From Minisyncoccota bacterium (GTDB taxonomy: Bacteria > Patescibacteriota > Minisyncoccia > Phycocordibacterales > UBA9973): a stretch of 64,000 bases of DNA. The position numbers and the translations under genes were made by a program. Each line of letters begins with the position of its first letter. Position 1 is the stretch's first letter. This document shows, piece by piece, positions 1 to 64,000 of this stretch. The notes under the pieces are model-generated. The model had not been told where the DNA came from. It did no database searches and was given only the letters and a program-made list of their open reading frames with translations. The stretch covers positions 279,266-343,265 of the forward strand of contig JBBAAI010000001.1 in assembly GCA_041658325.1 (NCBI GenBank), given 5' to 3'.

Positions 1-45
1 ATTTAAAATAATTGCTTTTTAAGTTTTTTATGTTAAGCTCTATTT

Positions 46-354
46 ATGTTAAAAATAAGATTACAAAGGATAGGCAGAAAGAACGACCCATCATTCCGGG
101 CTGTTTTGACTGATTCGAAAAATAGCACCAAAAGCGGAAGATTTTTAGAAATACTTGGCACCTATAATCCGAAAGCAGGAGAGAAAAATTTAAATGCTGA
201 TAGGATAAAATATTGGATGAGCAAAGGAGCGAAATGTTCAGATACGATGCATAATTTTTTGGTGCACGATAAAGTAATAGAAGGGAAGAAAAAAAATGTT
301 TTGCCAAAGAAAAAGCCGACAGTTAAAAGGAAGGAGTTGAAAGCGAAAAAATAA
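46..354 (+). CDS. rpsP: 30S ribosomal protein S16 with Lys-rich C-terminal tail
   Basis: The N-terminus MLKIRLQRIGRKN...FRAVL matches the bS16 signature. Gene order rpsP, KH protein, trmD is the conserved operon context. Confidence 0.9.
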   Translation: MLKIRLQRIGRKNDPSFRAVLTDSKNSTKSGRFLEILGTYNPKAGEKNLNADRIKYWMSKGAKCSDTMHNFLVHDKVIEGKKKNVLPKKKPTVKRKELKAKK

Positions 355-455
355 CTTGCCCGCCTTTGGAGGGTTTTGTATAATTACAGGTATAGCAGTA
401 TGTCAGGTCGTAACACTGCAAAATAAAAATTAAAAATATAAATTCAGAAATACAT

Positions 456-797
456 ATGGAAGACGCAGACAAGATATTTTTGGAATATGTAGTAAAAGCT
501 CTCGTAGATAATCCGAACGATGTAAAAATTGAAAGGACTGTTGACGAAATGGGTGTGCTCATTACTCTTACCGTAAATCCTGCCGATATGGGTAAGATTA
601 TCGGAAGAATGGGAAATACTGCAAAAGCTATCCGCACCTTGCTTCGCATTATTGGTATGAAGAATAACGCTCGCGTTAATCTAAAGATCAATGAACCGGA
701 AGGAAGCGTAAGACCAGAAAGACCAGCTGGATCCATGAGCTCTGCACCAACGATGAAGACCGTTGATCAGGCGATGGAAGACTTGAAAGGAATTTAA
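456..797 (+). CDS. KH-domain RNA-binding protein (YlqC/UPF0109-like) with C-terminal extension
   Basis: The segment VDEMGVLITLTV...GKIIGRMGNTAKAIRTLL is a KH-type fold with a GxxG motif. It lies between rpsP and trmD, as ylqC does. Confidence 0.65.
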   Translation: MEDADKIFLEYVVKALVDNPNDVKIERTVDEMGVLITLTVNPADMGKIIGRMGNTAKAIRTLLRIIGMKNNARVNLKINEPEGSVRPERPAGSMSSAPTMKTVDQAMEDLKGI

Positions 798-841
798 GTT
801 AAAAAATCCCCCGAAAGGGGGATTTTTGTTATAATATAAAA

Positions 842-1498
842 ATGCGTTTTCATATCATTACAATTTTTCCAGAGATTTTTGATTCATATTTAAATGAGTC
901 TATTATTGGGCGGGCGATAAAAAATAAATTAATTTCAGTAAAATTTTATAATCCAAGAGATTTTATTAAGGCTCCTAAAAATAATTATCGGCCGGTTGAT
1001 GACAAACCTTATGGTGGCGGTCCGGGTATGGTAATGCGAGCAGAGCCAATAATTAAAGCAATAGAAAAAGCCATTTCCAAAACTAAAAACAAAAAGAAAA
1101 CAAAAATTATTTTATTTTCTCCATCTGGTAAAAAGTTTACTACAAGCTATGCAAAAAATTCCGCAAAAAAATATACTGATATTATTTTAATTTCTGGTAG
1201 ATATGAGGGCATAGATGCACGGGTGCAGAAAATGTTTAAAGCAGAAGAAATTTCAATAGGGGATTATGTTTTAACTGGTGGAGAACTGCCAGCTATGGTT
1301 TTAGTAGACTCTATCTCTCGTCAGATTCCGGGAGTTTTAGGCAAATATGAATCCCTAGAAGAAGAACGAGTATCCTCTAGTGAAGTTTATACGCGTCCGG
1401 AAGTTTTAAAATACAAGAAGAAAAATTACAAAGTTCCAAAGGTTTTGCTTTCCGGAAATCATAAAAAAATAGAGGAATGGAGGAAAGGGCAAAACTAA
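842..1498 (+). CDS. trmD: tRNA (guanine37-N1)-methyltransferase
   Basis: The N-terminus MRFHIITIFPEIF and the SPOUT-family motifs ISIGDYVLTGGELPAMVLVDSISR identify TrmD. Confidence 0.9.
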   Translation: MRFHIITIFPEIFDSYLNESIIGRAIKNKLISVKFYNPRDFIKAPKNNYRPVDDKPYGGGPGMVMRAEPIIKAIEKAISKTKNKKKTKIILFSPSGKKFTTSYAKNSAKKYTDIILISGRYEGIDARVQKMFKAEEISIGDYVLTGGELPAMVLVDSISRQIPGVLGKYESLEEERVSSSEVYTRPEVLKYKKKNYKVPKVLLSGNHKKIEEWRKGQN

Positions 1499-1739
1499 AC
1501 AGAAGAATCCACAACATATATTTGACAAAAAAGCTGAAATAGAGTAGGCTGTTTAGGATTCATTGATTGAGTATCGGATGCAATCTCCGTTTTATTATAA
1601 GGCTGTAAAAAGCATTAATTTAATGTTATCCGAAGTTAGCTAATAAGAAGCAAAAAGAAGTAAGAGAAAAGCACCTTTTCGTCTGTTTTTCTTTTATTTT
1701 TGTTTATTTTTCTTGTTGCTATCTGGGGACTTAATCAAC

Positions 1740-4700
1740 ATGCAAGTAGATACAAAGCGTCCAAAGAAGTATTTTTCTAGATACAAAAAACCTTTAGTAG
1801 AATTTCCTAATTTGATTGAAGCTCAAGTAAAGAGTTTCAAATGGTTGGTAGAGACCGGGATCGGGGAAGTCTTTAAAGAATTTTCTCCGATTATTGATTA
1901 TTCTGGAAAAAAATTCCAATTAGAATTTACTTCTTTTTCTCTAGGTGAATCTAAAATTGACGAAAACAATTCAAAAATAAATAAACTTTCCTACCAAGGA
2001 TCTTTGAAGGCGCGGGTAAAATTAACTAACAAAATTTTAGGTACCGTTAAAGAACAAGAAATTTTTATGTCAGAGCTTCCTCTGATGACTCCGCATGGAA
2101 CATTTATTATTAATGGAGTAGAACGTGTCATCGTACCCCAACTTGCGCGATCTTTTGGAGTTTTCTTTACAGAGTCAGAAAGCAAGGGTACTAGATATTT
2201 TGGTGCAAAAATTATTCCAGCTCGTGGTGTCTGGATTGAAATAGAATCTGAATCTGATGGGGGAATTTATATCAGAATAGACAAAAAAAGAAAATTTCCC
2301 GCAACAGCATTGTTGCGTGCTATGGGTTATGAGACGAATGAGATGATTCTAAAGGCATTCTCACAAAATCCGACCGCAGAAGAAACTATCAAAGCTTCTT
2401 TAGCAAAAGACGGAATAAAAAGCTTAAATGAAGCATATATTGAAATTTATAAACGTCTTCGAGATGGTGATATGGCGACTGCTGACAACGCAAAGGAGTT
2501 TATTAATTCTTTATTTACCGCAGAACGTTATGACCTTTCTCCTGTTGGACGATTTAGATTTAATCAACGTTTTGATAAATCAATGGAAGAAGATGAAATG
2601 GCTCGTAGGATAATTTCTAAAGAAGATTTAGTAACTGTGATTTCTCATATTATCGTTTTGAACAATACTCCGTTAGCCAAAGCAGATGATATAGACCACC
2701 TGGGTCAAAGACGTGTGCGTTTTGTTGGAGAAATCCTTCAGCAAAAAGTGCGTACTGGTATGATGCAAATCAAAAGAAACATTCAAGATAGAATGTCTAT
2801 CATTGATGTTGATACAGCTATGCCTATCCAAATCATCAATCAACGTCCACTACAAGCTCGCATTAAAGAATTTTTTACGACTAACCAGCTTTCTCAATTT
2901 ATGGCACAGGAAAATGTGCTTTGTGAAATAGAACATTTGCGCACTCTTTCAGCGCTTGGGCCAGGAGGTCTTACTCGTGAGCGCGCAGGGCTAGAAGTGC
3001 GTGACGTGCACCCTTCTCATTACGGAAGAGTTTGTCCGATTCACACCCCAGAAGGTCCGAACATTGGGCTTATTTTGCATCTTTCAACTTACGCAAAAAT
3101 AAATGATTTCGGAATTATTGAAACTCCTTATGTAAAAGTAAAAAATGGCAAAATTACCAGTGAAATGGTTTATTTAAATGCGCTTGAAGAAGAAAAATAT
3201 AACATTGCACATGCCGGAACTCCTTACGATGAAAACGGAAAAATAACTGAGGAAAAAGTAGAAGCGAGAATTAAGACAGAACCCGGAACAGTTTCTCGCG
3301 ATCAGATTGATTTTATTGATGTAGCTCCCAATCAAGCCTTTTCTATTGCTACCTCAATGATTCCATTTTTGGAACACAATAATGCAAATCGTGCTTTGAT
3401 GGGAAGTAATATGCAGAAACAAGCTGTGCCTTGTGTGCTTCCAGAAATGCCACTCGTTGCAACTGGTGTTGAAAAATTAGCCTCACGGAATTTAGGTAGA
3501 TTGGTTATTTCACAAGAAGAAGGTGTCGTGTCTTATCTAGACGCAAAAAAAATAATTGTTAAAGGAAAGAAAGAAGTAACTTATAATTTGGTTAATTTTT
3601 TAAGAAACAATAATTTCGCTGTTTTTCACCAACGTCCATTGGTAAATATTGGGGATAAAGTAAAAAAAGGTGATGTCTTAGCAGATACTAGTAGTACGGT
3701 GGATGGACAGATTTCAATAGGACAAAATATTTTTGTTGCGTTTTTGTCTTGGTCTGGTTCTACTTACGAAGATGCGATTATAATTTCTGAACGTCTTGTT
3801 AAAAAAAGTAAATTTACTTCAGTTTATGTTGAAGAATTTACTTGCGTGGTTCGTGATACTAAACTTGGGCCTGAAATCACAACTCGAGATATTCCAAATG
3901 TCGGGGAACTCAAATTAAAAGACTTAGATGAAGATGGTATTGTTCGTATTGGAGCAGAAGTAAGAGAGAATGATATTCTAGTTGGGAAAATTACTCCAAA
4001 AGGAGAGACAGAACTTACTCCAGAAGAAAGGCTTCTCCGCTCAATCTTCGCTGAAAAAGCACGTGATGTAAAAGACACTTCTCTTCGTATGGAGCATGGT
4101 AAACGTGGACGTATTATTAATGTAAAGATTTTTTCACGTGACCTAGGACATACTCTTGAGGCTGGAATTATTAAAAAAATTGTTATTGAAGTTGCACAGA
4201 TCAGAAATATTTCAGTTGGAGACAAACTTTCAGGAAGACATGGAAACAAAGGAGTTATCTCAACAATTCTTCCAGAAGAAGATATGCCTTACACCGCTGA
4301 TGGTACGCCAATAGACATTATTCTTTCACCGCTTGGTGTTCCTTCTCGTATGAACCTAGGACAAATTTTAGAAATTCATTTAGGTATGGCCGCAAATAGC
4401 CTTGGTTATCAAGCTATCGTTCCGCCATTCTTGGGAGCTAGGCATGAAGAAATAAAAGAAGAGCTAGTTAAAGCAGGACTTCCAGAAAATGGTAAGTTAA
4501 AACTTTTTGATGGACGCACTGGAGAACCGTTTCAACAAGATATTGCTGTTGGTTATATGTACATGCTCAAACTTCACCACATGGTGGAAGACAAGATTCA
4601 CATGCGTTCGATTGGACCTTATTCTCTCATTACCCAACAACCTCTTGGTGGAAAAGCTCAAGGTGGAGGACAAAGATTTGGAGAAATGGAAGTGTGGGCT

Positions 4701-4910
4701 CTGGAAGGTTATGGTGCAGCTTATACACTTCGCGAAATGCTCACGATTAAATCTGACGATATTCTTGGTCGATCTGCTACGTTTGATTCTATTATCAAAA
4801 ATGAAACAATCAGGCCACCAAATTCTCCCGCATCCTTTAACGTGTTGCTCAATTATTTGAGAGGCCTCGCGCTTGATGTGGATTTAAAAAAAACTGGAGA
4901 TAATGAGTAA
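1740..4910 (+). CDS. rpoB: DNA-directed RNA polymerase subunit beta
   Basis: This is a long ORF with canonical beta-subunit motifs: the rifampicin-cluster region SQFMDQ-like FMAQENVL, GEMEVWALEGYGAAY and NLGQILE. I favour the ATG at 1740, which has a GGGGA Shine-Dalgarno. An alternative in-frame TTG lies at 1713. Confidence 0.93.
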   Translation: MQVDTKRPKKYFSRYKKPLVEFPNLIEAQVKSFKWLVETGIGEVFKEFSPIIDYSGKKFQLEFTSFSLGESKIDENNSKINKLSYQGSLKARVKLTNKILGTVKEQEIFMSELPLMTPHGTFIINGVERVIVPQLARSFGVFFTESESKGTRYFGAKIIPARGVWIEIESESDGGIYIRIDKKRKFPATALLRAMGYETNEMILKAFSQNPTAEETIKASLAKDGIKSLNEAYIEIYKRLRDGDMATADNAKEFINSLFTAERYDLSPVGRFRFNQRFDKSMEEDEMARRIISKEDLVTVISHIIVLNNTPLAKADDIDHLGQRRVRFVGEILQQKVRTGMMQIKRNIQDRMSIIDVDTAMPIQIINQRPLQARIKEFFTTNQLSQFMAQENVLCEIEHLRTLSALGPGGLTRERAGLEVRDVHPSHYGRVCPIHTPEGPNIGLILHLSTYAKINDFGIIETPYVKVKNGKITSEMVYLNALEEEKYNIAHAGTPYDENGKITEEKVEARIKTEPGTVSRDQIDFIDVAPNQAFSIATSMIPFLEHNNANRALMGSNMQKQAVPCVLPEMPLVATGVEKLASRNLGRLVISQEEGVVSYLDAKKIIVKGKKEVTYNLVNFLRNNNFAVFHQRPLVNIGDKVKKGDVLADTSSTVDGQISIGQNIFVAFLSWSGSTYEDAIIISERLVKKSKFTSVYVEEFTCVVRDTKLGPEITTRDIPNVGELKLKDLDEDGIVRIGAEVRENDILVGKITPKGETELTPEERLLRSIFAEKARDVKDTSLRMEHGKRGRIINVKIFSRDLGHTLEAGIIKKIVIEVAQIRNISVGDKLSGRHGNKGVISTILPEEDMPYTADGTPIDIILSPLGVPSRMNLGQILEIHLGMAANSLGYQAIVPPFLGARHEEIKEELVKAGLPENGKLKLFDGRTGEPFQQDIAVGYMYMLKLHHMVEDKIHMRSIGPYSLITQQPLGGKAQGGGQRFGEMEVWALEGYGAAYTLREMLTIKSDDILGRSATFDSIIKNETIRPPNSPASFNVLLNYLRGLALDVDLKKTGDNE

Positions 4911-4929
4911 TAAACAATAAATCAAAAAT

Positions 4930-7900
4930 ATGAAAACATTAAATACAACTGAATTTGATCAAATTGGACTTCGGCTCGCATCTCCAGAGCAAATAAAAGA
5001 ATGGTCTTTTGGAGAAATTACTAAACCAGAAACGATAAATTATCGTACAGGCAGATCTGAAAGAGGAGGTCTTTTTGACGAGAAAATTTTTGGTCCGGAA
5101 AAAGATTATGAATGTTATTGTGGAAAATATCGCCGAATTCGTTACAAAGATATTATTTGTGAAAAATGTGGAGTTGAAGTTACTCGTTCTATCGTGCGTC
5201 GAGAACGCATGGGACACATAGAACTTTCTACTCCAGTTTCGCATATTTGGTTTTTGCGAGGAGTTCCTTCGAGAATGAGTATTCTTCTTAATATATCTGT
5301 TTCTGATCTTGAAAAAGTGATTTATTTTGCCGGGTATATTATCACAAAAGTTCACGAAGATGAAAAAGAAACAATTTTGTCTAATCTAGACAAAGAATAT
5401 AAAACTAAATTAAAAAATTCAGCGGATGATGATACTCGCGAGAAATTAAAAACATTACTTTCTATAACCAAAAAAGAAATTGGAGAAATTTATGAAGGAA
5501 AAGTTTTGAATGAAATATCTTTCCATCATTATTCTCTTAAATACGGTACCTGTTTTGAGGCTAATATTGGAGCGGAAGCCATTTACTCTATTTTTAAAAA
5601 TCTCGATTTAAACAAACTAAAACATCTTACTGAAAAGATGTTAGAAAAAACGAGTGTAGCGGAAAAGGAGAAATTACAGAAAAGACTTTCTCTAATTCGT
5701 GCGATGAATTATGCAGGAATTCGACCGGAATGGATGTTTTTGACTGTTATCCCAGTTATTCCACCTGTTCTTCGTCCGATGGTGGCCCTAGACGGGGGGA
5801 GACACGCTACTTCTGATTTGAATGATCTTTATCGTCGAGTAATAAATAGAAATAATCGTTTGAAAAAATTAAAGGAAATTAATGCTCCAGATGTGATCTT
5901 GCGAAATGAAAAACGCATTATTCAAGAAGCAGTGGATGCCTTGATTGATAACTCTATTGCTAAACAAAATGATTCTGCTGCGATGAGTCAATCTCAAAAA
6001 CGTCCCCTTAAGTCGCTTTCAGATAACTTGAAATCCAAGCAGGGTCTCTTCCGTCAAAACTTGTTAGGAAAACGTGTGGACTATTCAGGCCGTAGCGTCA
6101 TCGTTGTTGGTCCTAATCTTAAACTCAACCAATGTGGATTGCCGAAGCATATGGCGTTGGAACTTTTCCGACCGTTCGTAATTTCAAGAATTTTGCTAGC
6201 AGAACTTGCTTTTAATATTCGAGGAGCCAACAAACTCATAGAAGAACGTTCACCTGAGGTTTGGGCGATATTAGAAGAAGTTATTCAAGGTAAATACGTA
6301 CTCTTGAACCGCGCTCCTACTTTGCACCGTTTAGGTATTCAAGCTTTCAATCCGATTCTAATTGAAGGAAATGCTATTCAAGTACACCCTCTTGTTTGTC
6401 AGGCTTTTAACGCTGACTTCGATGGAGACCAAATGGCCGTATACGTGCCCTTGCTGGAAGAAGCACAGTGGGAAGCAAAAGAGCTGATGGCAGCAAATAA
6501 AAACTTACTTAAACCACAAAACGGAGAACCGATCGTGAACCCACGTATGGATATGGTGTTAGGAGCTTACTGGATGACTAAATCAGTAGATGGAGAAGAA
6601 GGTGAAGGCAAATATTTTTCAAGTCCAAACAGCGCGATTGCCGCCTTTGAACACGGGGTTGTAACTTTGCGTGCGAAGATAAAAGTTCTTGCTACTGACA
6701 GACATAAATATAAAAAATTCAATGGAGAAATTTTTGAAACTTCTGTAGGCAAATTATTTTTTAATAGTATTTTGCCGAGCGATTTTGCTTATATTAGTGA
6801 TGAAATGACTCACGACAGATTGTCTTTTCTTTTAGACGAACTTATTTTACATTGTGGTGTAGAAAATACTCCTTCCATATTAGATAAAATTAAAGAATTT
6901 GGATTTAAGTATTCTACGGTTTCTGGTACTACTTGGGGGTTGGATAATGTTTCTCTTTCTCCTGAAAAACCAAAAATTATTGCACAAGGTAAAAAACTTG
7001 AAGAGGAAATCATCTCTCAGTGGAGTGAAGGTCTTTTGTCAGAAGAGGAAAAATATCAAAAGATTATTGAAATCTGGATGCACACAAAGAAAAATTTGGA
7101 AAAAGTTTTACCTAATACACTTGATAAAAATGGTTCAGCTTATGATTTATTTACTTCTAAGGCTAGAGGAAACATGAGTACTTTGTCTCAAATGATCGGG
7201 ATGATTGGTCTTATCCAAAACAACCAAGGTAAAATATTGGAATTTCCAATTATTCCGTGTTATCAAGAAGGACTTTCTCCGATTGAATATTTCGTTATTA
7301 CTCACGGTGCTCGTAAGGGTGCTTCTGATACCGCTCTTAACACTGCAAAGGCTGGATATCTAACACGAAGATTGGTGGATGTGGCGCAAGATGTGGTTAT
7401 CACGGAAGAAGATTGTGGCACAAAAGAGGGGAAAATAGTTACGCGAGAAAATATTTCTGGAATTGAAATTCCACTTTCAAAAAATATTCGTGGACGAGTG
7501 CTCGCAGGTGATCTTAAAGACAAAGACGGTAAAGTGGTTTATAAGAGAGGATTTTTAATTACCAAAGAAGAAGCTCGTAACATAGAGGGAGCAGGATTTA
7601 CGGAAGTATTCGTCCGTTCACCCCTTACTTGTAAAACAGTACACGGTCTTTGTGTACAATGTTATGGTCTTGATCTAGGAAGAAATCATTTAGTAGAACA
7701 AGGTGAAGCTGTAGGCATAATAGCTGCTCAGGCGATCGGTGAACCGGGTACTCAGTTGACGCTACGAACGTTCCATGCCGGAGGTGTGGCTGGAACTGAT
7801 ATCACTACGGGTCTTCCACGTGTTGAGGAAATATTTGAAAGAAGAATTCCCAAAAACCCTGCAATTATTTCTGAGACCGACGGAGAAGTGATTGAAATAA

Positions 7901-8538
7901 AAGATAAAGATGGTAAAGAAAAAACAATTAAAGTTTTATCTGATACTAAGGTTGACGGTAAGAGCAATGAAATGGAGTATGAAGTGGCTTTTCGTAGAAC
8001 CCCGATTGTTAAAGTAGGAGATTCTGTAAAGAAAGGACAACTTTTAACTGATGGATCAGCCGATATTGCAGAAATATTTAGATTAGGAAGCAAAGAATTA
8101 GTTGAAGAATATATAATTTCAGAAATAAACAAGGTTTATGAACTTCAAAGCGCTTCAATTTCTAGAAAACACACAGAAATTATTGTTCGTCAGATGTTTT
8201 CTCGTAGAAAAATAAAAGATACCGGGGAAACTAATTTCTCAATTGGTGATATCGTTGAACATACAGATTTCATAGAAGAAAATGCTAGAGTGGCGGAAAA
8301 TGGAGAAAAAGAAGCAAAGGCAGAAACAGTAGTATTGGGAATTACTGAAGTATCTCTACGTACAAAGAGTTGGTTGTCGGCTGCGTCATTCCAAAACACT
8401 AACCGTGTTCTTATTGAAAATGCGATAAAGGGTGGAGTTGACTCTCTCCGAGGCTTAAAAGAAAACGTCATAATCGGGCGCTTAATTCCAGCTGGAACTG
8501 GATTTAAAAATAAGTTTTCTCAAGTTAAAGAGGAGTAA
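4930..8538 (+). CDS. rpoC: DNA-directed RNA polymerase subunit beta'
   Basis: The zinc-binding CxxC...CxxC motif is present near the N-terminus. The catalytic NADFDGD motif appears as [13 protein letters not shown]. The gene immediately follows rpoB. Confidence 0.95.
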
Positions 8539-8547
8539 AAAATAATT

Positions 8548-10287
8548 ATGAACTCTCCCGTGCAAAAAATTAAGGAGAGGCTATCAATTGAAGAAGTAGT
8601 CTCTTCTTACATAAAGCTCGACCGAGTAGGTCCGAATTTAAAGGCTAAGTGTCCGTTTCATAACGAGAAAACCCCGTCGTTTTTCATCTCGCCTGATCGA
8701 GGTACTTATTATTGTTTTGGCTGTGGAGCGAAGGGTGATATTTTTACTTTCGTGGAAGAATTTGAGGGTCTTGATTTTAGAGGAGCCCTCAAATTGCTTG
8801 CCGGTAGGGCAGGAGTAGTGTTAGAAACCTTCAATCCAAAGGAAGAAAGCGAAAAAGAAAAAATATACAGAATCATGGAAGAAGCCTCTTTGTTTTTTGA
8901 AAAAAACTTGAAAGAAAATATTGAAGTTTTATCTTATCTTAAAAACAGGGGATTAAACGATGAAAGTATAAAAAATTTCCGTATTGGTTTTGTGAAGAAT
9001 GATTGGAGAGAATTATACCAGTATCTTACGAGTAGAGGTTTTAAAGATAGCGAATTAGAAAAAGCTGGTTTGGTGAAAAAAACAGAAAAAGGTTTTTATG
9101 ATAGATTTCGTGGACGCATAATGTTTCCCATGGGAGATTCTAGTGGGCGTATCGTCGCTTTTTCTGGAAGAATTTTTGTGGATGACGGGAAGTCGGCCAA
9201 ATATTTAAATAGTCCCGAGACCCTAATATTCAATAAATCTTCCGTTCTTTTCGGTATAGACAAAGCGAAAGAGACAATCAGAAAAAACAATTTTTCTATT
9301 CTCGTGGAAGGACAAATGGACTTGATTCTAGCGCACCAGGCAGGATTTAAAAATACCGTAGCCTCATCTGGCACAGCAATGACAGATTCAATATTGTCAA
9401 AAGAAAATATTATCAATAACCTTGGACTTGTTACTAGATTGTCGAAAAATATTGTCTTGGCTTACGATTCTGATAAGGCAGGCATTAATGCTTCAAATCG
9501 CTTTGCCAAAATTGCTTTATCTTTAGGAATGGATGTAAAAGTAGCAGATATACCAGAAGGTATGGATCCAGCTGATTTGATTTCTAAGATGGGGACAGAA
9601 GCTTGGCGAGAAGCGATAAGAAATTCAAAACATTTTATTGAATTTATGCTCGCTAGAATATTAAAGGATACTGACGATAAACGAAAAGTAGGCAGAGAGA
9701 TAAAAGAACGTTTACTTCCTTTCGTAAATGATTTAGAAAGTTCTATAGAAAAATCACATTTTATTACTTTAATTAGCAATCAATCTAGTATTCCAGAAAG
9801 TGCTTTAATAGAAGATTTAAAAAAGGTTGAATTCGAACAAAAACACGAAAAAGAAGATACAAAAATTGCTATAGAAAATGTAGAAAAAAAATTAAGAAAA
9901 GATCCAATCGAACGCAGGCTTCTAGGTATAGCTTTTTGGCAAGAAAGTTTGAAAATTAAAAAAATAGACCCGGAATTAATTTTTAAAAAGCTAGCCTTGT
10001 CTATAGGCTCTGGGCCGAAGGAGCAAGTAAAAGAAAAATATAAGGAAGTAAAAGAAGATTTAATCTATGAAGTAGAAGAATTTTATTTAAATGATGAAAA
10101 TTTAGAAAAAGATGTGAACGAAATGCTTCTTAGTATTGAAGAAGAGTATTTAAATGAAGAATTAATAAAAAAAATGATGGAATTGCAAAATTTAAAAGGG
10201 AAGGAAGAAGAGGTAGAAATTTTTAAAAAAATAAATGAATTAAATAAAAGAAAAGAAGAAATTAAAAATGGTCGTTTAAAAAAGTAA
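8548..10287 (+). CDS. dnaG: DNA primase
   Basis: The CHC2 zinc finger [30 protein letters not shown] is present. The TOPRIM region shows [13 protein letters not shown] Shine-Dalgarno precedes the ATG. The C-terminus is Lys/Glu-rich. Confidence 0.88.
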
Positions 10288-10292
10288 AATTT

Positions 10293-11519
10293 ATGAAGAA
10301 AAAAATAAAACCTAAAAAAATAAATAAAAATAGTAAAGCTTTGAAAAAAGTTAAGAAAAATAAAAAGATAAAAAAGATTATTAAAAAACCTAAAAAAATA
10401 AAGAAAAAAATTCTTAAAAAAGATAAAGTTAAAAAGTTATCTTTGGCCGAAAAAAAGGCTGAGGGGCTAGAACATCTTGCTAATACTATTATAGAAAAAG
10501 GGAGAAAGCGTGGGTTTATAACTTATGATGAGATATTAAAAACTTTTCCAGATATAGAAAATAATATTCTATTTTTAGACGAACTTTATGAAAAATTCGG
10601 AGTAGCTGGTATTGATGTGCTAGAGGGGGGGAATCTGCTTAACTTAGACATTGATTTAGATGACAAAGATTTGAATAAAGGAATCATGCATGATTCTATT
10701 CAAATGTATTTAAAAGAAATAGGACAGTATCCGCTTATTCATGCTGGTGATGAAAAAGATCTAGCGAAGCGTATTGAACACGGAGACCTAGAGGCAAAAA
10801 ACTTGCTTGCTCGTGCTAATTTGCGTCTAGTTGTTTCCATTGCCAAAAAATACGTAGGCAGGAGTGCAAATTTAACTTTGCTTGATTTGATTCAAGAGGG
10901 GAATTTAGGTTTATTTAAAGCAGTGGAAAAATTTGATTGGACCAAGGGGTATAAATTTTCTACTTATGCCACTTGGTGGATTCGTCAATCCATTACCCGT
11001 GCTTTGGCGGACCAATCCAGAACAATTCGTATTCCGGTACACATGGTGGAAACAATTTCTAAATATAAACAAACACATCGTAGATTGAGTCAGGATTTGG
11101 GACGAGAACCGTTGGCTGAAGAAATAGCAACTGAGATGGGCATACCGGTTGAAAAAATACACGTCATTGAAAATATTTCTCAAGAAACTGTTTCCCTAGA
11201 ACAGCCAGTAGGAGACGACGATGATAAATCAACATTAGAAAACTTTATTCCCGATGATAAAATTTTGCGTCCAGACCAGGAATCTTCTCGCAGAATTCTT
11301 TCGGACCAAATTCGAGAAGTTTTAGATGAGTTGAATCCAAAAGAGCGCAAGATATTAGAAATGCGCTACGGGTTACTTGATGGTATCCAGCATACACTAG
11401 AGCGGGTGGGGGAAGAGTTCGGCGTGACTCGTGAACGCATTCGTCAGATCGAAGCCAAAGTGCACGAAAAACTCCGCCAGCACGAAAAGATTGCAAGATT
11501 AAAGAATTATTTTGATTAA
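10293..11519 (+). CDS. rpoD: RNA polymerase sigma-70 factor with Lys-rich N-terminal tail
   Basis: Region 2 shows [13 protein letters not shown]. Regions 3 and 4 carry the [14 protein letters not shown]. About 50 aa of K-rich low-complexity sequence occupy the position where acidic region 1.1 normally sits. Confidence 0.9.
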
Positions 11520-11522
11520 ACT

Positions 11523-11552
11523 AAAAAATCCCCTGAACCCAGGGTATTTTTT
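11523..11552. terminator. Bidirectional rho-independent terminator between rpoD (+) and the dsbA-like gene (-)
   Basis: A ccctg/caggg stem is flanked by an A-run upstream and a T-run downstream. Confidence 0.4.
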
Positions 11553-11562
11553 AGTTAGCAAT

Positions 11563-12303
11563 TTATTTTAATGCAGCATCAATTTTTGGTTTTACCGTAG
11601 TGTATGATTCAGCTCCATCAATAGTAGAGACAATTTTACCATTCCTTAAAATAAATCCTTTTGGTGTACCAGTGACCCCAGCGCTAGCTCCTTCATTTTT
11701 TGAATCTGCGACAGCTTGTGCGTATTTACTATCATCGAGACATTTATCAAAATTAGATGTGTTTAAGCCGAGTTCTTTCGCAAAGGATTTTAAGTTTAGA
11801 TCAGAAAAGTTTCCTTCATTCTCTCCATTTTGGTGGGTGAAGAGGTAATCATGATATTCCCAAAATTTCCCTTGATCTCCAGCACACCTTGCAGCTTCAG
11901 CAGATTTTTGAGATTCAGGTCCTAGAAATGCAAAGTCTCGATAAACAAATTGCACACTTCCATTTTTTACATAGTCATTTATAATCCTAGATACAAAAGG
12001 AGTCCAAGTAGCATCTCTCTGTTGTAAAGATTGAACCAGGGATTGAGTTCCGGCAGAAAGAGGTTCTAGTCCAGAAATTACCCCACAGAAAGGACACTGA
12101 AAATCCTCATACATGACAACCGTAACTTTTGCACTTGGGTTTCCGAGTATTCTGTCTTCTTTATTAATTGGTGCCAAGGTTGCGACAGGAATTCCATTCC
12201 CTTTTTGGATATTAGGGTTTTTACTATCTTTTAATAATATTGCGCCAGCAATCAGAACTCCCACTATCAATATTGCTCCGGCTATTTGTTTTTGATCCTG
12301 CAT
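11563..12303 (-). CDS. DsbA-like thioredoxin-fold thiol:disulfide oxidoreductase, membrane anchored
   Basis: An N-terminal TM helix is followed by the CPFC active-site motif in YEDFQCPFCGV, and by a thioredoxin/DSBA-like C-terminal region. Confidence 0.7.
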   Translation of the reverse strand: MQDQKQIAGAILIVGVLIAGAILLKDSKNPNIQKGNGIPVATLAPINKEDRILGNPSAKVTVVMYEDFQCPFCGVISGLEPLSAGTQSLVQSLQQRDATWTPFVSRIINDYVKNGSVQFVYRDFAFLGPESQKSAEAARCAGDQGKFWEYHDYLFTHQNGENEGNFSDLNLKSFAKELGLNTSNFDKCLDDSKYAQAVADSKNEGASAGVTGTPKGFILRNGKIVSTIDGAESYTTVKPKIDAALK

Positions 12304-12396
12304 AATTTTGTTGGTTATTTGTAATAATGCTATTGTAGCATATTTTTTGATTGTGATATAATTACTATAATGATAAAGGTCTTATTATTAGCTAAT

Positions 12397-12417
12397 TGTT
12401 CTGCTTTACGCGGAACA
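12397..12417. promoter_or_regulatory. Imperfect inverted repeat 14 nt upstream of the DUF378 start
   Basis: The arms are tgttctgc and gcggaaca with spacer tttac, which is 7 of 8 complementary. Candidate operator. Confidence 0.2.
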
Positions 12418-12430
12418 GAATATAAATAAT

Positions 12431-12715
12431 ATGTGTTGTAATGGAAAACATTGGGGTGGTTGCGTTGTTCATAAGACTTGTAAGGTTTTAGTAATGGTAG
12501 GTGGTTTAAATTGGGGTTTGGTGGGTTTGGGAATGTTAATGGGTAGTAAATTGAATGTTGTTAATATGGTTTTAGGATCTTGGCCGACAGCTGAGGCAAT
12601 TGTCTATCTATTGGTAGGTGTCGCAGTAGTTATGAAACTCTTTAGTTGCAAATGCAAGAAGTGTATGGAGGCATGTGCCACTTGCGGTGTTGAAAATATG
12701 GACAAAAAGATGTAA
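12431..12715 (+). CDS. DUF378-family small membrane protein with Cys-rich N- and C-termini
   Basis: The VGGLNWGLVG motif is characteristic of DUF378. Cysteine clusters are MCCNGKHWGGC at the N-terminus and CKCKKCMEACATCG at the C-terminus. Confidence 0.6.
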   Translation: MCCNGKHWGGCVVHKTCKVLVMVGGLNWGLVGLGMLMGSKLNVVNMVLGSWPTAEAIVYLLVGVAVVMKLFSCKCKKCMEACATCGVENMDKKM

Positions 12716-12740
12716 AGATTGTTTTCTTTTAACAAAAAAA

Positions 12741-12770
12741 GCCTCTTTTAAACAAGAGGCTTTTTTTGTT
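12741..12770 (+). terminator. Rho-independent terminator
   Basis: The hairpin gcctctt TTAAACA aagaggc is followed by TTTTTTT and preceded by an A-run. Confidence 0.6.
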
Positions 12771-12808
12771 TACATTTTAGTCTAAAAATGATATATTAAG
12801 CGCAATAC

Positions 12809-14053
12809 ATGACTTCAATTTTTGATATTATATTTTATATATTAATCTTTTTGTCTGTCTACGTGCAGGTGTTTTTTTTCGTTACTTTTTTGGAAAATAG
12901 AAAAAAAATAATTATTAGAAATGGAAAAATTAAACTAGGATTTTATCCTGCTGTGACAATCGCTGTGCCTTGCTGGAATGAAGAAAAAACCGTTGAAAAA
13001 ACAATCCATTCACTTTTAAACTTAAATTATCCAAAAGAGAAACTAAAAATATTTCTTATTAACGATGGATCCACTGATAATACTTTAAATGTTATAAATA
13101 AATTTTCCGGGTATCCTAATATAAAAATTTTTAACAAAGAAAATGGGGGAAAGTATACTGCTCTAAATTTAGCACTTGAAAATACAGAAACAGATTTTTT
13201 TGGTGGTCTTGATGCTGATTCTTTTGCAGACCCAGAATCACTTATTCGAATTATGAGTTATTTTGAGAAAGATCCTAAAACTATGGCTGTTGCCCCTTCT
13301 GTAATTGTATCTGATTCAAAAAATATTATTAAAAATGCCCAAAGAGCTGAATACAATATGGGGGTTTATTTTAAGAAAATGCTTTGTTTTTTGGAGGCTA
13401 TCAACGTTACCCCTGGACCTCTTACTATTTTTCGCAAGAAAGTTTTTAATGATTTAGGGTATTATCGTCACGGGCACAACACAGAAGATATGGAAATTGC
13501 TTACAGAATGCAAAAAAGTAGTTACAAAATAGAACATTGTAACGATGCGTTTGTTTATACTAATACACCAGGAACAGTTGGTAAACTTTATCGACAAAGG
13601 TTGCGTTGGATTTATGGTTTTATTAACAATACGATTGATTATAAAAATGTTTTATTTAAAAAAAGATATGGTAATTTTGCCATGTTTACTTTACCAATGG
13701 GGGTTGTTTCTATCCTTGCTGTTGGTTATCTTTTTGCTCGGGTAGCTTATGATGTGGGGCATTTTTTGTATTTAAAAGTTATGCAACTAAAAATAATTGG
13801 TTTTGATTTTTCTGTTAAAAATGTTAGTCTTGATCCATTTTTTATAAATACACAATTTTTTATATTTTTAGTTATTTCCATTTATATTCTAGTTATTTTT
13901 GCAATTATTTTTGGTCGAAGAATGTCCGAAGGAAAATCAGGTTTTTCTTTAGACATACTTTATTTTTTCCCTGTTTTCGGCCTGGTGGCTCCATTTTGGA
14001 TTATGAAAGCGATTTATAATACTTTTTTACACAGAAAACCGGCATGGAGATAA
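12809..14053 (+). CDS. Family-2 glycosyltransferase, processive type (NodC/PgaC/HAS-like), integral membrane
   Basis: An N-terminal TM helix is followed by a GT-A domain (AVPCWNEE, INDGSTD, DAD) and the processive-synthase QRLRW motif, then several C-terminal TM helices. Confidence 0.8.
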   Translation: MTSIFDIIFYILIFLSVYVQVFFFVTFLENRKKIIIRNGKIKLGFYPAVTIAVPCWNEEKTVEKTIHSLLNLNYPKEKLKIFLINDGSTDNTLNVINKFSGYPNIKIFNKENGGKYTALNLALENTETDFFGGLDADSFADPESLIRIMSYFEKDPKTMAVAPSVIVSDSKNIIKNAQRAEYNMGVYFKKMLCFLEAINVTPGPLTIFRKKVFNDLGYYRHGHNTEDMEIAYRMQKSSYKIEHCNDAFVYTNTPGTVGKLYRQRLRWIYGFINNTIDYKNVLFKKRYGNFAMFTLPMGVVSILAVGYLFARVAYDVGHFLYLKVMQLKIIGFDFSVKNVSLDPFFINTQFFIFLVISIYILVIFAIIFGRRMSEGKSGFSLDILYFFPVFGLVAPFWIMKAIYNTFLHRKPAWR

Positions 14054-14059
14054 AAACAT

Positions 14060-14737
14060 ATGAATAATAATATTGATTGGAAAAAATATTTAATTGTGTT
14101 TTTGATTACAGTGGGTCTTTTCTTTACCGCTATTTATTTGAGCAATTTTTTTGGTGATAAAAAAATTAATCAACTAAAAAGTATTCAAGACAAGATAGCA
14201 ATTGATATTTTATCATCAGAGACTCAATTTTCATTACTTTCTGAGCTTTCTTGTAAAAATATTTCTGATTCTGTTTTTTCTAGCGAGCTTGGTGAATTGG
14301 GAAATAAATTAGAATGGAGTCAGAAAAATCTAGGGGCAACCGAAGAGGTGTCTTATTTGAAAAAATATTACGCATTATTGCAAATTAAGGATTACTTATT
14401 AGCAAAAAAGATTTCTGCGAGATGTGGAACAAAGTCTGCATTTATTTTATATTTTTACACTACAGCAGAAAATTGTAGCTTGTGTGAAGAAGAGAGCTTG
14501 GTGTTAGGAACCTTGCGAGCAGAATACCCAGAACTTCGTGTTTATTCTTTCGATTATAGTACTGATCTGTCTGCCATTACTTCCATGCTTCAAATCTATA
14601 AAATAAAAGATACTGTGCTTCCGGCATTAGTTATAGATGATAATGTTCTGACGGGTTTTCATTCTATAGAAGAACTAAAAAAGAGGATTCAAGAATCTTT
14701 TAAGCTTCAAACAACAAAACCAGCAGGTAATAATTAA
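14060..14737 (+). CDS. Membrane-anchored thioredoxin-fold-like protein (CxxC)
   Basis: An N-terminal TM helix is followed by YFYTTAENCSLCEEE, a CxxC motif in thioredoxin-like context. The C-terminal TVLPALVIDDNVLTGFHSIEEL resembles a DsbA/Grx C-terminal strand-helix. Confidence 0.4.
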   Translation: MNNNIDWKKYLIVFLITVGLFFTAIYLSNFFGDKKINQLKSIQDKIAIDILSSETQFSLLSELSCKNISDSVFSSELGELGNKLEWSQKNLGATEEVSYLKKYYALLQIKDYLLAKKISARCGTKSAFILYFYTTAENCSLCEEESLVLGTLRAEYPELRVYSFDYSTDLSAITSMLQIYKIKDTVLPALVIDDNVLTGFHSIEELKKRIQESFKLQTTKPAGNN

Positions 14738-14768
14738 ATTACGCTTTTAATCTCCGTTAACCTTTTTG

Positions 14769-14841
14769 AGCCGCCTCTCGGATTCGAACCGAGGACCTTC
14801 ACTTTACAAAAGTGTTGCTCTACCAACTGAGCTAAGGCGGC
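14769..14841 (-). tRNA. tRNA-Thr (anticodon TGT)
   Basis: The 73-nt cloverleaf was read by hand. The acceptor is GCCGCCT/AGGCGGC. The D-arm is GCTC-AGTTGGTA-GAGC. The anticodon loop is TTTGTAA. The T-arm is CTCGG-TTCGAAT-CCGAG. Confidence 0.85.
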
Positions 14842-14850
14842 GATTAATCG

Positions 14851-15246
14851 TTATAAATTTTCCTCTTCTTTTACTTTTTGTTTTATTTTTCTAATCTTGT
14901 TTTTATATTCTGAAATCTTTTTCAAAAATTTACTCACTTCTCTTTTTTCTTCAATATTTAATTTTTTACTATGTAAATCTTTTACTTTTACTTTTATTTC
15001 TTGATACTTGTTTTTAAAAACATTAGAAGATCGCATGTAAAGTCTTATTGTCGCTACAAGTCCAGCATAACCGTGTTTTTTTATTTCTTTTATTGCTTGG
15101 TGTCTCCATTCTTCTAGGTGTGGAGTTTTGAAAGAAATTTCTTCTCTAGCTAAGACTTGTCCACCTTGGAGCATCAATAATTTTCTTCCGATCATAAAAA
15201 TGATTCCCAAAAGCGATCCAAAAAATAAAATTAAAAGAAAATACAT
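14851..15246 (-). CDS. Hypothetical membrane protein (N-terminal TM, Lys/Glu-rich C-terminus)
   Basis: This ORF has coding-like composition and lies upstream of tRNA-Thr on the same strand. No family was recognised. Confidence 0.45.
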   Translation of the reverse strand: MYFLLILFFGSLLGIIFMIGRKLLMLQGGQVLAREEISFKTPHLEEWRHQAIKEIKKHGYAGLVATIRLYMRSSNVFKNKYQEIKVKVKDLHSKKLNIEEKREVSKFLKKISEYKNKIRKIKQKVKEEENL

Positions 15247-15256
15247 TATTTTATTA

Positions 15257-16036
15257 TTATATTGAGTAAATTTTTACTTCTTTGATTTTTGCCCCAGCTT
15301 TTTCCAGAAGCTTTCCAACCGTTTGTTCTCCGTCCTTTATGAAAGCTTGGTCCAATAAAGTTTTTTCTTTAAAATACGTTGCCATTTTCCCTAGGAGCAT
15401 TTTTTCTTTTATTTCTACTGGTTTATTTATATTAGCAATTTCTTTTTCAAAAATTTCTCTCATTGTATTCTTGGTATCTTCAGGTATTTCTTCTTGTGAA
15501 ATATATTCAGGTTTCATCGCAGTCACATGCATAGCCACATCTTTTGCAAGTTCTGTATTTCCACCCGTTAAGCTCACGATGACGCCTGTTTTGTTATTAT
15601 GTACGTAGTTTCCTAAAACATCGCCATTTACTTCATAAGTAACACCCAACTGAATATTTTCCCCAGTTTTTTGAATTATTGGATCTATCGTTTCTTTTGC
15701 ACTTGCTTTCATTTTTTCTACTCCATCTTTGAGTGCTTGTTTTGTGAGGGTTTCTAGGAGGTTCGTAAAATCTTCATTTCTTGCTACGAAATCGGTTTCA
15801 CAATGCAAAGATACTAAAACTGCTTTTTTGCCTTCAGTTTTGACAGAGACTCTTCCATCTTTAACTTCACGATTAATTTTCTTTAGGGCAATATCCGAAC
15901 TCGTTTTTTTTAAAATAGCGAGTGCTTTTTTCATATCTCCCTCTGCTTCTTCGAGGGCGCGCTTACATTGCATTACGGAAATACCCGTACTGTCGCGGAG
16001 CTCTTTTACTTGCTCTGTAGTGATTTGAATAGACAT
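15257..16036 (-). CDS. tsf: Elongation factor Ts
   Basis: The N-terminus MSIQITTEQVKELRDSTGISVMQCKRAL carries the EF-Ts UBA-like domain. I chose the internal ATG at 16036. The longer ORF would extend upstream and abut the rpsB stop. Confidence 0.9.
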   Translation of the reverse strand: MSIQITTEQVKELRDSTGISVMQCKRALEEAEGDMKKALAILKKTSSDIALKKINREVKDGRVSVKTEGKKAVLVSLHCETDFVARNEDFTNLLETLTKQALKDGVEKMKASAKETIDPIIQKTGENIQLGVTYEVNGDVLGNYVHNNKTGVIVSLTGGNTELAKDVAMHVTAMKPEYISQEEIPEDTKNTMREIFEKEIANINKPVEIKEKMLLGKMATYFKEKTLLDQAFIKDGEQTVGKLLEKAGAKIKEVKIYSI

Positions 16037-16040
16037 ATAT

Positions 16041-16766
16041 CTAAGATTTTTTTTCAGGGATAGAGTTTTGACCTTCTTTATAAGTGTTTCCAATAGCAGT
16101 AACAAAGAATTTGATAGATGGTATTCCTGCATCGTTGGCAACGATAGGGTAGTCGATTCCTTTTATGTTTGAATCAGAATTTATTAAAGCGATTACTGGA
16201 ATGCCAGATTTTCTAGATTCTGTCGCTGCGATGTGTTCACTGCGTGAATCTACAATAAACAATGCGCTTGGAGCTTTTTTCAGACCAATTAACCCAGAGT
16301 AGTATCTAGTAAGTTTTTCCATCTTTTTTGCCATTACCACTCTTTCTTTTTTTGTATATTTATCAAGACCACCTTCAACACTATCCTTGCGATAATTTTC
16401 AAGTTCAGTAATTCTCTTTTTTATTTCTGTGAAATTGCTCAATGTTCCCCCTATCCATCTTTCTACAACGTAAGGCATGTTGAGGGATTCTGCTATGTCT
16501 TTAACTACAACTTTAGCTTCAGGTTTTGTTCCAACAAAAAGAACAATTTTTCCTGCTGCTCCTAATTCCTTTATAAACTCTGCAGCCTTATCTAGCATTA
16601 CACTTGTTTTTTCAAGATTAATTATGTCTCCTTTGTTTTTTGTGGTGTATATATATGAAGAAACAGAAGGGTGTCTTCTGGTTTTGCTGTAGCCGTAATG
16701 CGCTCCAGCTTTGAACATTTTTTCTACCACTGTATCAACTTCTTTCTTGTTTTCTACTTTTTGCAT
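16041..16766 (-). CDS. rpsB: 30S ribosomal protein S2
   Basis: The uS2 N-terminal motif MFKAGAHYGYSKTRRHPS is present. I chose the start at 16766 because the longer ORF would overlap the divergent proS start. The rpsB-tsf order is conserved. Confidence 0.9.
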   Translation of the reverse strand: MQKVENKKEVDTVVEKMFKAGAHYGYSKTRRHPSVSSYIYTTKNKGDIINLEKTSVMLDKAAEFIKELGAAGKIVLFVGTKPEAKVVVKDIAESLNMPYVVERWIGGTLSNFTEIKKRITELENYRKDSVEGGLDKYTKKERVVMAKKMEKLTRYYSGLIGLKKAPSALFIVDSRSEHIAATESRKSGIPVIALINSDSNIKGIDYPIVANDAGIPSIKFFVTAIGNTYKEGQNSIPEKKS

Positions 16767-16869
16767 ATGAATTAATATAGCAGAAAGCTGTGTTTTTTGC
16801 AAATTCTCCTCTTGTTCTGTAAAAGTTTTTTTCTTTGACCAAAAGACTTTTTTCGGGTAAGATGCTCTT

Positions 16870-18132
16870 ATGAGACAATCTAAACTTTTTACCAAAACTA
16901 GGAAAGAAGCTCCGGCGGACGAAACTTCAAAAAATGCAGAGCTTTTGATACGAGGGGGATATATTCACAAAGAAATGGCAGGAGTGTACAGCTACCTACC
17001 GCTCGGTTTACGGGTCTTAAAGAAGATCGAGAACATAATCAGGGAAGAGATGAGCAAGGTGGGCGGGATAGAAATGAAAACATCCATACTTCAAGATAAG
17101 GAAATTTGGGAAAAGACTAACCGATGGGATGATAATGAGGTGGATATTTGGTTTAAAACCAAATTGAAGAATGGCGCAGACGTCGGCTTATCTTGGAGCA
17201 ACGAAGAAAATTTTGCCAACATTTTAAAACAATACGTTAGTTCTTACAAAGATCTACCTCTTTATCTTTATGATTTTAAAGATATTTTACGAAACGAGGT
17301 CAGAAGCAAATCAGGTATTATGCGGGGGAGAGAATTCTATTGGAAGGCATTGTATTCCTTTTCTAGAAACGAGACAGAGCATAATGATTTTTACGAGAGA
17401 ATGAAAGTAGCTTATCGAGATATTTTTAAAAGGGCCGGAATAGGACACGCGACTTATCTAACTTTTGCTTCCGGTGGAGCATTTTCAAAATATTCTCATG
17501 AATTTCAAACACTTACTTCCGCCGGTGAAGATACTATATATGTTAGTGAGGATAATGCTATGGCGGTAAATAAGGAAGTGATGGAGGAAGAAATACTCGC
17601 AAGTTTAGGTTTAGAAAAAAATAAACTAGTGGAACATAGGGCAATTGAAGTAGGTAATATTTTTACCCTAGGGACCAGTAAACCAGAAGCATTAGGACTT
17701 TCCTATGTGGATAAAAATGGAGAAAAAAACCATGTTTTTATGGGTTCCTATGGCGTCGGCCTTGGGCGCCTTATGGGGACGGTAGTAGAAGTACTTTCTG
17801 ATGATCATGGCATAGTTTGGCCGGAATCTATAGCGCCGTTTGCTGTGCACCTACTCGCGCTTGGTGACGACGAAGAAGTATTGAAAGAAGCAAACAAGAT
17901 TTACGAAAATCTAGAAAAAGCTGGTGTTGACGTTTTGTTTGATGATCGTGAAGGATTATCAGCAGGAGAAAAATTTTCTGATGCAGACTTGCTAGGTATG
18001 CCTTGGCGAGCAGTAGTTTCTGTTAGAAGTATGAAAGAAAAAGGTATCGAAATAAAAAAGCGAACAGAAGAGAAGGGGAAAATTGTTTCGACAGAAGAGT
18101 TATTAAAAATACTAAACGAAAAGGTTTCTTAA
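16870..18132 (+). CDS. proS: Prolyl-tRNA synthetase (short form lacking the INS editing domain)
   Basis: Class II motifs and the ProRS N-terminus (LFTKTRKEAPADETSKNAELLIRGGYI) are present. At 420 aa it is too short to contain the editing insertion. Confidence 0.88.
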   Translation: MRQSKLFTKTRKEAPADETSKNAELLIRGGYIHKEMAGVYSYLPLGLRVLKKIENIIREEMSKVGGIEMKTSILQDKEIWEKTNRWDDNEVDIWFKTKLKNGADVGLSWSNEENFANILKQYVSSYKDLPLYLYDFKDILRNEVRSKSGIMRGREFYWKALYSFSRNETEHNDFYERMKVAYRDIFKRAGIGHATYLTFASGGAFSKYSHEFQTLTSAGEDTIYVSEDNAMAVNKEVMEEEILASLGLEKNKLVEHRAIEVGNIFTLGTSKPEALGLSYVDKNGEKNHVFMGSYGVGLGRLMGTVVEVLSDDHGIVWPESIAPFAVHLLALGDDEEVLKEANKIYENLEKAGVDVLFDDREGLSAGEKFSDADLLGMPWRAVVSVRSMKEKGIEIKKRTEEKGKIVSTEELLKILNEKVS

Positions 18133-18136
18133 AAAT

Positions 18137-19183
18137 ATGTTCGAAAAATTTTACAAATTAATTTCAAATGATATCGGCATAGATTTGGGTACTTCCAATA
18201 CCTTGGTGTATTTAAAAGGTCACGGAATTGTAATCAATGAGCCATCCGTGGTAGCTGTTAATATAAAAACTAATCAAATTTTAGCGGTGGGAGCACAGGC
18301 TAAAGAAATGCTTGGACGTACTCCAGGACACATCAAAGCTATTCGTCCACTTGTGGATGGTGTTATTTCTGATTTTGAAGTGACCGAAGAAATGCTTTCT
18401 TATTTAATAAACAAAGCAGACAAGATATCAAAAAAAATAGCACGACCGAGGGTTTTGGTAGGCGTGCCTTCTGGTACAACCAATGTTGAGACAAGGGCTG
18501 TTTATGACGCAGCTCGTTCGGCTGGAGCCAGGGAAGTTTTTTTAGTAGAAGAACCAATGGCGGCTGCTATTGGGATAAGACTTCCCATTAAAGATCCAGT
18601 CGGATCTATGATTATAGACATTGGTGGTGGTACGACTGATATTGCGGTGATTTCTTTGGGCGGAATTGTAAAGTCAAAAAATTTAAAAATAGCTGGAGAC
18701 AGATTGAACAACGATATTATTACTTATATGCGAGATGAATTTAAAATACTTATTGGAGAAAGAACTGCGGAAATGGTAAAAATTGCTATTGGTTCAGCTA
18801 TTCCAGGAGAATATATGGAAACAGAAGTTCATGGGCGAGATCTCTTAACTGGATTGCCCAGGGAAGTAGTGGTAACAGATTCTGATATTCGCGAAGCTCT
18901 TTTGCTTTCGATAAAAGGTTTAGTTGAAGGGGTAAAAGATATGTTAGAAACGACGCCACCTGAAATTTTGTCTGACATAATGCATCGCGGAATTACTTTA
19001 TCTGGAGGTGGAGCTTTGCTTTCAGGGTTGGATCAGCTACTACAAAGAGTTCTAAAAATTCCAGTTTATGTTGTAGAAGATCCGCTCTCGGCGGTAGCTC
19101 GTGGGACGGGGGTTATTTTAGATGACATTTCATTTTATAAAGAAGTTTTGATTGGTAATCAAGATGAGTTACCTCCTAGATAA
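18137..19183 (+). CDS. mreB: Rod shape-determining protein MreB
   Basis: The actin-fold motif DIGIDLGTSNTLVY and the DIGGGTTDIAV phosphate-2 motif are present. Confidence 0.92.
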   Translation: MFEKFYKLISNDIGIDLGTSNTLVYLKGHGIVINEPSVVAVNIKTNQILAVGAQAKEMLGRTPGHIKAIRPLVDGVISDFEVTEEMLSYLINKADKISKKIARPRVLVGVPSGTTNVETRAVYDAARSAGAREVFLVEEPMAAAIGIRLPIKDPVGSMIIDIGGGTTDIAVISLGGIVKSKNLKIAGDRLNNDIITYMRDEFKILIGERTAEMVKIAIGSAIPGEYMETEVHGRDLLTGLPREVVVTDSDIREALLLSIKGLVEGVKDMLETTPPEILSDIMHRGITLSGGGALLSGLDQLLQRVLKIPVYVVEDPLSAVARGTGVILDDISFYKEVLIGNQDELPPR

Positions 19184-19955
19184 AAAAATAAAAAGAAAAA
19201 AGTTTTTAAACATTGCAATTGGTATTGTTTTTTTAATTATTTTGTTTTATTTTAGAGCCGGTATTTTTAACGGGCTTTCTTATATAACAGGGGGGATATT
19301 TCGTCCTGTTTTAATTTTAGGAAATAATGTTGGTGAAAGATTTGGAAACCTGGGTGTGTATTTTGCCTCCAAAAATTCTCTTTCTATTCAAAATCGAAAT
19401 TTGCAAACTCAATTAAACGAAGAAGAAATGCGAATATCAAATTATAATTCTCTTTTGGCTGAAAACAATAATCTTAAGGAAATTTTAAATAGAAAGAACA
19501 CAAAAATTCCTATGATTTTAGCCACGATTTTAGCTAAGCCGAATCAAAGTATTTACGATACACTCATTGTTGACGTGGGGCTGGAACAAGGATTGCAAAT
19601 GGGGAATATGGTTTTTGCTCTAGGCAATATTCCAGTCGGGCGAGTGGCGGAAGTTTATCCAAATTCTGCCAAAGTAGTTTTATTTTCTAATCCAGGTGAA
19701 AAAACGCAAGCAATAATCTCTAGTAAAGACATATTTATGGAATTGATCGGCCGAGGTGGAGGAAATTTTGAAATGGTTTTACCCCGCGATTTAACAGTGC
19801 AAAAAGGCGACCAAGTAGTAATGTCTGGAATTAATCCATATGTTTTAGCTGTTGTTGAAACAATAATTTCTGATCCACGAGATTCTTTTACTAAAGCATT
19901 ACTTTCTAGCCCAGTAAATATACAAGAACTTAAGTTTGTAGAGGTGGAAATTTAA
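19152..19955 (+). CDS. mreC: Rod shape-determining protein MreC
   Basis: It immediately follows and overlaps mreB. An N-terminal TM helix, a coiled-coil region and a beta-rich C-terminal domain match the MreC architecture. Confidence 0.7.
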   Translation: MVIKMSYLLDKKIKRKKFLNIAIGIVFLIILFYFRAGIFNGLSYITGGIFRPVLILGNNVGERFGNLGVYFASKNSLSIQNRNLQTQLNEEEMRISNYNSLLAENNNLKEILNRKNTKIPMILATILAKPNQSIYDTLIVDVGLEQGLQMGNMVFALGNIPVGRVAEVYPNSAKVVLFSNPGEKTQAIISSKDIFMELIGRGGGNFEMVLPRDLTVQKGDQVVMSGINPYVLAVVETIISDPRDSFTKALLSSPVNIQELKFVEVEI

Positions 19956-19957
19956 AA

Positions 19958-21229
19958 GTGATCTTCAAAATAGAGAAAAAATTAGAAAATAGTCTTGGGA
20001 GGGTTGGGGTTTTGGAAACGCCACACGGAATTATTGAAACTCCGGCTTTTGTGGCGGTGGGAACGAAGGCTACTGTTAAATCTTTAAATCCAGAACAGGT
20101 AAAAGATGCCGGTGTGCAAGTGGTACTCGGGAATACCTATCATTTATATTTACAGCCGGGAGATGAGATAGTGCGCGACGCCGGGGGAATTGGCAAATTT
20201 ATGAATTGGTCGGGACCAACGATGACAGACTCCGGTGGTTTTCAAGTTTTTTCTTTGGGGGTGGCTTACGGAAAAGATATTTCTAAAATTACCAAAATTA
20301 CCGATCCATCACTTTTAATTCCAGAACGTTTTGACGACAGTGATGCGCCACGCTTGGCAAAAATCGGGCAAGATGGTGTTTCTTTTAAATCACACCTGGA
20401 CGGTTCCATTCATTACATTACTCCGGAGAAATCAATCCAAATTCAACACAACCTAGGAGCGGACATAATTTTTGCCTTTGACGAATGTACCAGTCCTGCG
20501 GAGGATTTACGCTATCAAGAAGAAGCGCTAGAACGCACGCATCGCTGGGCGGAAAGGAGCTTGGCAGAACACCGAAAATTGCTGCTTTCTCACGGCTCGC
20601 ACACTAACCTGAATGTAGTAAACGAATCTAATATTGCGTATGCCGAAGAAAGCACAATTTCCGGTGTAGGGCCTGCATTGTTTGGCATTGTGCAAGGTGG
20701 ACGGGAAGAATCTTTACGAAAAAAATCAGCAGAATTTATAAAAAGTCTAGATTTTGATGGTTTTGGCATTGGCGGTTCTTTCGCTAAAGAAGATATGTCT
20801 ACGGCGGTGAAATGGGTCAATGAAATTTTGCCAGAAGAAAAACCTCGGCATTTACTAGGGATAGGGGAGCCAGAAGATCTTTTTATGGGGATAGAAAATG
20901 GGGTGGATCTTTTTGATTGTGTTTTGCCGACACGTCTTGGAAGAAATGGAACTATTTATACCAAATCAGGAAAAATAATTATTTCTAATACAAAATTCAG
21001 AAATGATTTTATGCCAATTGAAAAAGATTGCGAATGTTATACCTGTAAAAATTACACGAAGGCATATATAGCGCATCTTTTCCATGGAAAAGAAATGTTG
21101 GCTGGCACGTTAGCCTCAATTCACAACCTGTACTTTATAGTTAATCTGGTTAAAAAAATTCGGCAATCAATTTTGGACGATAACTTTTTTGAATTTAAAA
21201 ATGAATTTTTAGAGACATATTTGAAATAA
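19958..21229 (+). CDS. tgt: Queuine tRNA-ribosyltransferase (GTG start)
   Basis: The motifs LETPHGIIETPAFVAVGT and DCVLPTRLGRNGTIYT are present, and the zinc site CECYTCKNYTKAYIAHL is intact. Two short insertions are present relative to typical Tgt proteins. Confidence 0.88.
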   Translation: MIFKIEKKLENSLGRVGVLETPHGIIETPAFVAVGTKATVKSLNPEQVKDAGVQVVLGNTYHLYLQPGDEIVRDAGGIGKFMNWSGPTMTDSGGFQVFSLGVAYGKDISKITKITDPSLLIPERFDDSDAPRLAKIGQDGVSFKSHLDGSIHYITPEKSIQIQHNLGADIIFAFDECTSPAEDLRYQEEALERTHRWAERSLAEHRKLLLSHGSHTNLNVVNESNIAYAEESTISGVGPALFGIVQGGREESLRKKSAEFIKSLDFDGFGIGGSFAKEDMSTAVKWVNEILPEEKPRHLLGIGEPEDLFMGIENGVDLFDCVLPTRLGRNGTIYTKSGKIIISNTKFRNDFMPIEKDCECYTCKNYTKAYIAHLFHGKEMLAGTLASIHNLYFIVNLVKKIRQSILDDNFFEFKNEFLETYLK

Positions 21230-21274
21230 AGATTGCATTTTTTTTGACAGATTGTTATACTTGTTGTTACTTTA

Positions 21275-22669
21275 ATGAAAAAGAAAAAAGTAAAAAAACT
21301 TGGCAAAAATTGGAAAAAATTTTGGAAGCTGGGAGTAGATGAATTTAATACTCAGTTTTTTGGTGTTAATAAAGATGGCGAGTTGACAGCCACTGAAGGT
21401 CATCATGTTTATAATCTAAATGATCTAGCGCACAAATATGGCACACCATTGCAGGTAATATTTCCATTTATTATTGAAGACAGATTAAAAGATCTGATTG
21501 GCTATTTTCAGGCTTATATAAAAATTTATGGATATAAGGGTAAGTTTTCTTATCACTATCCAATGAAAGTAAATCAAAACAAGGAGTTTCTTCTTCCTAT
21601 TCTTTCTGAGGGCGCAAATTTAGAAGTAACTTCAGCCAACGAGCTTTGGATAGTAAAGAAACTTTGGGAAGGAGAAAAATTTAATGATAAAATTCGAGTG
21701 TTTTGTAATGGACCAAAGACTAATCAATATTTAGATTTAGTGGAAGAACTTCGTGCCAAGGGTATGAACATTGTTCCTATTATAGAAAGTAATGAAGAGA
21801 TAGAAAGACTTTCAAAATATAGGGGAGATATAGGAATAAGAATAGATTTGGCAGTGAAGGCAGATACGCATTGGGATAAGAAATTTGATCGTTTTGGGCT
21901 TTCAGAAAAAGAGGCTTTAGATTTGGGAAAAATGAAAAATTTAAAAGTGATGCATTATCACTTAGGTTCAGATATAAAAACACAAAAAAGTATTTTTGAT
22001 GGAGTGAAGTATGCTTTTGGTCTTTATGCACAATTACAAAAAACACATCCATCACTTGATACCCTAGACATCGGTGGAGGTTTTGGTATTCCATATGAAA
22101 AGAAAAAGTTTTATACAGCGAAAGTTGTTTCTAGCAAAATTATTAAAGTATTAAAGAACTTAGCTGATAAAGAGGGAATTAAACACCCTAACCTTGCGAT
22201 AGAATGGGGAAGATATATTGTTGCTCCGTCGCAAATAACAATGTATAAAGTAATTTCTAAAAAAATTATACCTAAGGCGAACGCCAAAGCTTGGTATATC
22301 ATTGATGGTAGTTTTATGAATGACCTAAAAGATACTTGGGCTATTCATCAAAAATGGCACATAATACCAGCCAACAATATGCAAGGTGCCTTAAAAACCG
22401 TTTGGTTGGCAGGAAGTACTTGCGATTCGGATGATAAATACACGGCTGGTGGAAACTATATTCTTATGCCAAAACTCCACGAAGGAGAAGACCAACTAAT
22501 GGCAGTTTTTGATACTGGGGCTTACCAAGAAGGATTGGCTTCGCATCATTGTCTTCTCTCTGCTCCGATGAAAATAATTGTTCAAGACGGAATGGTCAAG
22601 GTTATTCGTAAACATGAAACTTCAGAATCTATAGGAAAACTTTTTGGTTGGAACGGAGATCCAAAATAG
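21275..22669 (+). CDS. PLP-dependent fold-type III decarboxylase (Orn/DAP/Arg decarboxylase family)
   Basis: The PLP-lysine region YPMKVNQNKEFLLPILSEGANLEVTSANEL, a glycine-rich GGGFGIPY loop and the C-terminal CDSDD match the LysA/SpeA-like family. Substrate was not assigned. Confidence 0.65.
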   Translation: MKKKKVKKLGKNWKKFWKLGVDEFNTQFFGVNKDGELTATEGHHVYNLNDLAHKYGTPLQVIFPFIIEDRLKDLIGYFQAYIKIYGYKGKFSYHYPMKVNQNKEFLLPILSEGANLEVTSANELWIVKKLWEGEKFNDKIRVFCNGPKTNQYLDLVEELRAKGMNIVPIIESNEEIERLSKYRGDIGIRIDLAVKADTHWDKKFDRFGLSEKEALDLGKMKNLKVMHYHLGSDIKTQKSIFDGVKYAFGLYAQLQKTHPSLDTLDIGGGFGIPYEKKKFYTAKVVSSKIIKVLKNLADKEGIKHPNLAIEWGRYIVAPSQITMYKVISKKIIPKANAKAWYIIDGSFMNDLKDTWAIHQKWHIIPANNMQGALKTVWLAGSTCDSDDKYTAGGNYILMPKLHEGEDQLMAVFDTGAYQEGLASHHCLLSAPMKIIVQDGMVKVIRKHETSESIGKLFGWNGDPK

Positions 22670-22672
22670 TTT

Positions 22673-23125
22673 ATGTTTAAAAAAGTCTTAAGTTTTTTGA
22701 TAATAGTAATTATTCTTTTACTAGGATTTTTTTTGATAACTCGGTTTTCTGAAAATTTAACATCAGAAAATATAAAATATGTAAAAATCGCTGGGCAAAA
22801 CATAAAGGTTGATTTAGCTTTAACAAAAGAAACACAACAGCAAGGTCTTTCAGGAAGAAGCGAGTTAAAAGAAGATGAAGGTATGTTGTTTATTTTTAAC
22901 CACGAAGGTTTATATTCTTTTTGGATGAAAGATATGAATTTCCCAATAGATATCATTTGGATTAATAAAAACTTAGAGGTGGTAGATATGAAAAAAAATG
23001 TCCTACCGGAATCATATCCAGAAAATTTTGTGCCGAAAGAAAATGCAAAATATGTTTTAGAAATTGTTGCTGGTTTTGGAGAAAAAAATAACCTGAAAGA
23101 AGGGGATAGTATAGAATTTAAGTAA
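22673..23125 (+). CDS. DUF192 (COG1430) domain protein
   Basis: An N-terminal TM helix is followed by the DUF192-like core IKVDLALTKETQQQGLSGRSEL...GMLFIF...FWMKDMNFPIDIIWI. Confidence 0.65.
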   Translation: MFKKVLSFLIIVIILLLGFFLITRFSENLTSENIKYVKIAGQNIKVDLALTKETQQQGLSGRSELKEDEGMLFIFNHEGLYSFWMKDMNFPIDIIWINKNLEVVDMKKNVLPESYPENFVPKENAKYVLEIVAGFGEKNNLKEGDSIEFK

Positions 23126-23133
23126 AGAAAATC

Positions 23134-23165
23134 CCCTGCTTGTGGCAGGGGAGTTTCATTTTTCT
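23134..23165. terminator. Bidirectional rho-independent terminator shared by the DUF192 gene (+) and rnpB (-)
   Basis: The hairpin cccctgc-ttgt-gcagggg has U-rich tracts on both strands. Confidence 0.6.
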
Positions 23166-23166
23166 T

Positions 23167-23468
23167 GCAGGTATCTGTAAGCCGAATTTTGTATCCTGAC
23201 CGAAGTCAGGAGATAGCAATTTATCTAGGCCCTTGATTACTCAAAAGCTCAAGCGATTCTCCTCGACCGAAGTCGGGGCACGATCTTGCACACGCGTAGG
23301 TATTTTGCCGTTTCACCCGAACTAAATCGGTTCGTCACTGTTCGCAACCCTGAGATTGCTCTCGACGGGCGTTACCCGCTACGTTTAATCCCGCAAAAGC
23401 GGAGACTATGTGTTCGGACTTTCCTCTCTATGACTTACGCCTTAGAGTAGCTATCCGATGCCTGCCCC
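23167..23468 (-). ncRNA. rnpB: RNase P RNA (bacterial type A, reduced, ~300 nt)
   Basis: On the - strand, GAGGAAAGUCCGAAC matches the P4 5' consensus AGGAAAGUCCGGGC. GGGUAACGCC, GGUGAAACGG and CCUAGAUAAAUUGCUA are present. The P4 3' strand ACAAAAUUCGGCUUA matches the E. coli ACAGAACCCGGCUUA. The region is a GC-rich island with no ORF. Confidence 0.75.
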
Positions 23469-23494
23469 CGTACTCTAGCATATTTTCTCAAAAT

Positions 23495-23523
23495 TTGCAT
23501 TATTTTAACAAGTATGCTATACT
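23495..23523 (+). promoter_or_regulatory. Candidate sigma-70 promoter (TTGCAT-17-TATACT)
   Basis: Consensus-like hexamers with 17-nt spacing. A strong terminator lies ~60-90 nt downstream with no ORF between them. Confidence 0.3.
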
Positions 23524-23577
23524 CATCTAGTGAGTGTGAGGTTATTCTCACATTTATCGTAACAACATAAGTGCCGC

Positions 23578-23612
23578 AAAAGACGCCCTTCGGGGTGTCT
23601 TTTGTTTTTTGT
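23578..23612 (+). terminator. Rho-independent terminator
   Basis: The hairpin aagacgccc-ttcg-gggtgtctt is followed by TTGTTTTTT. Confidence 0.55.
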
Positions 23613-23638
23613 ATTTGATATACTACTAGTAGTTCTTT

Positions 23639-23669
23639 GTAGCTAATAAAATAGTCAGTTATTAGCTAC
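23639..23669. promoter_or_regulatory. Perfect 11-bp inverted repeat (GTAGCTAATAA-N9-TTATTAGCTAC) abutting a -35 box
   Basis: Read directly from the sequence. The right arm ends 1 nt before the TTGACA at 23670. Candidate operator. Confidence 0.4.
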
Positions 23670-23698
23670 TTGACATTATTAAACATAAGTGATACAAT
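23670..23698 (+). promoter_or_regulatory. Near-consensus sigma-70 promoter (TTGACA-17-TACAAT)
   Basis: Both hexamers are consensus or near-consensus with a 17-nt spacer. The -10 ends 9 nt before the ATG of the 23708 ORF. Confidence 0.5.
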
Positions 23699-23707
23699 GT
23701 TAGTATT

Positions 23708-23968
23708 ATGAATAAATTTGAAAAACCTATGGATAAAAATAACGGTAATTTAGCAGATGGTAAAGATAAATTTGGTAGTTTATCTGAAGACAAAGAGGTA
23801 AAAGCTTATATGCAATCAGAAGAGGTTAAGGGATTACACGATGCTCCTGTTGAATTTGTTGACGAGGAAAAAGGAGCAGAAGTGGTGCCAATAACAGGAA
23901 AAAGCGCAGAGGAAATGGAAAAAGAAGCCAGTGAGCTTTCTGAAAAAATAAAAAGCCAAATTAATTAA
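23708..23968 (+). CDS. Small acidic hypothetical protein (86 aa)
   Basis: The ORF is framed by a consensus promoter upstream and a hairpin terminator downstream. The protein is Glu/Lys-rich and no family was recognised. Confidence 0.5.
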   Translation: MNKFEKPMDKNNGNLADGKDKFGSLSEDKEVKAYMQSEEVKGLHDAPVEFVDEEKGAEVVPITGKSAEEMEKEASELSEKIKSQIN

Positions 23969-23984
23969 GTTTATAATGTTAGTT

Positions 23985-24014
23985 TCAAAAAACACCCTTT
24001 CGGGTGTTTTTTGT
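23985..24014 (+). terminator. Rho-independent terminator
   Basis: The hairpin aacaccc-tttc-gggtgtt is followed by TTTTGTTT. It closely resembles the terminator at 23578. Confidence 0.6.
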
Positions 24015-24156
24015 TTGGTGGACTTGGGGCTTCTTTTTTGGAAACAGTTTGCAAGAGAATCTGAGTATTTAGTCAGTATTTTGAAAGAGGTTGAAGTGTC
24101 CAGAAACACAAACACCCCACTAAAATAGTGAGGTGTTAATGTATTAAAATAAGTCG

Positions 24157-24291
24157 TTACTTCTTCTTCGGAGCACGTTGAGAGAGAGCACTTGCGGCAA
24201 CCGACCTTTCAAACTTAGTTGAATGAGGGTTTCGCAACACCGCCGCCGCTTCTGATGCAATCTTCGCACTTGTTTTTCTGCTGTGAGGCAT
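24157..24291 (-). CDS. Candidate small GC-rich ORF (44 aa)
   Basis: The product would be MPHSRKTSAKIASEAAAVLRNPHSTKFERSVAASALSQRAPKKK. The region is ~55% GC against a ~32% background. A hairpin and U-tract downstream (24103-24135) could terminate it. No Shine-Dalgarno is present, and it could instead be a structured RNA. Confidence 0.3.
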   Translation of the reverse strand: MPHSRKTSAKIASEAAAVLRNPHSTKFERSVAASALSQRAPKKK

Positions 24292-24422
24292 AAAGAATTT
24301 ATAGTGTTATTTTATAAATTTATAGAGATGACCGACTTCATCTTCTCTGTATTTATTTTCTAAAACAATAATACTTATGCACCACTAAGTAATTTTGTTT
24401 TAAAAATTTTAATCTTATAAAA

Positions 24423-24713
24423 CTAGCCCCAACATTTAGGGAGTTTCAAGAGATTATCAGTTTGAGTTGAATCAGGAACAGTTTTAACGTATTTTGTTCC
24501 CAAGGGACTTATGGCAGTGATTAAGTACGCTTTGTTGCCATATGCATCAGAAACGTATGCTCGTCCACCTTGGACAACAAAATTATACATTTCTATACGT
24601 GCACTTTTACCTCGTTGATTGGTATTCACGTTGACCCATCCTAATTCGCTTATAGCGGTATGAGGATTTTCATGATTACCACTGTCTTTCTTGATACAAG
24701 TGATTTCTAACAT
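24423..24713 (-). CDS. DUF3892 domain protein
   Basis: The pattern ITCIKKDSGNHENPHTAISELGW...GKSARIEM...GGRAYV...GTKYVKTV...TDNLLKLP matches the conserved spacing of DUF3892, including the terminal TDNLLxLP. Confidence 0.65.
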   Translation of the reverse strand: MLEITCIKKDSGNHENPHTAISELGWVNVNTNQRGKSARIEMYNFVVQGGRAYVSDAYGNKAYLITAISPLGTKYVKTVPDSTQTDNLLKLPKCWG

Positions 24714-24877
24714 ATTTTTATATATGAAATTATTGATAATGCCGTAAATAAGTGGTAAGCTTTGATTGTTGAGGTCTTGGCTCTTTTCCGTCCGACCGAA
24801 TGTGGTGCCATTATATAACGTCCAGTTTATCTGCGGAGGGAACCATTAATATTGATTCCTTAAACACATTGTAACAC

Positions 24878-24898
24878 ATGTAAAGGATTTCTTTACAT
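24878..24898. promoter_or_regulatory. Perfect palindrome ATGTAAAG-gattt-CTTTACAT between divergent DUF3892 and lexA-like genes
   Basis: Read directly from the sequence. Overlapping half-sites TGTAACA and ACATGT lie just upstream. Candidate repressor operator. Confidence 0.35.
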
Positions 24899-24920
24899 AG
24901 GAATGTTCATAAACTGTGGA

Positions 24921-24949
24921 TTGACAGTGGATAACTTGGGTGGTACACT
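24921..24949 (+). promoter_or_regulatory. Candidate sigma-70 promoter (TTGACA-17-TACACT) for the lexA-like gene
   Basis: A consensus -35 with 17-nt spacing. The -10 ends 14 nt before the ATG at 24964. Confidence 0.45.
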
Positions 24950-24963
24950 TATATCAATTCTCA

Positions 24964-25569
24964 ATGAGTCAATTACATAAAAATCAAATAAAACTCTTAA
25001 AATATTTAGAAGGAATCCAAGATTTTGATGGTATCAGTCTTTGGGATATTGCCAGAGAAGCAGAGCTTAATAACGCTCAGACAGTAAAACACCACCTTTC
25101 TCAATTAGAAAAATTAGGATATCTTAGAAGGGATTTAAAAAATTCTTCTTTTGAAATTCTTAAAAGTCCCATTGAAGACATTGCTTATATTAATCTTTTA
25201 GGATTCGCCGTGTGTGGCAATAGTGGAGAATTTTTTTCGGAAGAAAATCTGGAAGATAAAATTGCAGTTTCAACAAAGTTGTTGGGTATTTCAAATCTTC
25301 AGGATACTTTTGCAGTTAAAGCAAAAGGTGATTCTATGCTCCCTGAGGTGTTAGATAATGATTTAGTTATATTTCAAAAACAAGATGATATAGGTAATGC
25401 GGATATAGGTTTAGTTATAGACAACGGAGAGCCGAAGATTAAACAAGTTATTAAAAATAAAAATGAAATAATTTTAAGGTCTTATAACAAAAGTTACCCA
25501 GACAAAATCATCACAAAAAAAGACCTTTGTGTCCTTGGATTGGCTAAGAAAATAATTCATAGTATTTAG
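24964..25569 (+). CDS. LexA/phage CI-like repressor, S24 peptidase family
   Basis: The N-terminus is a winged-helix region (LWDIAREAELNNAQTVKHHLSQLEKLGYL). The C-terminal S24 domain carries the GDSM serine motif (AVKAKGDSMLPEV) and the catalytic-Lys region EPKIKQVI. I chose the ATG at 24964 because the annotated GTG at 24940 lies inside the predicted promoter. Confidence 0.8.
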   Translation: MSQLHKNQIKLLKYLEGIQDFDGISLWDIAREAELNNAQTVKHHLSQLEKLGYLRRDLKNSSFEILKSPIEDIAYINLLGFAVCGNSGEFFSEENLEDKIAVSTKLLGISNLQDTFAVKAKGDSMLPEVLDNDLVIFQKQDDIGNADIGLVIDNGEPKIKQVIKNKNEIILRSYNKSYPDKIITKKDLCVLGLAKKIIHSI

Positions 25570-25738
25570 TGAAACTTTTTTCTGTTTTAGTTTTTTTATC
25601 TTCAAGCCACAATTCAAAAAGAATCTCAGCCAATTTATCATCATTGTCTCTAAGTTTTTAAATTTGTTCCTCAGAAAGTTTTTTAAGCAATTTTTTTCCA
25701 AGAGCTTTTTTATATTATTTTAAAGAAAGCATTTTTGA

Positions 25739-26179
25739 TTATAGCCATTCATTCACCCCTCCATGACGAGAACAAGTACCTCTCCTATTTTGGCTAAAAC
25801 TGTAAGTGCCATCACCACATCGAGCAGAAGCTCCAGCTGGTACTGAATTTGAATAGGCTGGAGAATGGACACTATTGCCATAAGTATTTGTGTAATAATT
25901 ATCATTCGAAAGAGAACTTGTATTATTGCTTGGTGTTGTCTTTGGGGCTACCACACTTGGTGCTGTAAATTGGTGTGGTTGAGTATTATATGAATTATAT
26001 GTAGGAATTGTCTGTATTTCTGGATTTACTACTTGGTTGCTTGAATTACCGCCTGAACCTAAAATAACTAAAAATACTGCAATTAGACCAGTTCCGATAT
26101 ATCTTTTTTTCTTATACCAAGGTCTTTCGTCTTTAATATTGGGAATATTTTTTTTTTCGTTTTCCATATTTAATAACAA
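25739..26179 (-). CDS. DUF3761-like secreted/membrane-anchored protein
   Basis: An N-terminal TM helix is followed by a Ser/Thr/Asn-rich linker. The C-terminal CGDGTYSFSQNRRGTCSRHGGVNEWL matches the DUF3761 C-terminal motif. Confidence 0.55.
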   Translation of the reverse strand: MLLNMENEKKNIPNIKDERPWYKKKRYIGTGLIAVFLVILGSGGNSSNQVVNPEIQTIPTYNSYNTQPHQFTAPSVVAPKTTPSNNTSSLSNDNYYTNTYGNSVHSPAYSNSVPAGASARCGDGTYSFSQNRRGTCSRHGGVNEWL

Positions 26180-27108
26180 TTTATACTTCCGATTGTGCCA
26201 AATTCATCAGAATGAGAACTGAAGCTACAATTAAGAGGTTTTACTTGTTGAGAATATAATTGATTTAAACTACTTTGTAGTGCCTGTGTCTTTTTTAAAT
26301 CAGATACAGCGATAACTAACTGCGACCAGAAATTTTTGTACATTTCGTCCTTTGTGTTTGTTTGGCTCATATATTGAGTCATCGCTAATTTAACACCACC
26401 ATCATAAAGTTTTTGCCAATAATTTTGATATTCAGTCAGTATTTGAATTTCACTGTTATATTCTGCTTCTGATGCTGAAGATTTTGCGGAAAATTTTATA
26501 TATTCAATATTAAGTGCAGATATTTTTTCGTTATTGATGTGGTTTTTTATATCAGAAAAGATTTTCCGATAAAAATCAACAATCTGACTTTTATCAAGAT
26601 TGTAGGCTTCAATAAAAATACTATATGCATGACTAACAGAAGAATCTGTTTCACTAGCCATTAAAGAATTAGTGCTTGAGATAAGCCCGTTTAATATACT
26701 CTCTCTTTGGGAGAGTAGGGGCGTCATGTCATTATCAATCCACTGTATGATTGCTTTATAGGAATTGATTTGTGCATTTATAGCTGAAAGAATTGGCTCT
26801 CTGAAATTTTTAGCTGTGGGTGCAACAACTTCTGTTTTTATAGGTGGAGTTTGCACACTAACTTGTGTTGAAGTTCCGTTTGTTTCTTTTTTAGGAGCAG
26901 TATTTTTTGATACTTCTTCGCTGATTGTTTTTTCATTATTAACTGAAACTTCTTCTGTCGCTGTGGTGATTACGTTAGATTTAGGAATATTTTGTGGAGA
27001 TTTAGATATTTTGTGGGCGATAAAATAACCGCCACCGCCAAAAACAACTGCACTAACAATAATTGCTATTAAAATTGGTATTTGTATAAAGCCTTTTTGA
27101 TTTTTCAT
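26170..27108 (-). CDS. Hypothetical secreted protein with pilin-like hydrophobic N-terminus
   Basis: The N-terminus MKNQKGFIQIPILIAIIVSAVVFGG resembles a prepilin-like leader, but the +5 Glu is absent. The rest has no recognised domain. Confidence 0.45.
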   Translation of the reverse strand: MKNQKGFIQIPILIAIIVSAVVFGGGGYFIAHKISKSPQNIPKSNVITTATEEVSVNNEKTISEEVSKNTAPKKETNGTSTQVSVQTPPIKTEVVAPTAKNFREPILSAINAQINSYKAIIQWIDNDMTPLLSQRESILNGLISSTNSLMASETDSSVSHAYSIFIEAYNLDKSQIVDFYRKIFSDIKNHINNEKISALNIEYIKFSAKSSASEAEYNSEIQILTEYQNYWQKLYDGGVKLAMTQYMSQTNTKDEMYKNFWSQLVIAVSDLKKTQALQSSLNQLYSQQVKPLNCSFSSHSDEFGTIGSINCY

Positions 27109-27152
27109 ATTACACTTTTTTTAATTAATAATGTTAATTTGTAATTAGTTAA

Positions 27153-27584
27153 CTATTCTTCATCATTACTACCAAATGTCTTTAAATCAATTAATTTTGA
27201 CTTATACATAATTTCTATTTCTTTGTTTTCAGCATCACTTGTAAATGTGTGGAAAAAATATGTTTCTCCTGTATAAATATCTTTTATTGAATAATGACCC
27301 ACAGCCCCAGAATTCTTTTTATCTTTAAATAAAAGCACGCTTAAGTATAATGCTTCTATACAACTTTTTTGTTTTTGACTGTATAAGGCATGATTTGAAA
27401 CTGTCATTATTCCAGTATCATCTATGTTTGATTTTGGTGCTTCCGCACTCATTTTTTCATAAGCCTTAACACACCCTTCTTGCCTCGCTAGTAAATCTTT
27501 TGTTTGTTTCCCTGAGATATAAAAGATTGTAAAAGCTAAAACCGCGACTCCGATAAAAATAAAAAGTATATTTTGTTTCTTCAT
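27153..27584 (-). CDS. Hypothetical membrane-anchored protein
   Basis: An ORF with an N-terminal TM helix in the same minus-strand run as the flanking small genes. Confidence 0.45.
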   Translation of the reverse strand: MKKQNILFIFIGVAVLAFTIFYISGKQTKDLLARQEGCVKAYEKMSAEAPKSNIDDTGIMTVSNHALYSQKQKSCIEALYLSVLLFKDKKNSGAVGHYSIKDIYTGETYFFHTFTSDAENKEIEIMYKSKLIDLKTFGSNDEE

Positions 27585-27588
27585 GTTA

Positions 27589-27780
27589 TTAATTATTTTT
27601 TTTATTTTGGTAAGACCAATAAATGAACATTAAGAAAATTATTATTCCACCAGTTAAGGAGAAAGCTATGAACTTCTCTCCACCTGTTAAATCTTCTCCA
27701 TTTCTTATGAAATGACCAAAAGAAATAAGCAAGAACCACCAGTTGCGACTCAAAAATTTACCAAAAGTTTCTTTTTCCAT
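27589..27780 (-). CDS. Small hypothetical membrane protein (63 aa)
   Basis: It has two predicted hydrophobic helices and is the first gene of the minus-strand run 27780 to 25739. Confidence 0.3.
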   Translation of the reverse strand: MEKETFGKFLSRNWWFLLISFGHFIRNGEDLTGGEKFIAFSLTGGIIIFLMFIYWSYQNKKNN

Positions 27781-28196
27781 GTGCTTATATTTTGTTTATT
27801 ATTAATAATTCCCGCAGTTGGTAAACAAAAAGCCCACCACTAGGAAAGCCCGAAGGCTTTTATGCAAGTTTCCTCGCATAACGCGTTCAACGCCCCAATG
27901 ATGGGTTTTTTATGTTGAACGCGATTCATAACCATACTCTACTGTTCTTACAATGGAGGTTAGGTCTTATATTTATTTGATTGTTTAGGTATTATATCAC
28001 TTTGATATAGATTTACCATGCCATAGAGCATTATAGGCTTGCTATAGCAATAGCAGGTAAAATTATAGCTCATAAGAAAATCCTTTGTTTATAACCATGG
28101 GGACGGGAGGAGGGACAAATAAACATCACTAGAAAGAATATACTCATCCCTAAATCCATGCCTTTTTAAACTTTTTGTATTACAATTCCAATAGTT

Positions 28197-29075
28197 ATGA
28201 TTAATCCAAAAACGTCAAAGCCAAGTGAATTATTTGAGGGGTTAATAGAAATTGAATTACAACTTCAAAAGAAACTGGAAGAATTAGAAAATACCTACAA
28301 TGAAACCTATCAAAAAGTCAGTGTTGATTTTAAGGTAGCGGGTATTTTAGAATACGAACATGATTCTGGTTCACTGGGTGAAGTAATAAAACATGCAAAT
28401 GAAATTATAAAAATAATTGAGAATATTTTGCACAGTGAAACTATCAATAAAGCCTACACAAAAAGACTTAAGTCAATAACAGAAATTGACAGAAAAACAG
28501 GTTTGAAAAATTTTAAACAAGGGTGGTTAAAAGATGTTGGTAACCATGATTACATAACCGTGTTAATGGATGCCCTATCGGTTGATGAGTGGATTGATAA
28601 ATGTAAAGAAGTTGCACATTATTTAGCAGATTTTGTTGGAGAAAAAAATCCACTTGTTGAAGATTTAAATTTAAATAAAACTTCAAAAGAAAAAACGGAA
28701 ATAAAAGGAATAGATAATAGTAGTGAGGAAATTTACTTAAAAACTTTAGGCATAAAAATTAAGGGAGATTGTATTGCTAAGGGAACAATGAATCTTAAAA
28801 AAGTATTTAATCCCACAGAAAAAGCTTTGATATATTTTTTATTTTTTAGATTTTTAAAGAACAAAGATGAATGTTTTACAATAGATAGTTTAGCAAAAGA
28901 ACTAAAAAAATCAGAAGCTTATATAAAGAATAGCCTTACCAATATATATAAAATAATTAGAAAGACTATGTCACAAGCAAATACTTCTATAAAATGGGAA
29001 CCTCTCATAAAAAATGAACCGAGACGTGGGTATCACTTGAATCCTAGACTTTTTATAGAGGTCATAAAAAAATAA
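28197..29075 (+). CDS. Hypothetical regulator with OmpR/PhoB-type winged-helix C-terminal domain
   Basis: The C-terminus WEPLIKNEPRRGYHLNP resembles the Trans_reg_C recognition wing (xVRGxGYRL). There is no receiver domain. The N-terminal 200 aa are unrecognised. Confidence 0.4.
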   Translation: MINPKTSKPSELFEGLIEIELQLQKKLEELENTYNETYQKVSVDFKVAGILEYEHDSGSLGEVIKHANEIIKIIENILHSETINKAYTKRLKSITEIDRKTGLKNFKQGWLKDVGNHDYITVLMDALSVDEWIDKCKEVAHYLADFVGEKNPLVEDLNLNKTSKEKTEIKGIDNSSEEIYLKTLGIKIKGDCIAKGTMNLKKVFNPTEKALIYFLFFRFLKNKDECFTIDSLAKELKKSEAYIKNSLTNIYKIIRKTMSQANTSIKWEPLIKNEPRRGYHLNPRLFIEVIKK

Positions 29076-29240
29076 CAATTTTAAAAAAAGTTTTAGAATA
29101 TTAATCCTTTGTGTAAAAAACACCTTTCTAAATAATGGTGTTTTTTTTATTGTAATAAATGAGTCACAATTTTGTGATTTTTTTTCATGTCAAAATTAGA
29201 ATAATCCTAAATAAAGGAGATTATAAATAATTAAAAAAAG

Positions 29241-29456
29241 ATGAGAAGCATTGAAAGAAAATTTAAGTATGTTCAGAGAAAAAATCCTTACTGGTCATCA
29301 TTCACTTGCTTTGCCAACACAGTACGTGGGAGGAACTTTAGTAGAGATAGAATTAGGAAATATTTCAACGAATTGGTAGACAAAGAAGAATATGCAAAAG
29401 ACGAGAAGGGGCAAATATTAAAATACTTGTACGACTTAACAAAAGACATGCTGTAG
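29241..29456 (+). CDS. Hypothetical small basic protein (71 aa)
   Basis: ORF only. Confidence 0.3.
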   Translation: MRSIERKFKYVQRKNPYWSSFTCFANTVRGRNFSRDRIRKYFNELVDKEEYAKDEKGQILKYLYDLTKDML

Positions 29457-29472
29457 CGTACCAGTTTTAGAT

Positions 29473-29937
29473 GTGAATGTAGATTATAAACCAGACAGAA
29501 TTCTAAAATGGAGTACTCTGTCCACTAGTAAAAAAATTATGATAAATGACGTAAAAAAGTATTATTTTAGCGAAGCTGTGGCAAAAGAAATAGGAGTTGA
29601 AGAAGCTATTATGTTTAGCAACATATTCTTTTGGGTTAATCACAACAAAAAGAAAAAGAGCGATTATCATTATTATCAAGGCAAGTATTGGATGTTTAAT
29701 ACTGTGCTTAAATTTAAGGAGCAATACTCTTTCTGGACAGTTGCAACAATTAGAAGAATTCTTAATAACCTCCAAAAGAATTCTTATATAGAAGCTGGAA
29801 GATTTAACAAGCATGGGTATGACAAAACCAAATGGTACACAGTTGCCGAAAAAGCCTTTGATGTTGTTGAGAACGACAAAGACTTTGTTGAAACCATTAA
29901 TTCGTTAAGCGAAGAACAGCCAACCAATACCAGATAA
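29473..29937 (+). CDS. Hypothetical protein (154 aa), possible HTH
   Basis: ORF with coding-like composition. Contains SEAVAKEIGVEEAIM, a possible HTH. Confidence 0.4.
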   Translation: MNVDYKPDRILKWSTLSTSKKIMINDVKKYYFSEAVAKEIGVEEAIMFSNIFFWVNHNKKKKSDYHYYQGKYWMFNTVLKFKEQYSFWTVATIRRILNNLQKNSYIEAGRFNKHGYDKTKWYTVAEKAFDVVENDKDFVETINSLSEEQPTNTR

Positions 29938-30008
29938 TATACACAAATAGTATACACATATAGTAATTGATATTATTCATCTCTCCTGCGGATAGATGAA
30001 CCCCCTAT

Positions 30009-30041
30009 AAGATTTATATTCTGAACAGGAATAAATATCTT
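30009..30041. promoter_or_regulatory. Imperfect 13-bp inverted repeat flanking a 7-bp core (AAGATTTATATTC-tgaacag-GAATAAATATCTT)
   Basis: Read directly from the sequence, ~290 bp upstream of the serine recombinase. This geometry is typical of serine-recombinase sites. Confidence 0.3.
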
Positions 30042-30326
30042 GGTTGGCCTAATACGATTATGGTGGTGCGAAGTTAAAACTATTTAGGTGGTTTTTTCCA
30101 ACAATGCGTCAAAAATAAATTAGAAATGATATAATGAAGGAGCTACACGAAAGGTTAATAAGCGAAATTAATTTTATGCCTAGAGAGGGGCAACGAGACC
30201 TTTTGTGTAGCTACAGAAAGTCGCTTCGTTGTCCCTCTTTCGGTATTACTAATAACACGCCTGAAGATGCATCGCTAGATTATTTGGCAAGTATTCTGGT
30301 TGGGGCATTCTTGGATAAAAAAGAAC

Positions 30327-31880
30327 ATGAACATAACCAATTACACAAATCAAAAGAAAGCAGTAATATATTGCCGAGTATCAACCAAAGAACAAGTTGA
30401 CGAAGGCAACAGTTTAAGTACCCAAGAGAAAATCTGTAGAGAATATTGTTTTAAAAATGAATATGATATTTTCCAAACTTTTCTTGAGCAAGGGGAAAGT
30501 GCAAAGACGGCAGACCGTACAGAGCTTCAAAAGCTTCTTGCCTTTTGTGCGGATAAAAAGAATCAAGTAAAAGCAGTAGTAATTTATAAACTGGATAGAT
30601 TGTCTCGCAATACAGATGATTATAGTCAACTTCGTCTTTTACTAAAAAGATATGGAGTGGAAATTAAATCTACATCAGAACATTTTGAAAATAACCCTGT
30701 AGGTCGTTTTATGGAGAATACTATGGCGAATATCGCACAATTTGATAATGACATCCGCTCTGAACGCTGTGCTGGTGGAATGAAAGATGCCATGCGTGAT
30801 GGTAGGTATGTGTGGATGGCTACGGTGGGATATGACAACGTAAAAATAGCAGGGAGGGCAACTATTGCACAAAACGAAATAATGGCTCCATTGATAAAGA
30901 AAACATTTGAACTTATCGCCTTAAATACTTATCCAACGGAAGAAGTTCGAAGAATGATAACAAAAGAGGGGTTGTTAAATCGTAAAGGAAATCCTTTTTC
31001 AAAGGGATATTTTTATAAAATGCTTACCAATGAACTTTTTGCAGGGTGGATTGTTAAGTTTGGAGAAAGGCATAAAGGTACTTCTTTTACACCGATTATC
31101 TCGGAAGAACTTTTTAACCAAGTACAAAGGATATTAAAAAGAAAGGGGAGAAAACATTCTGCTTATCTTACAGATAATCCAGATTTTCCACTTCGTAAGT
31201 TTATAAAAAATGATACAGGTAAAGTACTAACGGGTAGTTGGTCTAGCGGAAGAGATAGAAAATATCCTTTTTATCGTTTTGGTAACGACAAATCAAGTCT
31301 TAATAGAGATACTTTTGAAAAAGACTTTAAAGAATTTATGGATAGATATAAATTAGATGAGAAACATTATCAAAAACTTAAAATACTTGTCCGAGACAAT
31401 CTTACAAAAGCAACATCTGAGCAGAGGAAAGAAGCCGAGCAACTTCAAAAACATATTGATGAATTAAATGAAAAACAATCTGCAATCATTAAGAAGAATC
31501 TTGATGGGGTAATTAATGATAATGTTTTAAAACAACAGCTAGAGCTTATTGAAAATCAATTAACAGATGCAACAGCTTCTCTTTCTAACATTCCAAATAG
31601 TGATGCTGACTACGAAAAGATGCTTGATTTTATGGAAGAATATTTAAAACAACCAAGCAAGATATGGTCTGAAATAAAAAAGGTAGGGATAAAAATTAAA
31701 CTTCAATGGTTCCAATTTCCTTTAGGTTTGACGTTTGAAAATAAAATATTTGGAACCAAGGAAGTAGCTAGTGTTTTCAAAGTAAAAGACGCTTTTTCAG
31801 CGTCTTCGTACTCTAGGGTGGACCGTACAGGACTCGAACCTGCCACCCCCTCATTGCAAATGAGGTGCTCTACCAGATGA
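30327..31880 (+). CDS. Large serine recombinase (resolvase/invertase-type catalytic domain plus recombinase and coiled-coil domains)
   Basis: The catalytic motif AVIYCRVSTKEQ contains the nucleophile Ser. The resolvase core YKLDRLSRN is followed by a ~350-aa C-terminal extension with a coiled-coil. The last ~20 codons read antisense through tRNA-Ala. Confidence 0.85.
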   Translation: MNITNYTNQKKAVIYCRVSTKEQVDEGNSLSTQEKICREYCFKNEYDIFQTFLEQGESAKTADRTELQKLLAFCADKKNQVKAVVIYKLDRLSRNTDDYSQLRLLLKRYGVEIKSTSEHFENNPVGRFMENTMANIAQFDNDIRSERCAGGMKDAMRDGRYVWMATVGYDNVKIAGRATIAQNEIMAPLIKKTFELIALNTYPTEEVRRMITKEGLLNRKGNPFSKGYFYKMLTNELFAGWIVKFGERHKGTSFTPIISEELFNQVQRILKRKGRKHSAYLTDNPDFPLRKFIKNDTGKVLTGSWSSGRDRKYPFYRFGNDKSSLNRDTFEKDFKEFMDRYKLDEKHYQKLKILVRDNLTKATSEQRKEAEQLQKHIDELNEKQSAIIKKNLDGVINDNVLKQQLELIENQLTDATASLSNIPNSDADYEKMLDFMEEYLKQPSKIWSEIKKVGIKIKLQWFQFPLGLTFENKIFGTKEVASVFKVKDAFSASSYSRVDRTGLEPATPSLQMRCSTR

Positions 31881-31891
31881 GCTAACGGCCC
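31819..31891 (-). tRNA. tRNA-Ala (anticodon TGC)
   Basis: The cloverleaf was read by hand. The acceptor is GGGCCGT/ACGGTCC with the G3:U70 Ala identity pair. The anticodon loop is TTTGCAA and the T-loop is TTCGAGT. The discriminator is A. Confidence 0.85.
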
Positions 31892-31939
31892 ATATTATTT
31901 TTTCAATCCCGCTTTTCTTATCCTATGTTGCTTTTACGA

Positions 31940-31975
31940 GGCGCTACAAATGAACTAATGGCCCATATTTACCCA
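31940..31975 (-). pseudogene. Degenerate duplicate of the tRNA-Ala 5' half (D-arm and anticodon stem)
   Basis: gaggcgctacaaatgaactaatggcccatat aligns to the tRNA region gaggtgctctaccagatgagctaacggcccatat. It lies 48 bp outside the tRNA 5' end in the same orientation. Confidence 0.5.
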
Positions 31976-32043
31976 AAGATATTCTATCTTATTTTGCCAA
32001 TAATGCAAATTTTTTTATTATTTTTTAGTGTACAATAAGTAAC

Positions 32044-33072
32044 ATGCTTTATAAATTTTTTACTAATTCAGAAAGAGCTTGGCAGGCGATGTTTGAGAGT
32101 ATGAAGGGGGCTCAAGTATCAATATATTTAGAAATGTATATTTTTGTAGATGATATGCAAGAATTTAATTTTTTAAAATTATTGAAAGAAAAAGCAAAAA
32201 ATGGAGTTAAAGTAAAAATAATCTTAGATTCTTTTGGTAGTTCCGATTTAAGCAAAAAAGCAATCTTAGGCTTAAAAGATGCAGGAGCAGAAGTTTTCTT
32301 TTTTAGTAACTTTTTACATCGAACGCATCGCAAAATCCTTATAGTAGATGAAAAGGTGGCATTCATAGGAGGAGTTAATTTTCGACAAAATATGAATAAA
32401 TGGAGAGATCTAGTAATAAGGGTGGGAGGTCGTTTGGTTAAAAGTGCTATTCGTTCTTTTGCTAAGGCTTATATTGTTTCTGGTGGTAAAGACCAATCTT
32501 TGATTGTATTGAATAAGGAGGTTGTTTCTTCAAGGGCTAGAGCTTGGCTTATAGAGCATTTTCCAATTAGTAAAAAATTTCGTTTAAAAAAAATTTACAA
32601 AGAAGCACTTAGAAATGCGGGGGAAAGTGTTTTTTTAATTAGTCCGTATTTTATCCCTAAATATTGGCTTATGCGAGCGATGCATCGAGCTGTGTTGCGG
32701 GGAATAAAAGTCGAAGTATTTATTCCCAAAATTACTGATAATTTTTTTGTTGATCGGGTAAATTATTTTTTTATATATAAAATGTCTAAACTTGGAGTAA
32801 ATTTTTATCTTGGTTCCAAAATGAATCATGCTAAAGCGTTGATCGTAGATGAAAAGGAGGGGATGGTGGGAAGTAATAATTTAGATCGTCTTTCTTTTGA
32901 ATTTAATTCTGAAATTGGAGTTTTTATAAAAGATGAGAAAGCCGTTCAGGAACTTTTAATAATTGTTAATCAATGGAAAAATGAATCTACTCTGTTTGAT
33001 TTAAAACAATACAGGCCTAGATGGATTGATTATTTACTATCACCTGTTATTTATTTATTGTTTTTTCTTTAA
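32044..33072 (+). CDS. Phospholipase D-superfamily protein with two HKD motifs (cardiolipin synthase/PLD-like)
   Basis: HKD motifs HRKILIVDEKVAFIGGVNF and NHAKALIVDEKEGMVGSNNLD. It lies between tRNA-Ala and tRNA-Asn. Confidence 0.7.
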   Translation: MLYKFFTNSERAWQAMFESMKGAQVSIYLEMYIFVDDMQEFNFLKLLKEKAKNGVKVKIILDSFGSSDLSKKAILGLKDAGAEVFFFSNFLHRTHRKILIVDEKVAFIGGVNFRQNMNKWRDLVIRVGGRLVKSAIRSFAKAYIVSGGKDQSLIVLNKEVVSSRARAWLIEHFPISKKFRLKKIYKEALRNAGESVFLISPYFIPKYWLMRAMHRAVLRGIKVEVFIPKITDNFFVDRVNYFFIYKMSKLGVNFYLGSKMNHAKALIVDEKEGMVGSNNLDRLSFEFNSEIGVFIKDEKAVQELLIIVNQWKNESTLFDLKQYRPRWIDYLLSPVIYLLFFL

Positions 33073-33095
33073 TTTCTGATAATATAAGAATAAAT

Positions 33096-33170
33096 TCCGG
33101 GGTAGCTCAGCGGTAGAGCGGTCGCCTGTTAAGCGATTGGTCGTAGGTTCGATCCCTACCCCCGGAGCCA
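33096..33170 (+). tRNA. tRNA-Asn (anticodon GTT), CCA encoded
   Basis: The cloverleaf was read by hand. The acceptor is TCCGGGG/CCCCGGA. The anticodon loop is CTGTTAA and the T-loop is TTCGATC. A terminal CCA is present. Confidence 0.85.
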
Positions 33171-33227
33171 GTGTCTTTGTGCTACAATAATTATTGTAGT
33201 AATTTATGGAATAGCTTAGAATTTTTT

Positions 33228-33743
33228 ATGAAAATATTTCACAAACTCTCCTCAATTTTATATTTTAGAAATTTTGTTTTTGGAGTAGAGGACAGTCTTG
33301 TCTCTACGGTTGGGTTGTTGTCGGGAATAGCAGTTGCCGACGTTCCCAGACAAACCATTTTACTTACCGGCGGAGTATTAATCTTCGTTGAGGCTGTTTC
33401 TATGGCGGCCGGTAGTTTTTTGTCTGAATATTCAGCCGAGGAATACGCAAGCCAAAGCGAAAAAATAACAAGAAGCACCCTGGTTTCAAGCGCAATCATG
33501 TTTTTCTCTTATTTTATTTCTGGTTTGATCGTTTTGTTTCCGTACATGGTTTTTGTGGTTCCCGAAGCGCTTAAGATGTCTATAGTATTGTCGATATTTT
33601 TTCTTTTTCTTCTTGGCGCGGTAGGGGCAAGAATTTCCAGAATTGGTATTTTAAAAAATGGCTTAAGAATGGCCATCATTGGTGGAATGGCAATAATTGT
33701 TGGAATTGTGGCGGGTAGTTGGCTTTCTAGCTTAAATAGATAA
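33228..33743 (+). CDS. VIT1/CCC1-family (DUF125) iron/manganese transporter
   Basis: The motif RNFVFGVEDSLVSTVGLLSGIA matches the VIT-family signature. Five TM helices are predicted. I chose the ATG at 33228 to avoid overlapping the tRNA. Confidence 0.7.
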   Translation: MKIFHKLSSILYFRNFVFGVEDSLVSTVGLLSGIAVADVPRQTILLTGGVLIFVEAVSMAAGSFLSEYSAEEYASQSEKITRSTLVSSAIMFFSYFISGLIVLFPYMVFVVPEALKMSIVLSIFFLFLLGAVGARISRIGILKNGLRMAIIGGMAIIVGIVAGSWLSSLNR

Positions 33744-33775
33744 TATATATAAAACTAAAAATTATATTTTCTCTT

Positions 33776-34210
33776 TTAGATTTTTTCTAAAACAATCGTA
33801 AGATTTTTTATCTGGCCCTCTTGTACGCTCACTTTCTGTCCTGGTTGAATTTTATAACCAGAAGGAAAACGATTCATGTTGAAATAAACATAGTAATCAC
33901 CAGGCGCAAGTTCAAAATTTGCTGTTCCGTTGACGTTGGCTTCTTTAACCCCCCAACTTTCCGGTGGTCCCGGTCGAACTCCGACATCAATTTCAATCCC
34001 TACCATTGGTTGATTGCTAGAATTCTTAACCGTTACTTCTAATATTCCTTTTCCACTCGGAATACTAGTGATTTTTGTACTATCATTTTCCTGATTGCCA
34101 ACAGTGGGATTACCTTGATTACTACTTGAAAAATTTTGCAATGGAACAAAGTTGCCCAGTAAATATCCAACAACCAAAAAAACGATAACGATTATTGATG
34201 TTTTAACCAT
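33776..34210 (-). CDS. Secreted protein with carboxypeptidase-regulatory-like (Ig-like beta-sandwich) domain
   Basis: A signal/TM helix is followed by GILEVTVKNSSNQPMVGIEIDV...GDYYVYFNMN, a beta-sandwich pattern. Confidence 0.4.
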   Translation of the reverse strand: MVKTSIIVIVFLVVGYLLGNFVPLQNFSSSNQGNPTVGNQENDSTKITSIPSGKGILEVTVKNSSNQPMVGIEIDVGVRPGPPESWGVKEANVNGTANFELAPGDYYVYFNMNRFPSGYKIQPGQKVSVQEGQIKNLTIVLEKI

Positions 34211-34362
34211 ATATTATATTCTTATGTATTACTATTAATTACTTATATTATACCTCTTCACTAGTCGGAAACAAGTTTTTATGCTTTCCAGCTAGTGGGG
34301 TAAATATATCGCATTGTGATATAATATAATGATAGTTTTATTATTAATTTGATATAAAAAAT

Positions 34363-35235
34363 ATGATTACAAAAAATTTTTTATGGTTATCTGCCTTTGT
34401 CTTTCTTGTAATTGGTTTTTTCGCCGGTCAGTATTTTGGTATTATCCCAGTCTTCGCTAGTGATAATGATCAAGATGGAATAATCGATTCGAAAGATGTT
34501 GATGACGACAATGATACTATTTTTGATGTGGATGATAAACAGCCATTTGATCACGACAATGACGGGATAGAAGATGACGCCGATGACAGTGATGGTAGTG
34601 AGGTTAAGGTGACAGAAGATAAAAAAGATGACGGAGATAATGAAGAGAAAGTAGACGATATAGGAGCAGTATCTTCAATTTCTGTTTCTGGAAAAGAAAG
34701 TTCTGTGATTTGGTCAGTAGTAGGGTATTCAAAAAATGGATTTAAGATTATTTGGTCAAAAAGTAGCAAGCCGACATACCCTACAGGAGAAAAAGATAAA
34801 TATATTTATTTGTCTGATCCAAAAAGTAGAACCGCCAGCTTAGATGCTTTTAATGGTCCTGGTACATATTATGTGAGGGTGTGTGAATATCTCGGTAGTG
34901 TGTGTGGAGTTTATTCAAACGAGATACGTGTTTCTTTAGGTGATAGCAACGATTCTAAACCCGTTTCTTCAATTTCTGTTACTGGAAGCGGTAGTTCTGT
35001 AGCTTGGTCAGTGGATGGGTATTCAAAAAATGGATTCAAGATTGTTTGGTCAAAGAATAGTCAACCAACCTATCCTACTAGAGAAGGAGATAAATACATA
35101 TATTTATCAGAACCAAACAGTAGAAATACAAGCTTAGATGCATTTAGTGGATCTGGTATGTACTATGTAAGAGTGTGTGAATATCTTGGTGGTGCATGTG
35201 GGGTTTATTCAAATCAAATACAAGTTTCTTTATAA
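34363..35235 (+). CDS. Membrane-anchored protein with Asp-rich Ca-binding-like segment and two tandem ~95-aa repeat domains
   Basis: An N-terminal TM helix is followed by DNDQDGIIDSKDVDDDNDTIFDVDD (thrombospondin-type-3-like). The duplicated domain SSISV(S/T)G..S(V/A).WSV.GYSKNGFKI.WSK...PTYPT...DKYIYLS...YYVRVCEYLG..CGVYSN occurs twice. The DNA-level repeat is ~34670-34950 vs ~34965-35235. Confidence 0.55.
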   Translation: MITKNFLWLSAFVFLVIGFFAGQYFGIIPVFASDNDQDGIIDSKDVDDDNDTIFDVDDKQPFDHDNDGIEDDADDSDGSEVKVTEDKKDDGDNEEKVDDIGAVSSISVSGKESSVIWSVVGYSKNGFKIIWSKSSKPTYPTGEKDKYIYLSDPKSRTASLDAFNGPGTYYVRVCEYLGSVCGVYSNEIRVSLGDSNDSKPVSSISVTGSGSSVAWSVDGYSKNGFKIVWSKNSQPTYPTREGDKYIYLSEPNSRNTSLDAFSGSGMYYVRVCEYLGGACGVYSNQIQVSL

Positions 35236-35253
35236 ATTTAATTTTAAAAAACT

Positions 35254-35442
35254 ATGCAAATTTTTAGAGATTGGACTTTTAAGTGGTGGGAGATAGCTCT
35301 GATAAAGATTTGTCTTCTTTCCTTGGGTATTTTATTGGGTTTATATTTTTATGATTTTTTAGTAAGTCTCTTGCAACTTTGGTGGGTATTGTTTGTGGTG
35401 ACCGCGGTCTATTTTGTTACTAGATTTATATCTGGAAAATAA
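35254..35442 (+). CDS. Small hypothetical membrane protein (62 aa)
   Basis: ORF with two hydrophobic helices. Confidence 0.3.
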   Translation: MQIFRDWTFKWWEIALIKICLLSLGILLGLYFYDFLVSLLQLWWVLFVVTAVYFVTRFISGK

Positions 35443-35507
35443 AATTAATTAAATTGTATGTTACAATGAGGGCGTCGAGGATTATTATCTTAATTTTGTA
35501 AATTTTT

Positions 35508-35867
35508 ATGGAAGAAAAAAACGATGTAAACGTCAGTGGCAATTCTAGCCCTTCTAGTAAAAAGGGGAATCAAACTATTATGGGGGTGCTCGCATATCTT
35601 GGTATTTTGATTCTAGTTCCATTTTTCATGGCGAAAGAAAATCCTTTTGTTAAATTCCACATCAAGCAAGGTTTAGTATTGGTAGTAATTGAGTTAATAA
35701 TCTGGGCACTTCGTCCGATGTTTTGGTCATATCCCATGTCTTCATTTATACAAATTCTAGATCTTGCCATTATCATTTTTATTATTATGGGTATTATAAA
35801 TGTTGTGCAAGGGCGAGAGAAAGAGCTTCCTTTGATTGGACAGTTTTCTCGCTACTTTTCTTTTTAA
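35508..35867 (+). CDS. DUF4870-like membrane protein
   Basis: GVLAYLGILILVPFFMAKENPFVKFHIKQGLVLVV matches the DUF4870 pattern (FxxFHxxQGL). Confidence 0.45.
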   Translation: MEEKNDVNVSGNSSPSSKKGNQTIMGVLAYLGILILVPFFMAKENPFVKFHIKQGLVLVVIELIIWALRPMFWSYPMSSFIQILDLAIIIFIIMGIINVVQGREKELPLIGQFSRYFSF

Positions 35868-35876
35868 GAAAAAGGA

Positions 35877-36467
35877 TTGTTGACAATCGTTGACATGAAA
35901 AAAATACTTGAATATAAAAGTTTGTTTTTGATAGTTTTAGTTATCTTGAGTTTTACCTCAATTATATTTTTAATTAGAGGAGATGAAGATACTTGGATTT
36001 GTGAGAATGGGCAATGGATAAAACACGGGAATCCAGATATTCCAATGCCAAGTAATGGTTGTGTAAAAGACAATAAAGACACTAGAAGAATTTCTCTCTA
36101 TTTTTATAATTCGAAGCAAGATAAAGATATTTTATGTAGTCCAGATGCTGTTTTGCCCGTTGAAAGAGAAATTCTTTTAAGTCAAACACCTATTCAAGAT
36201 GCAGTTAATTTATTACTCGAGGGAAAGATAACTCAAGAAGAAAAAGAAGCAGGATTTTCTTCAGAATTTCCATTAGAGGGAATAAAATTAATTGGAGCAA
36301 ATTTAAAAGATGGGATGCTTACCTTGGAGTTTAATGATCCACTTTTTAAAACCATAGGTGGTTCTTGTCGTGTTGGTTTGCTTTGGAATCAAATTGCAAA
36401 AACAGCCAAACAGTTTGAGGGAGTGAATGAAGTTGGATTTTTTCCAGAAGATCTTTTTCAACCGTAA
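35877..36467 (+). CDS. Membrane-anchored GerMN-like domain protein
   Basis: An N-terminal TM helix is followed by a C-terminal region (LEGIKLIGANLKDGMLTLEFNDPL...GGSCRVGLLWNQI) that resembles the GerMN domain. Confidence 0.35.
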   Translation: MLTIVDMKKILEYKSLFLIVLVILSFTSIIFLIRGDEDTWICENGQWIKHGNPDIPMPSNGCVKDNKDTRRISLYFYNSKQDKDILCSPDAVLPVEREILLSQTPIQDAVNLLLEGKITQEEKEAGFSSEFPLEGIKLIGANLKDGMLTLEFNDPLFKTIGGSCRVGLLWNQIAKTAKQFEGVNEVGFFPEDLFQP

Positions 36468-36503
36468 TTTTTTTATTGTTTATGTTATAATTTATCGAAA
36501 GAT

Positions 36504-37280
36504 ATGAAAAAATATATTATAATATTGCCTATTTTATTCGCTTTAATAATTTCTTCTATAGTTTTTTATTATAGGTTTGATCCCTCTTTACTCACTAAAC
36601 TTTCTTTTTATGCAAGTTTAGCAAATCCATCCATGCGTATCGTAAGAGTAGAAGAAGGATTACGTAAAGAAGAAGTGGCTCAAATTTTAGAAAATAAACT
36701 TGATTGGAGCGAAAAAGACAGGATAGATTTTATAAATAGTACTAAAGTAGAGGGGCATTATTTTCCTAAAACTTATTTAATATATAAAGATGAAGAACCA
36801 TCGGTAGTTAGTGCTACTATGCTTGATGAATTTTCAGCACAAGTAAGCAAAGTTAAAAAACCAAAATCAAAACAAATAGTGAATGAAGATACAGCCATAA
36901 AGATCGCTTCAATTATCCAAAGAGAAGCTGGAGGAAAGAGCGATATGGCTTTGATCTCAGGAATTATTTGGAATCGTATTTTTAATGGAATGAAATTACA
37001 AGTAGATGCAACCTTGCAATATGCTAAAGGTAACGAAGAAGATGGTTGGTGGGGAGAAGTAAACCCGGAAGATAAAAAAATAAAATCCTCTTTTAATACA
37101 TATTTACACGAAGGTCTTCCTCCTGGAGCTATCGCCAATCCAGGGATAGCTGCTATCAATGCTGCCTACAATCCTCAAAAAACAAGTTGCTTATTTTATT
37201 TGCACGATAAAAAAAGAAGAATCCATTGCGCTAAAACTTACGAGGAACATAAAAAAAATATTGAAATTTATTTAAAATAA
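36504..37280 (+). CDS. mltG: Endolytic murein transglycosylase MltG (YceG family)
   Basis: An N-terminal TM helix is followed by the YceG core ASIIQREAGG...IWNRIFNGMKLQVDATLQY. Confidence 0.8.
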   Translation: MKKYIIILPILFALIISSIVFYYRFDPSLLTKLSFYASLANPSMRIVRVEEGLRKEEVAQILENKLDWSEKDRIDFINSTKVEGHYFPKTYLIYKDEEPSVVSATMLDEFSAQVSKVKKPKSKQIVNEDTAIKIASIIQREAGGKSDMALISGIIWNRIFNGMKLQVDATLQYAKGNEEDGWWGEVNPEDKKIKSSFNTYLHEGLPPGAIANPGIAAINAAYNPQKTSCLFYLHDKKRRIHCAKTYEEHKKNIEIYLK

Positions 37281-37308
37281 AAAAACGGCGGTCCCAAAGG
37301 GCCGCCGT
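37279..37308 (-). terminator. Rho-independent terminator for the minus-strand GC-rich gene
   Basis: The hairpin acggcgg(t)ccc-aaa-gggccgccgt has a U-tract on the minus strand. Confidence 0.45.
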
Positions 37309-37332
37309 ACTCGCTTCGCGAGTTGATGATTT

Positions 37333-38535
37333 CTAGTTTGAGATTGGAATTTGAGGATTCTCGGGCACTGGCTCCGAGACTCCATTTTTGTTGCTGACAA
37401 CCCTGTAGAAGTACAGGGTATTGTTCAGCAATGCTCCGGGATCAAAGAACGCCAACATGGTGTTCCCTCCGGAAGCAACTAACGACCAGGGACCGTTTGG
37501 GGAAAGAGCTTGATAGATCAAGTATCCGTCTACGAGTCCGACGCCCGTCCCGCACGGCACTTCGGCCGTTTGAGCAATCCAAGATCCCTTCACGTCCGTT
37601 CCTGCTGATTTTGACACCAGAAGGAGAGTCATCGGAGGTTTCCCAGTGCATGTCGGAGTAAGAACAGATGTGGTGACTGACGCCACGTTTCCGTAGCTGT
37701 CAGAGTTTCTGATCTCGATAGAATGGAATGAACCATTTACGAGACCATTAACTTGAAGCGGGGATGTAGGGGTTCCCATAGACACCCCGTTATCAAACAC
37801 CTCCGTGCTGATGATACGAGGGTCAGGTGTTACGCTCCAATCGACATAGATACTGGAGTTGTCGTAACTTCCGATCACATTTGTGGGTGCGTCCAGTGGA
37901 GCATCCCAATACTCAAAATTGGTCAGCCAGACTCCGCTCAACCCAACTGAAAGGTCGGAGATGAATCTAATTCGAAAGATCACATTCGAACCTACGAGGG
38001 TTGATTCTCGAAGGTCCACTCTGATCTTCGTGGATGTCATGGTGCCGGAGTAGGCTTTGGAGATACCTGACCACACGGACCCCACCATGGTTGCGTTGTA
38101 TGTGGGGGTTAGAATACCTCCCACCGTCGTGAATTCAAGCCAGGTTGTGCCGAGGTCGGGCGAGATCTCTACGATCCAGCCGTCGTGTTTGTACTCATTG
38201 GCCCCATTGGCCTGAAGAAAAGCGACGGACATATTGGTGACGAAGAATTGTTGACTCCCGTCGCCGATTTGCAACGTGGAGGTAACCGCCGTCGTTGGAT
38301 CTGGCATGAACCAGGCATAGCTTCCGTTGACATAAGTAGGCATCCAGTTCCAGGAGGGGTTGCTTGTTGCCGGAGTCCATGTCTCACACGGACTCGTGTT
38401 CGGTGATGTGGACGAACTCGCCATCCAGGCAAAGTTGTCCGAACAAATGCTAGCCGACGGTTGCGGAATGGTAGCCCACGTCGCCATGGACACCAAGGTA
38501 ACCAACAGGAACAAAACCAACCCCTTCGTTTTCAT
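37333..38535 (-). CDS. Secreted Ser/Thr-rich protein with fibronectin-III-like domains; GC-rich compositional outlier
   Basis: I chose the start ATG at 38535, which has a GGAGGAAAGG Shine-Dalgarno 8 nt upstream. A signal peptide MKTKGLVLFLLVTLVSMATWA is predicted. GC is ~50% over ~1.2 kb against the ~32% background. Many spurious overlapping ORFs on both strands are consistent with high GC. Confidence 0.6.
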   Translation of the reverse strand: MKTKGLVLFLLVTLVSMATWATIPQPSASICSDNFAWMASSSTSPNTSPCETWTPATSNPSWNWMPTYVNGSYAWFMPDPTTAVTSTLQIGDGSQQFFVTNMSVAFLQANGANEYKHDGWIVEISPDLGTTWLEFTTVGGILTPTYNATMVGSVWSGISKAYSGTMTSTKIRVDLRESTLVGSNVIFRIRFISDLSVGLSGVWLTNFEYWDAPLDAPTNVIGSYDNSSIYVDWSVTPDPRIISTEVFDNGVSMGTPTSPLQVNGLVNGSFHSIEIRNSDSYGNVASVTTSVLTPTCTGKPPMTLLLVSKSAGTDVKGSWIAQTAEVPCGTGVGLVDGYLIYQALSPNGPWSLVASGGNTMLAFFDPGALLNNTLYFYRVVSNKNGVSEPVPENPQIPISN

Positions 38536-38854
38536 CCTTTCCTCCATTTCTCCCTCTCTCAGAGGGATTTTTTTCCCTCTATTTTCACTTGTCAAAGTTC
38601 CAAAAGGATCGCAAGTTGCCAATCCTTCTAGAATAGCCTCTGAATTTTCCATTAATATTGTATTATAAAGAACAACAAATGTCAATAGCAAAAAAAAAGA
38701 AGGAAAAGGTTTTTCTTAACGTGGGTCTTGACATTTTTGTAGTAATAGTAGATAATGTGATCTATTATAAGATCGATAAAATAAGTAATAAATGTTGGGT
38801 TTAATGCGTCTTTATTAGAAGGTCAATTAATTTAGTAGTTAATATTAAAGATAT

Positions 38855-40942
38855 ATGAAAAAGATAAATAATATTGTTTTTGGTTTATTGGTCGCAACGT
38901 TGTTCGCTGGTGTTACTCCAGGTGTAGTTTTCGCAGCTGATAATGAAAGTATTTCATTAGCAGGAGTTGACGCTCGCACGATTGTAACAAACGGAACGAC
39001 GAGTTATGTTTCTAATTTTAATAATACTAATGTTTCAACATTAGATTTTAGTCTTATTCCTCCCGCTTTATCTGCGACAGCTTCGCTTGTTGGTGATGGT
39101 GCTTATGGTCTTTCTTTTGCTAGCGGTAATCTTTTTATAGCAGCTGGAAAATATGATTCAGCTTCCACTTATGGTGGGTTGCAAGTACTTGGCACTTCTG
39201 CTATTTATGGAAAAACTGATACCTATACATACAGTAAGGTTTTCGCTGTAAGCGGTGGATCAGCTTTCTCTGCCTTTCTTGATGGCTCATATATTCCTTA
39301 TCTTGAAGCAGTTTCGTACGATGGTGCTTCTACCATTACTCCTGTTTCTGATGTTGCATTAGATACAACATCAGTTAATGATATTACTGCACTTACTATT
39401 TCTGGAAGTAATGCATATGTTGGGATACAGGATAGTTCAAATGCCGGTTATGTTAAGGTTGTAGATACTTCTACAATGACTTCAACTGGAACATACACGA
39501 CCACTGACACCATAACTTCTGTAACAGTAAGCGGAAGCAATCTATATGTAGGACACGGAAACAAGGTTGATGTTGTAGATACTTCTGGATTAAGTCTTTC
39601 GTCTACTATAGAGACAGGGGCAACAGTCAATGGTTTAGCAACTGATGGAACCTATCTCTATGTGGCAAATGCAAATGGACTTAGAGTTTACACTCTTTCA
39701 GGTTCATTCGTAGGTGAACGTAATACTACAATGAGTGCCACCGCAGTTTCTGTCGATGGTGGTTTTATTTATGTTGCAACCAGTAACGGAACAAATAGTG
39801 AAGTATTTAAAATTAAAATGGTAGTTATCACTTTGACTGGAGCTAATCCACAAACTATAGAATTTGGTGCTGGCTATACAGAATTAGGTGCAACAGTTAG
39901 CGATGGTTCAACTCCTGTAATTACTTCAGACTTTGTTGACGCAATTGGTTCTTATACTGTTACTTATACTGCAGTTGATGCTTCAAGTAATCCCGGTTTT
40001 CAAGTTACAAGAACAGTAAATGTTTCTGACACTACCGCCCCAACAATTACTCTTTTGGGAGCTAATCCACAAAATATTCAGCAAGGTTCTGGTTATACAG
40101 AGTTGGGTGCAACTACGAACGATGGTTCTTCTGTGCAAATAAACACTTCTGCTTTTGTTGACGCAGTTGGTTCTTATGTCATTACTTATGATTCAGTTGA
40201 TGCTTCAGGAAATCATGCAACCCAAGTTGAAAGAAGGGTAAATGTTACTGGCCCAGTAGGCGGCGGTGGAGGCGGTAGCGGTGGTGGCGGATCCTCTGGA
40301 GACACCACTCCTCCCACAGACACTTCTATCTCTATCAGTGCAGGAGCAACTTCCACAGCTACACTAGCCGTTTCTCTAACTCTCGGAGCTACTGGTGCTA
40401 CTCAAATGATCATCTCAAACGATGCAGGATTTGCTGGAGCATCTTGGGAAACATATGCGACAAGTAGAGCTTGGACACTTACTTCTGGAGATGGATTGAA
40501 GACAGTTTATGCAAAGTTCAAAGATGCTGCTGGTAACATATCTGCTGCTATTTCAGATACTATTACTGTTTCTGGAAGTGGGACGACAACAACCACTACT
40601 GGATCTATTCCTGGATGTACTGGAACCACTGGTTACAGTATCACTACTGGCCAATCTTGTGCGGGAAATACAGGAGGGCAAGTTTTGGGCGCTGAAAAAT
40701 TTATTTTCACACTTTTCCTAAAACAAACAACTCCTCCACCATATCCAAAACTTGTTGCCTATGTTAATGAGGTAAAAGAACTTCAAAAATTCTTGAATGC
40801 TGCTCCATATAATAGTGGTTTAGTAGTTGATGGCAAATTTGGTCCACTGACTAAGGCTGCAGTTATTAAATTCCAATTGGCAAATGGATTAGTAGGGGAT
40901 GGTAAAGTTGGTCCTCTTACCCGAGCAGTGTTGAACAAATAA
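38855..40942 (+). CDS. Secreted surface protein: beta-propeller-like repeats, two Ig-like (DUF5011-type) domains, Gly-rich linker, C-terminal PG_binding_1 domain
   Basis: A signal peptide is predicted. Repeated SGSN(L/A)YVG...VVDTS blocks are LVIVD-like. The Ig-like domains are tandem, each LTGANPQ.I..G.GYTELGAT..DGS....TS.FVDA(I/V)GSY.(V/I)TY..VDASSN. The Gly-rich linker is GGGGGSGGGGSSG. The C-terminal PGB1 domain is VVDGKFGPLTKAAVIKFQLANGLVGDGKVGPLT. Confidence 0.65.
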   Translation: MKKINNIVFGLLVATLFAGVTPGVVFAADNESISLAGVDARTIVTNGTTSYVSNFNNTNVSTLDFSLIPPALSATASLVGDGAYGLSFASGNLFIAAGKYDSASTYGGLQVLGTSAIYGKTDTYTYSKVFAVSGGSAFSAFLDGSYIPYLEAVSYDGASTITPVSDVALDTTSVNDITALTISGSNAYVGIQDSSNAGYVKVVDTSTMTSTGTYTTTDTITSVTVSGSNLYVGHGNKVDVVDTSGLSLSSTIETGATVNGLATDGTYLYVANANGLRVYTLSGSFVGERNTTMSATAVSVDGGFIYVATSNGTNSEVFKIKMVVITLTGANPQTIEFGAGYTELGATVSDGSTPVITSDFVDAIGSYTVTYTAVDASSNPGFQVTRTVNVSDTTAPTITLLGANPQNIQQGSGYTELGATTNDGSSVQINTSAFVDAVGSYVITYDSVDASGNHATQVERRVNVTGPVGGGGGGSGGGGSSGDTTPPTDTSISISAGATSTATLAVSLTLGATGATQMIISNDAGFAGASWETYATSRAWTLTSGDGLKTVYAKFKDAAGNISAAISDTITVSGSGTTTTTTGSIPGCTGTTGYSITTGQSCAGNTGGQVLGAEKFIFTLFLKQTTPPPYPKLVAYVNEVKELQKFLNAAPYNSGLVVDGKFGPLTKAAVIKFQLANGLVGDGKVGPLTRAVLNK

Positions 40943-41005
40943 TTCTCATTAAGAATAACAAAGCCCTATCTTTACAGATAGGGCTTTGTTTGTTATAATT
41001 GGATA

Positions 41006-41971
41006 ATGTTTAATTGGTTAAAAAAGCATTTTATTCCGCATGAGGGAAATGAACATCGTCCGCATATTTTGCGTGATTATAATATTCGTAATATTGTTGC
41101 TGTTATTTTATTTTTGGAAATATTTACTTTTTTAATACCAACTCTTACTCACATAAATATAACAGGTGGTATGGCGGCGGTGTTGCCTGGGGTTTTATCT
41201 ATTCTCACAAACGAAGAACGTCAATCACAAAACCTCAAAACACTTACAGTAAGTCCAGTTTTAAATCAAGTGGCAGAAATGAAAGCCAAAGATATGGCTA
41301 CAAAAGGATACTTTGCGCATATTAGTCCAGAGGGAAAAACCCCTTGGTATTGGCTTGAAAAAGTAGGATACAAATATCAATATGCTGGAGAAAATCTTGC
41401 TATCAATTTCAATGATTCGAAAGATGTTACGAATGCATGGATGGCAAGTCCAACTCATAAAAAAAATATTATGAAAGGAAACTACACTGAGATTGGCACA
41501 GGTATCGCTATGGGAATTTATGAAGGAAGAGAAACGATTTTTGTAGCGCAAGTATATGCTAATCCTCTTTCAAAAACAGAAACTCAAACGGAGCCTATAA
41601 AAAAACCTACCCCTACCTCTGTAATTAGAGAAGAGTCAACAAATGTTCTTGGAGCAGAGGTTGCTGTTAATATAGAAAACGTTGATGTTGTGCCACCTGC
41701 TCCAATTTTACAACCAACACTTTGGCAAAAAGCTTTTTCTTCTCCTCGTAATACAATGAATATAATTTTGTTTAGCATATTTGCTGTAATTGGTTTTGCT
41801 TTGCTTTTATACATACTTGTAAAAGCAAGACAATATCACCTTGATCTGATAACAAATGGACTGATTGTTCTTGCTATTTTAGGAGCAATTTTTATTGTGA
41901 ATTACTATTTTAGTAATAAAAATATGGTTATTACTCAAAGTATGGATTATTCTCTAGGCTCAAATAATTAG
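41006..41971 (+). CDS. CAP/SCP (PR-1-like, YkwD-type) domain protein with N- and C-terminal TM helices
   Basis: The CAP motifs are GYFAHISPEGKTPWYWLEKVGYKYQYAGENLA and WMASPTHKKNIM. Confidence 0.7.
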   Translation: MFNWLKKHFIPHEGNEHRPHILRDYNIRNIVAVILFLEIFTFLIPTLTHINITGGMAAVLPGVLSILTNEERQSQNLKTLTVSPVLNQVAEMKAKDMATKGYFAHISPEGKTPWYWLEKVGYKYQYAGENLAINFNDSKDVTNAWMASPTHKKNIMKGNYTEIGTGIAMGIYEGRETIFVAQVYANPLSKTETQTEPIKKPTPTSVIREESTNVLGAEVAVNIENVDVVPPAPILQPTLWQKAFSSPRNTMNIILFSIFAVIGFALLLYILVKARQYHLDLITNGLIVLAILGAIFIVNYYFSNKNMVITQSMDYSLGSNN

Positions 41972-42077
41972 CCGTTGTATTAATATCTTGTTTTGAAAGT
42001 AAATTAAATAGTAAATTGCATTTTTTTTCAATATAAAGTATAATTTTATTAATCTTTTATTAATAACAAAAAAATAT

Positions 42078-42203
42078 ATGGCAAAAAGAGGAACCACACT
42101 TAGCCCCAAAAATAAATCAAGACGCTCTCATAAAACCAAAAAGCGTTTAGAAATCAAAAGACTTATGTTGGCCAAAAAGGTCGCTCATAAAAAGTTTAAA
42201 TAA
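42078..42203 (+). CDS. Candidate small basic ORF (41 aa), weakly L32-like
   Basis: The product would be MAKRGTTLSPKNKSRRSHKTKKRLEIKRLMLAKKVAHKKFK. KNKSRRSH resembles the bL32 KxKxRRRSH motif. No Shine-Dalgarno is present. It falls below the ORF-track cutoff. Confidence 0.2.
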   Translation: MAKRGTTLSPKNKSRRSHKTKKRLEIKRLMLAKKVAHKKFK

Positions 42204-42211
42204 AATTCTAT

Positions 42212-42886
42212 ATGGAAAACATTAAAAATCACAGTGTCTGGATTATTAGTGCAGGATTATTGGTTTTTTCTATTATATTTTTTATCTCCGCGCAAGCTTT
42301 TTCGGATCAGGGTTCTTTTGTCGAAGTAAAAGGTTTGTCGGAAAAAATAGTCAAAGCCGATGTTGCAATTTGGTCTATTAATTTTGAAGTAAAATCAAAT
42401 AATATAGATTCTCTGTATGCTGATATAGAAAAAAATACTTCAACTATTCAATCATTTCTTGTAGAAAAAGGTTTTGAAAAATCGGAAATAAATGTTGCCC
42501 CCGTTAATATTTATCAAGATACATATAAAGATGCTTTATTCAGATATAATTCTAACACTCAACTTTCTGTTTATACAAAAAAAGTTGATCTAGTGCGATC
42601 GGCTTCAAAGGAAACATTGTTATTGGTTAAAAAGGGGGTCACTTTAAATCAAAATTCAATTGTTTTTGAATATTCTGATATAAATAGTATTAAACCCCAA
42701 ATGCTCGCTGAAGCTATAAAGAATGCAAAAATATCAGCGCAACAATTTGCACAGGAATCAGGATCACGTCTTGGTTCTATTTCTCGTGGAAATCAAGGTG
42801 TGTTTGATATTTCTGAAAAAGATCCAGGATCTCCTGAATATAAAAAGATTCGCGTTGTTTCTACCTTAAGATTTTTATTAAAATAG
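42212..42886 (+). CDS. SIMPL/DUF541-family secreted protein (YggE-like)
   Basis: An N-terminal TM/signal is followed by GSFVEVKGLSEKIVKADVAIWSINFEV, which matches the DUF541 N-terminal pattern. Confidence 0.65.
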   Translation: MENIKNHSVWIISAGLLVFSIIFFISAQAFSDQGSFVEVKGLSEKIVKADVAIWSINFEVKSNNIDSLYADIEKNTSTIQSFLVEKGFEKSEINVAPVNIYQDTYKDALFRYNSNTQLSVYTKKVDLVRSASKETLLLVKKGVTLNQNSIVFEYSDINSIKPQMLAEAIKNAKISAQQFAQESGSRLGSISRGNQGVFDISEKDPGSPEYKKIRVVSTLRFLLK

Positions 42887-42905
42887 GTGTTTAATAATAT
42901 TTAAT

Positions 42906-43304
42906 ATGCTAAAGGATTTCAAACAATTTTTACTCAGAGGGAATGTTGTTGATTTAGCAGTTGGTGTTGTCATTGGTGCTTCTTTTGGAACAGTGGTAAC
43001 AGCTCTTGTTTCAGATTTATTGACGCCATTTATTTCAGCAATAATAAAAATTCCAGATTTTAATACTCTTTTTTTCACCATAAATGGAAGCAAGTTTATG
43101 TATGGGCATTTATTAAATGTCCTTATTTCGTTTGTGCTTGTTGCTGGAACTATTTTCTTCTTTATTGTTAAACCGATGAATATCCTAATTTCTAAATCTC
43201 ACAAAGAACCACCCTCTGATCCTACCACTAAAAAATGTAAGGAATGTCTAAGCGAAATACCAATTGAAGCAAAACGTTGTTCGCACTGCACTCAAGTTTT
43301 ATAG
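42906..43304 (+). CDS. mscL: Large-conductance mechanosensitive channel with C-terminal zinc-ribbon extension
   Basis: The MscL signature is MLKDFKQFLLRGNVVDLAVGVVIGASFG. The C-terminus ends in CKECLSEIPIEAKRCSHCTQVL (CxxC-N11-CxxC). Confidence 0.85.
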   Translation: MLKDFKQFLLRGNVVDLAVGVVIGASFGTVVTALVSDLLTPFISAIIKIPDFNTLFFTINGSKFMYGHLLNVLISFVLVAGTIFFFIVKPMNILISKSHKEPPSDPTTKKCKECLSEIPIEAKRCSHCTQVL

Positions 43305-43355
43305 TTTTTTAGGAATGTAATCTGTTTTAACCTAAATAATTAATTTGTTGTAGTT

Positions 43356-43832
43356 ATGCAAAAAAAATCTTCTCCAAAAAAAAATAAAAAAACAGTTATG
43401 GTTAGTGGAGGATTTGATCCTGTGCACATAGGACACGTGCGAATGTTCAATGAGGCAAAAAGATTGGGAGACAGACTTGTGGTAGTAATAAATAATGATA
43501 ATTGGCTGAGATTAAAAAAGGGATATTCTTTTATGTCGGAAGACGAAAGAAAAGAAATTATTGAAGCCTTCAACTCAGTTGACGAAGTGGTAATAACTAG
43601 CCACACGGAAAACACAAAAGACATTAGTGTTTGCGAAGAAATACGTAAAATAAAACCACATATTTTTGCGAATGGTGGAGACAGGAAACCAGATGGTGAT
43701 CCAGTTCCAGAGGTAACAGTTTGTGCAGAGCTTGGTATCCAAATGGTTTATAATGTAGGACTTGGTGGAAAAGTTCAAAGCTCGTCGGAGCTTGTAAAAA
43801 AAGCAAAAAAAATAAGCAAAAAGAAAAAATAA
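43356..43832 (+). CDS. Cytidylyltransferase-fold sugar-phosphate nucleotidyltransferase (RfaE domain II / TagD-like)
   Basis: The Rossmann-like nucleotidyltransferase HIGH motif is present in VMVSGGFDPVHIGHVRMF. The 158-aa size matches a standalone CTP/ATP transferase domain. Confidence 0.7.
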   Translation: MQKKSSPKKNKKTVMVSGGFDPVHIGHVRMFNEAKRLGDRLVVVINNDNWLRLKKGYSFMSEDERKEIIEAFNSVDEVVITSHTENTKDISVCEEIRKIKPHIFANGGDRKPDGDPVPEVTVCAELGIQMVYNVGLGGKVQSSSELVKKAKKISKKKK

Positions 43833-43833
43833 A

Positions 43834-44601
43834 ATGTTACCACAAAAAAAAATTATTGCTTTTGATCTTGATGGAACCTTAACCGTAAGTAAAAGTCTGA
43901 TAACGGAAGAGGTTGCTGATTTAGTTAAACAACTTGCTAAACAAAAAATCGTTGTGATAATCAGTGGCGGATGGTTAAAACAATTTAAAACACAATTTCT
44001 TCCGCCTTTTCACGGTGATGATTCTATGGCTCCTTTTGTTCGTAATTTAATCTTGTTGCCGACGAGTGGAAGTCAGAGATATGAATATAATGAAGAAAAA
44101 AAAGAGTGGGAACTTACTGACAAAGAACCACTAGATGATGGCGTAAAAGAGCGAGCGAAGAAATTACTGCAAGGTGTTATTGATTCTGGTTTATATGATA
44201 TACCGTCGAATCCGATAGGCGAAATTATTGAAGACAGAGATACCCAAATAACCTTTACCCCGAACGGTCAGCAAGCGCCGATAGAGTTGAAGAGACTTTG
44301 GGATCCTGATAGAAAAAAAAGGGAAAAAATAAGAGCAACGCTGGCTCCACAATTACCAGAAGTTGATCTTTTGATTAACGGGAGCTCTAGTATTGATATT
44401 TTAGCAAAAGGATTTAATAAGGCGGTGGGATTAACACGACTACTGGATAAACTCCATCTTCAAAAATCAGACATGCTTTTTGTGGGAGATGCGCTTTTTC
44501 CAGGGGGAAATGACTATTCTGTTTTTGAGGCGGGGATAGAAACCATTGCGGTAAAAGGACCAGAGGAAACTGCTTCTGTTATTAGGCAGTGGGTTGGCTA
44601 A
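43834..44601 (+). CDS. HAD-IIB hydrolase of the eukaryotic-type phosphomannomutase family
   Basis: HAD motif I is FDLDGTLT. The C-terminal FVGDALFPGGNDYSVFEAG...AVKGPEETASVIRQWV aligns with the PMM2-family block FFGDKTMPGGNDHEIF...TAPEDTRRICELLF. Confidence 0.6.
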   Translation: MLPQKKIIAFDLDGTLTVSKSLITEEVADLVKQLAKQKIVVIISGGWLKQFKTQFLPPFHGDDSMAPFVRNLILLPTSGSQRYEYNEEKKEWELTDKEPLDDGVKERAKKLLQGVIDSGLYDIPSNPIGEIIEDRDTQITFTPNGQQAPIELKRLWDPDRKKREKIRATLAPQLPEVDLLINGSSSIDILAKGFNKAVGLTRLLDKLHLQKSDMLFVGDALFPGGNDYSVFEAGIETIAVKGPEETASVIRQWVG

Positions 44602-44630
44602 AAAATCATTTAGTAATATAATAGAAGAAT

Positions 44631-44981
44631 ATGGAGGGACTTAAAATATATAAAGAGGAACGTCCGTGGGGCGGATTTGAGCAATTTGTCCAGAATACTC
44701 TCTCAACAGTAAAAATTATTTTAGTAAAAAAAGATGAAGCCTTTAGTTTGCAGTATCATAACAACAGAAAAGAGTTTTGGAAAATTCTTTCCGGAACGCC
44801 AGAAATTACAATAGGGGATTCTGTTGTTCGGGCAAAAGAAGGAGATGAATTTGAAATACCACCGAAAACAAAACATCGTGTTCATTCTAGTGATACTGAT
44901 ACAGAATTTTTAGAAATTTCGCTTGGGGAGTTTGATGAAAATGATATTATAAGGCTAGAAGACAAATATGGCCGTGCTTAA
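44631..44981 (+). CDS. Cupin-2 domain protein, type-II mannose-6-phosphate isomerase-like
   Basis: ERPWGGFEQF...KIILVKKDEAFSLQYHNNRKEFWKILSGT...IGD...EGDEFEIPPKTKHRV...DIIRLEDKYGR matches the C-terminal cupin of GMP/PMI (RPWG...HxHR..EHW..VSG...HR..N..EDDIVR.EDxYGR). Confidence 0.65.
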   Translation: MEGLKIYKEERPWGGFEQFVQNTLSTVKIILVKKDEAFSLQYHNNRKEFWKILSGTPEITIGDSVVRAKEGDEFEIPPKTKHRVHSSDTDTEFLEISLGEFDENDIIRLEDKYGRA

Positions 44982-46212
44982 AAAAAGGAAAATAATTAAA
45001 AAAAAGAAAATTAAAATTGCTGTAAAAAAGAAAACAGTAATAAAAAAAGTTTCTCCAAAAAAGAAAAAGAAAGTTATTGTAGTGCGAAGAAAAATAATAA
45101 AGAAAAAGATTGTAAAAAAAACAGTATTGAAACCAAAAAAGAAAGGCAAAAAATTAGCAAAAATTTTAAAACTTTCCAGATCTTCGCGTAATCCAATTAT
45201 TGATCCAGGGGCACATTATTGGGAATCTCAAGCTGTCTTTAACCCAGCAACAGTTGTTTCAAATGGACGCATACACCTTTTTTATCGAGCTCTTGGTGGA
45301 GACGGTATTTCTCGTATTGGTTATGCTTCTAGTAAAGATGGAATAAATTTTGATGAAAGACTTTCTTATCCAGTTTATTTTTTGAAAAACGATGAAGAAA
45401 TGAAAAAGCATTGGCCTTATACTTCTCCCGCACGACCTGTTTATGACACGGCTCTCTATGCTTCAGGTGGAGGGTGGGGTGGTTGTGAAGACCCTCGTGC
45501 AGTGTTAATAGGAGATAAAGTATATATGACTGTTAATATTTTTAATGGTTGGAATTCTATACGGGTAGCGGTAATTTCGATTAAAGAGGAAGATTTATTA
45601 GATAAAAAATGGCTTTGGCAAGATTTTTCTTACCTCTCTCATCTAGGAGATAGGCAAAAAAATTGGCTTTTATTTCCTGAAAAGATAAACGGTAAATTTG
45701 CGATATTTCACAATTTAGATAAAGGTGATCCATCGCGGGTGTCCATTGCTTTTGTAAATAAGCTTGATACTTCTGAAACACCCTCCGGGAAGAATGCTCC
45801 AGATCCCCAGACTCTACCAGATCACATTGTGGCTTGGCATAAACGTACTCGTAGTGCCGCTGCTCCACCGATTAAAACCAAAGAGGGTTGGCTTCTTTTA
45901 TACCATGCTATGGACAAAGACAATTCTCGTTATAAATTAGGTGCATTATTGCTTGATTTAAAAGATCCGGAGAAAGTTCTTTATCGAGCCCAGCATCCGA
46001 TTCTTGAGCCAGAGACTTGGTATGAAAATGATTGGAAGCCAGGAATTATTTATGCGAGTGGCGCGATTGTGTTGAAAGATAAACTTTTTGTCTATTATGG
46101 AGGAGGAGATAAACACATCGGTGTAGCATCAATAAAACTCTCCGACTTGATAGATAGTATGAAAAAGAATGGATCGGTAAAATTAGAAAAAAACAAATCA
46201 CTAAAATTTTAA
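44968..46212 (+). CDS. GH130-like glycoside phosphorylase/hydrolase (DUF377 beta-propeller) with Lys-rich N-terminal tail
   Basis: After ~65 aa of K-rich sequence, NPIIDPGAHYWESQAVFNPA...FYRALG...IGYASSKDGINF is a GH130/DUF377 block. Repeated GW.LLYH and YYGGGD patterns are present. It overlaps the cupin gene by 14 nt. Confidence 0.7.
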   Translation: MAVLKKRKIIKKKKIKIAVKKKTVIKKVSPKKKKKVIVVRRKIIKKKIVKKTVLKPKKKGKKLAKILKLSRSSRNPIIDPGAHYWESQAVFNPATVVSNGRIHLFYRALGGDGISRIGYASSKDGINFDERLSYPVYFLKNDEEMKKHWPYTSPARPVYDTALYASGGGWGGCEDPRAVLIGDKVYMTVNIFNGWNSIRVAVISIKEEDLLDKKWLWQDFSYLSHLGDRQKNWLLFPEKINGKFAIFHNLDKGDPSRVSIAFVNKLDTSETPSGKNAPDPQTLPDHIVAWHKRTRSAAAPPIKTKEGWLLLYHAMDKDNSRYKLGALLLDLKDPEKVLYRAQHPILEPETWYENDWKPGIIYASGAIVLKDKLFVYYGGGDKHIGVASIKLSDLIDSMKKNGSVKLEKNKSLKF

Positions 46213-46221
46213 TAAGTATTT

Positions 46222-48159
46222 ATGTACGTAGTAAAAAGATCTCATCATAATCCAATCCTTGCCCCATATAGAGACCATTATTGGGAGGCTTTTGCTACGT
46301 TCAATATGAGTGTCGTAAAAAAAGGTAAAACTTTTTATGGTGTATATCGCGCTATTTCGGCAGAAGATAGATTACTTACTCCACATCAAATTTCTACTAT
46401 AGGTATAGGAAAAAGTGAGAACACTGTGCACTTTGAAGATTGTGTACCTTTTATTGTACCTGAAGAAGAATGGGAAAAATACGGTTGTGAAGATCCACGC
46501 ATTACTTTCTTTGAAGGAAATTATTATACATTTTATACAGCTCTTTCAAAATATCCTTTTGAAGCCAGCGGAATCAAAGTTGCTGTAGCGATTTCAAAAG
46601 ATTTAAAAAAAATCGATGAAAGACATTTGATAACACCTTTTAATGCGAAAGCAATGACTCTTTTCCCGGAACGCATCAATGGAAAGATCACGGTTATTGT
46701 TACGGTAAATACAGATATGCCTCCCTCGAAAATTGCGATAGCACAAGTAGATAAAATAGAAGATTTGTGGAATCAAAAGTTTTGGGAAAAATGGTATTTG
46801 AACATAGATAAATATGCAGTTGATTTTAGAAGAGTACCGTCTGACCATACAGAGATTGGAGCTTCGCCAATTAAAACTGCTCACGGTTGGTTGCTCTTGT
46901 ATTCACATATTCAAAATTATTTTCCTGGGGGAGACGGCTCTGATCGTATCTTTGGAATTGAAGCGGTACTTCTCGATATTAATAATCCTCTTAAAATTTT
47001 AGGACGGACGCGTAGTCCTCTTTTAGTCCCTAGAGAATCATATGAACTGTTAGGGCATGTTTCTGATATAGTTTTTCCCTCGGGCGCAATTTTAGAAAAA
47101 GATACACTTTATATTTATTATGGGGCAGCAGATACAACGACTTGTATGGCTCATGTAAATTTGACTGATCTTTTGGGAACAATTCGTCCAGAAACTTCTC
47201 ACAAATGGCGTTTTTGTCGTTCTTCTAAAAACCCAATTATCACACCAGAAAAAACACATTCATGGGAATCTAAAGCTACGTTTAATCCAGCTGCTTTAAG
47301 AATCCGTGGGATAACCCATTTATTATATCGAGCGCTTTCAGAAGATAATACTTCCTCTATTGGTTATGCTAAAAGTAAAGATGGTATTACTTTCTACGAA
47401 AGATCTGAGCAACCCATTTATATTCCAAGAGAAGATTTTGAATTAAAAAAAGTTGCAGGTGGTAATTCTGGTTGCGAGGATCCTAGATTAACGAAAATAG
47501 GGAAAATTATTTATATGTGCTACACAGCCTTTGATGGCATTGGTCCGCCACGTGTTGCTGTTACTTCTATCACAGAGAAAAATTTTCTTCTTAAAAATTG
47601 GCAATGGGAAAAACCTACCATAATAACACCTGCCGGTTTTGATGATAAAGATACTTGTATTTTTCCTGAAAAAACAAATGGTAAATATTTTATTTTGCAC
47701 CGAGTGGGAGATGAAATGTGTGGAGATTATCTTAAGGCACTTAATTTTAAAACTCAAATAGTTAAAAAATGTACCAGAATCATAGGACCAAGAAAAAACA
47801 GTTGGGACAGTTTAAGAGTTGGAATATCTGCTCCACCAATAAAAACAAAATATGGATGGCTGCTTCTTTATCATGGTATTTCAAAAAGCCATCATACCTA
47901 TCGTATCGGAGCTCTTTTACTTGACCTTAAAGATCCAGCTATAATTTTGGCGCGTTCATCTGATCCTATCTTTGAGCCAGAAGAATTATATGAAAAGGTT
48001 GGTATAGTTAATAACGTTGTTTTCCCGTGCGGGATGGTAGAGAAAGATGGTTTGCTTTATATATATTATGGTGGGGCGGATACAGTTGTCGGAGTAGCCA
48101 CTATGGATCTTAAAATTCTTTTAAGAGCTCTCATGAGGGATATAAAGAAAAAAAGGTAA
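46222..48159 (+). CDS. Tandem double GH130-like (DUF377) domain protein
   Basis: Two full copies of the NPI(L/I).P...W(E/S)..ATFN...YRA(I/L)S...IG(I/Y)(G/A)KS.DG..F block are present. Each has HGWLLLY, YYG(A/G)AD and C-terminal beta-propeller blades. Confidence 0.7.
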   Translation: MYVVKRSHHNPILAPYRDHYWEAFATFNMSVVKKGKTFYGVYRAISAEDRLLTPHQISTIGIGKSENTVHFEDCVPFIVPEEEWEKYGCEDPRITFFEGNYYTFYTALSKYPFEASGIKVAVAISKDLKKIDERHLITPFNAKAMTLFPERINGKITVIVTVNTDMPPSKIAIAQVDKIEDLWNQKFWEKWYLNIDKYAVDFRRVPSDHTEIGASPIKTAHGWLLLYSHIQNYFPGGDGSDRIFGIEAVLLDINNPLKILGRTRSPLLVPRESYELLGHVSDIVFPSGAILEKDTLYIYYGAADTTTCMAHVNLTDLLGTIRPETSHKWRFCRSSKNPIITPEKTHSWESKATFNPAALRIRGITHLLYRALSEDNTSSIGYAKSKDGITFYERSEQPIYIPREDFELKKVAGGNSGCEDPRLTKIGKIIYMCYTAFDGIGPPRVAVTSITEKNFLLKNWQWEKPTIITPAGFDDKDTCIFPEKTNGKYFILHRVGDEMCGDYLKALNFKTQIVKKCTRIIGPRKNSWDSLRVGISAPPIKTKYGWLLLYHGISKSHHTYRIGALLLDLKDPAIILARSSDPIFEPEELYEKVGIVNNVVFPCGMVEKDGLLYIYYGGADTVVGVATMDLKILLRALMRDIKKKR

Positions 48160-48207
48160 GAGTTATTTTGGGTATCATCGTTTTATGATATAATCTCTCT
48201 ATATAGT

Positions 48208-49782
48208 ATGAAAAAAAACGACATAGAGAAAGTGATACTAATAGTTTTGGACGGTTTTGGTTTAGCTCCTAGGGGTCCAGGAAATCCTGTAACGGCAAAA
48301 AACATGCCCTTTTTTGATAGTTTAATTTCGACCTATAAATCTTATAGCTTGGTTGCGGCAGGACTCGTGGTAGGGCTTGAGTGGGGGACTTATGGCAATA
48401 GTGAAGTCGGACACGGGGCCCTTGGTACAGGAAGGGTGGTGGTGCAGAGCTTAGCTAGAATTAACTCTGAAATAAAAGATAGAAAATTTTTCAAAAATGA
48501 AGCTTTTTTAAAAATATTAGAGCATGCAAAAACGAATCATTCTAAAATTCACCTTATTGGTTGTGTGAGTCCTGGTGGGCTACATTCGCACGAAGGTCAT
48601 CTTGTCGGACTTTTGAATTTTTTTGCGGAAAATGATTTTTCTTCAGTCTATGTTCACATGATAACCGACGGAGAAGATAGTGTTCCTGAAGAAGGAATAA
48701 AAAGTCTGGAGAGAATAAACGAAGCACTTGTAAAAGCAAAAGCAAAAATTGTTTCTATCGGTGGTCGCGATTATACAATGGATCGTGTAAAAAACTGGCT
48801 TTTAATCAAAAAAGCTTGGGATGTCATGGTGCACGCGAATGGAGAAAAATATAAAATCCCATCAGATTATTTAAAAAAATCCTACAAAGAGGGGATATTT
48901 GATCCTGATATTGTTCCAGCTTCTTTAGTAGACGATAAGGGACAAAGTATTAAAATAGAAGATGGTGATGGAATTATTTTTTTTAATTTTAGGAATGATC
49001 GAATGAAACAAATAGTAGCACCTTTTGTTTTTGAAGATTTCAAAGATTTTGAAAGGGGTCATATTTTAAAAAATTTAATGGTTGCTACAATGACCAACTA
49101 CGATGACAGTTTTAAAGTATTGGTCGCTTATCCTCCCGACATTCCTGTAAATACTCTGGGAGAAGTTATAAGTAAAAATAAAATGAAACAGCTTCGTTTT
49201 GCAGAGGGTGAAAAAGAAGCTCACGTTACAAACTTTTTTAATGGAGGGAAGCTCGATCCTTATTCCGGAGAAGAAAGAATAATCGCTCGTTCTCGAGCCC
49301 TCTTAGGAAAAGGATATTTAGAACACCCAGAGATGTCTGCTCAAAAAATAACAGAAAATATTTTAAGTAATATTGATAAGCTGTATAGTTTAATGGTTGT
49401 GAATTTTGCTAATAGTGATATGGTGGCGCATTCGGGAGATATTCCTGCTGTAGAAAAAGCTTTAAGTGTTGTGGATAAATCATTAGAAAAAATAATAAAA
49501 GCAGCTGATTTGTCTAAAATGGCGATTATTATAACAGCTGATCATGGCAACGTAGAAGAGATGGTGGACCCAGCTACCAATACTCCAGATACTCAACATT
49601 CAACAGTGAATGTTCCCATTATATTTATAAATGAAAAATTCAAAGATCCAAGTGATAAAAATTTGGATAATTTGTATCAACAAAACCCAGTAGGATCGCT
49701 TATTGACGTAGCCCCAACAATTTTAGGTATTTTGGGCATTGATAAACCTAAAGAAATGTCTGGGACTAAGATTATAGATTGA
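48208..49782 (+). CDS. gpmI: 2,3-bisphosphoglycerate-independent phosphoglycerate mutase
   Basis: The iPGM N-terminus LIVLDGFGLAP is present. The catalytic Ser region and metal-binding residues are ADHGN and MVAHSGD. Confidence 0.9.
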   Translation: MKKNDIEKVILIVLDGFGLAPRGPGNPVTAKNMPFFDSLISTYKSYSLVAAGLVVGLEWGTYGNSEVGHGALGTGRVVVQSLARINSEIKDRKFFKNEAFLKILEHAKTNHSKIHLIGCVSPGGLHSHEGHLVGLLNFFAENDFSSVYVHMITDGEDSVPEEGIKSLERINEALVKAKAKIVSIGGRDYTMDRVKNWLLIKKAWDVMVHANGEKYKIPSDYLKKSYKEGIFDPDIVPASLVDDKGQSIKIEDGDGIIFFNFRNDRMKQIVAPFVFEDFKDFERGHILKNLMVATMTNYDDSFKVLVAYPPDIPVNTLGEVISKNKMKQLRFAEGEKEAHVTNFFNGGKLDPYSGEERIIARSRALLGKGYLEHPEMSAQKITENILSNIDKLYSLMVVNFANSDMVAHSGDIPAVEKALSVVDKSLEKIIKAADLSKMAIIITADHGNVEEMVDPATNTPDTQHSTVNVPIIFINEKFKDPSDKNLDNLYQQNPVGSLIDVAPTILGILGIDKPKEMSGTKIID

Positions 49783-49881
49783 ATAATTTAATATAAAGCT
49801 TGTGGAAATCGTGCGGGGGGGGGGTATAATTAGCTCGTCGAGATTTTATAAATTATAGTATAACAAAACAAAAAGAAATTC

Positions 49882-51750
49882 ATGAGGAAAATATTTAAAA
49901 GTAAAATTTTAATATTAATAATCTTATTGGGGCTATCAGCTCAAATAGCTTTTGCTTATAGTATTACACCGTTTGGTATTACTGATGCTATTCCCGGGGG
50001 GATAACAATAGACGGAGCCGGGAATATATATACGGCAAACTACAATGGTGCAAATAACGTCTCTAAAATCACTCCAGCCGGTGTTTCAACTATTCTTGGC
50101 ACTACTGGTGCCGAGCCGACCGGCATAATAACAGACGGAGCCGGGAATATATATACGGCAAACTATAGCGCAAATAACGTCTCTAAAATCACTCCAGCCG
50201 GTGTTTCAACTATTCTTGGCACGACTGGTACCAATCCGTATAGTATAACAATAGACGGAGATGGGAATATATATACGGCAAACATTGGTTCAGATAATGT
50301 CACTAAGATCACCCCAGCCGGTGTTTCAACTATTCTTGGCACTACTGGTGCCGGTCCGTATGGTATAACAATAGACGGAGCTGGGAATATATATACTTCA
50401 AACTATAGCGCAAATAACGTCTCTAAAATCACTCCAGCCGGTGTTTCAACTATTCTTGGCACGACTGGTAATGGTCCATGGGGTATAACAATAGACGGAG
50501 CTGGAAATATATATACTTCAAACTATGAAGCAAACAACGTCTCTAAAATCACTCCAGCCGGTGTTTCAACTATTCTTGGCACTACTGGTGCCAATCCGCA
50601 AGATATAACAATAGACGGAGCTGGGAATATATATACTTCAAACTATAGCGCAAATAACGTCTCTAAAATCACTCCAGCCGGTGTTTCAACTATTCTTGGC
50701 ACTACTGGTACCGAGCCGCAAGAGATAACAATAGACGGAGCTGGGAATATATATACGGCAAACAGTGGCTCAAATAATGTTTCTAAAATCACTAATCCGA
50801 CAATCACCGAAGTAACTCCGGTTACAACGCCAATAGTTACTGATAGTCTATTAGACTATACTTTTAATAGCAATAGCGATGGATCAATTTCTGTAGGGGG
50901 CTCTTGTGGTTCAATCACAACAAGCGCAATCGCAGGAGATAATGCTATTACTTTTGATGCGCTTCCTGCTGGCACATATTCTAATTGTACAATAATAGTT
51001 ACCGATAGTTTTGGTCCAAGTAATACGCTTGCAGTTTCTTCTTTTGTTGTTTCTACTACCCCCACCGTCACATCTTCTCCTGCCACAAACATAACTAGAG
51101 TCGGAGCCACCTTAAATGGAGAAATCACTGCTACCGGAGGAGCCGATGCTACCGCCAGAGGTTTCCAATATGGTATGACCAACAGTTATGGCACGACAGT
51201 TACTGAATCAAGTGGTCCCTACAGTACAGGAGTCTTCACCGCTGACCTCTCTAACTTACTCACCTGTGGTCAACCCTACTATTTCCGTGCTTACGCTACC
51301 AACATTGCAGGTACGAGCTATGGAGCAGAAACTACTTTTACCACCACTACTTGTGATACCGGAGGGGGAGGAGGCGGAACAGTAACTCCACCTCCAGTAA
51401 TTCCTCCCGTAACCCCACCCGTTGTTCCTCCTGTCACTCCACCGGTTGTACCACCACCCACAACCATAAACACCATCTGTAATCTTGGAGATAATTTCAG
51501 TGCTACAACTGGTTTGCCTTGTACTTCTTATTATCAAACAAATCCAACATCAAGTTGTCCCATTACTGTTACTTTAAGGTTTGGTTATAGGGGGAATCAA
51601 GTTAAATGTTTACAAATAGGTTTAAATATTTCTGCTGATGGTATTTTTGGATTACAAACCAAAGCGGCTGTTATTAAATTTCAAAAAAGCAAGGGTTTGG
51701 TGCCAGACGGAATATTTGGTCCTAAATCACGAGCTTTGTGGCTAAAATAA
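49882..51750 (+). CDS. Secreted repeat protein: ~9 tandem 40-aa beta-propeller (NHL/SBBP-like) repeats, Pro-rich linker, C-terminal PG_binding_1 domain
   Basis: A signal peptide is predicted. The repeat ITIDGAGNIYT(A/S)NY.ANNVSKITPAGVSTILGTTG occurs ~9 times. The Pro-rich linker is PPVIPPVTPPVVPPVTPPVVPPP. The C-terminal PGB1 domain is ADGIFGLQTKAAVIKFQKSKGLVPDGIFGPKS. Confidence 0.65.
   Translation: MRKIFKSKILILIILLGLSAQIAFAYSITPFGITDAIPGGITIDGAGNIYTANYNGANNVSKITPAGVSTILGTTGAEPTGIITDGAGNIYTANYSANNVSKITPAGVSTILGTTGTNPYSITIDGDGNIYTANIGSDNVTKITPAGVSTILGTTGAGPYGITIDGAGNIYTSNYSANNVSKITPAGVSTILGTTGNGPWGITIDGAGNIYTSNYEANNVSKITPAGVSTILGTTGANPQDITIDGAGNIYTSNYSANNVSKITPAGVSTILGTTGTEPQEITIDGAGNIYTANSGSNNVSKITNPTITEVTPVTTPIVTDSLLDYTFNSNSDGSISVGGSCGSITTSAIAGDNAITFDALPAGTYSNCTIIVTDSFGPSNTLAVSSFVVSTTPTVTSSPATNITRVGATLNGEITATGGADATARGFQYGMTNSYGTTVTESSGPYSTGVFTADLSNLLTCGQPYYFRAYATNIAGTSYGAETTFTTTTCDTGGGGGGTVTPPPVIPPVTPPVVPPVTPPVVPPPTTINTICNLGDNFSATTGLPCTSYYQTNPTSSCPITVTLRFGYRGNQVKCLQIGLNISADGIFGLQTKAAVIKFQKSKGLVPDGIFGPKSRALWLK
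49990..50790 (+). repeat. Near-identical ~120-123-bp tandem DNA repeats (about 7 units) inside the 49882 gene
   Basis: The block ctctaaaatcactccagccggtgtttcaactattcttggcac recurs at ~120-bp period with only a few substitutions per unit. The repeats are in-frame coding. Confidence 0.7.
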
Positions 51751-51798
51751 AAGAGTTTACCCGTTGGGTATTTTTTGACAATCAGTTTTTTAAAAATG

Positions 51799-51807
51799 TG
51801 ATACAAT
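51799..51807 (+). promoter_or_regulatory. Extended -10 promoter element (TGaTACAAT) upstream of hpf
   Basis: This is a TGnTAnAAT-type extended -10. It would place the transcription start at about 51814-51816, the first base of the inverted repeat. Confidence 0.35.
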
Positions 51808-51814
51808 AAATATA

Positions 51815-51886
51815 TGCATCCCGTTAGAAATCTACGGGATTTGCAGAAAAGTAGATTATTAACTAATTAATTTCTAACGGGATGCA
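51815..51886 (+). promoter_or_regulatory. Perfect 17-bp inverted repeat in the hpf 5' leader that encloses the start codon
   Basis: The left arm tgcatcccgttagaaat (51815-51831) is the exact reverse complement of the right arm atttctaacgggatgca (51870-51886). The right arm contains the hpf ATG (51882-51884) and its RBS. A nested atctac...gtagat repeat lies in the loop. Confidence 0.5.
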
Positions 51887-52280
51887 AATAAATTTACAAG
51901 GGAAAAATATGGAGTTGACAGAGGCTATTAAGGATTATGCCTTGAAAAGAGTTACTAATTTGGGTAAACTGCTTTCTTCGATTGAAAAAGGAGGAGGTGA
52001 AGTTATGATTAATCTTGAAGTTGGTCAAAGTACGAAGCATCACAAATCAGGCGTTATTTTTCATTCTGATTGCTTAGTTAATATTAATGGGGAAAAGTTT
52101 TATTCAGAAAGCGACAATGAAGATTTATACGCCGCTATTGATGCGGTAAAAGATAGTCTTTTCAACGAAATAGAAAAAAACAAAAATCGTAAACAAACAC
52201 TTTTCAGACGTGGAGCATCAAGTATTAAAAAGATGTTAAAGGGACTTTCAGACCGTAACCCGTTTACTTCAAAATATTAG
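51882..52280 (+). CDS. hpf: Ribosome hibernation-promoting factor / RaiA family
   Basis: The N-terminus MQINLQGKNMELTEAIKDYALKRV aligns to the HPF consensus MNIQITGKNIEVTEAIRDYV. Confidence 0.8.
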   Translation: MQINLQGKNMELTEAIKDYALKRVTNLGKLLSSIEKGGGEVMINLEVGQSTKHHKSGVIFHSDCLVNINGEKFYSESDNEDLYAAIDAVKDSLFNEIEKNKNRKQTLFRRGASSIKKMLKGLSDRNPFTSKY

Positions 52281-53091
52281 TTTTTAATAAATCTTCGTAT
52301 TTTATTTCCTTTTTACCTTCTGGTAACACTTTTTTGATTGCAAACTCTCCATCTTCCAATATTGCGTCAGTAATAATAATTCTTTTTCCATCTTTAAAAA
52401 AGAAAGTTCTGGGCCAGTATGCATAGGCGCGAAATTTGTTGTAATTTTTTATAGCGCTGTCGTTTAAATCAATAAGTCCATCCTCTTTTTTGATTTTTTT
52501 ACAAAAAGTTGCTTCGGATTCATCCTGAGCAATTTCTTTAATTTTTCCATTAATAAAATCTGGTAAAGTTTTTGTTAGAAGTTCTCCACCAGTCTTTATT
52601 AAACGAGTCTTTAGCTCTGGTGTTTTTTCATCAGGTAATATTGTTGTTTTTTCTTTAGCAATAACGGGCCCAGAGTCCATTTTGTATGCCATTTTTTGAA
52701 TTGTCACTCCTGTCTCTGTTTCGCCATTTAGAATTACAGATTCTACTGGTGAGGCTCCTCGATATTTTGGAAGTAGAGAATAGTGAACATTAATAGAGCC
52801 TAATTTTGGTATATTTAAGAGATTCTCTGGTATTATTTTCCCGTAGGCAACAACGATAGATAAATCTGCTTGAAAATCTATGTCTAATTTTTCTGGCTGA
52901 ACGTAAGGAATATTGTTTTTTATTGCCCAAATTTTTACTGGCGGGGGAGTAATAAGCATTTTACGTCCTTGTGGTTTGTCAGGCGCAGTCACAATAAGTG
53001 ATGGTAGAAAGCCATTTTTTTTTAAAATCTCCAAAGTTTCATATGCTACATCTGGAGTACCCCAAAATATAAAGTTCAATTTTTCCTTCAT
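52264..53091 (-). CDS. fmt: Methionyl-tRNA formyltransferase
   Basis: The N-terminus is IFWGTPDVAYETLEIL. The formyltransferase core is IINVHYSLLPKYRGASPV. It follows def in the conserved order. Confidence 0.85.
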   Translation of the reverse strand: MKEKLNFIFWGTPDVAYETLEILKKNGFLPSLIVTAPDKPQGRKMLITPPPVKIWAIKNNIPYVQPEKLDIDFQADLSIVVAYGKIIPENLLNIPKLGSINVHYSLLPKYRGASPVESVILNGETETGVTIQKMAYKMDSGPVIAKEKTTILPDEKTPELKTRLIKTGGELLTKTLPDFINGKIKEIAQDESEATFCKKIKKEDGLIDLNDSAIKNYNKFRAYAYWPRTFFFKDGKRIIITDAILEDGEFAIKKVLPEGKKEIKYEDLLKTNILK

Positions 53092-53092
53092 T

Positions 53093-53632
53093 TTATTTAG
53101 GCAATTCTTCTTTTATTTCTTTTGCGTGGTCAATAAAAAGTATGCCATTTAAATGATCAGTTTCGTGTTGAAAAATTTGTGCCAGAAGTCCAGAAGCACC
53201 TCTAGTAAATTTTTTACCATTTTCATCGTAGGCCGTGATCGTTGCCTTTTTGGATCTAAAAGTCTTGCCATAAAGCCATCTTACAGAAAGACACCCTTCA
53301 GGTAACCAGTCTTTTTCTCTAGATAGTTTAGAAATTTTGGGGTTTATGAAAATTAGATCCTTAATATTTTCTTTGTCTTTTGACACATCGTCAATATTTT
53401 TTTCTCTATCTTTAGTAAAATCTTTTTCAAATATTTTTCCCGATACGACAAAAATTCGTAATGGATATCCAATTTGTGGCGCAGCGATAGCTACGCCATC
53501 ACTCTGGCTTTTTAATGCTTCAGACATTTCTTTCAAGACAGTTTTTATTTTTTTTGTTTTAATATCAGCAATATCCAATTCTGTTGCATTTTGACGCAAA
53601 ACTTTTTCTTTTTGTTGAAGAATTTTCTTCAT
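53093..53632 (-). CDS. def: Peptide deformylase
   Basis: All three PDF motifs are present: GVAIAAPQIG, EGCLSV and HETDHLNG. Confidence 0.9.
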   Translation of the reverse strand: MKKILQQKEKVLRQNATELDIADIKTKKIKTVLKEMSEALKSQSDGVAIAAPQIGYPLRIFVVSGKIFEKDFTKDREKNIDDVSKDKENIKDLIFINPKISKLSREKDWLPEGCLSVRWLYGKTFRSKKATITAYDENGKKFTRGASGLLAQIFQHETDHLNGILFIDHAKEIKEELPK

Positions 53633-53637
53633 TTCTT

Positions 53638-54945
53638 TTATTTAATTTCTTTTAAATATTCCAGAAGTTTGTTTAATTTAACAGTTTCTTGAGATCTATT
53701 AGACATATCTCGCACAATAACAGAATTATCAAGTGCTTCTTTTACTCCAAAGATTATGGCATAGGGAATAGCTAATTTTTCAGCGATGGAGAGTTGAGAT
53801 CCTATGCTATCCTTAGAAAGTGATTGAGTTATGGGAATATGTGCCTTGCGTAATATTTCGATTATATTTAAACTTTTTAGTTTAGCTTCAGATCCTAATT
53901 GAATGAAATAAATTTTTGGTTTCTTTAATATGCGGGGTGAAAGTTTTTTATACCAGGTTGATGCGATTATTCGATCTACGCCAATAGATATTCCTACTGC
54001 TGGGACATCACGCTTGTTTCCTATTTGGCGAGCTAAATAATCATAACGCCCACCACCAGCGAGAGTAAGAGGTAATCCTTCTTCGCTTCCTTTTTGTTCT
54101 ATAATTTCAAAAACAGTACGAGTATAATAAGAAAGTCCACGTACTAAATTTTTGTTTATATTATAGGAGATATTCATTTCTTCTAAATATTCCAATACTT
54201 CTTTGAAATGTTTTTTGCAGGAAGTACAAAGAAAGGAGATTGAATCTGGGGCACCCTCGTTGATTTCTCTCGTTTTTTCTTCTTTTGAATCTAAGATTCG
54301 AAGTGGGTTTGTTTTTAAGCGTTCACGGTCTACTGCTGGTAGACTACTTAGGTGTTTTTTATAATAATTTGTGAGTTCTTTCAAATATACACTCTTGCAC
54401 TCTTTGTCACCTATTGAGTTTATATCTATTGAAAGATTAGAAGCTCCAGCTTCTTCCAATATACTTATACCTGTCTTTATTACTAACGCATCCATAATGC
54501 TTTTATCATTTCCCAAGCAATCTAAATCAAATTGCCAAAATTGTCTGTATCGTCCACGTTGAGGTTTGTCGTGTCTAAAAACTGGACCATATTGATAAAA
54601 CATTACTGGTTGAGGCATTGTTTGCATTCCATGTTCTATATAAGCACGCATAAGTGGGGCAGTGTGTTCAGGCCTGAGGGCTAAATGATCTCCTCCTTTG
54701 GTTTTAAGTGTATACATTTCTTTATCTATAATGTCAGTGCCTTCTCCTATGCTTCCAGTAAAAACTCCTTCATATTCCAACATAGGTGTTTCTATCGGCT
54801 TGAAACCATAATACATTGCTACCTCTTGAGCCTTTTCGAAAAATCCTTGAAAAGAATAATATTCTTCATTTATCAAATCTCGCATTCCTTTTGGTGAAGA
54901 AATATCTGTTATCTTATTTTTATTTGTGTGTGCTGTTTTTTTCAT
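53638..54945 (-). CDS. hisS: Histidyl-tRNA synthetase
   Basis: The class IIa motifs and HisRS N-terminus GMRDLINEEYY...FKPIETPMLE are present, with a C-terminal anticodon-binding domain. Confidence 0.9.
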   Translation of the reverse strand: MKKTAHTNKNKITDISSPKGMRDLINEEYYSFQGFFEKAQEVAMYYGFKPIETPMLEYEGVFTGSIGEGTDIIDKEMYTLKTKGGDHLALRPEHTAPLMRAYIEHGMQTMPQPVMFYQYGPVFRHDKPQRGRYRQFWQFDLDCLGNDKSIMDALVIKTGISILEEAGASNLSIDINSIGDKECKSVYLKELTNYYKKHLSSLPAVDRERLKTNPLRILDSKEEKTREINEGAPDSISFLCTSCKKHFKEVLEYLEEMNISYNINKNLVRGLSYYTRTVFEIIEQKGSEEGLPLTLAGGGRYDYLARQIGNKRDVPAVGISIGVDRIIASTWYKKLSPRILKKPKIYFIQLGSEAKLKSLNIIEILRKAHIPITQSLSKDSIGSQLSIAEKLAIPYAIIFGVKEALDNSVIVRDMSNRSQETVKLNKLLEYLKEIK

Positions 54946-54958
54946 AATTTTACTAGTT

Positions 54959-55510
54959 TTAGTTGTAATTGCCGGGTAATATATCTATTTTATTTATGGG
55001 TAATAATCGCAAAAATGCTTTTCCTGATAGGAGATTTTTCTTTACCGCTCCCCAATATCTTGAATCAGAACTTGCTCCCCTGTTATCACCCAGTACAAAA
55101 TATTCATCACTTTTTAATTCAAGATGGGCATCAATTCCACCAAAATTTTTTATAAAAGGTTGGTCCAATTTAAAGCCGTCTTTATTTTCTTCGTTTGTGA
55201 TAGTTACTTCATTATTTTTTATATCCACTGTTTCATTGGGAAGACCGATAATTCTTTTAATAAAGAATTTCGTTGGGTTGTTCGGATATCGGAAAACAAC
55301 TACGTCGTTTCTTTGTGGACTGCTTAATTTATAAGATAATTTGTCTACGATTAAATAATCTCCGTTTTGAAAAGTCGGTGCCATTGAAAGACCCGAAACG
55401 ATAAATGGTTCAGCGATAAAGAGACGAATAGGTATAACTATAATCAACGCAATTACCGCAAAACGTACAAGTTCCAAAAATGATTGCCATTTATTTTTTA
55501 TTTGTTCCAT
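54959..55510 (-). CDS. lepB: Signal peptidase I
   Basis: The S26 catalytic Ser box is SGLSMAPTF and the Lys box is YFVLGDNRGASSDSR. Confidence 0.85.
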   Translation of the reverse strand: MEQIKNKWQSFLELVRFAVIALIIVIPIRLFIAEPFIVSGLSMAPTFQNGDYLIVDKLSYKLSSPQRNDVVVFRYPNNPTKFFIKRIIGLPNETVDIKNNEVTITNEENKDGFKLDQPFIKNFGGIDAHLELKSDEYFVLGDNRGASSDSRYWGAVKKNLLSGKAFLRLLPINKIDILPGNYN

Positions 55511-55610
55511 TGGTATAGTATAGCAGGTTTAATCCTTGACAGGGTAGTAAAATTAATTGGATAATGATTAATTTTGAATTAAGAATTACAAAGTTTGTTA
55601 TGATAGGAAT

Positions 55611-56138
55611 ATGAAATTAGTAGTTGGTTTAGGTAATCCGGGAAAAGAATATGAAAACACAAGGCACAATACTGGGCGTATTTTGGTTGGCATGATTGAG
55701 AAAAAACTGGAAGAAAAAAAGATCAAGTTTATAACCCCTGATAATTTTATGAATAATTCCGGTAAAGCAGTTGCCCCCCTAGTGAAAAGTAAAAAAGATT
55801 TGAAAGATCTTGTCGTAATTTATGATGATATAGATTTACCGCTCGGAAAAATAAAAATTTCTTTTAATCGATCTTCTGGTGGTCACAACGGATTGGGTTC
55901 TATTATTAAATCATTAAAGTCTGAAGAATTTTTACGTATTAGAGTAGGCATTTCTCCTGCTACTCCGAAAGGTGTAGTGAAAAAACCAAAAGGGGAGAAA
56001 GCTGTATTAAATTTTTTACTTGGCGAATTCAAAAAACCAGAATTAGAAACTCTCAAAAAACTTTCCAAAAAAGTTGCCGAAGCAGTAGAAACCATCTTTG
56101 AGGAAAGCAGAGAAAAAGCAATGAGTTTGTATAATTAA
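55611..56138 (+). CDS. pth: Peptidyl-tRNA hydrolase
   Basis: MKLVVGLGNPGKEYENTRHNTG contains the catalytic His. The HNGL motif is present. Confidence 0.9.
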   Translation: MKLVVGLGNPGKEYENTRHNTGRILVGMIEKKLEEKKIKFITPDNFMNNSGKAVAPLVKSKKDLKDLVVIYDDIDLPLGKIKISFNRSSGGHNGLGSIIKSLKSEEFLRIRVGISPATPKGVVKKPKGEKAVLNFLLGEFKKPELETLKKLSKKVAEAVETIFEESREKAMSLYN

Positions 56139-59100
56139 ATTTCTTTTACTGCTTCAATAATGATACTTTTTTCGCCGTTTCTGTTGGAAACTTTGCCGGA
56201 CAGGGCGATGCATTTTTCGGGAACGAGAATATCAATTGATTCTTTAAAGAGGGAAGGGAAAGCGACGGCCTCGATAGAGTCAGTCAAGTCTGCAATTTTC
56301 AAAAAAGCCATGCGCTCGTTGTTTTTTGTCACTACTTGCCTGGAAGATTCTATAATGCCGGCGATGGTGATTTGCATACCATTACCGAATTCTTCTTTTA
56401 TTTTTTTAATATTTACAGTCCTTTTTTCTAATTTGTCGCGTAGCCTATCAAGCGGATGTCCGGAAATATAAAGTCCCAACAATTCTTTTTCCCAAAGTAA
56501 TTTTTCGGCTTGATTGGCTTCTTTACCAGGTTGCATTTTGAATTCCAGAGCTTTTATCTCGGTTGTTCCACCAAAAAGAGAAACTTGATTTTGGCTTTGT
56601 TTAAAATTCTCTTTATTGTATTCCAGCATTGCTTCAAGATTCGCTAGAAGTATACCTCGGTCATTCCATTCATCCATACATCCGGACTTTATTAATGCAT
56701 CCATCGATTTCTTATTTAAATTTTTATGTTTGATTCTATCCAAAAAGTCCGTGATGGATTTGAATTTTCCGTTTAATTTTCTTTCTGCAATAATCGCATC
56801 AGAAATATCTGTGCCTAAATTTTTAATGGTATAAAAGCCGAAGCGAATTTTTTCACTTTTATTCTCTGTACTTATCACCGTGTCTTTTTCATGAGGTAAA
56901 CAAGTGAATCCCCCAAAGCTTTCATTTATATTCGGGGGCATTACGGGAATTTTCATGTTTTTACATTCTTCAATGATTTCAGAAATTTTTTCTACATCAC
57001 CGGATTCGGCGGTAAGAATTGCCGTCATGTATTCCACTGGATAATGCGCTTTCATATAAGCTGTTTGATAGGCGACTCTACCGTATGAAGCAGCATGAGC
57101 TTTGTTGAAACCATATGCCTGGAACGGCTCGAAAAGTTTCCAAAGTTTCTCAGCAAATTCTGGTGTTTGGCCGTTTTTTATTATCCCTTCTGTAAATTTT
57201 TCTCTCTGGGCTGCCATTTCTTTTGGAATTTTCTTACCGACAGCTTTACGAAATTTGTCCGCTTCTTCCCAGTTATAACCGGCGAGTTCTATCGCAGAGA
57301 AAAGCAAATCATCTTGATAAACAATAAGTCCGTATGATTCACCTAAGAATTTTTTCATTCGTGGATCTAAATATTTTACGAGTTTTGAATTGTGTTTACG
57401 TTTTATATACTCTGGGATTGATTCCATTGGACCTGGACGATAAAGCGCAACCATCGCGTTTATGTCATGGATAGATGTAGGTTTTAGTTCTTTTAAATAC
57501 CTTGTCATGCCCGAGCCGTTTAATTGAAACAATCCTTCTGTTTGGCCATTTGCCAAAAGAGCAAAAGTTTTTTTATCATCAAGTGGAATATGATTTATTT
57601 CTATTTTTATATCATAGAATTTTTTTACTAAACTTATTGCGTCTGCTAAGATTGCTAGATTTCTAATACCCAAGAAATCAAATTTTAAAAGTCCCGCATC
57701 TTCAGCGCTATACATATCATATTGGGTAATTATTTTTCCACCCTTGGGGTCAAGTTGCGTTGGCATATATTCATAGATGGGTTTCGGAGCGATAACCACT
57801 CCAGCCGCGTGCACAGAAATATGGCGGACACAACCCTCTAATTTTTTTGCGAGATCTATTATTTCTTTTGTGTCTTTTTCATTTTTGTATGCGTCTCTTA
57901 ACTCAGGGACTATTTCCATGGCGTGGTCTATGGTCATTGGCATTCCCTGAGAACCCATCGGTATCATTTTTGAAATTCTGTCACCAATGGCATATGGATG
58001 AGCTAGGGCTCTAGCTACATCACGTACTGCTCCTCGTGCCATCATCGTACCGAAAGTTCCTATTTGCGCCACTTTGTCTTCACCATATTTCCTTTTTGCG
58101 TATTCGATCATTTCATCTCGGCGGTTGTCAGCAAAGTCCATATCAATATCGGGAGCTGATGGTCTAAAAGGATTTAAAAATCTTTCGAATGGGAGTTTAT
58201 ATTCAATTGGGTTAACATTTGTAATGCCGAGTAGATAAGTGACGATTGATCCGGCGACAGAGCCTCTAATGGTGGTCAAAATACCATTTGCGGTAGCGTA
58301 ATCTAACAAGTCATCTACAACTAAAAAGTATGGAGAATACCCCTTATCAAAAATAATTTTAAGTTCATATTCAATACGTTCTTTTATTTCCGGAGTTTCT
58401 TTAATTTCTAAATTTTTTAAACCCGCGTAGGTAAGTTCGCGCAATTTTTCGTCATAAGTTTTTCCTTCTTCTATTATAAAATTAGGGAAAACCCAACGGC
58501 CCAACTCTAATTCTAAGTTGCATAAATCAGCTACCATCGCTGTATTAGTTACGGCCTCTGGTGTGTCTTTGAAAAGTTCTTGTGCTTGTTTAGTATCTAT
58601 AAAAGAATAATCATCATCACCAAAGGAAAATTTATTTTCATCTTTTGTGTCAGAGTTCGTTTGTATTGCGAGCAATGTTTCGTGCGCCTTATTGTCACCG
58701 CTACAAGGATAATGGGAATCAACTGTCGCTACAAGTGGAATATTAAATTTATTACCAAGCTTGATTATGCTTTCCCGAACTTCTCTATCTCCGGGAACTG
58801 TCGGATGTTTCATTATTTCTAGAAAATAATTTTCCTTACCAAAAATATCTTGATACTCTTTTATTATTGTTTCACCTTTTTCTTCGTTTTTATTTGCTAA
58901 AGCGCGAGAAAGTTCTCCACCGAGACATCCGGAAAGAGCGATAATGCCTTCTGAATACTCACGTAGAATTTCTTTATCCATTCTGGGTTTGTAATAAAAT
59001 CCTTCAAGGTTAGAAATTGTCACTAGGCGCATCAAGTTTTTATAACCCTGCATATTTTTGGCGAGTAGGGTAAGGTGATATCTTTTATTATCTACGCCCG

Positions 59101-59350
59101 GATCTTTGTCTTTTCTTCCGCGGCTTGAGATGTAAGCTTCTACTCCGATAATTGGTTTTATTCCAGCTTTTTTAGCTAGTTTATAAAATTCAATGGCTCC
59201 GTACATATTGCCGTGGTCTGTTATGGCTATCGCTGGCATATCGCGTTCTTTTGCCAGATCGACTAAATCTTCAAGCTTAGAAAGCCCATCCAATAGTGAA
59301 TAGTGCGAGTGGGTATGGAGGTGTATAAATTGTGGGCTATCTTTTTCCAT
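56135..59350 (-). CDS. dnaE: DNA polymerase III alpha subunit
   Basis: The N-terminal PHP domain is FIHLHTHSHYSLLDG. Polymerase palm, fingers and OB regions are present. The protein is 1071 aa. Confidence 0.9.
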   Translation of the reverse strand: MEKDSPQFIHLHTHSHYSLLDGLSKLEDLVDLAKERDMPAIAITDHGNMYGAIEFYKLAKKAGIKPIIGVEAYISSRGRKDKDPGVDNKRYHLTLLAKNMQGYKNLMRLVTISNLEGFYYKPRMDKEILREYSEGIIALSGCLGGELSRALANKNEEKGETIIKEYQDIFGKENYFLEIMKHPTVPGDREVRESIIKLGNKFNIPLVATVDSHYPCSGDNKAHETLLAIQTNSDTKDENKFSFGDDDYSFIDTKQAQELFKDTPEAVTNTAMVADLCNLELELGRWVFPNFIIEEGKTYDEKLRELTYAGLKNLEIKETPEIKERIEYELKIIFDKGYSPYFLVVDDLLDYATANGILTTIRGSVAGSIVTYLLGITNVNPIEYKLPFERFLNPFRPSAPDIDMDFADNRRDEMIEYAKRKYGEDKVAQIGTFGTMMARGAVRDVARALAHPYAIGDRISKMIPMGSQGMPMTIDHAMEIVPELRDAYKNEKDTKEIIDLAKKLEGCVRHISVHAAGVVIAPKPIYEYMPTQLDPKGGKIITQYDMYSAEDAGLLKFDFLGIRNLAILADAISLVKKFYDIKIEINHIPLDDKKTFALLANGQTEGLFQLNGSGMTRYLKELKPTSIHDINAMVALYRPGPMESIPEYIKRKHNSKLVKYLDPRMKKFLGESYGLIVYQDDLLFSAIELAGYNWEEADKFRKAVGKKIPKEMAAQREKFTEGIIKNGQTPEFAEKLWKLFEPFQAYGFNKAHAASYGRVAYQTAYMKAHYPVEYMTAILTAESGDVEKISEIIEECKNMKIPVMPPNINESFGGFTCLPHEKDTVISTENKSEKIRFGFYTIKNLGTDISDAIIAERKLNGKFKSITDFLDRIKHKNLNKKSMDALIKSGCMDEWNDRGILLANLEAMLEYNKENFKQSQNQVSLFGGTTEIKALEFKMQPGKEANQAEKLLWEKELLGLYISGHPLDRLRDKLEKRTVNIKKIKEEFGNGMQITIAGIIESSRQVVTKNNERMAFLKIADLTDSIEAVAFPSLFKESIDILVPEKCIALSGKVSNRNGEKSIIIEAVKEI

Positions 59351-59364
59351 GATAGAATAATAAC

Positions 59365-60390
59365 ATGAAAAAAATAAGAGTGGGCATTAATGGTTTTGGG
59401 AGAATTGGCAGGGCTTTTTTGAAGATTGCCCTAGAGAGACCAGAAATTGAAATAGTGGCATTAAACGATCTGGGTGACATTGCTAATATGGCCTATTTAC
59501 TTAAACATGACACGGTTTATCGAGAATGGAATCACAATATTTCTGTGGACGGAGACTCTTTAGTAATTGATGGAAAAAAAGTAAAAGTCTTAGCGCAAAA
59601 AGATCCAAGTGCTCTTCCTTGGAAAGATTTAGAGATAGACGTAGTGGTGGAGTCAACTGGACTTTTTATTTCTTATGATAAAGCAAATGCACACATTAAA
59701 GCAGGAGCAAAAAAGGTGGTAATTTCTGCGCCGGAGAAAGGTGGAGATGGCACAGTACAGGGGGAGACAATTCTGCTTGGGGTGAATGAAGAAAAATTTG
59801 GTGTCTGTGATATTACTTCAAATGCGTCTTGCACGACGAATGCCGCTAGCCCCTTAATCGCGATTTTAGATGAGGCGCTTGGTATAGAGAAAGCAATTTT
59901 AAATACCGTGCATGGATATACCGCTTCCCAGGGAATTGTCGATGGACCAAATAAAAAAGATTTTCGTGAAGGTCGCGCCGCAGCGCAAAACATCGTGCCT
60001 AGTTCTACCGGGGCGGCTATTGCCGTGACCAAAGCTTTTACAAAACTAGAAGGACTTTTTGACGGAGTGGCGATGAGGGTGCCAGTGCCAGCTGGATCTA
60101 TCGTAGACGTTACTTTTATTTCCAAAAAGAATACATCTAAAGAAGAAGTAAATGAAATTTTAGAAAAAGCATCTAAAGATGAAAGATGGAAAAATATTTT
60201 TGCTGTTACCGAAGAAGAACTTGTTTCAAGTGATATTCTTGGGAGCAAATACGGCTCTATCGCGGATCTAAAAATGACTCGTGTGGTCGGAGGTAATCTC
60301 GTAAAAGTTATGGGCTGGTACGACAACGAAATGGGATATGCCTACACTCTAGTTGACCACGTTATCAAAACAGGGGAGACTATAAAATAA
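59365..60390 (+). CDS. gap: Glyceraldehyde-3-phosphate dehydrogenase, type I
   Basis: The NAD-binding N-terminus is RVGINGFGRIGR. The catalytic Cys is in SNASCTTN. Confidence 0.9.
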   Translation: MKKIRVGINGFGRIGRAFLKIALERPEIEIVALNDLGDIANMAYLLKHDTVYREWNHNISVDGDSLVIDGKKVKVLAQKDPSALPWKDLEIDVVVESTGLFISYDKANAHIKAGAKKVVISAPEKGGDGTVQGETILLGVNEEKFGVCDITSNASCTTNAASPLIAILDEALGIEKAILNTVHGYTASQGIVDGPNKKDFREGRAAAQNIVPSSTGAAIAVTKAFTKLEGLFDGVAMRVPVPAGSIVDVTFISKKNTSKEEVNEILEKASKDERWKNIFAVTEEELVSSDILGSKYGSIADLKMTRVVGGNLVKVMGWYDNEMGYAYTLVDHVIKTGETIK

Positions 60391-60401
60391 AAAAGAATAA
60401 A

Positions 60402-61406
60402 TTAAACATAAAAGGCAGATAACTTTTCAGTGACCGTATTGTCTAAAAGTTCATTTTCTATCATCCAAGTGTCTGAGAAAGCGTGAGTTAAATAACTTTC
60501 CCCACTGTCTCCTATCATTAAAACCATCGTTTTAACGCTAGAATCTTTCGGGCTGTTTTGAATAAATTTCATAGCATAGTAAAGCGCCATACCGCTTGAG
60601 TCTCCAACCAGTAATCCTTTCTTGTGGGCAAAAAATCGCATAGTATTAAAAGCTTCAGCGTCAGACACATAATCGTGTAGATCAAAAATTGAGGAGTCAA
60701 TATTTTTAGGTAAGATAGCTCCGGCAGGGTATCCGGGACCAGAAATAAAATATCCATGGCCGTGAGGAGAGAAATGACTAGAGCCCTCTGGTTCCAAGGC
60801 AATTATTTTTACTTTACTATTTTCTTTAAGATATTTACCTGACCCAGAGAGAGAGCTGCCTGTGCCAATGGTTCCCACTAGATAATCAATATCGGGTGTC
60901 TGTTCAAAAATTTCTTTACCTAAAGTTTTATAAAAACCGAGGGGATTTTCAGGATTATCATATTGATCTAGATTAATGCCATTAGTTTCTTCTGCTAATT
61001 TTTTTGCCATATTTCGACGAACATCTACTAAATGGCCACCTGGGTCGCCTTCTTTTTCAGCGCAAAAATGAAGTTTAGCTCCATAAGCCAAAATAGAATT
61101 AAGTTTGTCTGCTGGGGCGTGGTTATCAACAACTGCCACAAATTTATATCCTCTTTCTGCAGAAAGCATCGCTAAGGCTTTAGCGGTATTGCCCGAAGAA
61201 GATTCATAGATTGTCATTCCACTTTTTAATTTTCCAGATTTCTCCGCTGCCTCTATCAGTGCTCTCGCGGTACGGTCCTTAAAACTTCCGCCAGGGTTAA
61301 AATATTCTAACTTTAAATATATTTTCCAATCGGTCCTTATGGTTTTTACCTCCAGCATTGGAGTGTTTCCAATCAGGTCGCGCAGATTGTCTTTTACATT
61401 ATGCAT
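60402..61406 (-). CDS. PLP-dependent cysteine synthase/cystathionine beta-synthase family enzyme
   Basis: The PLP-lysine motif is GGSFKDRTA. The fold-type II pattern is SSGNTAKALAM. Substrate specificity was not assigned. Confidence 0.7.
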   Translation of the reverse strand: MHNVKDNLRDLIGNTPMLEVKTIRTDWKIYLKLEYFNPGGSFKDRTARALIEAAEKSGKLKSGMTIYESSSGNTAKALAMLSAERGYKFVAVVDNHAPADKLNSILAYGAKLHFCAEKEGDPGGHLVDVRRNMAKKLAEETNGINLDQYDNPENPLGFYKTLGKEIFEQTPDIDYLVGTIGTGSSLSGSGKYLKENSKVKIIALEPEGSSHFSPHGHGYFISGPGYPAGAILPKNIDSSIFDLHDYVSDAEAFNTMRFFAHKKGLLVGDSSGMALYYAMKFIQNSPKDSSVKTMVLMIGDSGESYLTHAFSDTWMIENELLDNTVTEKLSAFYV

Positions 61407-61493
61407 TGTTGGATTATATCATGATATTTGTAAAATTTGAGCATGTTGTGGATTATATACTACAGATAAAAAAAGTGATATAATTTTATTATT

Positions 61494-61970
61494 ATGAAAA
61501 TATATATTGGCACAGATCATGCGGGGTACGTATTAAAAGAAAAACTTGTTTCTTTTTTGAAAGTTCAAGGATATGAAGTTATAGATGAGGGCGCTTATAC
61601 TTATGATGAAAATGATGATTACCCAGATTTTGTTGTTCCTGTGGCGCGTGCTATTTCAAAAGATCCAGATGGAACAAAGGGCATTATCCTCGGTGGTACA
61701 GGACAAGGGGAAGCTATGGTGGCAAATAGATTTCCTCACGTTCGAGCTATTGTTTATTATGGTAAAGTTACGCCTGTTGTAGAAGATGAATCAGGTATTT
61801 TAGCTAGATCAAGAGCACACAATAATTCAAATATTCTTTCTTTGGGCGCCAGATATTTTACCGAGGAAGATATGATGGAAATAGTTAATTATTGGCTTCA
61901 TGCTCCATATAGTGGGGAAGAAAGACACGTTCGTCGTTTGAAAAAAATTGATGATCTCAAAATAAATTAA
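61494..61970 (+). CDS. rpiB: Ribose-5-phosphate isomerase B
   Basis: The N-terminus is MKIYIGTDHAGYVLKEKL. The RpiB/LacAB core includes GILIGGTGQG. Confidence 0.85.
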   Translation: MKIYIGTDHAGYVLKEKLVSFLKVQGYEVIDEGAYTYDENDDYPDFVVPVARAISKDPDGTKGIILGGTGQGEAMVANRFPHVRAIVYYGKVTPVVEDESGILARSRAHNNSNILSLGARYFTEEDMMEIVNYWLHAPYSGEERHVRRLKKIDDLKIN

Positions 61971-61971
61971 T

Positions 61972-62694
61972 ATGGCTGAAATAATTCCTACGATATTGGA
62001 AAAAAATTTTAATGAAATAAAAAATAAACTTACTTTTTTACGTGGGCGAGCGAAATGCGTGCAAATAGATTTTTGTGATGGACTTTACGTCCAAAATCAG
62101 ACTTGGCCTTTTGCTACTGGTGGATTTAATGATTATGATTTTCAGAAAATTTTAAACGAAGAAGAGGGAATGCCTTTTTGGGAGGAATTCGATTTTGAAT
62201 TTGATTTAATGGTGGAACATGCGATAGAGAATTTTGATATTTATATGAAGCTGGGACCAAAGAGAATGATTTTTCATCTTAAGGGGGAAAAGAATGTTAA
62301 AGATTTCGAACATTTTTTAGAAGGCTTGGATATGTATGTACGCGATAATGTAGAAATCGGTATCGCCATTTATCCGGAAGATGATTTGTCGGTCGCATTG
62401 CATTTTGCTAATTCTGTCGCATCACGTTTTGCCAACAAAGTTGATTTTATACAGTGTATGGGAATAGATAAAGTTGGTTTTCAAGGGCAAAAATTAAATG
62501 AGAAAGTAATAAAAAATATTGCATTATTAAAAAATAAATTACCCGGAATAGTATTGTCTGTAGATGGTGGTGTAAATTTAGAAAATATTGAAATGTTATT
62601 GAAGGCAGGAGTAGATAGAATTACAGTTGGTTCCGGTATTTGGAAAAGCCCGGATCCGATCGGCGCATTGGAAACCCTTCAAAGTTTGGTATAA
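61972..62694 (+). CDS. Ribulose-phosphate 3-epimerase-like TIM-barrel protein (divergent; metal-binding His residues not conserved)
   Basis: IIPTIL...VQIDFCDGLYVQN...FDLMVE...SVDGGVN...VGSGIW aligns to the RPE blocks IAPSIL, HVDVMDGHFVPN, FDVHLM, EVDGGIN and AGSAIF. The positions of His34, His67 and the GHF His carry Gln, Met and Leu. Confidence 0.5.
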   Translation: MAEIIPTILEKNFNEIKNKLTFLRGRAKCVQIDFCDGLYVQNQTWPFATGGFNDYDFQKILNEEEGMPFWEEFDFEFDLMVEHAIENFDIYMKLGPKRMIFHLKGEKNVKDFEHFLEGLDMYVRDNVEIGIAIYPEDDLSVALHFANSVASRFANKVDFIQCMGIDKVGFQGQKLNEKVIKNIALLKNKLPGIVLSVDGGVNLENIEMLLKAGVDRITVGSGIWKSPDPIGALETLQSLV

Positions 62695-62702
62695 TAAATT
62701 TA

Positions 62703-63545
62703 ATGTTTCTTTCTGAAGAAAAAATAAAAGAACTGGCGAAGAAAGCAAATGATATTCGAATATCTATTATTGAGATGCTCGTAGAAGCAAAGAGTGGGCA
62801 CACGGCAGGGCCTCTCGGTATGGCGGATATTTTTACACTTTTTTATTTTCATATTTTAAAACACGATCCGAAAAATCCATCTTGGGAAGAGCGCGACAGA
62901 TTTGTACTTTCTAATGGCCACATTGCGCCGGTACTTTATGCGACGATGGCGCATGCTGGATATTTTCCAGTTGAAGAATTAAAAACTTTACGAAAATTCG
63001 GTACGAGATTACAAGGTCATCCACACCGCGAATATATGCCGTGGTTAGAAAATTCCTCAGGGCCGTTAGGTTCTGGGCTTTCGCAAGCGGTAGGTATGGC
63101 TCTTGCGGACAAAATAGACAAAAAAGATAAAGATAGATTTATATATTGCTTTATGTCTGATGGGGAAATGGATGAAGGAAATACTTGGGAAGCAATAATG
63201 CTTGCGGGAAAACATAAATTAAGAAATTTAATTGCGGTGGTTGATAGAAACAATATTCAAATTGAAGGATATACCGAGGACGTGATGCCCCTTGAGCCAT
63301 TTCATGCGAAATGGAAATCTTTTAATTGGCACGTGATAGAAGTTTCCGGACATGACTTTAGAGCATTGAATGAAGTAGTGGAAGAAGCGCAAGAAATTTT
63401 TGAAAAACCGACAGTGATTATTGCGCATACGATACCAGGCAAAGGAGTAAAAGAATTTGAAAGAGATTATAAATGGCACGGAAAGCCACCGACTAAAGAA
63501 GAAGGAGAGATGGCTTTAAAAGAATTAAGAAATTTAAGATTTTAA
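62703..63545 (+). CDS. Transketolase, N-terminal subunit (split form)
   Basis: The TPP-binding region SGHTAGPLGMADI is present. The GDG-like motif appears as CFMSDGEMDEGNTWEA. The gene is directly followed by the C-terminal subunit gene. Confidence 0.85.
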   Translation: MFLSEEKIKELAKKANDIRISIIEMLVEAKSGHTAGPLGMADIFTLFYFHILKHDPKNPSWEERDRFVLSNGHIAPVLYATMAHAGYFPVEELKTLRKFGTRLQGHPHREYMPWLENSSGPLGSGLSQAVGMALADKIDKKDKDRFIYCFMSDGEMDEGNTWEAIMLAGKHKLRNLIAVVDRNNIQIEGYTEDVMPLEPFHAKWKSFNWHVIEVSGHDFRALNEVVEEAQEIFEKPTVIIAHTIPGKGVKEFERDYKWHGKPPTKEEGEMALKELRNLRF

Positions 63546-63557
63546 TATGTTGCTTAT

Positions 63558-64000
63558 ATGTTAAATGCAAAACTAAAATTAAATCCGAAAATTTTTAATG
63601 AAGACGTGGAGCAAGTGCCTATTCGCAAAGGTTTCGGGCAAGGATTGCTCACGGCAGGAGAAATAGATGAAAATGTTGTCGGACTTTGCGCCGACTTAAC
63701 AGAGAGTACGCAGATGCATTTATTCGCGGATAAATTTCCAAATAGATTTATACAAGTTGGAGTGGCTGAGCAAAATTTAGCGACGATTGCTTCGGGGATG
63801 TCGGCGATGGGGAAAATTCCATTTTGTTCTTCTTATGCGATGTTCTCTCCGGGCAGAAACTGGGAACAAATAAGAACAACAATAACTTATAATGATAGAA
63901 AAGTTGTTATTGTTGGATCACATGCAGGTATTTCTGTGGGTCCTGATGGGGGAACGCATCAAGCCCTGGAAGATATCGCCTTGATGAGGGTGATGCCTAA
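63558..64000 (+). CDS. Transketolase, C-terminal subunit (3' partial, runs off window)
   Basis: The pyrimidine-binding domain is FIQVGVAEQNLATIASGMS and GSHAGISVGPDGGTHQALEDIALMR. The ORF is open to the end of the window. Confidence 0.8.
   Translation, partial: MLNAKLKLNPKIFNEDVEQVPIRKGFGQGLLTAGEIDENVVGLCADLTESTQMHLFADKFPNRFIQVGVAEQNLATIASGMSAMGKIPFCSSYAMFSPGRNWEQIRTTITYNDRKVVIVGSHAGISVGPDGGTHQALEDIALMRVMP

Follow-up and report, generated by a model that had tools for sequence, protein, structure and literature searches.

The open reading frame at 49882–51750 of the window (the 64-kb stretch of DNA analysed here, 35.4% GC) is probably best explained as encoding an exported, wall-tethered binding propeller, with blades homogenised at the DNA level, a loop-bearing face that has been diversified and a copy number constrained to seven. 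The 622-residue product is identical to NCBI MFA5778215.1 in a protein cluster look-up, where it is annotated 'MAG: peptidoglycan-binding protein [Candidatus Paceibacterota bacterium]'. This product is predicted to be a Sec-exported surface protein, non-covalently tethered to the wall, of an uncultured, ultra-small Paceibacterota (CPR/Patescibacteria) bacterium.

Domain architecture of the predicted surface protein

Pfam profiles and the AF2 models together give the domain order: a signal peptide, a seven-bladed propeller, an Ig-like domain, an FN3-like domain, a Gly6/Pro-rich linker and a PG_binding_1 domain. The protein-coding features outside the repeat array are as follows.

49882–51750, + strand: open reading frame of the window, 622 aa
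49882–49956, + strand: Sec-type signal peptide MRKIFKSKILILIILLGLSAQIAFA, read from the sequence, with a putative cleavage site
49957–50001, + strand: N-terminal 'velcro' segment YSITPFGITDAIPGG, an AF2 strand (E26-33) ahead of blade 1
50794–51057, + strand: Ig-like β-sandwich domain, aa ~305–392 (AF2 strands 308–391, pLDDT 76–91)
51064–51351, + strand: FN3-like β-sandwich domain, aa ~395–490 (AF2 strands 395–487, pLDDT 85–92)
51358–51468, + strand: Gly6 and Pro-rich (PPV)n linker, predicted to be disordered (pLDDT <50 for aa 493–529)
51469–51747, + strand: C-terminal segment with four Cys followed by PG_binding_1 (Pfam aa 580–615, nt 51619–51726)

Inspection of the signal peptide shows no lipobox Cys, and AF2 models this region as a helix (aa 3–17) of low pLDDT. 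The propeller that follows is matched most strongly by the Pfam family Vgb_lyase (PF24684, 4.8e-26, 91.7 bits, cut-off 50), and the SBBP, SGL and NHL profiles also exceed their cut-offs. The AF2 model contains 28 strands, seven times four, plus an N-terminal closing strand, all with pLDDT values of 92–98, so that a closed seven-bladed ring of the NHL/Vgb type is confidently predicted. Closure of blade 7 is provided in the model by the velcro segment, a diverged copy of strand D and the D–A loop. This segment is not part of the amplified DNA unit, and four homologues (P0030, P0038, P0041 and P0042) retain it as AYSIT.F. Foldseek ranks the sensor domain of PknD and the Pizza6 designs highest, and the best fit over all seven blades is to virginiamycin B (Vgb) lyase (2z2n/2qc5; TMt 0.84, r.m.s.d. 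2.4–2.5 over ~297 columns). By sequence, the best matches in the protein data bank are Pizza7H, Pizza6 and PknD, the sensor propeller of the last being the closest solved natural relative.

The Ig-like domain has no Pfam match, and its sequence is common to P0030, P0038, P0019, P0024, P0031 and other homologues. The stretch 51061–51455, which includes the FN3-like domain, matches part of a different surface protein in L021 at 94% nucleotide identity. The sequence-only reading made no mention of these two β-sandwich domains between propeller and linker; the Pro-rich PPV linker and the C-terminal peptidoglycan-binding domain that it described are both present. The PPV stretch occupies aa 499–527 and is detected by TRF as a period of 24 at 51401–51449. 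Peptidoglycan binding is predicted from the PG_binding_1 profile (1.8e-9, 38.1 bits, cut-off 23); this domain folds as three helices with pLDDT 84–94 in the model of a six-unit allele described below, the seven-unit model being less confident there. The C terminus is also 52% identical over 58 aa to that of the open reading frame at 38855–40942. A search of Rfam returned no match within 47000–54000.

Homogenised blades with two variable loops

Within the open reading frame, the propeller is encoded by a tandem array, as the sequence-only reading had noticed.

50002–50793, + strand: tandem array of 120-nt blade-coding units (TRF, repeat search and AF2)
50002 (123 nt), 50125, 50245, 50365, 50485 and 50605, + strand: starts of the six full units
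50725–50793, + strand: seventh, partial unit, covering strands A–C only

TRF reports the array with a period of 120, 6.6 copies, 86% matches, no indels and a score of 1130, and an independent repeat search gives the same 120-nt spacing all along it; the 123-nt first unit carries one codon more than the others. A 38-nt core occurs six times, against zero expected in shuffled sequence, and is confined to the array. That each unit encodes one blade of about 40 residues is borne out by seven DG[AD]GNIY cores, by the Pfam matches and by the AF2 strands. The units had also been described as near-identical and separated by a few substitutions each, which overstates their likeness: pairwise, they differ at 9–20 positions per 120 nt (83.3–92.5% identity), units 5 and 6 being the most similar pair at 92.5%. 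A higher-order period of two blades (240 nt) was considered and found unconvincing, with identities of 89.7% among even units, 85.5% among odd units and 86.7% between odd and even ones.

Despite these differences, the blades resemble one another at synonymous positions far more than they resemble those of related genes. Where two blades carry the same amino acid, they use the same codon at a frequency of 0.895 within the gene, against 0.585 for the syntenic orthologue P0009 and 0.42 for both P0033 and P0030, the between-gene values spanning 0.33–0.585. Outside the variable loops described below, the six full units are all alike at 82 of 96 framework columns, and the framework dS and dN are 0.14 and 0.033. 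The mean blade identity of 0.82 at the amino-acid level ranks third among 97 homologues. Moreover, 10 of 86 framework columns hold one base in at least five of the six blades here and another in at least five of the six blades of P0009; the comparison with P0033 gives 15 such gene-specific columns of 79. P0009 and P0033 show the same homogenised pattern, each with its own codon set, and P0030 has a downstream domain in common with this protein and diverged blades. In this lineage the blades have thus been homogenised as DNA, and the codon identities agree with the earlier proposal that DNA-level homogeneity implies duplication or recombination within the gene. Two routes could have led there, a recent multiplication of one blade or ongoing gene conversion with unequal recombination between blades; amplification from one blade and conversion among older blades would fit these sequence comparisons equally well.

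The differences that do exist are concentrated at two places in the unit. Codons 14–16 and 36–40 hold variable columns at 20 of 24 positions, against 14 of 96 elsewhere. The dN of these hot-spots is 0.58, about four times the framework dS, a ratio to be read with the hot-spot codons having been picked from the same data, with ~19 nonsynonymous and 26 synonymous sites and with unit pairs that are non-independent. In the AF2 secondary structure, codons 14–16 correspond to the B–C loop and codons 36–40 to the D–A loop and the start of strand A. Between orthologues the hot-spot loops are without positional correspondence. From the up-down topology of the blades, as distinct from measured geometry, we infer that the B–C and D–A loops lie on one face of the propeller.

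This loop-bearing face would be the ligand-binding surface, where selection would keep the blades different from one another. Most likely, the propeller is a non-catalytic binding module for which the two sandwich domains and the linker act as a spacer from the wall, and its ligand is likely to be a surface molecule of a partner cell or of the environment. An adhesin or binding role is plausible by analogy with PknD, whose sensor NHL propeller alone is sufficient for adhesion (PMC3322341).

Two other readings of the propeller and its loops were weighed. The top Pfam match, the additional SGL match and the seven-blade superposition on Vgb would favour an enzymatic propeller, a lyase like Vgb or a lactonase like SGL, with an extracellular substrate. 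Vgb catalysis, however, uses His: His270 is essential, the H270A mutant in PDB 2z2p being inactive. No His occurs anywhere in the 622-residue protein, so that the catalytic His residues and metal-binding site expected of a Vgb-type lyase are missing and the propeller is expected to be non-catalytic. In addition, blades this similar leave no differentiated active-site constellation, and the nearest sequence relatives in the protein data bank are the non-catalytic PknD sensor domain and the Pizza derivatives. A catalytic, Vgb-like role is highly improbable and was rejected on the grounds of the missing His and the undifferentiated blades. The loop differences could alternatively have been written by targeted mutagenesis, for example by a diversity-generating retroelement (DGR), and not have arisen through selection acting on ordinary mutations. 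DGRs are abundant in CPR genomes, and variation tightly localised on an otherwise invariant scaffold is what such an element would leave. Against it, the substitutions involve all four bases without an adenine-specific pattern, the 64-kb window contains no additional template copy of the unit, no reverse transcriptase is found among the genes called within ±10 kb, and the fold differs from the C-type-lectin or Ig fold of the usual DGR targets. Retroelement-driven diversification is scarcely credible here and was likewise rejected, given the all-base substitutions, the missing template copy in the window and the missing reverse transcriptase within ±10 kb.

Blade number, assembly difference and promoter tract

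Blade counts were obtained with an HMM of the blade core. Among 120 homologues, 103 of 133 blade runs contain seven blades and two more contain 14; in viral loci the count is seven in 12 of 12, four of these being independent contigs with one and the same 411-residue open reading frame. At the locus itself, seven units and one alternative count are seen, the alternative being six units in L001, an independent ENA assembly (ERZ27247322), which may be an assembly collapse. L001 is 100% identical over 21.7 kb, with 0 SNPs, and lacks exactly one 120-bp unit. The position of the difference can be confined to one interval.

50535–50709, + strand: interval holding the 120-bp indel relative to L001, defined by a 55-nt block of units 5 and 6

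The breakpoint may lie anywhere in the 55-nt block common to these two units (50535–50589 and 50655–50709). The six-unit allele keeps the reading frame and is modelled by AF2 as a closed six-bladed propeller (pLDDT 75–97) that fits Pizza6 and PknD with a TMt of 0.87 and an r.m.s.d. of 2.0. Since AF2 closes the six-unit ring as well, ring closure alone does not prove six blades to be non-functional. When the non-repeat half of the protein was scanned against genome and metagenome contigs, no close strain beyond L001 came up, the best matches being to single domains only.

The sequence-only reading had proposed a hypervariable-length locus in which repeat number drives phase or antigenic variation. 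The dominance of seven blades among homologues and viral loci argues against length hypervariability, as do the dS of about 0.14 between units and the single variant count, six. Because the 120-nt unit length is divisible by three, ON/OFF switching by frame is impossible; and the repeats close a ring with a conserved blade count, so that variation by repeat number finds no support either. We conclude that repeat-number change is probably not a programmed variation mechanism; copy number would be held at seven by ring closure. The risk of assembly collapse that had been pointed out is real, two assemblies differing by exactly one 120-bp unit in 21.7 kb of identity. The six-unit version would arise by crossover in the 55-nt block of units 5 and 6, either in the cell, which would make it a rare deletion allele, or during assembly, as a collapse; the 6/7 difference is one or the other, a collapse or a real polymorphism.

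In its strongest form, the contingency reading holds that slipped-strand or homologous recombination alters the unit number at high frequency, giving phase or antigenic variation of a surface adhesin. It can draw on the one-unit difference between two otherwise identical assemblies (0 SNPs in 21.7 kb), on the closed rings that AF2 predicts for both the seven-unit and the six-unit version, on a near-identical gene pair with seven and nine blades in crAss-like phage contigs from two samples, and on the blade-number plasticity documented for designed and truncated propellers (PMC7734218, PMC6805158). Both deviant counts, however, come from short-read assemblies, and the nine-blade phage case resembles a repeat-graph mis-walk, with blades 4–5 re-inserted inside blade 1. 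Together with the dominance of seven blades, also in the four independent contigs of the same open reading frame, with a unit length that precludes ON/OFF switching, and with an inter-unit dS of ~0.14 and unit-specific loops that speak against rapid turnover, this makes frequent, adaptive length change decidedly unlikely. A genuine rare deletion allele, produced by unequal crossover between units 5 and 6 and segregating without being adaptive, maybe mildly deleterious, is a serious possibility, though one that we hold at somewhat below even chances. Its breakpoint lies in a 55-nt exact block of the two most similar units, and exact stretches common to units are no longer than about 55–60 nt. 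By reasoning from this length, 141-mers should resolve the array if reads are at least 141 nt long, and the junction in the k141 contig may then have read support. Two points count against the deletion allele: 0 SNPs over 21.7 kb suggests that the same reads were assembled twice, and iterative multi-k assemblers are able to carry collapsed low-k paths forward.

Upstream of the gene, a homopolymer offers a different candidate for a switch.

49803–49830, + strand: sigma70-like promoter, TGGAAA-16-TATAAT, the best upstream match in a scan (10 of 12 matches)
49815–49824, + strand: G10 homopolymer in the promoter spacer, adjoining the perfect TATAAT at 49825–49830
51758–51780, + strand: weak terminator-like hairpin and T-run just 3' of the stop codon

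The G10 tract is the sole run of G or C of at least eight in the window. It has equal length in L001 and is missing upstream of the orthologues. As a putative switch, it is a better candidate than repeat number. A two-level contingency locus of a CPR episymbiont could combine both, G10 slippage switching expression and unequal crossover giving a natural polymorphism of six and seven blades, both as closed rings; we regard this combination as unlikely. If true, it would be a natural counterpart of the plasticity of the designed Cake8/Cake9 and of WRAP, and the 6/7 polymorphism and the G10 switch would offer a means of tuning the interaction with host or phage by way of the loop-diversified face.

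Relation to known repeat proteins and viral copies

Surface proteins with varying tandem-repeat number include the streptococcal alpha C/Rib, the staphylococcal Aap/SasG and the mycoplasma Vlp proteins, which, like the present one, are wall-associated and encoded by long in-frame DNA tandem repeats prone to recombination. Their repeats build open, rod-like arrays that fold whatever the copy number and differ in nothing but length. In contrast, the repeats of the present protein close a ring, and their count is conserved at seven.

The closer parallels are with other propellers. Synonymous codons shared among blades but not with orthologues have been published as the hallmark of propellers that were amplified recently or evolve in concert (PMC9218822), and on both defining counts the gene belongs to the 'recently amplified / highly repetitive propeller' class of Pereira & Lupas 2022 (PMC9218822). 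As in that class, nucleotides are common to all blades yet different in close homologues, and the number of blades tends towards what is usual for the family. The WRAP domain of Nostoc punctiforme Npun_R6612 has a similarly high internal blade identity that includes synonymous sites, and WRAP-type propellers likewise have a velcro strand that is not part of the amplified unit and that homologues retain (PMC9218822, PMC6805158). The present protein differs from WRAP in being of the NHL/Vgb type and not WD40 or VCBS, in its CPR host and in its secreted, peptidoglycan-anchored architecture; its blades are also less identical (~82% at the amino-acid level, framework dS ~0.14), with differences concentrated in two loops. 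The PknD sensor domain, among the best matches by sequence and by Foldseek, is likewise an extracytoplasmic, highly symmetric NHL propeller, but it is six-bladed and attached to a membrane kinase, whereas the present protein has seven, a PG_binding_1 anchor and no signalling domain. Vgb (PDB 2z2n, 2qc5; PF24684) is seven-bladed, belongs to the same Pfam family and gives the best global superposition (TMt 0.84, r.m.s.d. ~2.5 Å). It is, however, a cytoplasmic enzyme with differentiated blades and a catalytic His, unlike this secreted, His-free protein of highly similar blades. Literature searches returned nothing relevant on NHL repeats in Patescibacteria, nor on Pizza6 with PknD.

Amplification of near-identical blades is an already-known way of building propeller rings; what is new here is an NHL/Vgb-type example from the Candidate Phyla Radiation among propellers continuously re-amplified from single blades. 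A homogenised scaffold on which two loops of one face are kept different in each blade would be a natural analogue of a consensus scaffold with variable binding loops. The locus is also a documented case of two public assemblies of the same sequence that disagree by one repeat, which makes blade counts in such genes untrustworthy without read support. Consistent with this, the authors who described highly repetitive propellers caution that assembly can miscount blades (PMC9218822, PMC6805158).

PHROGs gives no match for P0006, P0028 and P0026; P0049 matches a 'beta-propeller repeat protein' family, and only P0037 matches a named virion structural protein family. Viral contigs and a phage virion structural protein also carry the seven-blade module, so that it may be a currency of cell-surface recognition shared by CPR bacteria and their viruses.

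Architecture of the propeller protein and its tandem array

The repeats are carried by a single gene:

49882-51750, + strand: ORF of 622 aa

The encoded protein is identical to NCBI MFA5778215.1 ('MAG: peptidoglycan-binding protein [Candidatus Paceibacterota bacterium]'), found on a 356.7-kb contig, and the 35.4% GC content of the window is in keeping with a CPR/Patescibacteria genome. Results of Tandem Repeats Finder show a single tandem array at 50002-50793 (period 120, 6.6 copies, 86% matches, 0 indels, score 1130), and a 38-nt unit core occurs six times in the 64-kb window, always inside the array, versus 0 times in 100 shuffles. The tandem repeat described in the sequence-only reading is therefore real and lies where it had been placed. 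Its units had also been called near-identical, a description not borne out by pairwise comparison: their DNA identity is 83.3-92.5% (9-20 differences per 120 nt), units 5 and 6 forming the most similar pair. Unit 1 carries one additional codon and unit 7 comprises its first 69 nt only. The gene region (49800-51600) shows a GC content of 0.39-0.48 versus 0.31-0.38 in its flanks, together with a reversed GC skew, which may reflect a Thr/Gly/Pro/Ala-rich composition or a foreign origin.

The AlphaFold2 model of the seven-unit protein, built on a 30-sequence alignment, predicts a propeller (pLDDT 92-98) whose 28 strands form seven four-stranded blades, with an N-terminal strand (aa 26-33, YSITPFGI) that provides strand D of the last blade in a 'velcro' closure. 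In Pfam, the Vgb_lyase propeller family matches aa 34-295 (4.8e-26), and SBBP, SGL and NHL are likewise over their cut-offs. C-terminal of the propeller, the model contains two β-sandwich domains (aa ~305-392 and ~395-490; pLDDT 76-92) and a disordered spacer consisting of Gly6 plus (PPV)n (aa 493-529), followed by a short four-Cys segment and a PG_binding_1 domain (aa 580-615 in Pfam), which folds as three helices (pLDDT 84-94) in a second model, that of the six-unit protein. The domain list drawn up earlier had the Pro-rich linker and the PG-binding domain right but omitted the two β-sandwich domains. The N terminus, MRKIFKSKILILIILLGLSAQIAFA, resembles a lipobox-free Sec signal peptide, with an inferred cleavage site.

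A Foldseek search of the PDB ranks highest the Pizza6 designs and the natural domain on which they were modelled, the PknD sensor of M. tuberculosis; by sequence, the nearest PDB entries are Pizza7H, Pizza6 and PknD. The top seven-blade superposition is obtained with virginiamycin B lyase (Vgb; 2z2n/2qc5; TMt 0.84, rmsd 2.4-2.5 Å, ~297 columns). PDB entry 2z2p is the inactive H270A mutant of Vgb, and His-dependent Vgb chemistry is ruled out because the whole 622-aa protein contains no histidine. The protein is strongly predicted to be exported, with a C-terminal wall-binding domain and with the non-catalytic seven-blade propeller at its distal end. The propeller would be a putative binding module, for which the term 'adhesin', loosely meant, seems reasonable; the PknD sensor propeller by itself is enough for endothelial-cell adhesion and uptake (PMC3322341).

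Conserved frameworks and variable loops

Each unit was divided into a framework (codons 1-13 and 17-35) and two hot-spots (codons 14-16 and 36-40). Over the six full units, the framework has a dS of 0.14 and a dN of 0.033, and the hot-spot dN is 0.58, ~4 times the framework dS, a value that comes from few sites and non-independent unit pairs, with the hot-spots defined on the same data. Variable columns make up 20 of the 24 hot-spot columns versus 14 of 96 in the rest of the unit. In the AlphaFold2 secondary structure, codons 14-16 lie between strands B and C, and codons 36-40 occupy the D-to-A connection and the start of strand A. Successive loops of an up-down four-stranded sheet emerge on opposite sides, and from this blade topology both hot-spot loops are predicted to share one face of the ring. 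DNA-level homogenisation of the scaffold is strongly indicated, together with loops that differ from blade to blade on a single face.

The blades were also compared with the DNA of three homologues, P0009 (locus L002), P0033 (locus L003) and P0030 (locus L004). P0009 is the positional orthologue: in L002, as in the window, GH130 precedes the gene and hpf-fmt-def follows it; P0030 has its post-propeller domain in common with the window protein, and its blades have diverged.

Codon identity (fraction of identical codons at positions whose amino acid two blades share)
Within window gene: 0.895
Within P0009: 0.81
Within P0033: 0.89
Within P0030: 0.67
Between genes: 0.33-0.585

Ten of 86 framework columns have one base in at least five of six window blades and a different one in at least five of six P0009 blades; relative to P0033, such gene-specific bases occupy 15 of 79 framework columns. 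Gene-specific shared bases are the criterion for independent amplification of closely related, highly repetitive propellers (Pereira & Lupas 2022, PMC9218822). The closing strand lies outside the amplified unit, and its AYSIT.F motif is kept in the homologues P0030, P0038, P0041 and P0042; WRAP, the highly repetitive propeller of Nostoc punctiforme Npun_R6612, likewise has a conserved closing strand outside its amplified unit (PMC9218822). Either a single blade was recently amplified and its loops then diversified, or the blades are older and their frameworks have been homogenised by conversion; in both scenarios the loops stay different through selection or through escape from conversion. Across all major propeller lineages, the same study describes highly repetitive propellers, independent amplification, family-norm blade counts and assembly caveats, and its main text makes no mention of NHL or CPR bacteria. 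The phenomenon is thus already known, to which the window gene adds an unusually clean scaffold/loop contrast.

Blade number in the family and in viral copies

The family norm is strongly seven, as a closed ring would predict, since 103 of the 133 blade runs that a blade-core HMM detects in the best 120 homologues have seven blades and two have 14, and all 12 IMG/VR loci with the module have seven, including four independent contigs that code for the same 411-aa ORF. The array had been put forward as a repeat-number variation mechanism, a proposal opposed by the in-frame unit, the conserved blade count and an inter-unit dS far from zero.

The sole close relative of the window gene, P0001 (582 aa; ENA ERZ27247322, contig k141_447886, locus L001), has exactly one blade fewer, and scans of genomes and metagenomes contain no further close strains. 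Given a single 120-bp gap, L001 and the window are 100% identical over 21.7 kb with 0 mismatches, and the gap can be placed anywhere in a 55-nt block common to units 5 and 6 (50535-50589 and 50655-50709). The lack of SNPs points to one population, and perhaps to one set of reads assembled twice, and the difference therefore reflects either assembly collapse or a genuine deletion allele; the earlier warning of assembly collapse is well founded, L001 being short of exactly one unit. The six-unit protein is modelled by AlphaFold2 as a closed six-bladed ring (pLDDT 75-97, with somewhat lower confidence near closure) that superposes on Pizza6 and PknD (TMt 0.87, rmsd 2.0 Å), and a six-blade form would therefore be compatible with the predicted structure. 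This is in line with the blade-number plasticity known for designed and truncated propellers (PMC7734218, PMC6805158).

P0006 and P0015 form a comparable pair on crAss-like phage contigs, each from a different sample (L097 4090-5787 versus L098 4090-6030), with seven versus nine blades within flanks that are 99.6-99.9% identical. The extra 240 nt are a copy of blades 4-5 placed within blade 1 and stem either from a true duplication or from an assembly mis-walk; this layout is the one expected from a mis-walk through the repeat graph. The viral module (47-72% aa identity) is present in 12 IMG/VR contigs (L099-L110), and P0037 carries it as a fusion to PHROG 12067 'virion structural protein' (5e-60). 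The seven-blade module may serve phages as a receptor-binding domain.

Shared surface modules and the G-tract of a candidate promoter

The region encoding the FN3-like domain and the Gly6/PPV linker (51061-51455) is 93.9% nt-identical to positions 4001-4395 of L021 (JGI contig Ga0265292_1000369), which codes for a different surface protein whose N-terminal domain is unrelated and whose C terminus is transmembrane and CarboxypepD_reg-like in place of PG_binding_1. Such identity within otherwise different proteins suggests that surface proteins have recently exchanged modules. In the window itself, ORF 38855-40942, probably the 'adhesin candidate 1' of the sequence-only reading, codes for a second surface protein of 695 aa (Bact_surface_Ig-like and PG_binding_1 in the L001 annotation). 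Its C-terminal anchor and the one of the propeller protein share 52% identity over 58 aa, so this anchor is in repeated use in the genome.

A G10 homopolymer (49815-49824) stands directly 5' of a perfect TATAAT (to 49830), 57 nt upstream of the ATG, and within the spacer of the best sigma70-like match of a promoter scan, TGGAAA-16-TATAAT. No other G/C run in the 64-kb, 35% GC window reaches 8 nt; the length of the tract is the same in the independent assembly L001, and the tract is absent upstream of orthologues. The tract is a candidate slipped-strand promoter switch and a better phase-variation candidate than the 120-bp array. Between the propeller gene and hpf (Ribosomal_S30AE), a 21-nt inverted repeat without an Rfam match (51811-51831 and 51870-51890; 95% complementary, 38-nt loop) overlaps the first in-frame ATG at 51882.

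Follow-up and report, generated by a model that had tools for sequence, protein, structure and literature searches.

The start of hpf in the window (the whole stretch of 64,000 nucleotides analysed here) raises a simple question: why does the initiation codon of a ribosome hibernation factor lie inside a long, perfect RNA helix? An earlier note on this DNA proposed a regulated, hpf-specific device that ties translation of the gene to growth state. Comparison with relatives points to a different origin. With a probability of roughly 0.8, the hairpin is a 64-bp non-coding mobile element of a large family, inserted in the start codon of a formerly leaderless hpf. The features of the locus on which the argument depends are as follows.

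51758-51776, + strand: terminator-like hairpin TACCCGTTGGGTA followed by a T-run, found by terminator scan 8 nt past the upstream stop codon
51799-51807, + strand: extended -10 element TGaTACAAT, with its hexamer TACAAT at 51802-51807; tgtgatacaat is identical in the closest relative, L264
51814-51816, + strand: putative ancestral ("old") hpf start codon, ATG, 6 nt past the -10 hexamer, placed from the empty site of L264 (...caataaatatATGCAAATAAA) and from promoter geometry
51814-51870, + strand: uORF made by the insertion, comprising the old ATG plus 17 codons (MHPVRNLRDLQKSRLLTN) and the stop codon TAA at 51868-70; it spans the left arm and the whole loop
51815-51818, + strand: left copy of the 4-bp target-site duplication, TGCA
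51815-51845, + strand: predicted alternative 5' hairpin of the nascent transcript, UGCAUCCCGU...ACGGGAU..UGCA, -13.2 kcal/mol
51819-51831, + strand: left 13-bp terminal inverted repeat TCCCGTTAGAAAT; 13 bp is also the exact stem length in the family
51819-51882, no strand assigned: inserted 64-bp MITE-like element of the T...A end type, missing in relatives L258-L267
51870-51882, + strand: right 13-bp terminal inverted repeat ATTTCTAACGGGA, whose final A serves as the first base of the rebuilt hpf ATG
51882-52280, + strand: hpf/raiA coding sequence, 132 aa, intact, 99% identical to its nearest homologue
51883-51886, + strand: right copy of the target-site duplication, TGCA, which gives the TG of the new start codon

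The hairpin over the hpf start codon

The inverted repeat is exactly as the earlier note had described it. The sequence TGCATCCCGTTAGAAAT at 51815-51831 is the exact reverse complement of ATTTCTAACGGGATGCA at 51870-51886 (17/17 bp), with 38 nt between the arms, the AUG inside the right arm and a nested 6-bp repeat in the loop (ATCTAC at 51830-35, GTAGAT at 51850-55). When 95% complementarity is allowed, the match lengthens to 21 nt. Folded as RNA, positions 51815-51900 reach a minimum free energy of -29.4 kcal/mol against -9.9 +/- 2.9 for shuffled sequences (z = -6.67), and none of 200 shuffles folded equally well. Inverted repeats of 13 nt or more around a loop of more than 30 nt number three in the whole 64-kb window, the hpf hairpin among them, and a search for the arms with up to three mismatches recovered just the two arms of this hairpin (0.19 matches expected). 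In the ensemble computed for 51814-51940, the hpf AUG (51882-51884) is unpaired with a probability of 0.0004, and opening costs 14.6 kcal/mol. Burial of the start codon, as previously claimed, is therefore well predicted, but the ribosome-binding site said to be buried with it is not recognisable: no Shine-Dalgarno site was found ahead of hpf, and the helix occludes the start codon alone.

The gene itself is HPF/RaiA (PF02482, E = 4e-14 for the ORF at 51882-52280, with profile position 1 at residue 3), and its N-terminus, M-[QK]-I-N-L-Q-G-K-N, is kept in relatives. A start at Met10 (51909, with AAGGGA ahead of it) was ruled out as the normal start, because residue 10 is M, F, I or L in relatives and residues 1-9 are conserved, though it could yield a truncated product in this strain. 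An intrinsic terminator or attenuator was also rejected as a reading of the hairpin, there being no U-run 3' of the stem. The terminator scan gave only the upstream hairpin at 51758-70, which follows the stop codon (51748-50) of a 622-aa gene and separates that gene from the hpf transcription unit. A search of 51400-52400 against Rfam with E up to 10 returned sub-threshold noise, with nothing at or near a gathering score; the best "thermometer" match scored 24 bits against a gathering score of 51.5. In other phyla, a large non-coding RNA known as the raiA RNA motif lies upstream of raiA/hpf genes. Neither this motif nor any other Rfam family reached its gathering score in that interval, and ten element-rich loci yielded tRNAs and no match to the element.

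Filled and empty sites

The extended -10 element had been taken to predict a transcript starting at about 51815, and the geometry of related loci backs this placement. Among the 73 element-free hpf relatives, 63 have a TAnnnT hexamer ending 4-9 nt before the ATG, compared with 13.7% of random ATGs; the hexamer lies exactly 6 nt before the ATG in 51 of the 73, and TGn is present in 47. The nearest -35-like sequence, TTGACA (51775-80), is 21 nt from the -10 and too distant to be canonical. Across the window, 12-13 of 54 ORFs have a -10 hexamer 5-8 nt before their ATG, and Shine-Dalgarno sites are rare. From this geometry, transcription is predicted to start at A 51814 and the ancestral hpf mRNA to have been leaderless. 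Because the arrangement is conserved in relatives, the left arm is expected at the very 5' end of the transcript.

Were hpf transcription to start inside the element instead, the left arm would lie outside the mRNA and nothing would be sequestered. Some copies do carry a good internal -10, such as TGATATAAT in the loop of the hpf copy of L079, or TATAAT located 16-21 nt before the ATG in L153 and L184. In the window copy, however, no hexamer passes the same threshold, and the ancestral extended -10 stands intact immediately upstream. Over 52 gene-start copies, -10-like hexamers are about as frequent in sense as in antisense (34 vs 38). An internal start is accordingly very unlikely here.

The closest relatives (96-99% HPF protein identity) have the same promoter running straight onto the ATG, tgtgatacaataaatatATGCAAATAAA, whereas the window allele reads ...aaatatATGCA[64 bp]TGCAAATAAA, which is a filled site with a 4-bp target duplication, TGCA. 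Set against L264 (99% HPF identity), the empty allele is tgtgatacaataaatatATGCAAATAAAC and the window allele tgtgatacaataaatatATGCA[TCCCG...CGGGA]TGCAAATAAAT. This comparison was read directly from the sequences, the placement of the gap by MAFFT being arbitrary owing to the duplication. The element is absent from all ten contigs of the four closest homologues (L258-L267), and these show no compensating structure, only the leaderless promoter-ATG junction. Further pairs of filled and empty sites are provided by L008 versus L268/L011 and, at the def junction, by L008 versus the window.

The terminal A of the element and the duplicated TG re-create the hpf ATG, and the reading frame is unchanged. 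Since TGCA is its own reverse complement, this palindromic duplication adds 4 bp to the 13-bp stem and makes it 17 bp long. That the helix is so long and so perfect is thus due to transposon ends and a palindromic duplication, not to selection on hpf. A striking "regulatory" hairpin can turn out to consist of transposon ends, a warning against over-reading perfect helices in 5' leaders. The locus also illustrates how a start codon can receive an insertion without death of the gene, the codon being rebuilt from the last base of the element and the target duplication.

A family of short elements at gene starts

The family to which this copy belongs is defined by the arms Y-CCCGTTAGA-NNN ... NNN-TCTAACGGG-R, by TNNA duplications and by unrelated interiors, its members measuring 60-120 bp. 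At least 120 metagenome contigs, assigned to several lineages of Patescibacteria and to a single Planctomycetota MAG, contain elements bounded by these arms. An exact 4-bp TNNA duplication borders 78 of 142 copies, as against 0-1 of 142 in shifted registers, and outside these four bases flank identity is at background; TGCA occurs once among the 78. The family stem is 13 bp long, with 97.8% of cells paired in 138 copies and double-sided changes at all four variable pairs (positions 1 and 11-13). Pairing past position 13 and in the flanks is at background, flank positions 2-3 being normally unpaired. Compared by blastn with all collected loci, the interior of the window element matched nothing beyond the arms. 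Gene-oriented stems contain 10 G.U and 7 A.C mismatches, numbers too similar to tell RNA-level from DNA-level selection. By a crude test for ORFs, about 28 of 140 copies lie inside long reading frames.

Patescibacteria have tiny, gene-dense genomes, in which mobile elements are generally regarded as rare. The window holds one family copy only, while dense hosts have 9 arm matches in 4.7 kb (L150) or 12 in 14 kb (L164), so that the family reaches one copy per 1-2 kb in some of these bacteria, in addition to its presence in at least one other phylum. A full-text literature search (arm sequence; MITEs or inverted repeats in Patescibacteria or the candidate phyla radiation) found no published description of these MITE-like elements.

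The two end types differ in where they lie. Members ending in T..A are located almost exclusively on ATG start codons: 35 of 45 adjoin an ATG that opens a long ORF with a recognisable housekeeping product. Of those ending in C..G, 17 of 87 adjoin GTG, with the old ATG remaining upstream (Fisher p = 1e-10, the family p-values being approximate because the copies are not all phylogenetically independent). Genes preceded by elements include def, infB, rplI, ftsH and murG, among others. The copy before infB (L075, 3141-3220) has ATGGA duplicated, and the copy between the hisS stop codon and the def ATG (L008, 3880-3990) has ATGAA duplicated. Interiors are oriented relative to the gene with a bias of 15:1.

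It is against this distribution that a dedicated cis-regulatory leader of hpf, acting as a thermosensor, a riboswitch-like element or a factor-opened sequestor that links HPF to growth state, has to be weighed. The helix occludes the AUG with high stability, and in Nomurabacteria 8 of 81 hpf loci have a family element at the start, a higher frequency than at neighbouring genes. Genes of the HPF family are elsewhere under the control of a 5' leader; in Synechocystis, for example, the 5' untranslated leader of lrtA mediates post-transcriptional control (PMC4956104). The two cases share an HPF-family gene with a 5' leader, but the lrtA leader is resident and gene-specific, whereas the window owes its leader to a promiscuous mobile element that inserted recently. 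The element-bearing hpf loci are spread over the HPF tree, each beside element-free neighbours, and the covariation across orthologous hpf leaders that a gene-specific device would leave is not seen, the hairpin being unconserved and missing in 73 of 80 species-level relatives. The same arms, bordered by target duplications, stand before unrelated genes in many genomes and in other phyla, and they match no Rfam family. All the closest relatives have the empty site, and the proposal of an hpf-specific device, now hardly credible, is largely refuted by these empty sites.

What kind of element this is can be judged from known systems. Bacterial MITEs, with Nezha as an example of filled and empty sites, are likewise short, non-coding and numerous, with terminal inverted repeats, a target duplication and a long RNA stem-loop (PMC3184786). 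The window copy (64 bp) and the family (60-120 bp) lie below about 400 bp and have no transposase coding capacity; terminal inverted repeats of 13 bp, a target-site duplication and filled and empty sites in relatives are all present. Unlike bacterial MITEs in general, these elements share only their 13-bp arms, have unrelated interiors and a covarying stem, and in their T..A form rebuild start codons. Covariation at stem positions 1 and 11-13, together with the unshared interiors, is unusual for a classical inverted repeat bound by a transposase.

Other parallels concern the relation to genes. Rickettsia palindromic elements, like other repeats fused in frame to ORFs, are palindromic mobile elements that coding regions tolerate, internally or at their ends, by virtue of a reading frame that is kept open (PMC3184786); most copies here, by contrast, are not translated into protein but create a uORF that stops at or beside the rebuilt start codon. 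Neisseria REP2 resembles the family in lying directly upstream of genes and bringing translation signals, namely an RBS and an ATG (PMC3184786), but it lacks both terminal inverted repeats and a target duplication, and no mobility is known for it, while here the ATG consists of the last base of the element and the duplicated target. Correia elements of Neisseria can carry promoters (PMC3184786). Like the present family, the Correia/NEMIS elements are MITEs co-transcribed with neighbouring genes, forming hairpins in 5' untranslated regions and affecting the fate of the mRNA. Their repeats measure 26 bp, their duplication is TA and their interiors are conserved; they occur in a single genus and are not known to insert into start codons.

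IS1380 and piggyBac transposons in general produce a 4-5-bp duplication and have ends beginning with CC; in piggyBac the terminal repeats are 13 bp long, CCCTAGAAAGATA, and the duplication is TTAA. The family likewise shows a 4-bp, AT-rich duplication of the T...A type and ends that start with CC(C) and contain TAGA, although the resemblance extends to a few bases only. The left end of ISEcp1, beside an annotated IS1380-family transposase, is CCTAGATTCTACG..., and a check of that end begins CCTAGATTC.... With the ISEcp1 transposase as query, tblastn found one homologue, on the element-bearing contig L163 (E = 2e-21), with no CCCGTTAGA arms around the gene and the contig ending 184 nt upstream of it. 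In 1.66 Mb around short copies, neither an autonomous parent nor a transposase gene between such arms came to light: nearly all arms pair within 260 bp, and scans for unpaired arms, for arms paired over 300-5000 bp, and for ORFs of 230 aa or more enclosed by inverted 12-mers turned up just neighbouring short copies. Because the search covered only DNA around short copies, the missing autonomous copy is weak evidence.

The 60-120 bp size, the GTT/AAC triplets of the arms, the unrelated interiors and the conservation of structure rather than sequence at 4 of 13 stem positions, with no transposase found, also recall recombination sites recognised by their structure, or hairpins that move as single-stranded DNA, as in integron attC sites and in REP/REPIN sequences moved by RAYT. 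Direct repeats of 4 bp that vary between copies but agree within each one are, however, the signature of a staggered cut and its repair, and not of attC or REP. REP/REPIN have no target duplication, a conserved GTAG-type head and a linked RAYT gene, whereas the family has duplications and the head YCCCGTTAGA. The arms read 5'-GTTAGA...TCTAAC-3' on both strands, the opposite of attC (5'-RYYYAAC...GTTRRRY-3'), and copies lie at the starts of housekeeping genes, not in cassette arrays of the attC kind, where the sites stand at the 3' ends of cassettes beside an integrase. Mobilisation of this kind would be a most improbable origin for the family.

Expression of hpf across the insertion

The insertion has left the old start codon at the head of a uORF of 18 codons, whose stop lies 11 nt before the hpf AUG. 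In the 36 family copies that keep the old start, its frame is free of stops in 18, against 4.9 expected from shuffles (approximate p = 2e-7), and the other two frames are stop-free in 5 and 2. These uORFs stop at a TAA of the right arm that precedes the ATG by 4 nt or at a TGA that overlaps it, or they run on in frame into the 5' end of the gene (4 of 36 copies); the stop in the window differs from the two "coupling" positions. At least nine gene-start copies have ACTTG or ACCTG in place of the old ATG and cannot use a uORF, so coupling is not universal.

These observations suggest, at slightly less than even odds, that hpf is expressed through translation-coupled opening of the helix and re-initiation from the uORF. 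Transcription would still begin at the old ATG (51814), and the mRNA would open with the left arm. As soon as the right arm is transcribed, the 17-bp helix would lock both the old and the new AUG, and hpf would therefore be translated mainly by ribosomes loaded co-transcriptionally. Such ribosomes would bind the 5'-terminal old AUG, read the 18-codon uORF and unzip the stem, then terminate at the UAA at 51868-70 and start again on the hpf AUG 11 nt further on, which assumes that they can do so in the absence of a Shine-Dalgarno site. Meanwhile, the vacated left arm may sit in the alternative 5' hairpin, which is built from a degenerate internal copy of the right end (TCTA-CGGGA, 51831-39) and a third TGCA (51842-45) and competes with the 17-bp helix for that arm. 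The earlier suggestion that ribosomes arriving from an upstream site open the helix comes near this, the likeliest route, the upstream site probably being the old start itself.

Nothing requires the insertion to have been built as a regulator of hpf; it appears tolerated, in a design that keeps the gene expressible, and may possibly modulate it. A base-paired 5' end should stabilise an mRNA, which would be a possible side effect of the insertion.

A mobile element without any coupling would instead silence hpf translation or lower it strongly, leaving a recent hypomorphic or knock-down allele, neutral or mildly deleterious. Several observations fit such an outcome: the hpf AUG is essentially never unpaired at equilibrium and has no Shine-Dalgarno site, perfect arms suit a young insertion, the uORF of the window ends away from the typical coupling positions of the family, and the exact HPF protein of the window was found on no other contig in the collection searched. 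Against it, the old-start frame is open far above chance across the family, and the hpf ORF is intact and 99% identical to that of the empty-site relative despite a nucleotide divergence of about 10%. Because elements sit on the essential genes infB, def, ftsH, murG and rplI, insertions are not generally silencing. Silencing is, on balance, rather unlikely.

Still less probable is that the hairpin serves mainly in RNA processing or stability, with RNase III cutting the 17-21-bp duplex to leave a near-leaderless mRNA, or with the 5' end protected from decay. RNase III is reported to cut the Correia (NEMIS) hairpins of Neisseria mRNAs, and hairpins at the 5' terminus are reported to stabilise mRNAs in bacteria. 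The helix of the window begins 1 nt from the predicted 5' end. RNase III is retained in Patescibacteria (PMC12641178). The 13-bp family stem is nevertheless short for this enzyme, and the open uORF frames and the orientation bias would go unexplained.

A broader, tentative extension of the coupling proposal, possible but short of probable, is that the family as a whole is fitted to very compact genomes. Its ends and the 4-bp duplication would rebuild the signal that the element splits, at start codons (A|TGAA) and at -35 boxes (G|TTGA|CA), so that the element would survive at, or aim for, the few non-lethal sites. Its sequence would be "translationally transparent", the left arm having no stops in the old-ATG frame and the right arm supplying a TAA 4 nt ahead of the new ATG, a TGA that overlaps it, or an in-frame fusion. 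Some copies may perhaps have been co-opted by their hosts as translation-coupled gates, with hpf as a recurrent site (8 of 81 lineages).

Natural filled and empty alleles of hpf, def, infB and other genes permit direct tests in metatranscriptomes. With the old codon driving a uORF as far as the new one, the insertion provides a natural experiment in how leaderless mRNAs are initiated, how ribosomes re-initiate and how hairpins are unwound. The host organisms seem to make little use of Shine-Dalgarno sites.

An inserted element at the start of hpf

The open reading frame at 51882 encodes an HPF/RaiA protein (PF02482). Its N-terminus, M-[QK]-INLQGKN, is kept across Candidatus Nomurabacteria and other Patescibacteria, in over 100 homologues, and 51882 is therefore the true start of the gene. 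The perfect 17-bp inverted repeat described there in the earlier note was recovered exactly: TGCATCCCGTTAGAAAT (51815-51831) is the reverse complement of ATTTCTAACGGGATGCA (51870-51886), the right arm includes the hpf ATG (51882-51884), and the repeat stretches to 21 nt with one mismatch. Within the 64-kb window, no other match to the arm was found with up to three mismatches allowed, and only two further inverted repeats with arms of 13 nt or more enclose a loop longer than 30 nt. The leader region has no match in Rfam, and an intrinsic terminator is ruled out by a stem that lacks a U-run.

The same note had taken the hairpin for a dedicated regulator coupling hpf translation to growth state, a view overturned by close relatives, in which the repeat is absent, an outcome that the note itself had named as refuting. 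The four closest HPF homologues share 96-99% protein and 87-90% nucleotide identity with the window gene, and none of the 10 contigs bearing them carries the hairpin at hpf; an hpf-specific regulatory leader is thereby ruled out. The relative's locus L264 reads tgtgatacaataaatatATGCAAATAAAC, and the window reads tgtgatacaataaatatATGCA[TCCCGTTAGAAAT...ATTTCTAACGGGA]TGCAAATAAAT; read side by side, the two are the empty and filled sites of an insertion, with the following features.

51814-51816: original hpf ATG, 6 nt past the -10 hexamer, surviving the insertion
51815-51818 and 51883-51886: target duplication TGCA, flanking the insert
51819-51882: inserted element, 64 bp, delimited by comparison with L264

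The hpf ATG was re-created by the last A of the insert and the TG of the duplicated TGCA, and the perfect stem reaches 17 bp because the self-complementary TGCA adds 4 bp to terminal repeats of 13 bp. The hairpin at hpf is a MITE-like element with an unusual tie to start codons, and represents either a new family or a variant that is new.

The promoter remains intact and identical to that of the empty-site relatives. Among 80 species-level loci encoding this HPF that were fetched for leader comparison, 73 lack a leader altogether; in 63 of these 73 element-free relatives a TAnnnT hexamer ends 4-9 nt 5' of the ATG (exactly 6 nt in 51, with an extended TGn in 47), an arrangement found at 13.7% of random ATGs. 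Judged by this geometry, hpf in the clade of the window is a leaderless gene. The extended -10 element proposed in the earlier note, with a transcript starting near 51815, is plausible, being common in relatives; the start itself is predicted from geometry. Across the window, 12-13 of 54 open reading frames have a TAnnnT, in many cases behind a TGn, whose end lies 5-8 nt ahead of the ATG (sites include 842, 32044, 41006, 54959(-), 59365, 60402(-) and 61494), and Shine-Dalgarno motifs are scarce (4 of 54, some doubtful). This promoter geometry implies that leaderless genes may be widespread.

The Nomurabacteria HPF itself (51882-52280) has 132 aa, with an S30AE domain at residues 3-104 and, by alignment, a strongly conserved basic tail (QTLF+RGAxS[VI]KKM[LM]KGLSxRNPFTSKY); Pfam gives a single domain only. 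Synteny 5' of hpf (window 49882-51750) is variable: the gene directly follows a phosphoglycerate-mutase-like gene, homologous to window 48208-49782, at four relative loci (L267, L001, L002, L007), is preceded by a GH130 gene at L258-L266, and in the window lies behind an intervening gene for a 622-aa NHL/beta-propeller and PG-binding protein.

A MITE-like family in Patescibacteria

The same arms occur ahead of infB in contig L075 (3141-3220, with ATGGA on both sides) and between the stop codon of hisS and the ATG of def in contig L008 (3880-3990, with ATGAA on both sides); the hisS-def junction of the window is empty. A two-arm pattern scan matched at least 120 metagenome contigs and 57 viral contigs, many of the latter through a separate 66-bp CCCGCTAGAAGA family. 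This palindromic family (CCCG[CT]TAGAAGA...TCTTCTA[AG]CGGG, flanked by ...tttttacg and cgttgctt..., on about 25 IMG/VR contigs among L201-L256) has arms similar to those of the present element, with different flanks and context.

Family statistics were drawn from 142 non-redundant copies among the matches listed. An exact 4-bp direct repeat surrounds Y-CCCGTTAGA...TCTAACGGG-R in 78 of the 142, against 0-1 in shifted registers, and flank identity per position is 0.68-0.82 within these 4 bp and about 0.2-0.4 beyond. The commonest duplications are TGAA/TTCA (26), TAAA/TTTA (26) and TCAA/TTGA (11); TGCA occurs once, in the window copy. The family stem is exactly 13 bp: with positions 2-10 fixed by the search pattern and positions 1, 11, 12 and 13 free to vary, complementarity is kept at all four variable pairs, each with double-sided changes, 97.8% of stem cells are paired, and neither from position 14 inwards nor at flank positions 2-3 does pairing exceed background. 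Interiors are unrelated among copies. Exact protein look-up placed hosts in Azambacteria, Giovannonibacteria and candidate division Kazan, all Patescibacteria, and in one further MAG labelled Sedimentisphaerales; the GC content of element-bearing contigs ranges from 30 to 64%, and some contigs (e.g., L150, L129, L140 and L164) carry a copy every 1-2 kb.

Shortness, terminal inverted repeats, target duplication, lack of a transposase, a stem-loop RNA and filled and empty sites define MITEs in a published review (PMC3184786), and by these criteria the family is MITE-like. An attC site is ruled out by the reversed arm order, the duplications and the housekeeping-gene context, and REP/REPIN sequences by the target duplications. 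No description of the arm sequence or of such a family was found in the literature searched, and the 1.66 Mb of fetched DNA holds no long copy. The ends (CC...TAGA) and the T..A target duplication of 4 bp resemble IS1380/piggyBac; the ISEcp1 end was confirmed as CCTAGATTC..., adjoining the annotated transposase, and the element-bearing contig L163 carries an IS1380-like transposase gene (10111-11328, minus strand; 26% identical over 432 aa to the transposase of ISEcp1, E = 2e-21). Around this gene no CCCGTTAGA arms were found, the contig ending 184 nt upstream of it, and the sequence likeness to IS1380/piggyBac may serve as a lead rather than a classification. The element family is of moderate to high interest, its bearing on hpf regulation of modest interest.

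Several individual arrangements were also recorded. Consecutive genes of one cluster in L140 (7180-9768), murG included, each have a copy at their start, and L103 (616-799) holds two tandem copies 6 nt apart. About 28 of 140 copies (e.g., on L089, L098, L120 and L163) are spanned by an open reading frame of at least 80 codons in a crude test; either the element was inserted in frame within a gene, much like the RPEs of Rickettsia, or the frames may be spurious. Five short-read contigs (L273-L277) with an L013-type hpf stop 38 nt 5' of the ATG, within the element. Assembly apparently fails at the hairpin, and MAGs may therefore show too few copies.

Rebuilt start codons and recurrence at hpf

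Copies fall into two end types named by their terminal bases, C...G (87) and T...A (45). The ATG of a long open reading frame adjoins 35 of the 45 T...A copies, at genes that include def, hpf, infB, two rplI, panC, nusB, ftsH, gmk, thyX and glpX, and a GTG that likewise opens a long frame adjoins 17 of the 87 C...G copies (murG and hisI among the genes), many of which retain the old ATG farther upstream. End type and rebuilt codon are associated (Fisher p = 1e-10), so the terminal A or G of the element determines whether ATG or GTG is rebuilt. Survivorship alone could account for the tie to start codons, with active targeting not needed, because ATGAA(A) is a common TGAA site in gene-dense, AT-rich genomes, where insertions are tolerated if they restore the codon.

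Some C...G copies with a TTGA duplication lie in apparent -35 boxes (L082, L084, L151, L160 with two, L185 and L196), reading G|TTGA|CA, then 16-17 nt, then TAnnnT, so that the -35 hexamer is rebuilt much as the ATG is by T...A copies. At seven loci of Shine-Dalgarno-using hosts (L167, L110, L251, L246, L247, L174 and L194), right-arm positions 11-13 and the adjacent loop form GGAGG/AGGAG 9-12 nt before the rebuilt ATG, with complementary CCTC in the left arm; the element therefore both supplies and masks the ribosome-binding site.

Besides the window, hpf starts at seven loci (L008, L013, L025, L052, L063, L075 and L079) carry family copies. They belong to at least four sub-types and are scattered over the HPF tree, each beside element-free relatives; about 320 kb of DNA flanking hpf holds only 2 copies (enrichment at hpf, p about 2e-4). 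Copies of a 72-nt sub-type at L008, L269, L013 and L052 are 89-99% identical, while adjacent coding sequences are 69-83% identical (third positions 47-64%) and upstream DNA about 55%; their differences include a C-G/T-A/G-C swap at one stem pair. This pattern points to recent spread, strong constraint on the hairpin, or both. In these four copies the duplicated ATG is missing, with ACYTG in its place. A left flank of ACTTG/ACCTG rather than (A)TGAA, with the old start codon missing, was seen in at least nine gene-start copies (the four at hpf and also L081, L251, L141, L150, L180 and L186), and the 5-mer recurs across sub-types and hosts.

Folding and translation of the hpf leader

Folding of 51815-51900 gave -29.4 kcal/mol, where shuffled sequences gave -9.9 +/- 2.9 (z = -6.7), and the occlusion of the hpf AUG anticipated in the earlier note is borne out by an unpaired probability of 0.0004 in the ensemble. 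At equilibrium one helix pairs the U-G of the old AUG and the whole new AUG. Since the left arm can take up another fold, a 5' hairpin (UGCAUCCCGU..ACGGGAU..UGCA, -13.2 kcal/mol), the computed cost of opening the right arm is 14.6 kcal/mol; this alternative hairpin is also the computed fold of the growing transcript as long as the right arm has yet to be transcribed.

At the window copy (MECHANISTICALLY) an upstream frame stops 11 nt before the hpf AUG:

51814 to 51868-51870: uORF from the old ATG to a TAA stop, 18 codons (MHPVRNLRDLQKSRLLTN), crossing the left arm and the entire loop

Across the family, the old start codon is kept in 36 of 52 gene-start copies, and the interior is stop-free in its frame in 18 of these 36 (5 and 2 in the other two frames), where 4.9 would be expected from shuffles (binomial p = 2e-7). 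Because some copies are not independent of one another, both this and the orientation statistic are approximate. The left arm is stop-free in the old-start frame only. In seven open uORFs the stop is the right-arm TAA, 4 nt ahead of the new ATG (TC-TAA-CGGG-ATG); in seven it is a TGA that overlaps this ATG (A-TGA-A), and four join the gene in frame. Interiors are also oriented relative to the gene: an internal CGGG able to compete for the left arm lies in the 5' half of 15 copies, against 1 with the mirror placement. The open frames and oriented interiors are signs that translation through the element matters.

Translation-coupled opening of hpf through the uORF is our leading reading, given a probability of about 0.45. 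The 5'-terminal AUG would be accessible to ribosomes only before the helix closes; ribosomes loaded by then would read the uORF, unzip the stem and terminate while their mRNA channel holds the right arm, after which they would start again at the hpf AUG. If the uORF were not translated, the mRNA would stay locked and, with its 5' end paired, would probably be long-lived. That the insertion merely cripples hpf translation, as the near-complete occlusion of the AUG might suggest, seems less likely beside the open frames. Less weight still is given to RNase III processing or stabilisation, and to a transcription start inside the element. Across the family, -10-like hexamers number 34 sense and 38 antisense, with none in the window copy, so that copies do not in general carry a promoter of their own. 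The stem mismatches, 10 G.U and 7 A.C, leave RNA-level and DNA-level constraint on the stem undistinguished.

Two local resemblances were noted around the hairpin. A third TGCA (51842-51845) follows a degenerate internal copy of the right end (TCTA-CGGGA, in the 51815-51839 region), and the 5' part of the window element, which makes the -13.2 kcal/mol hairpin, resembles the whole element in miniature, flanked by TGCA in its turn. Past the upstream gene, a terminator-like hairpin at 51758-51770 (gTTTAC-CCGTTGGG-TA) resembles a C...G-type end (GTTTAC|CCCGTTAGA), a likeness that could be chance or a relic.
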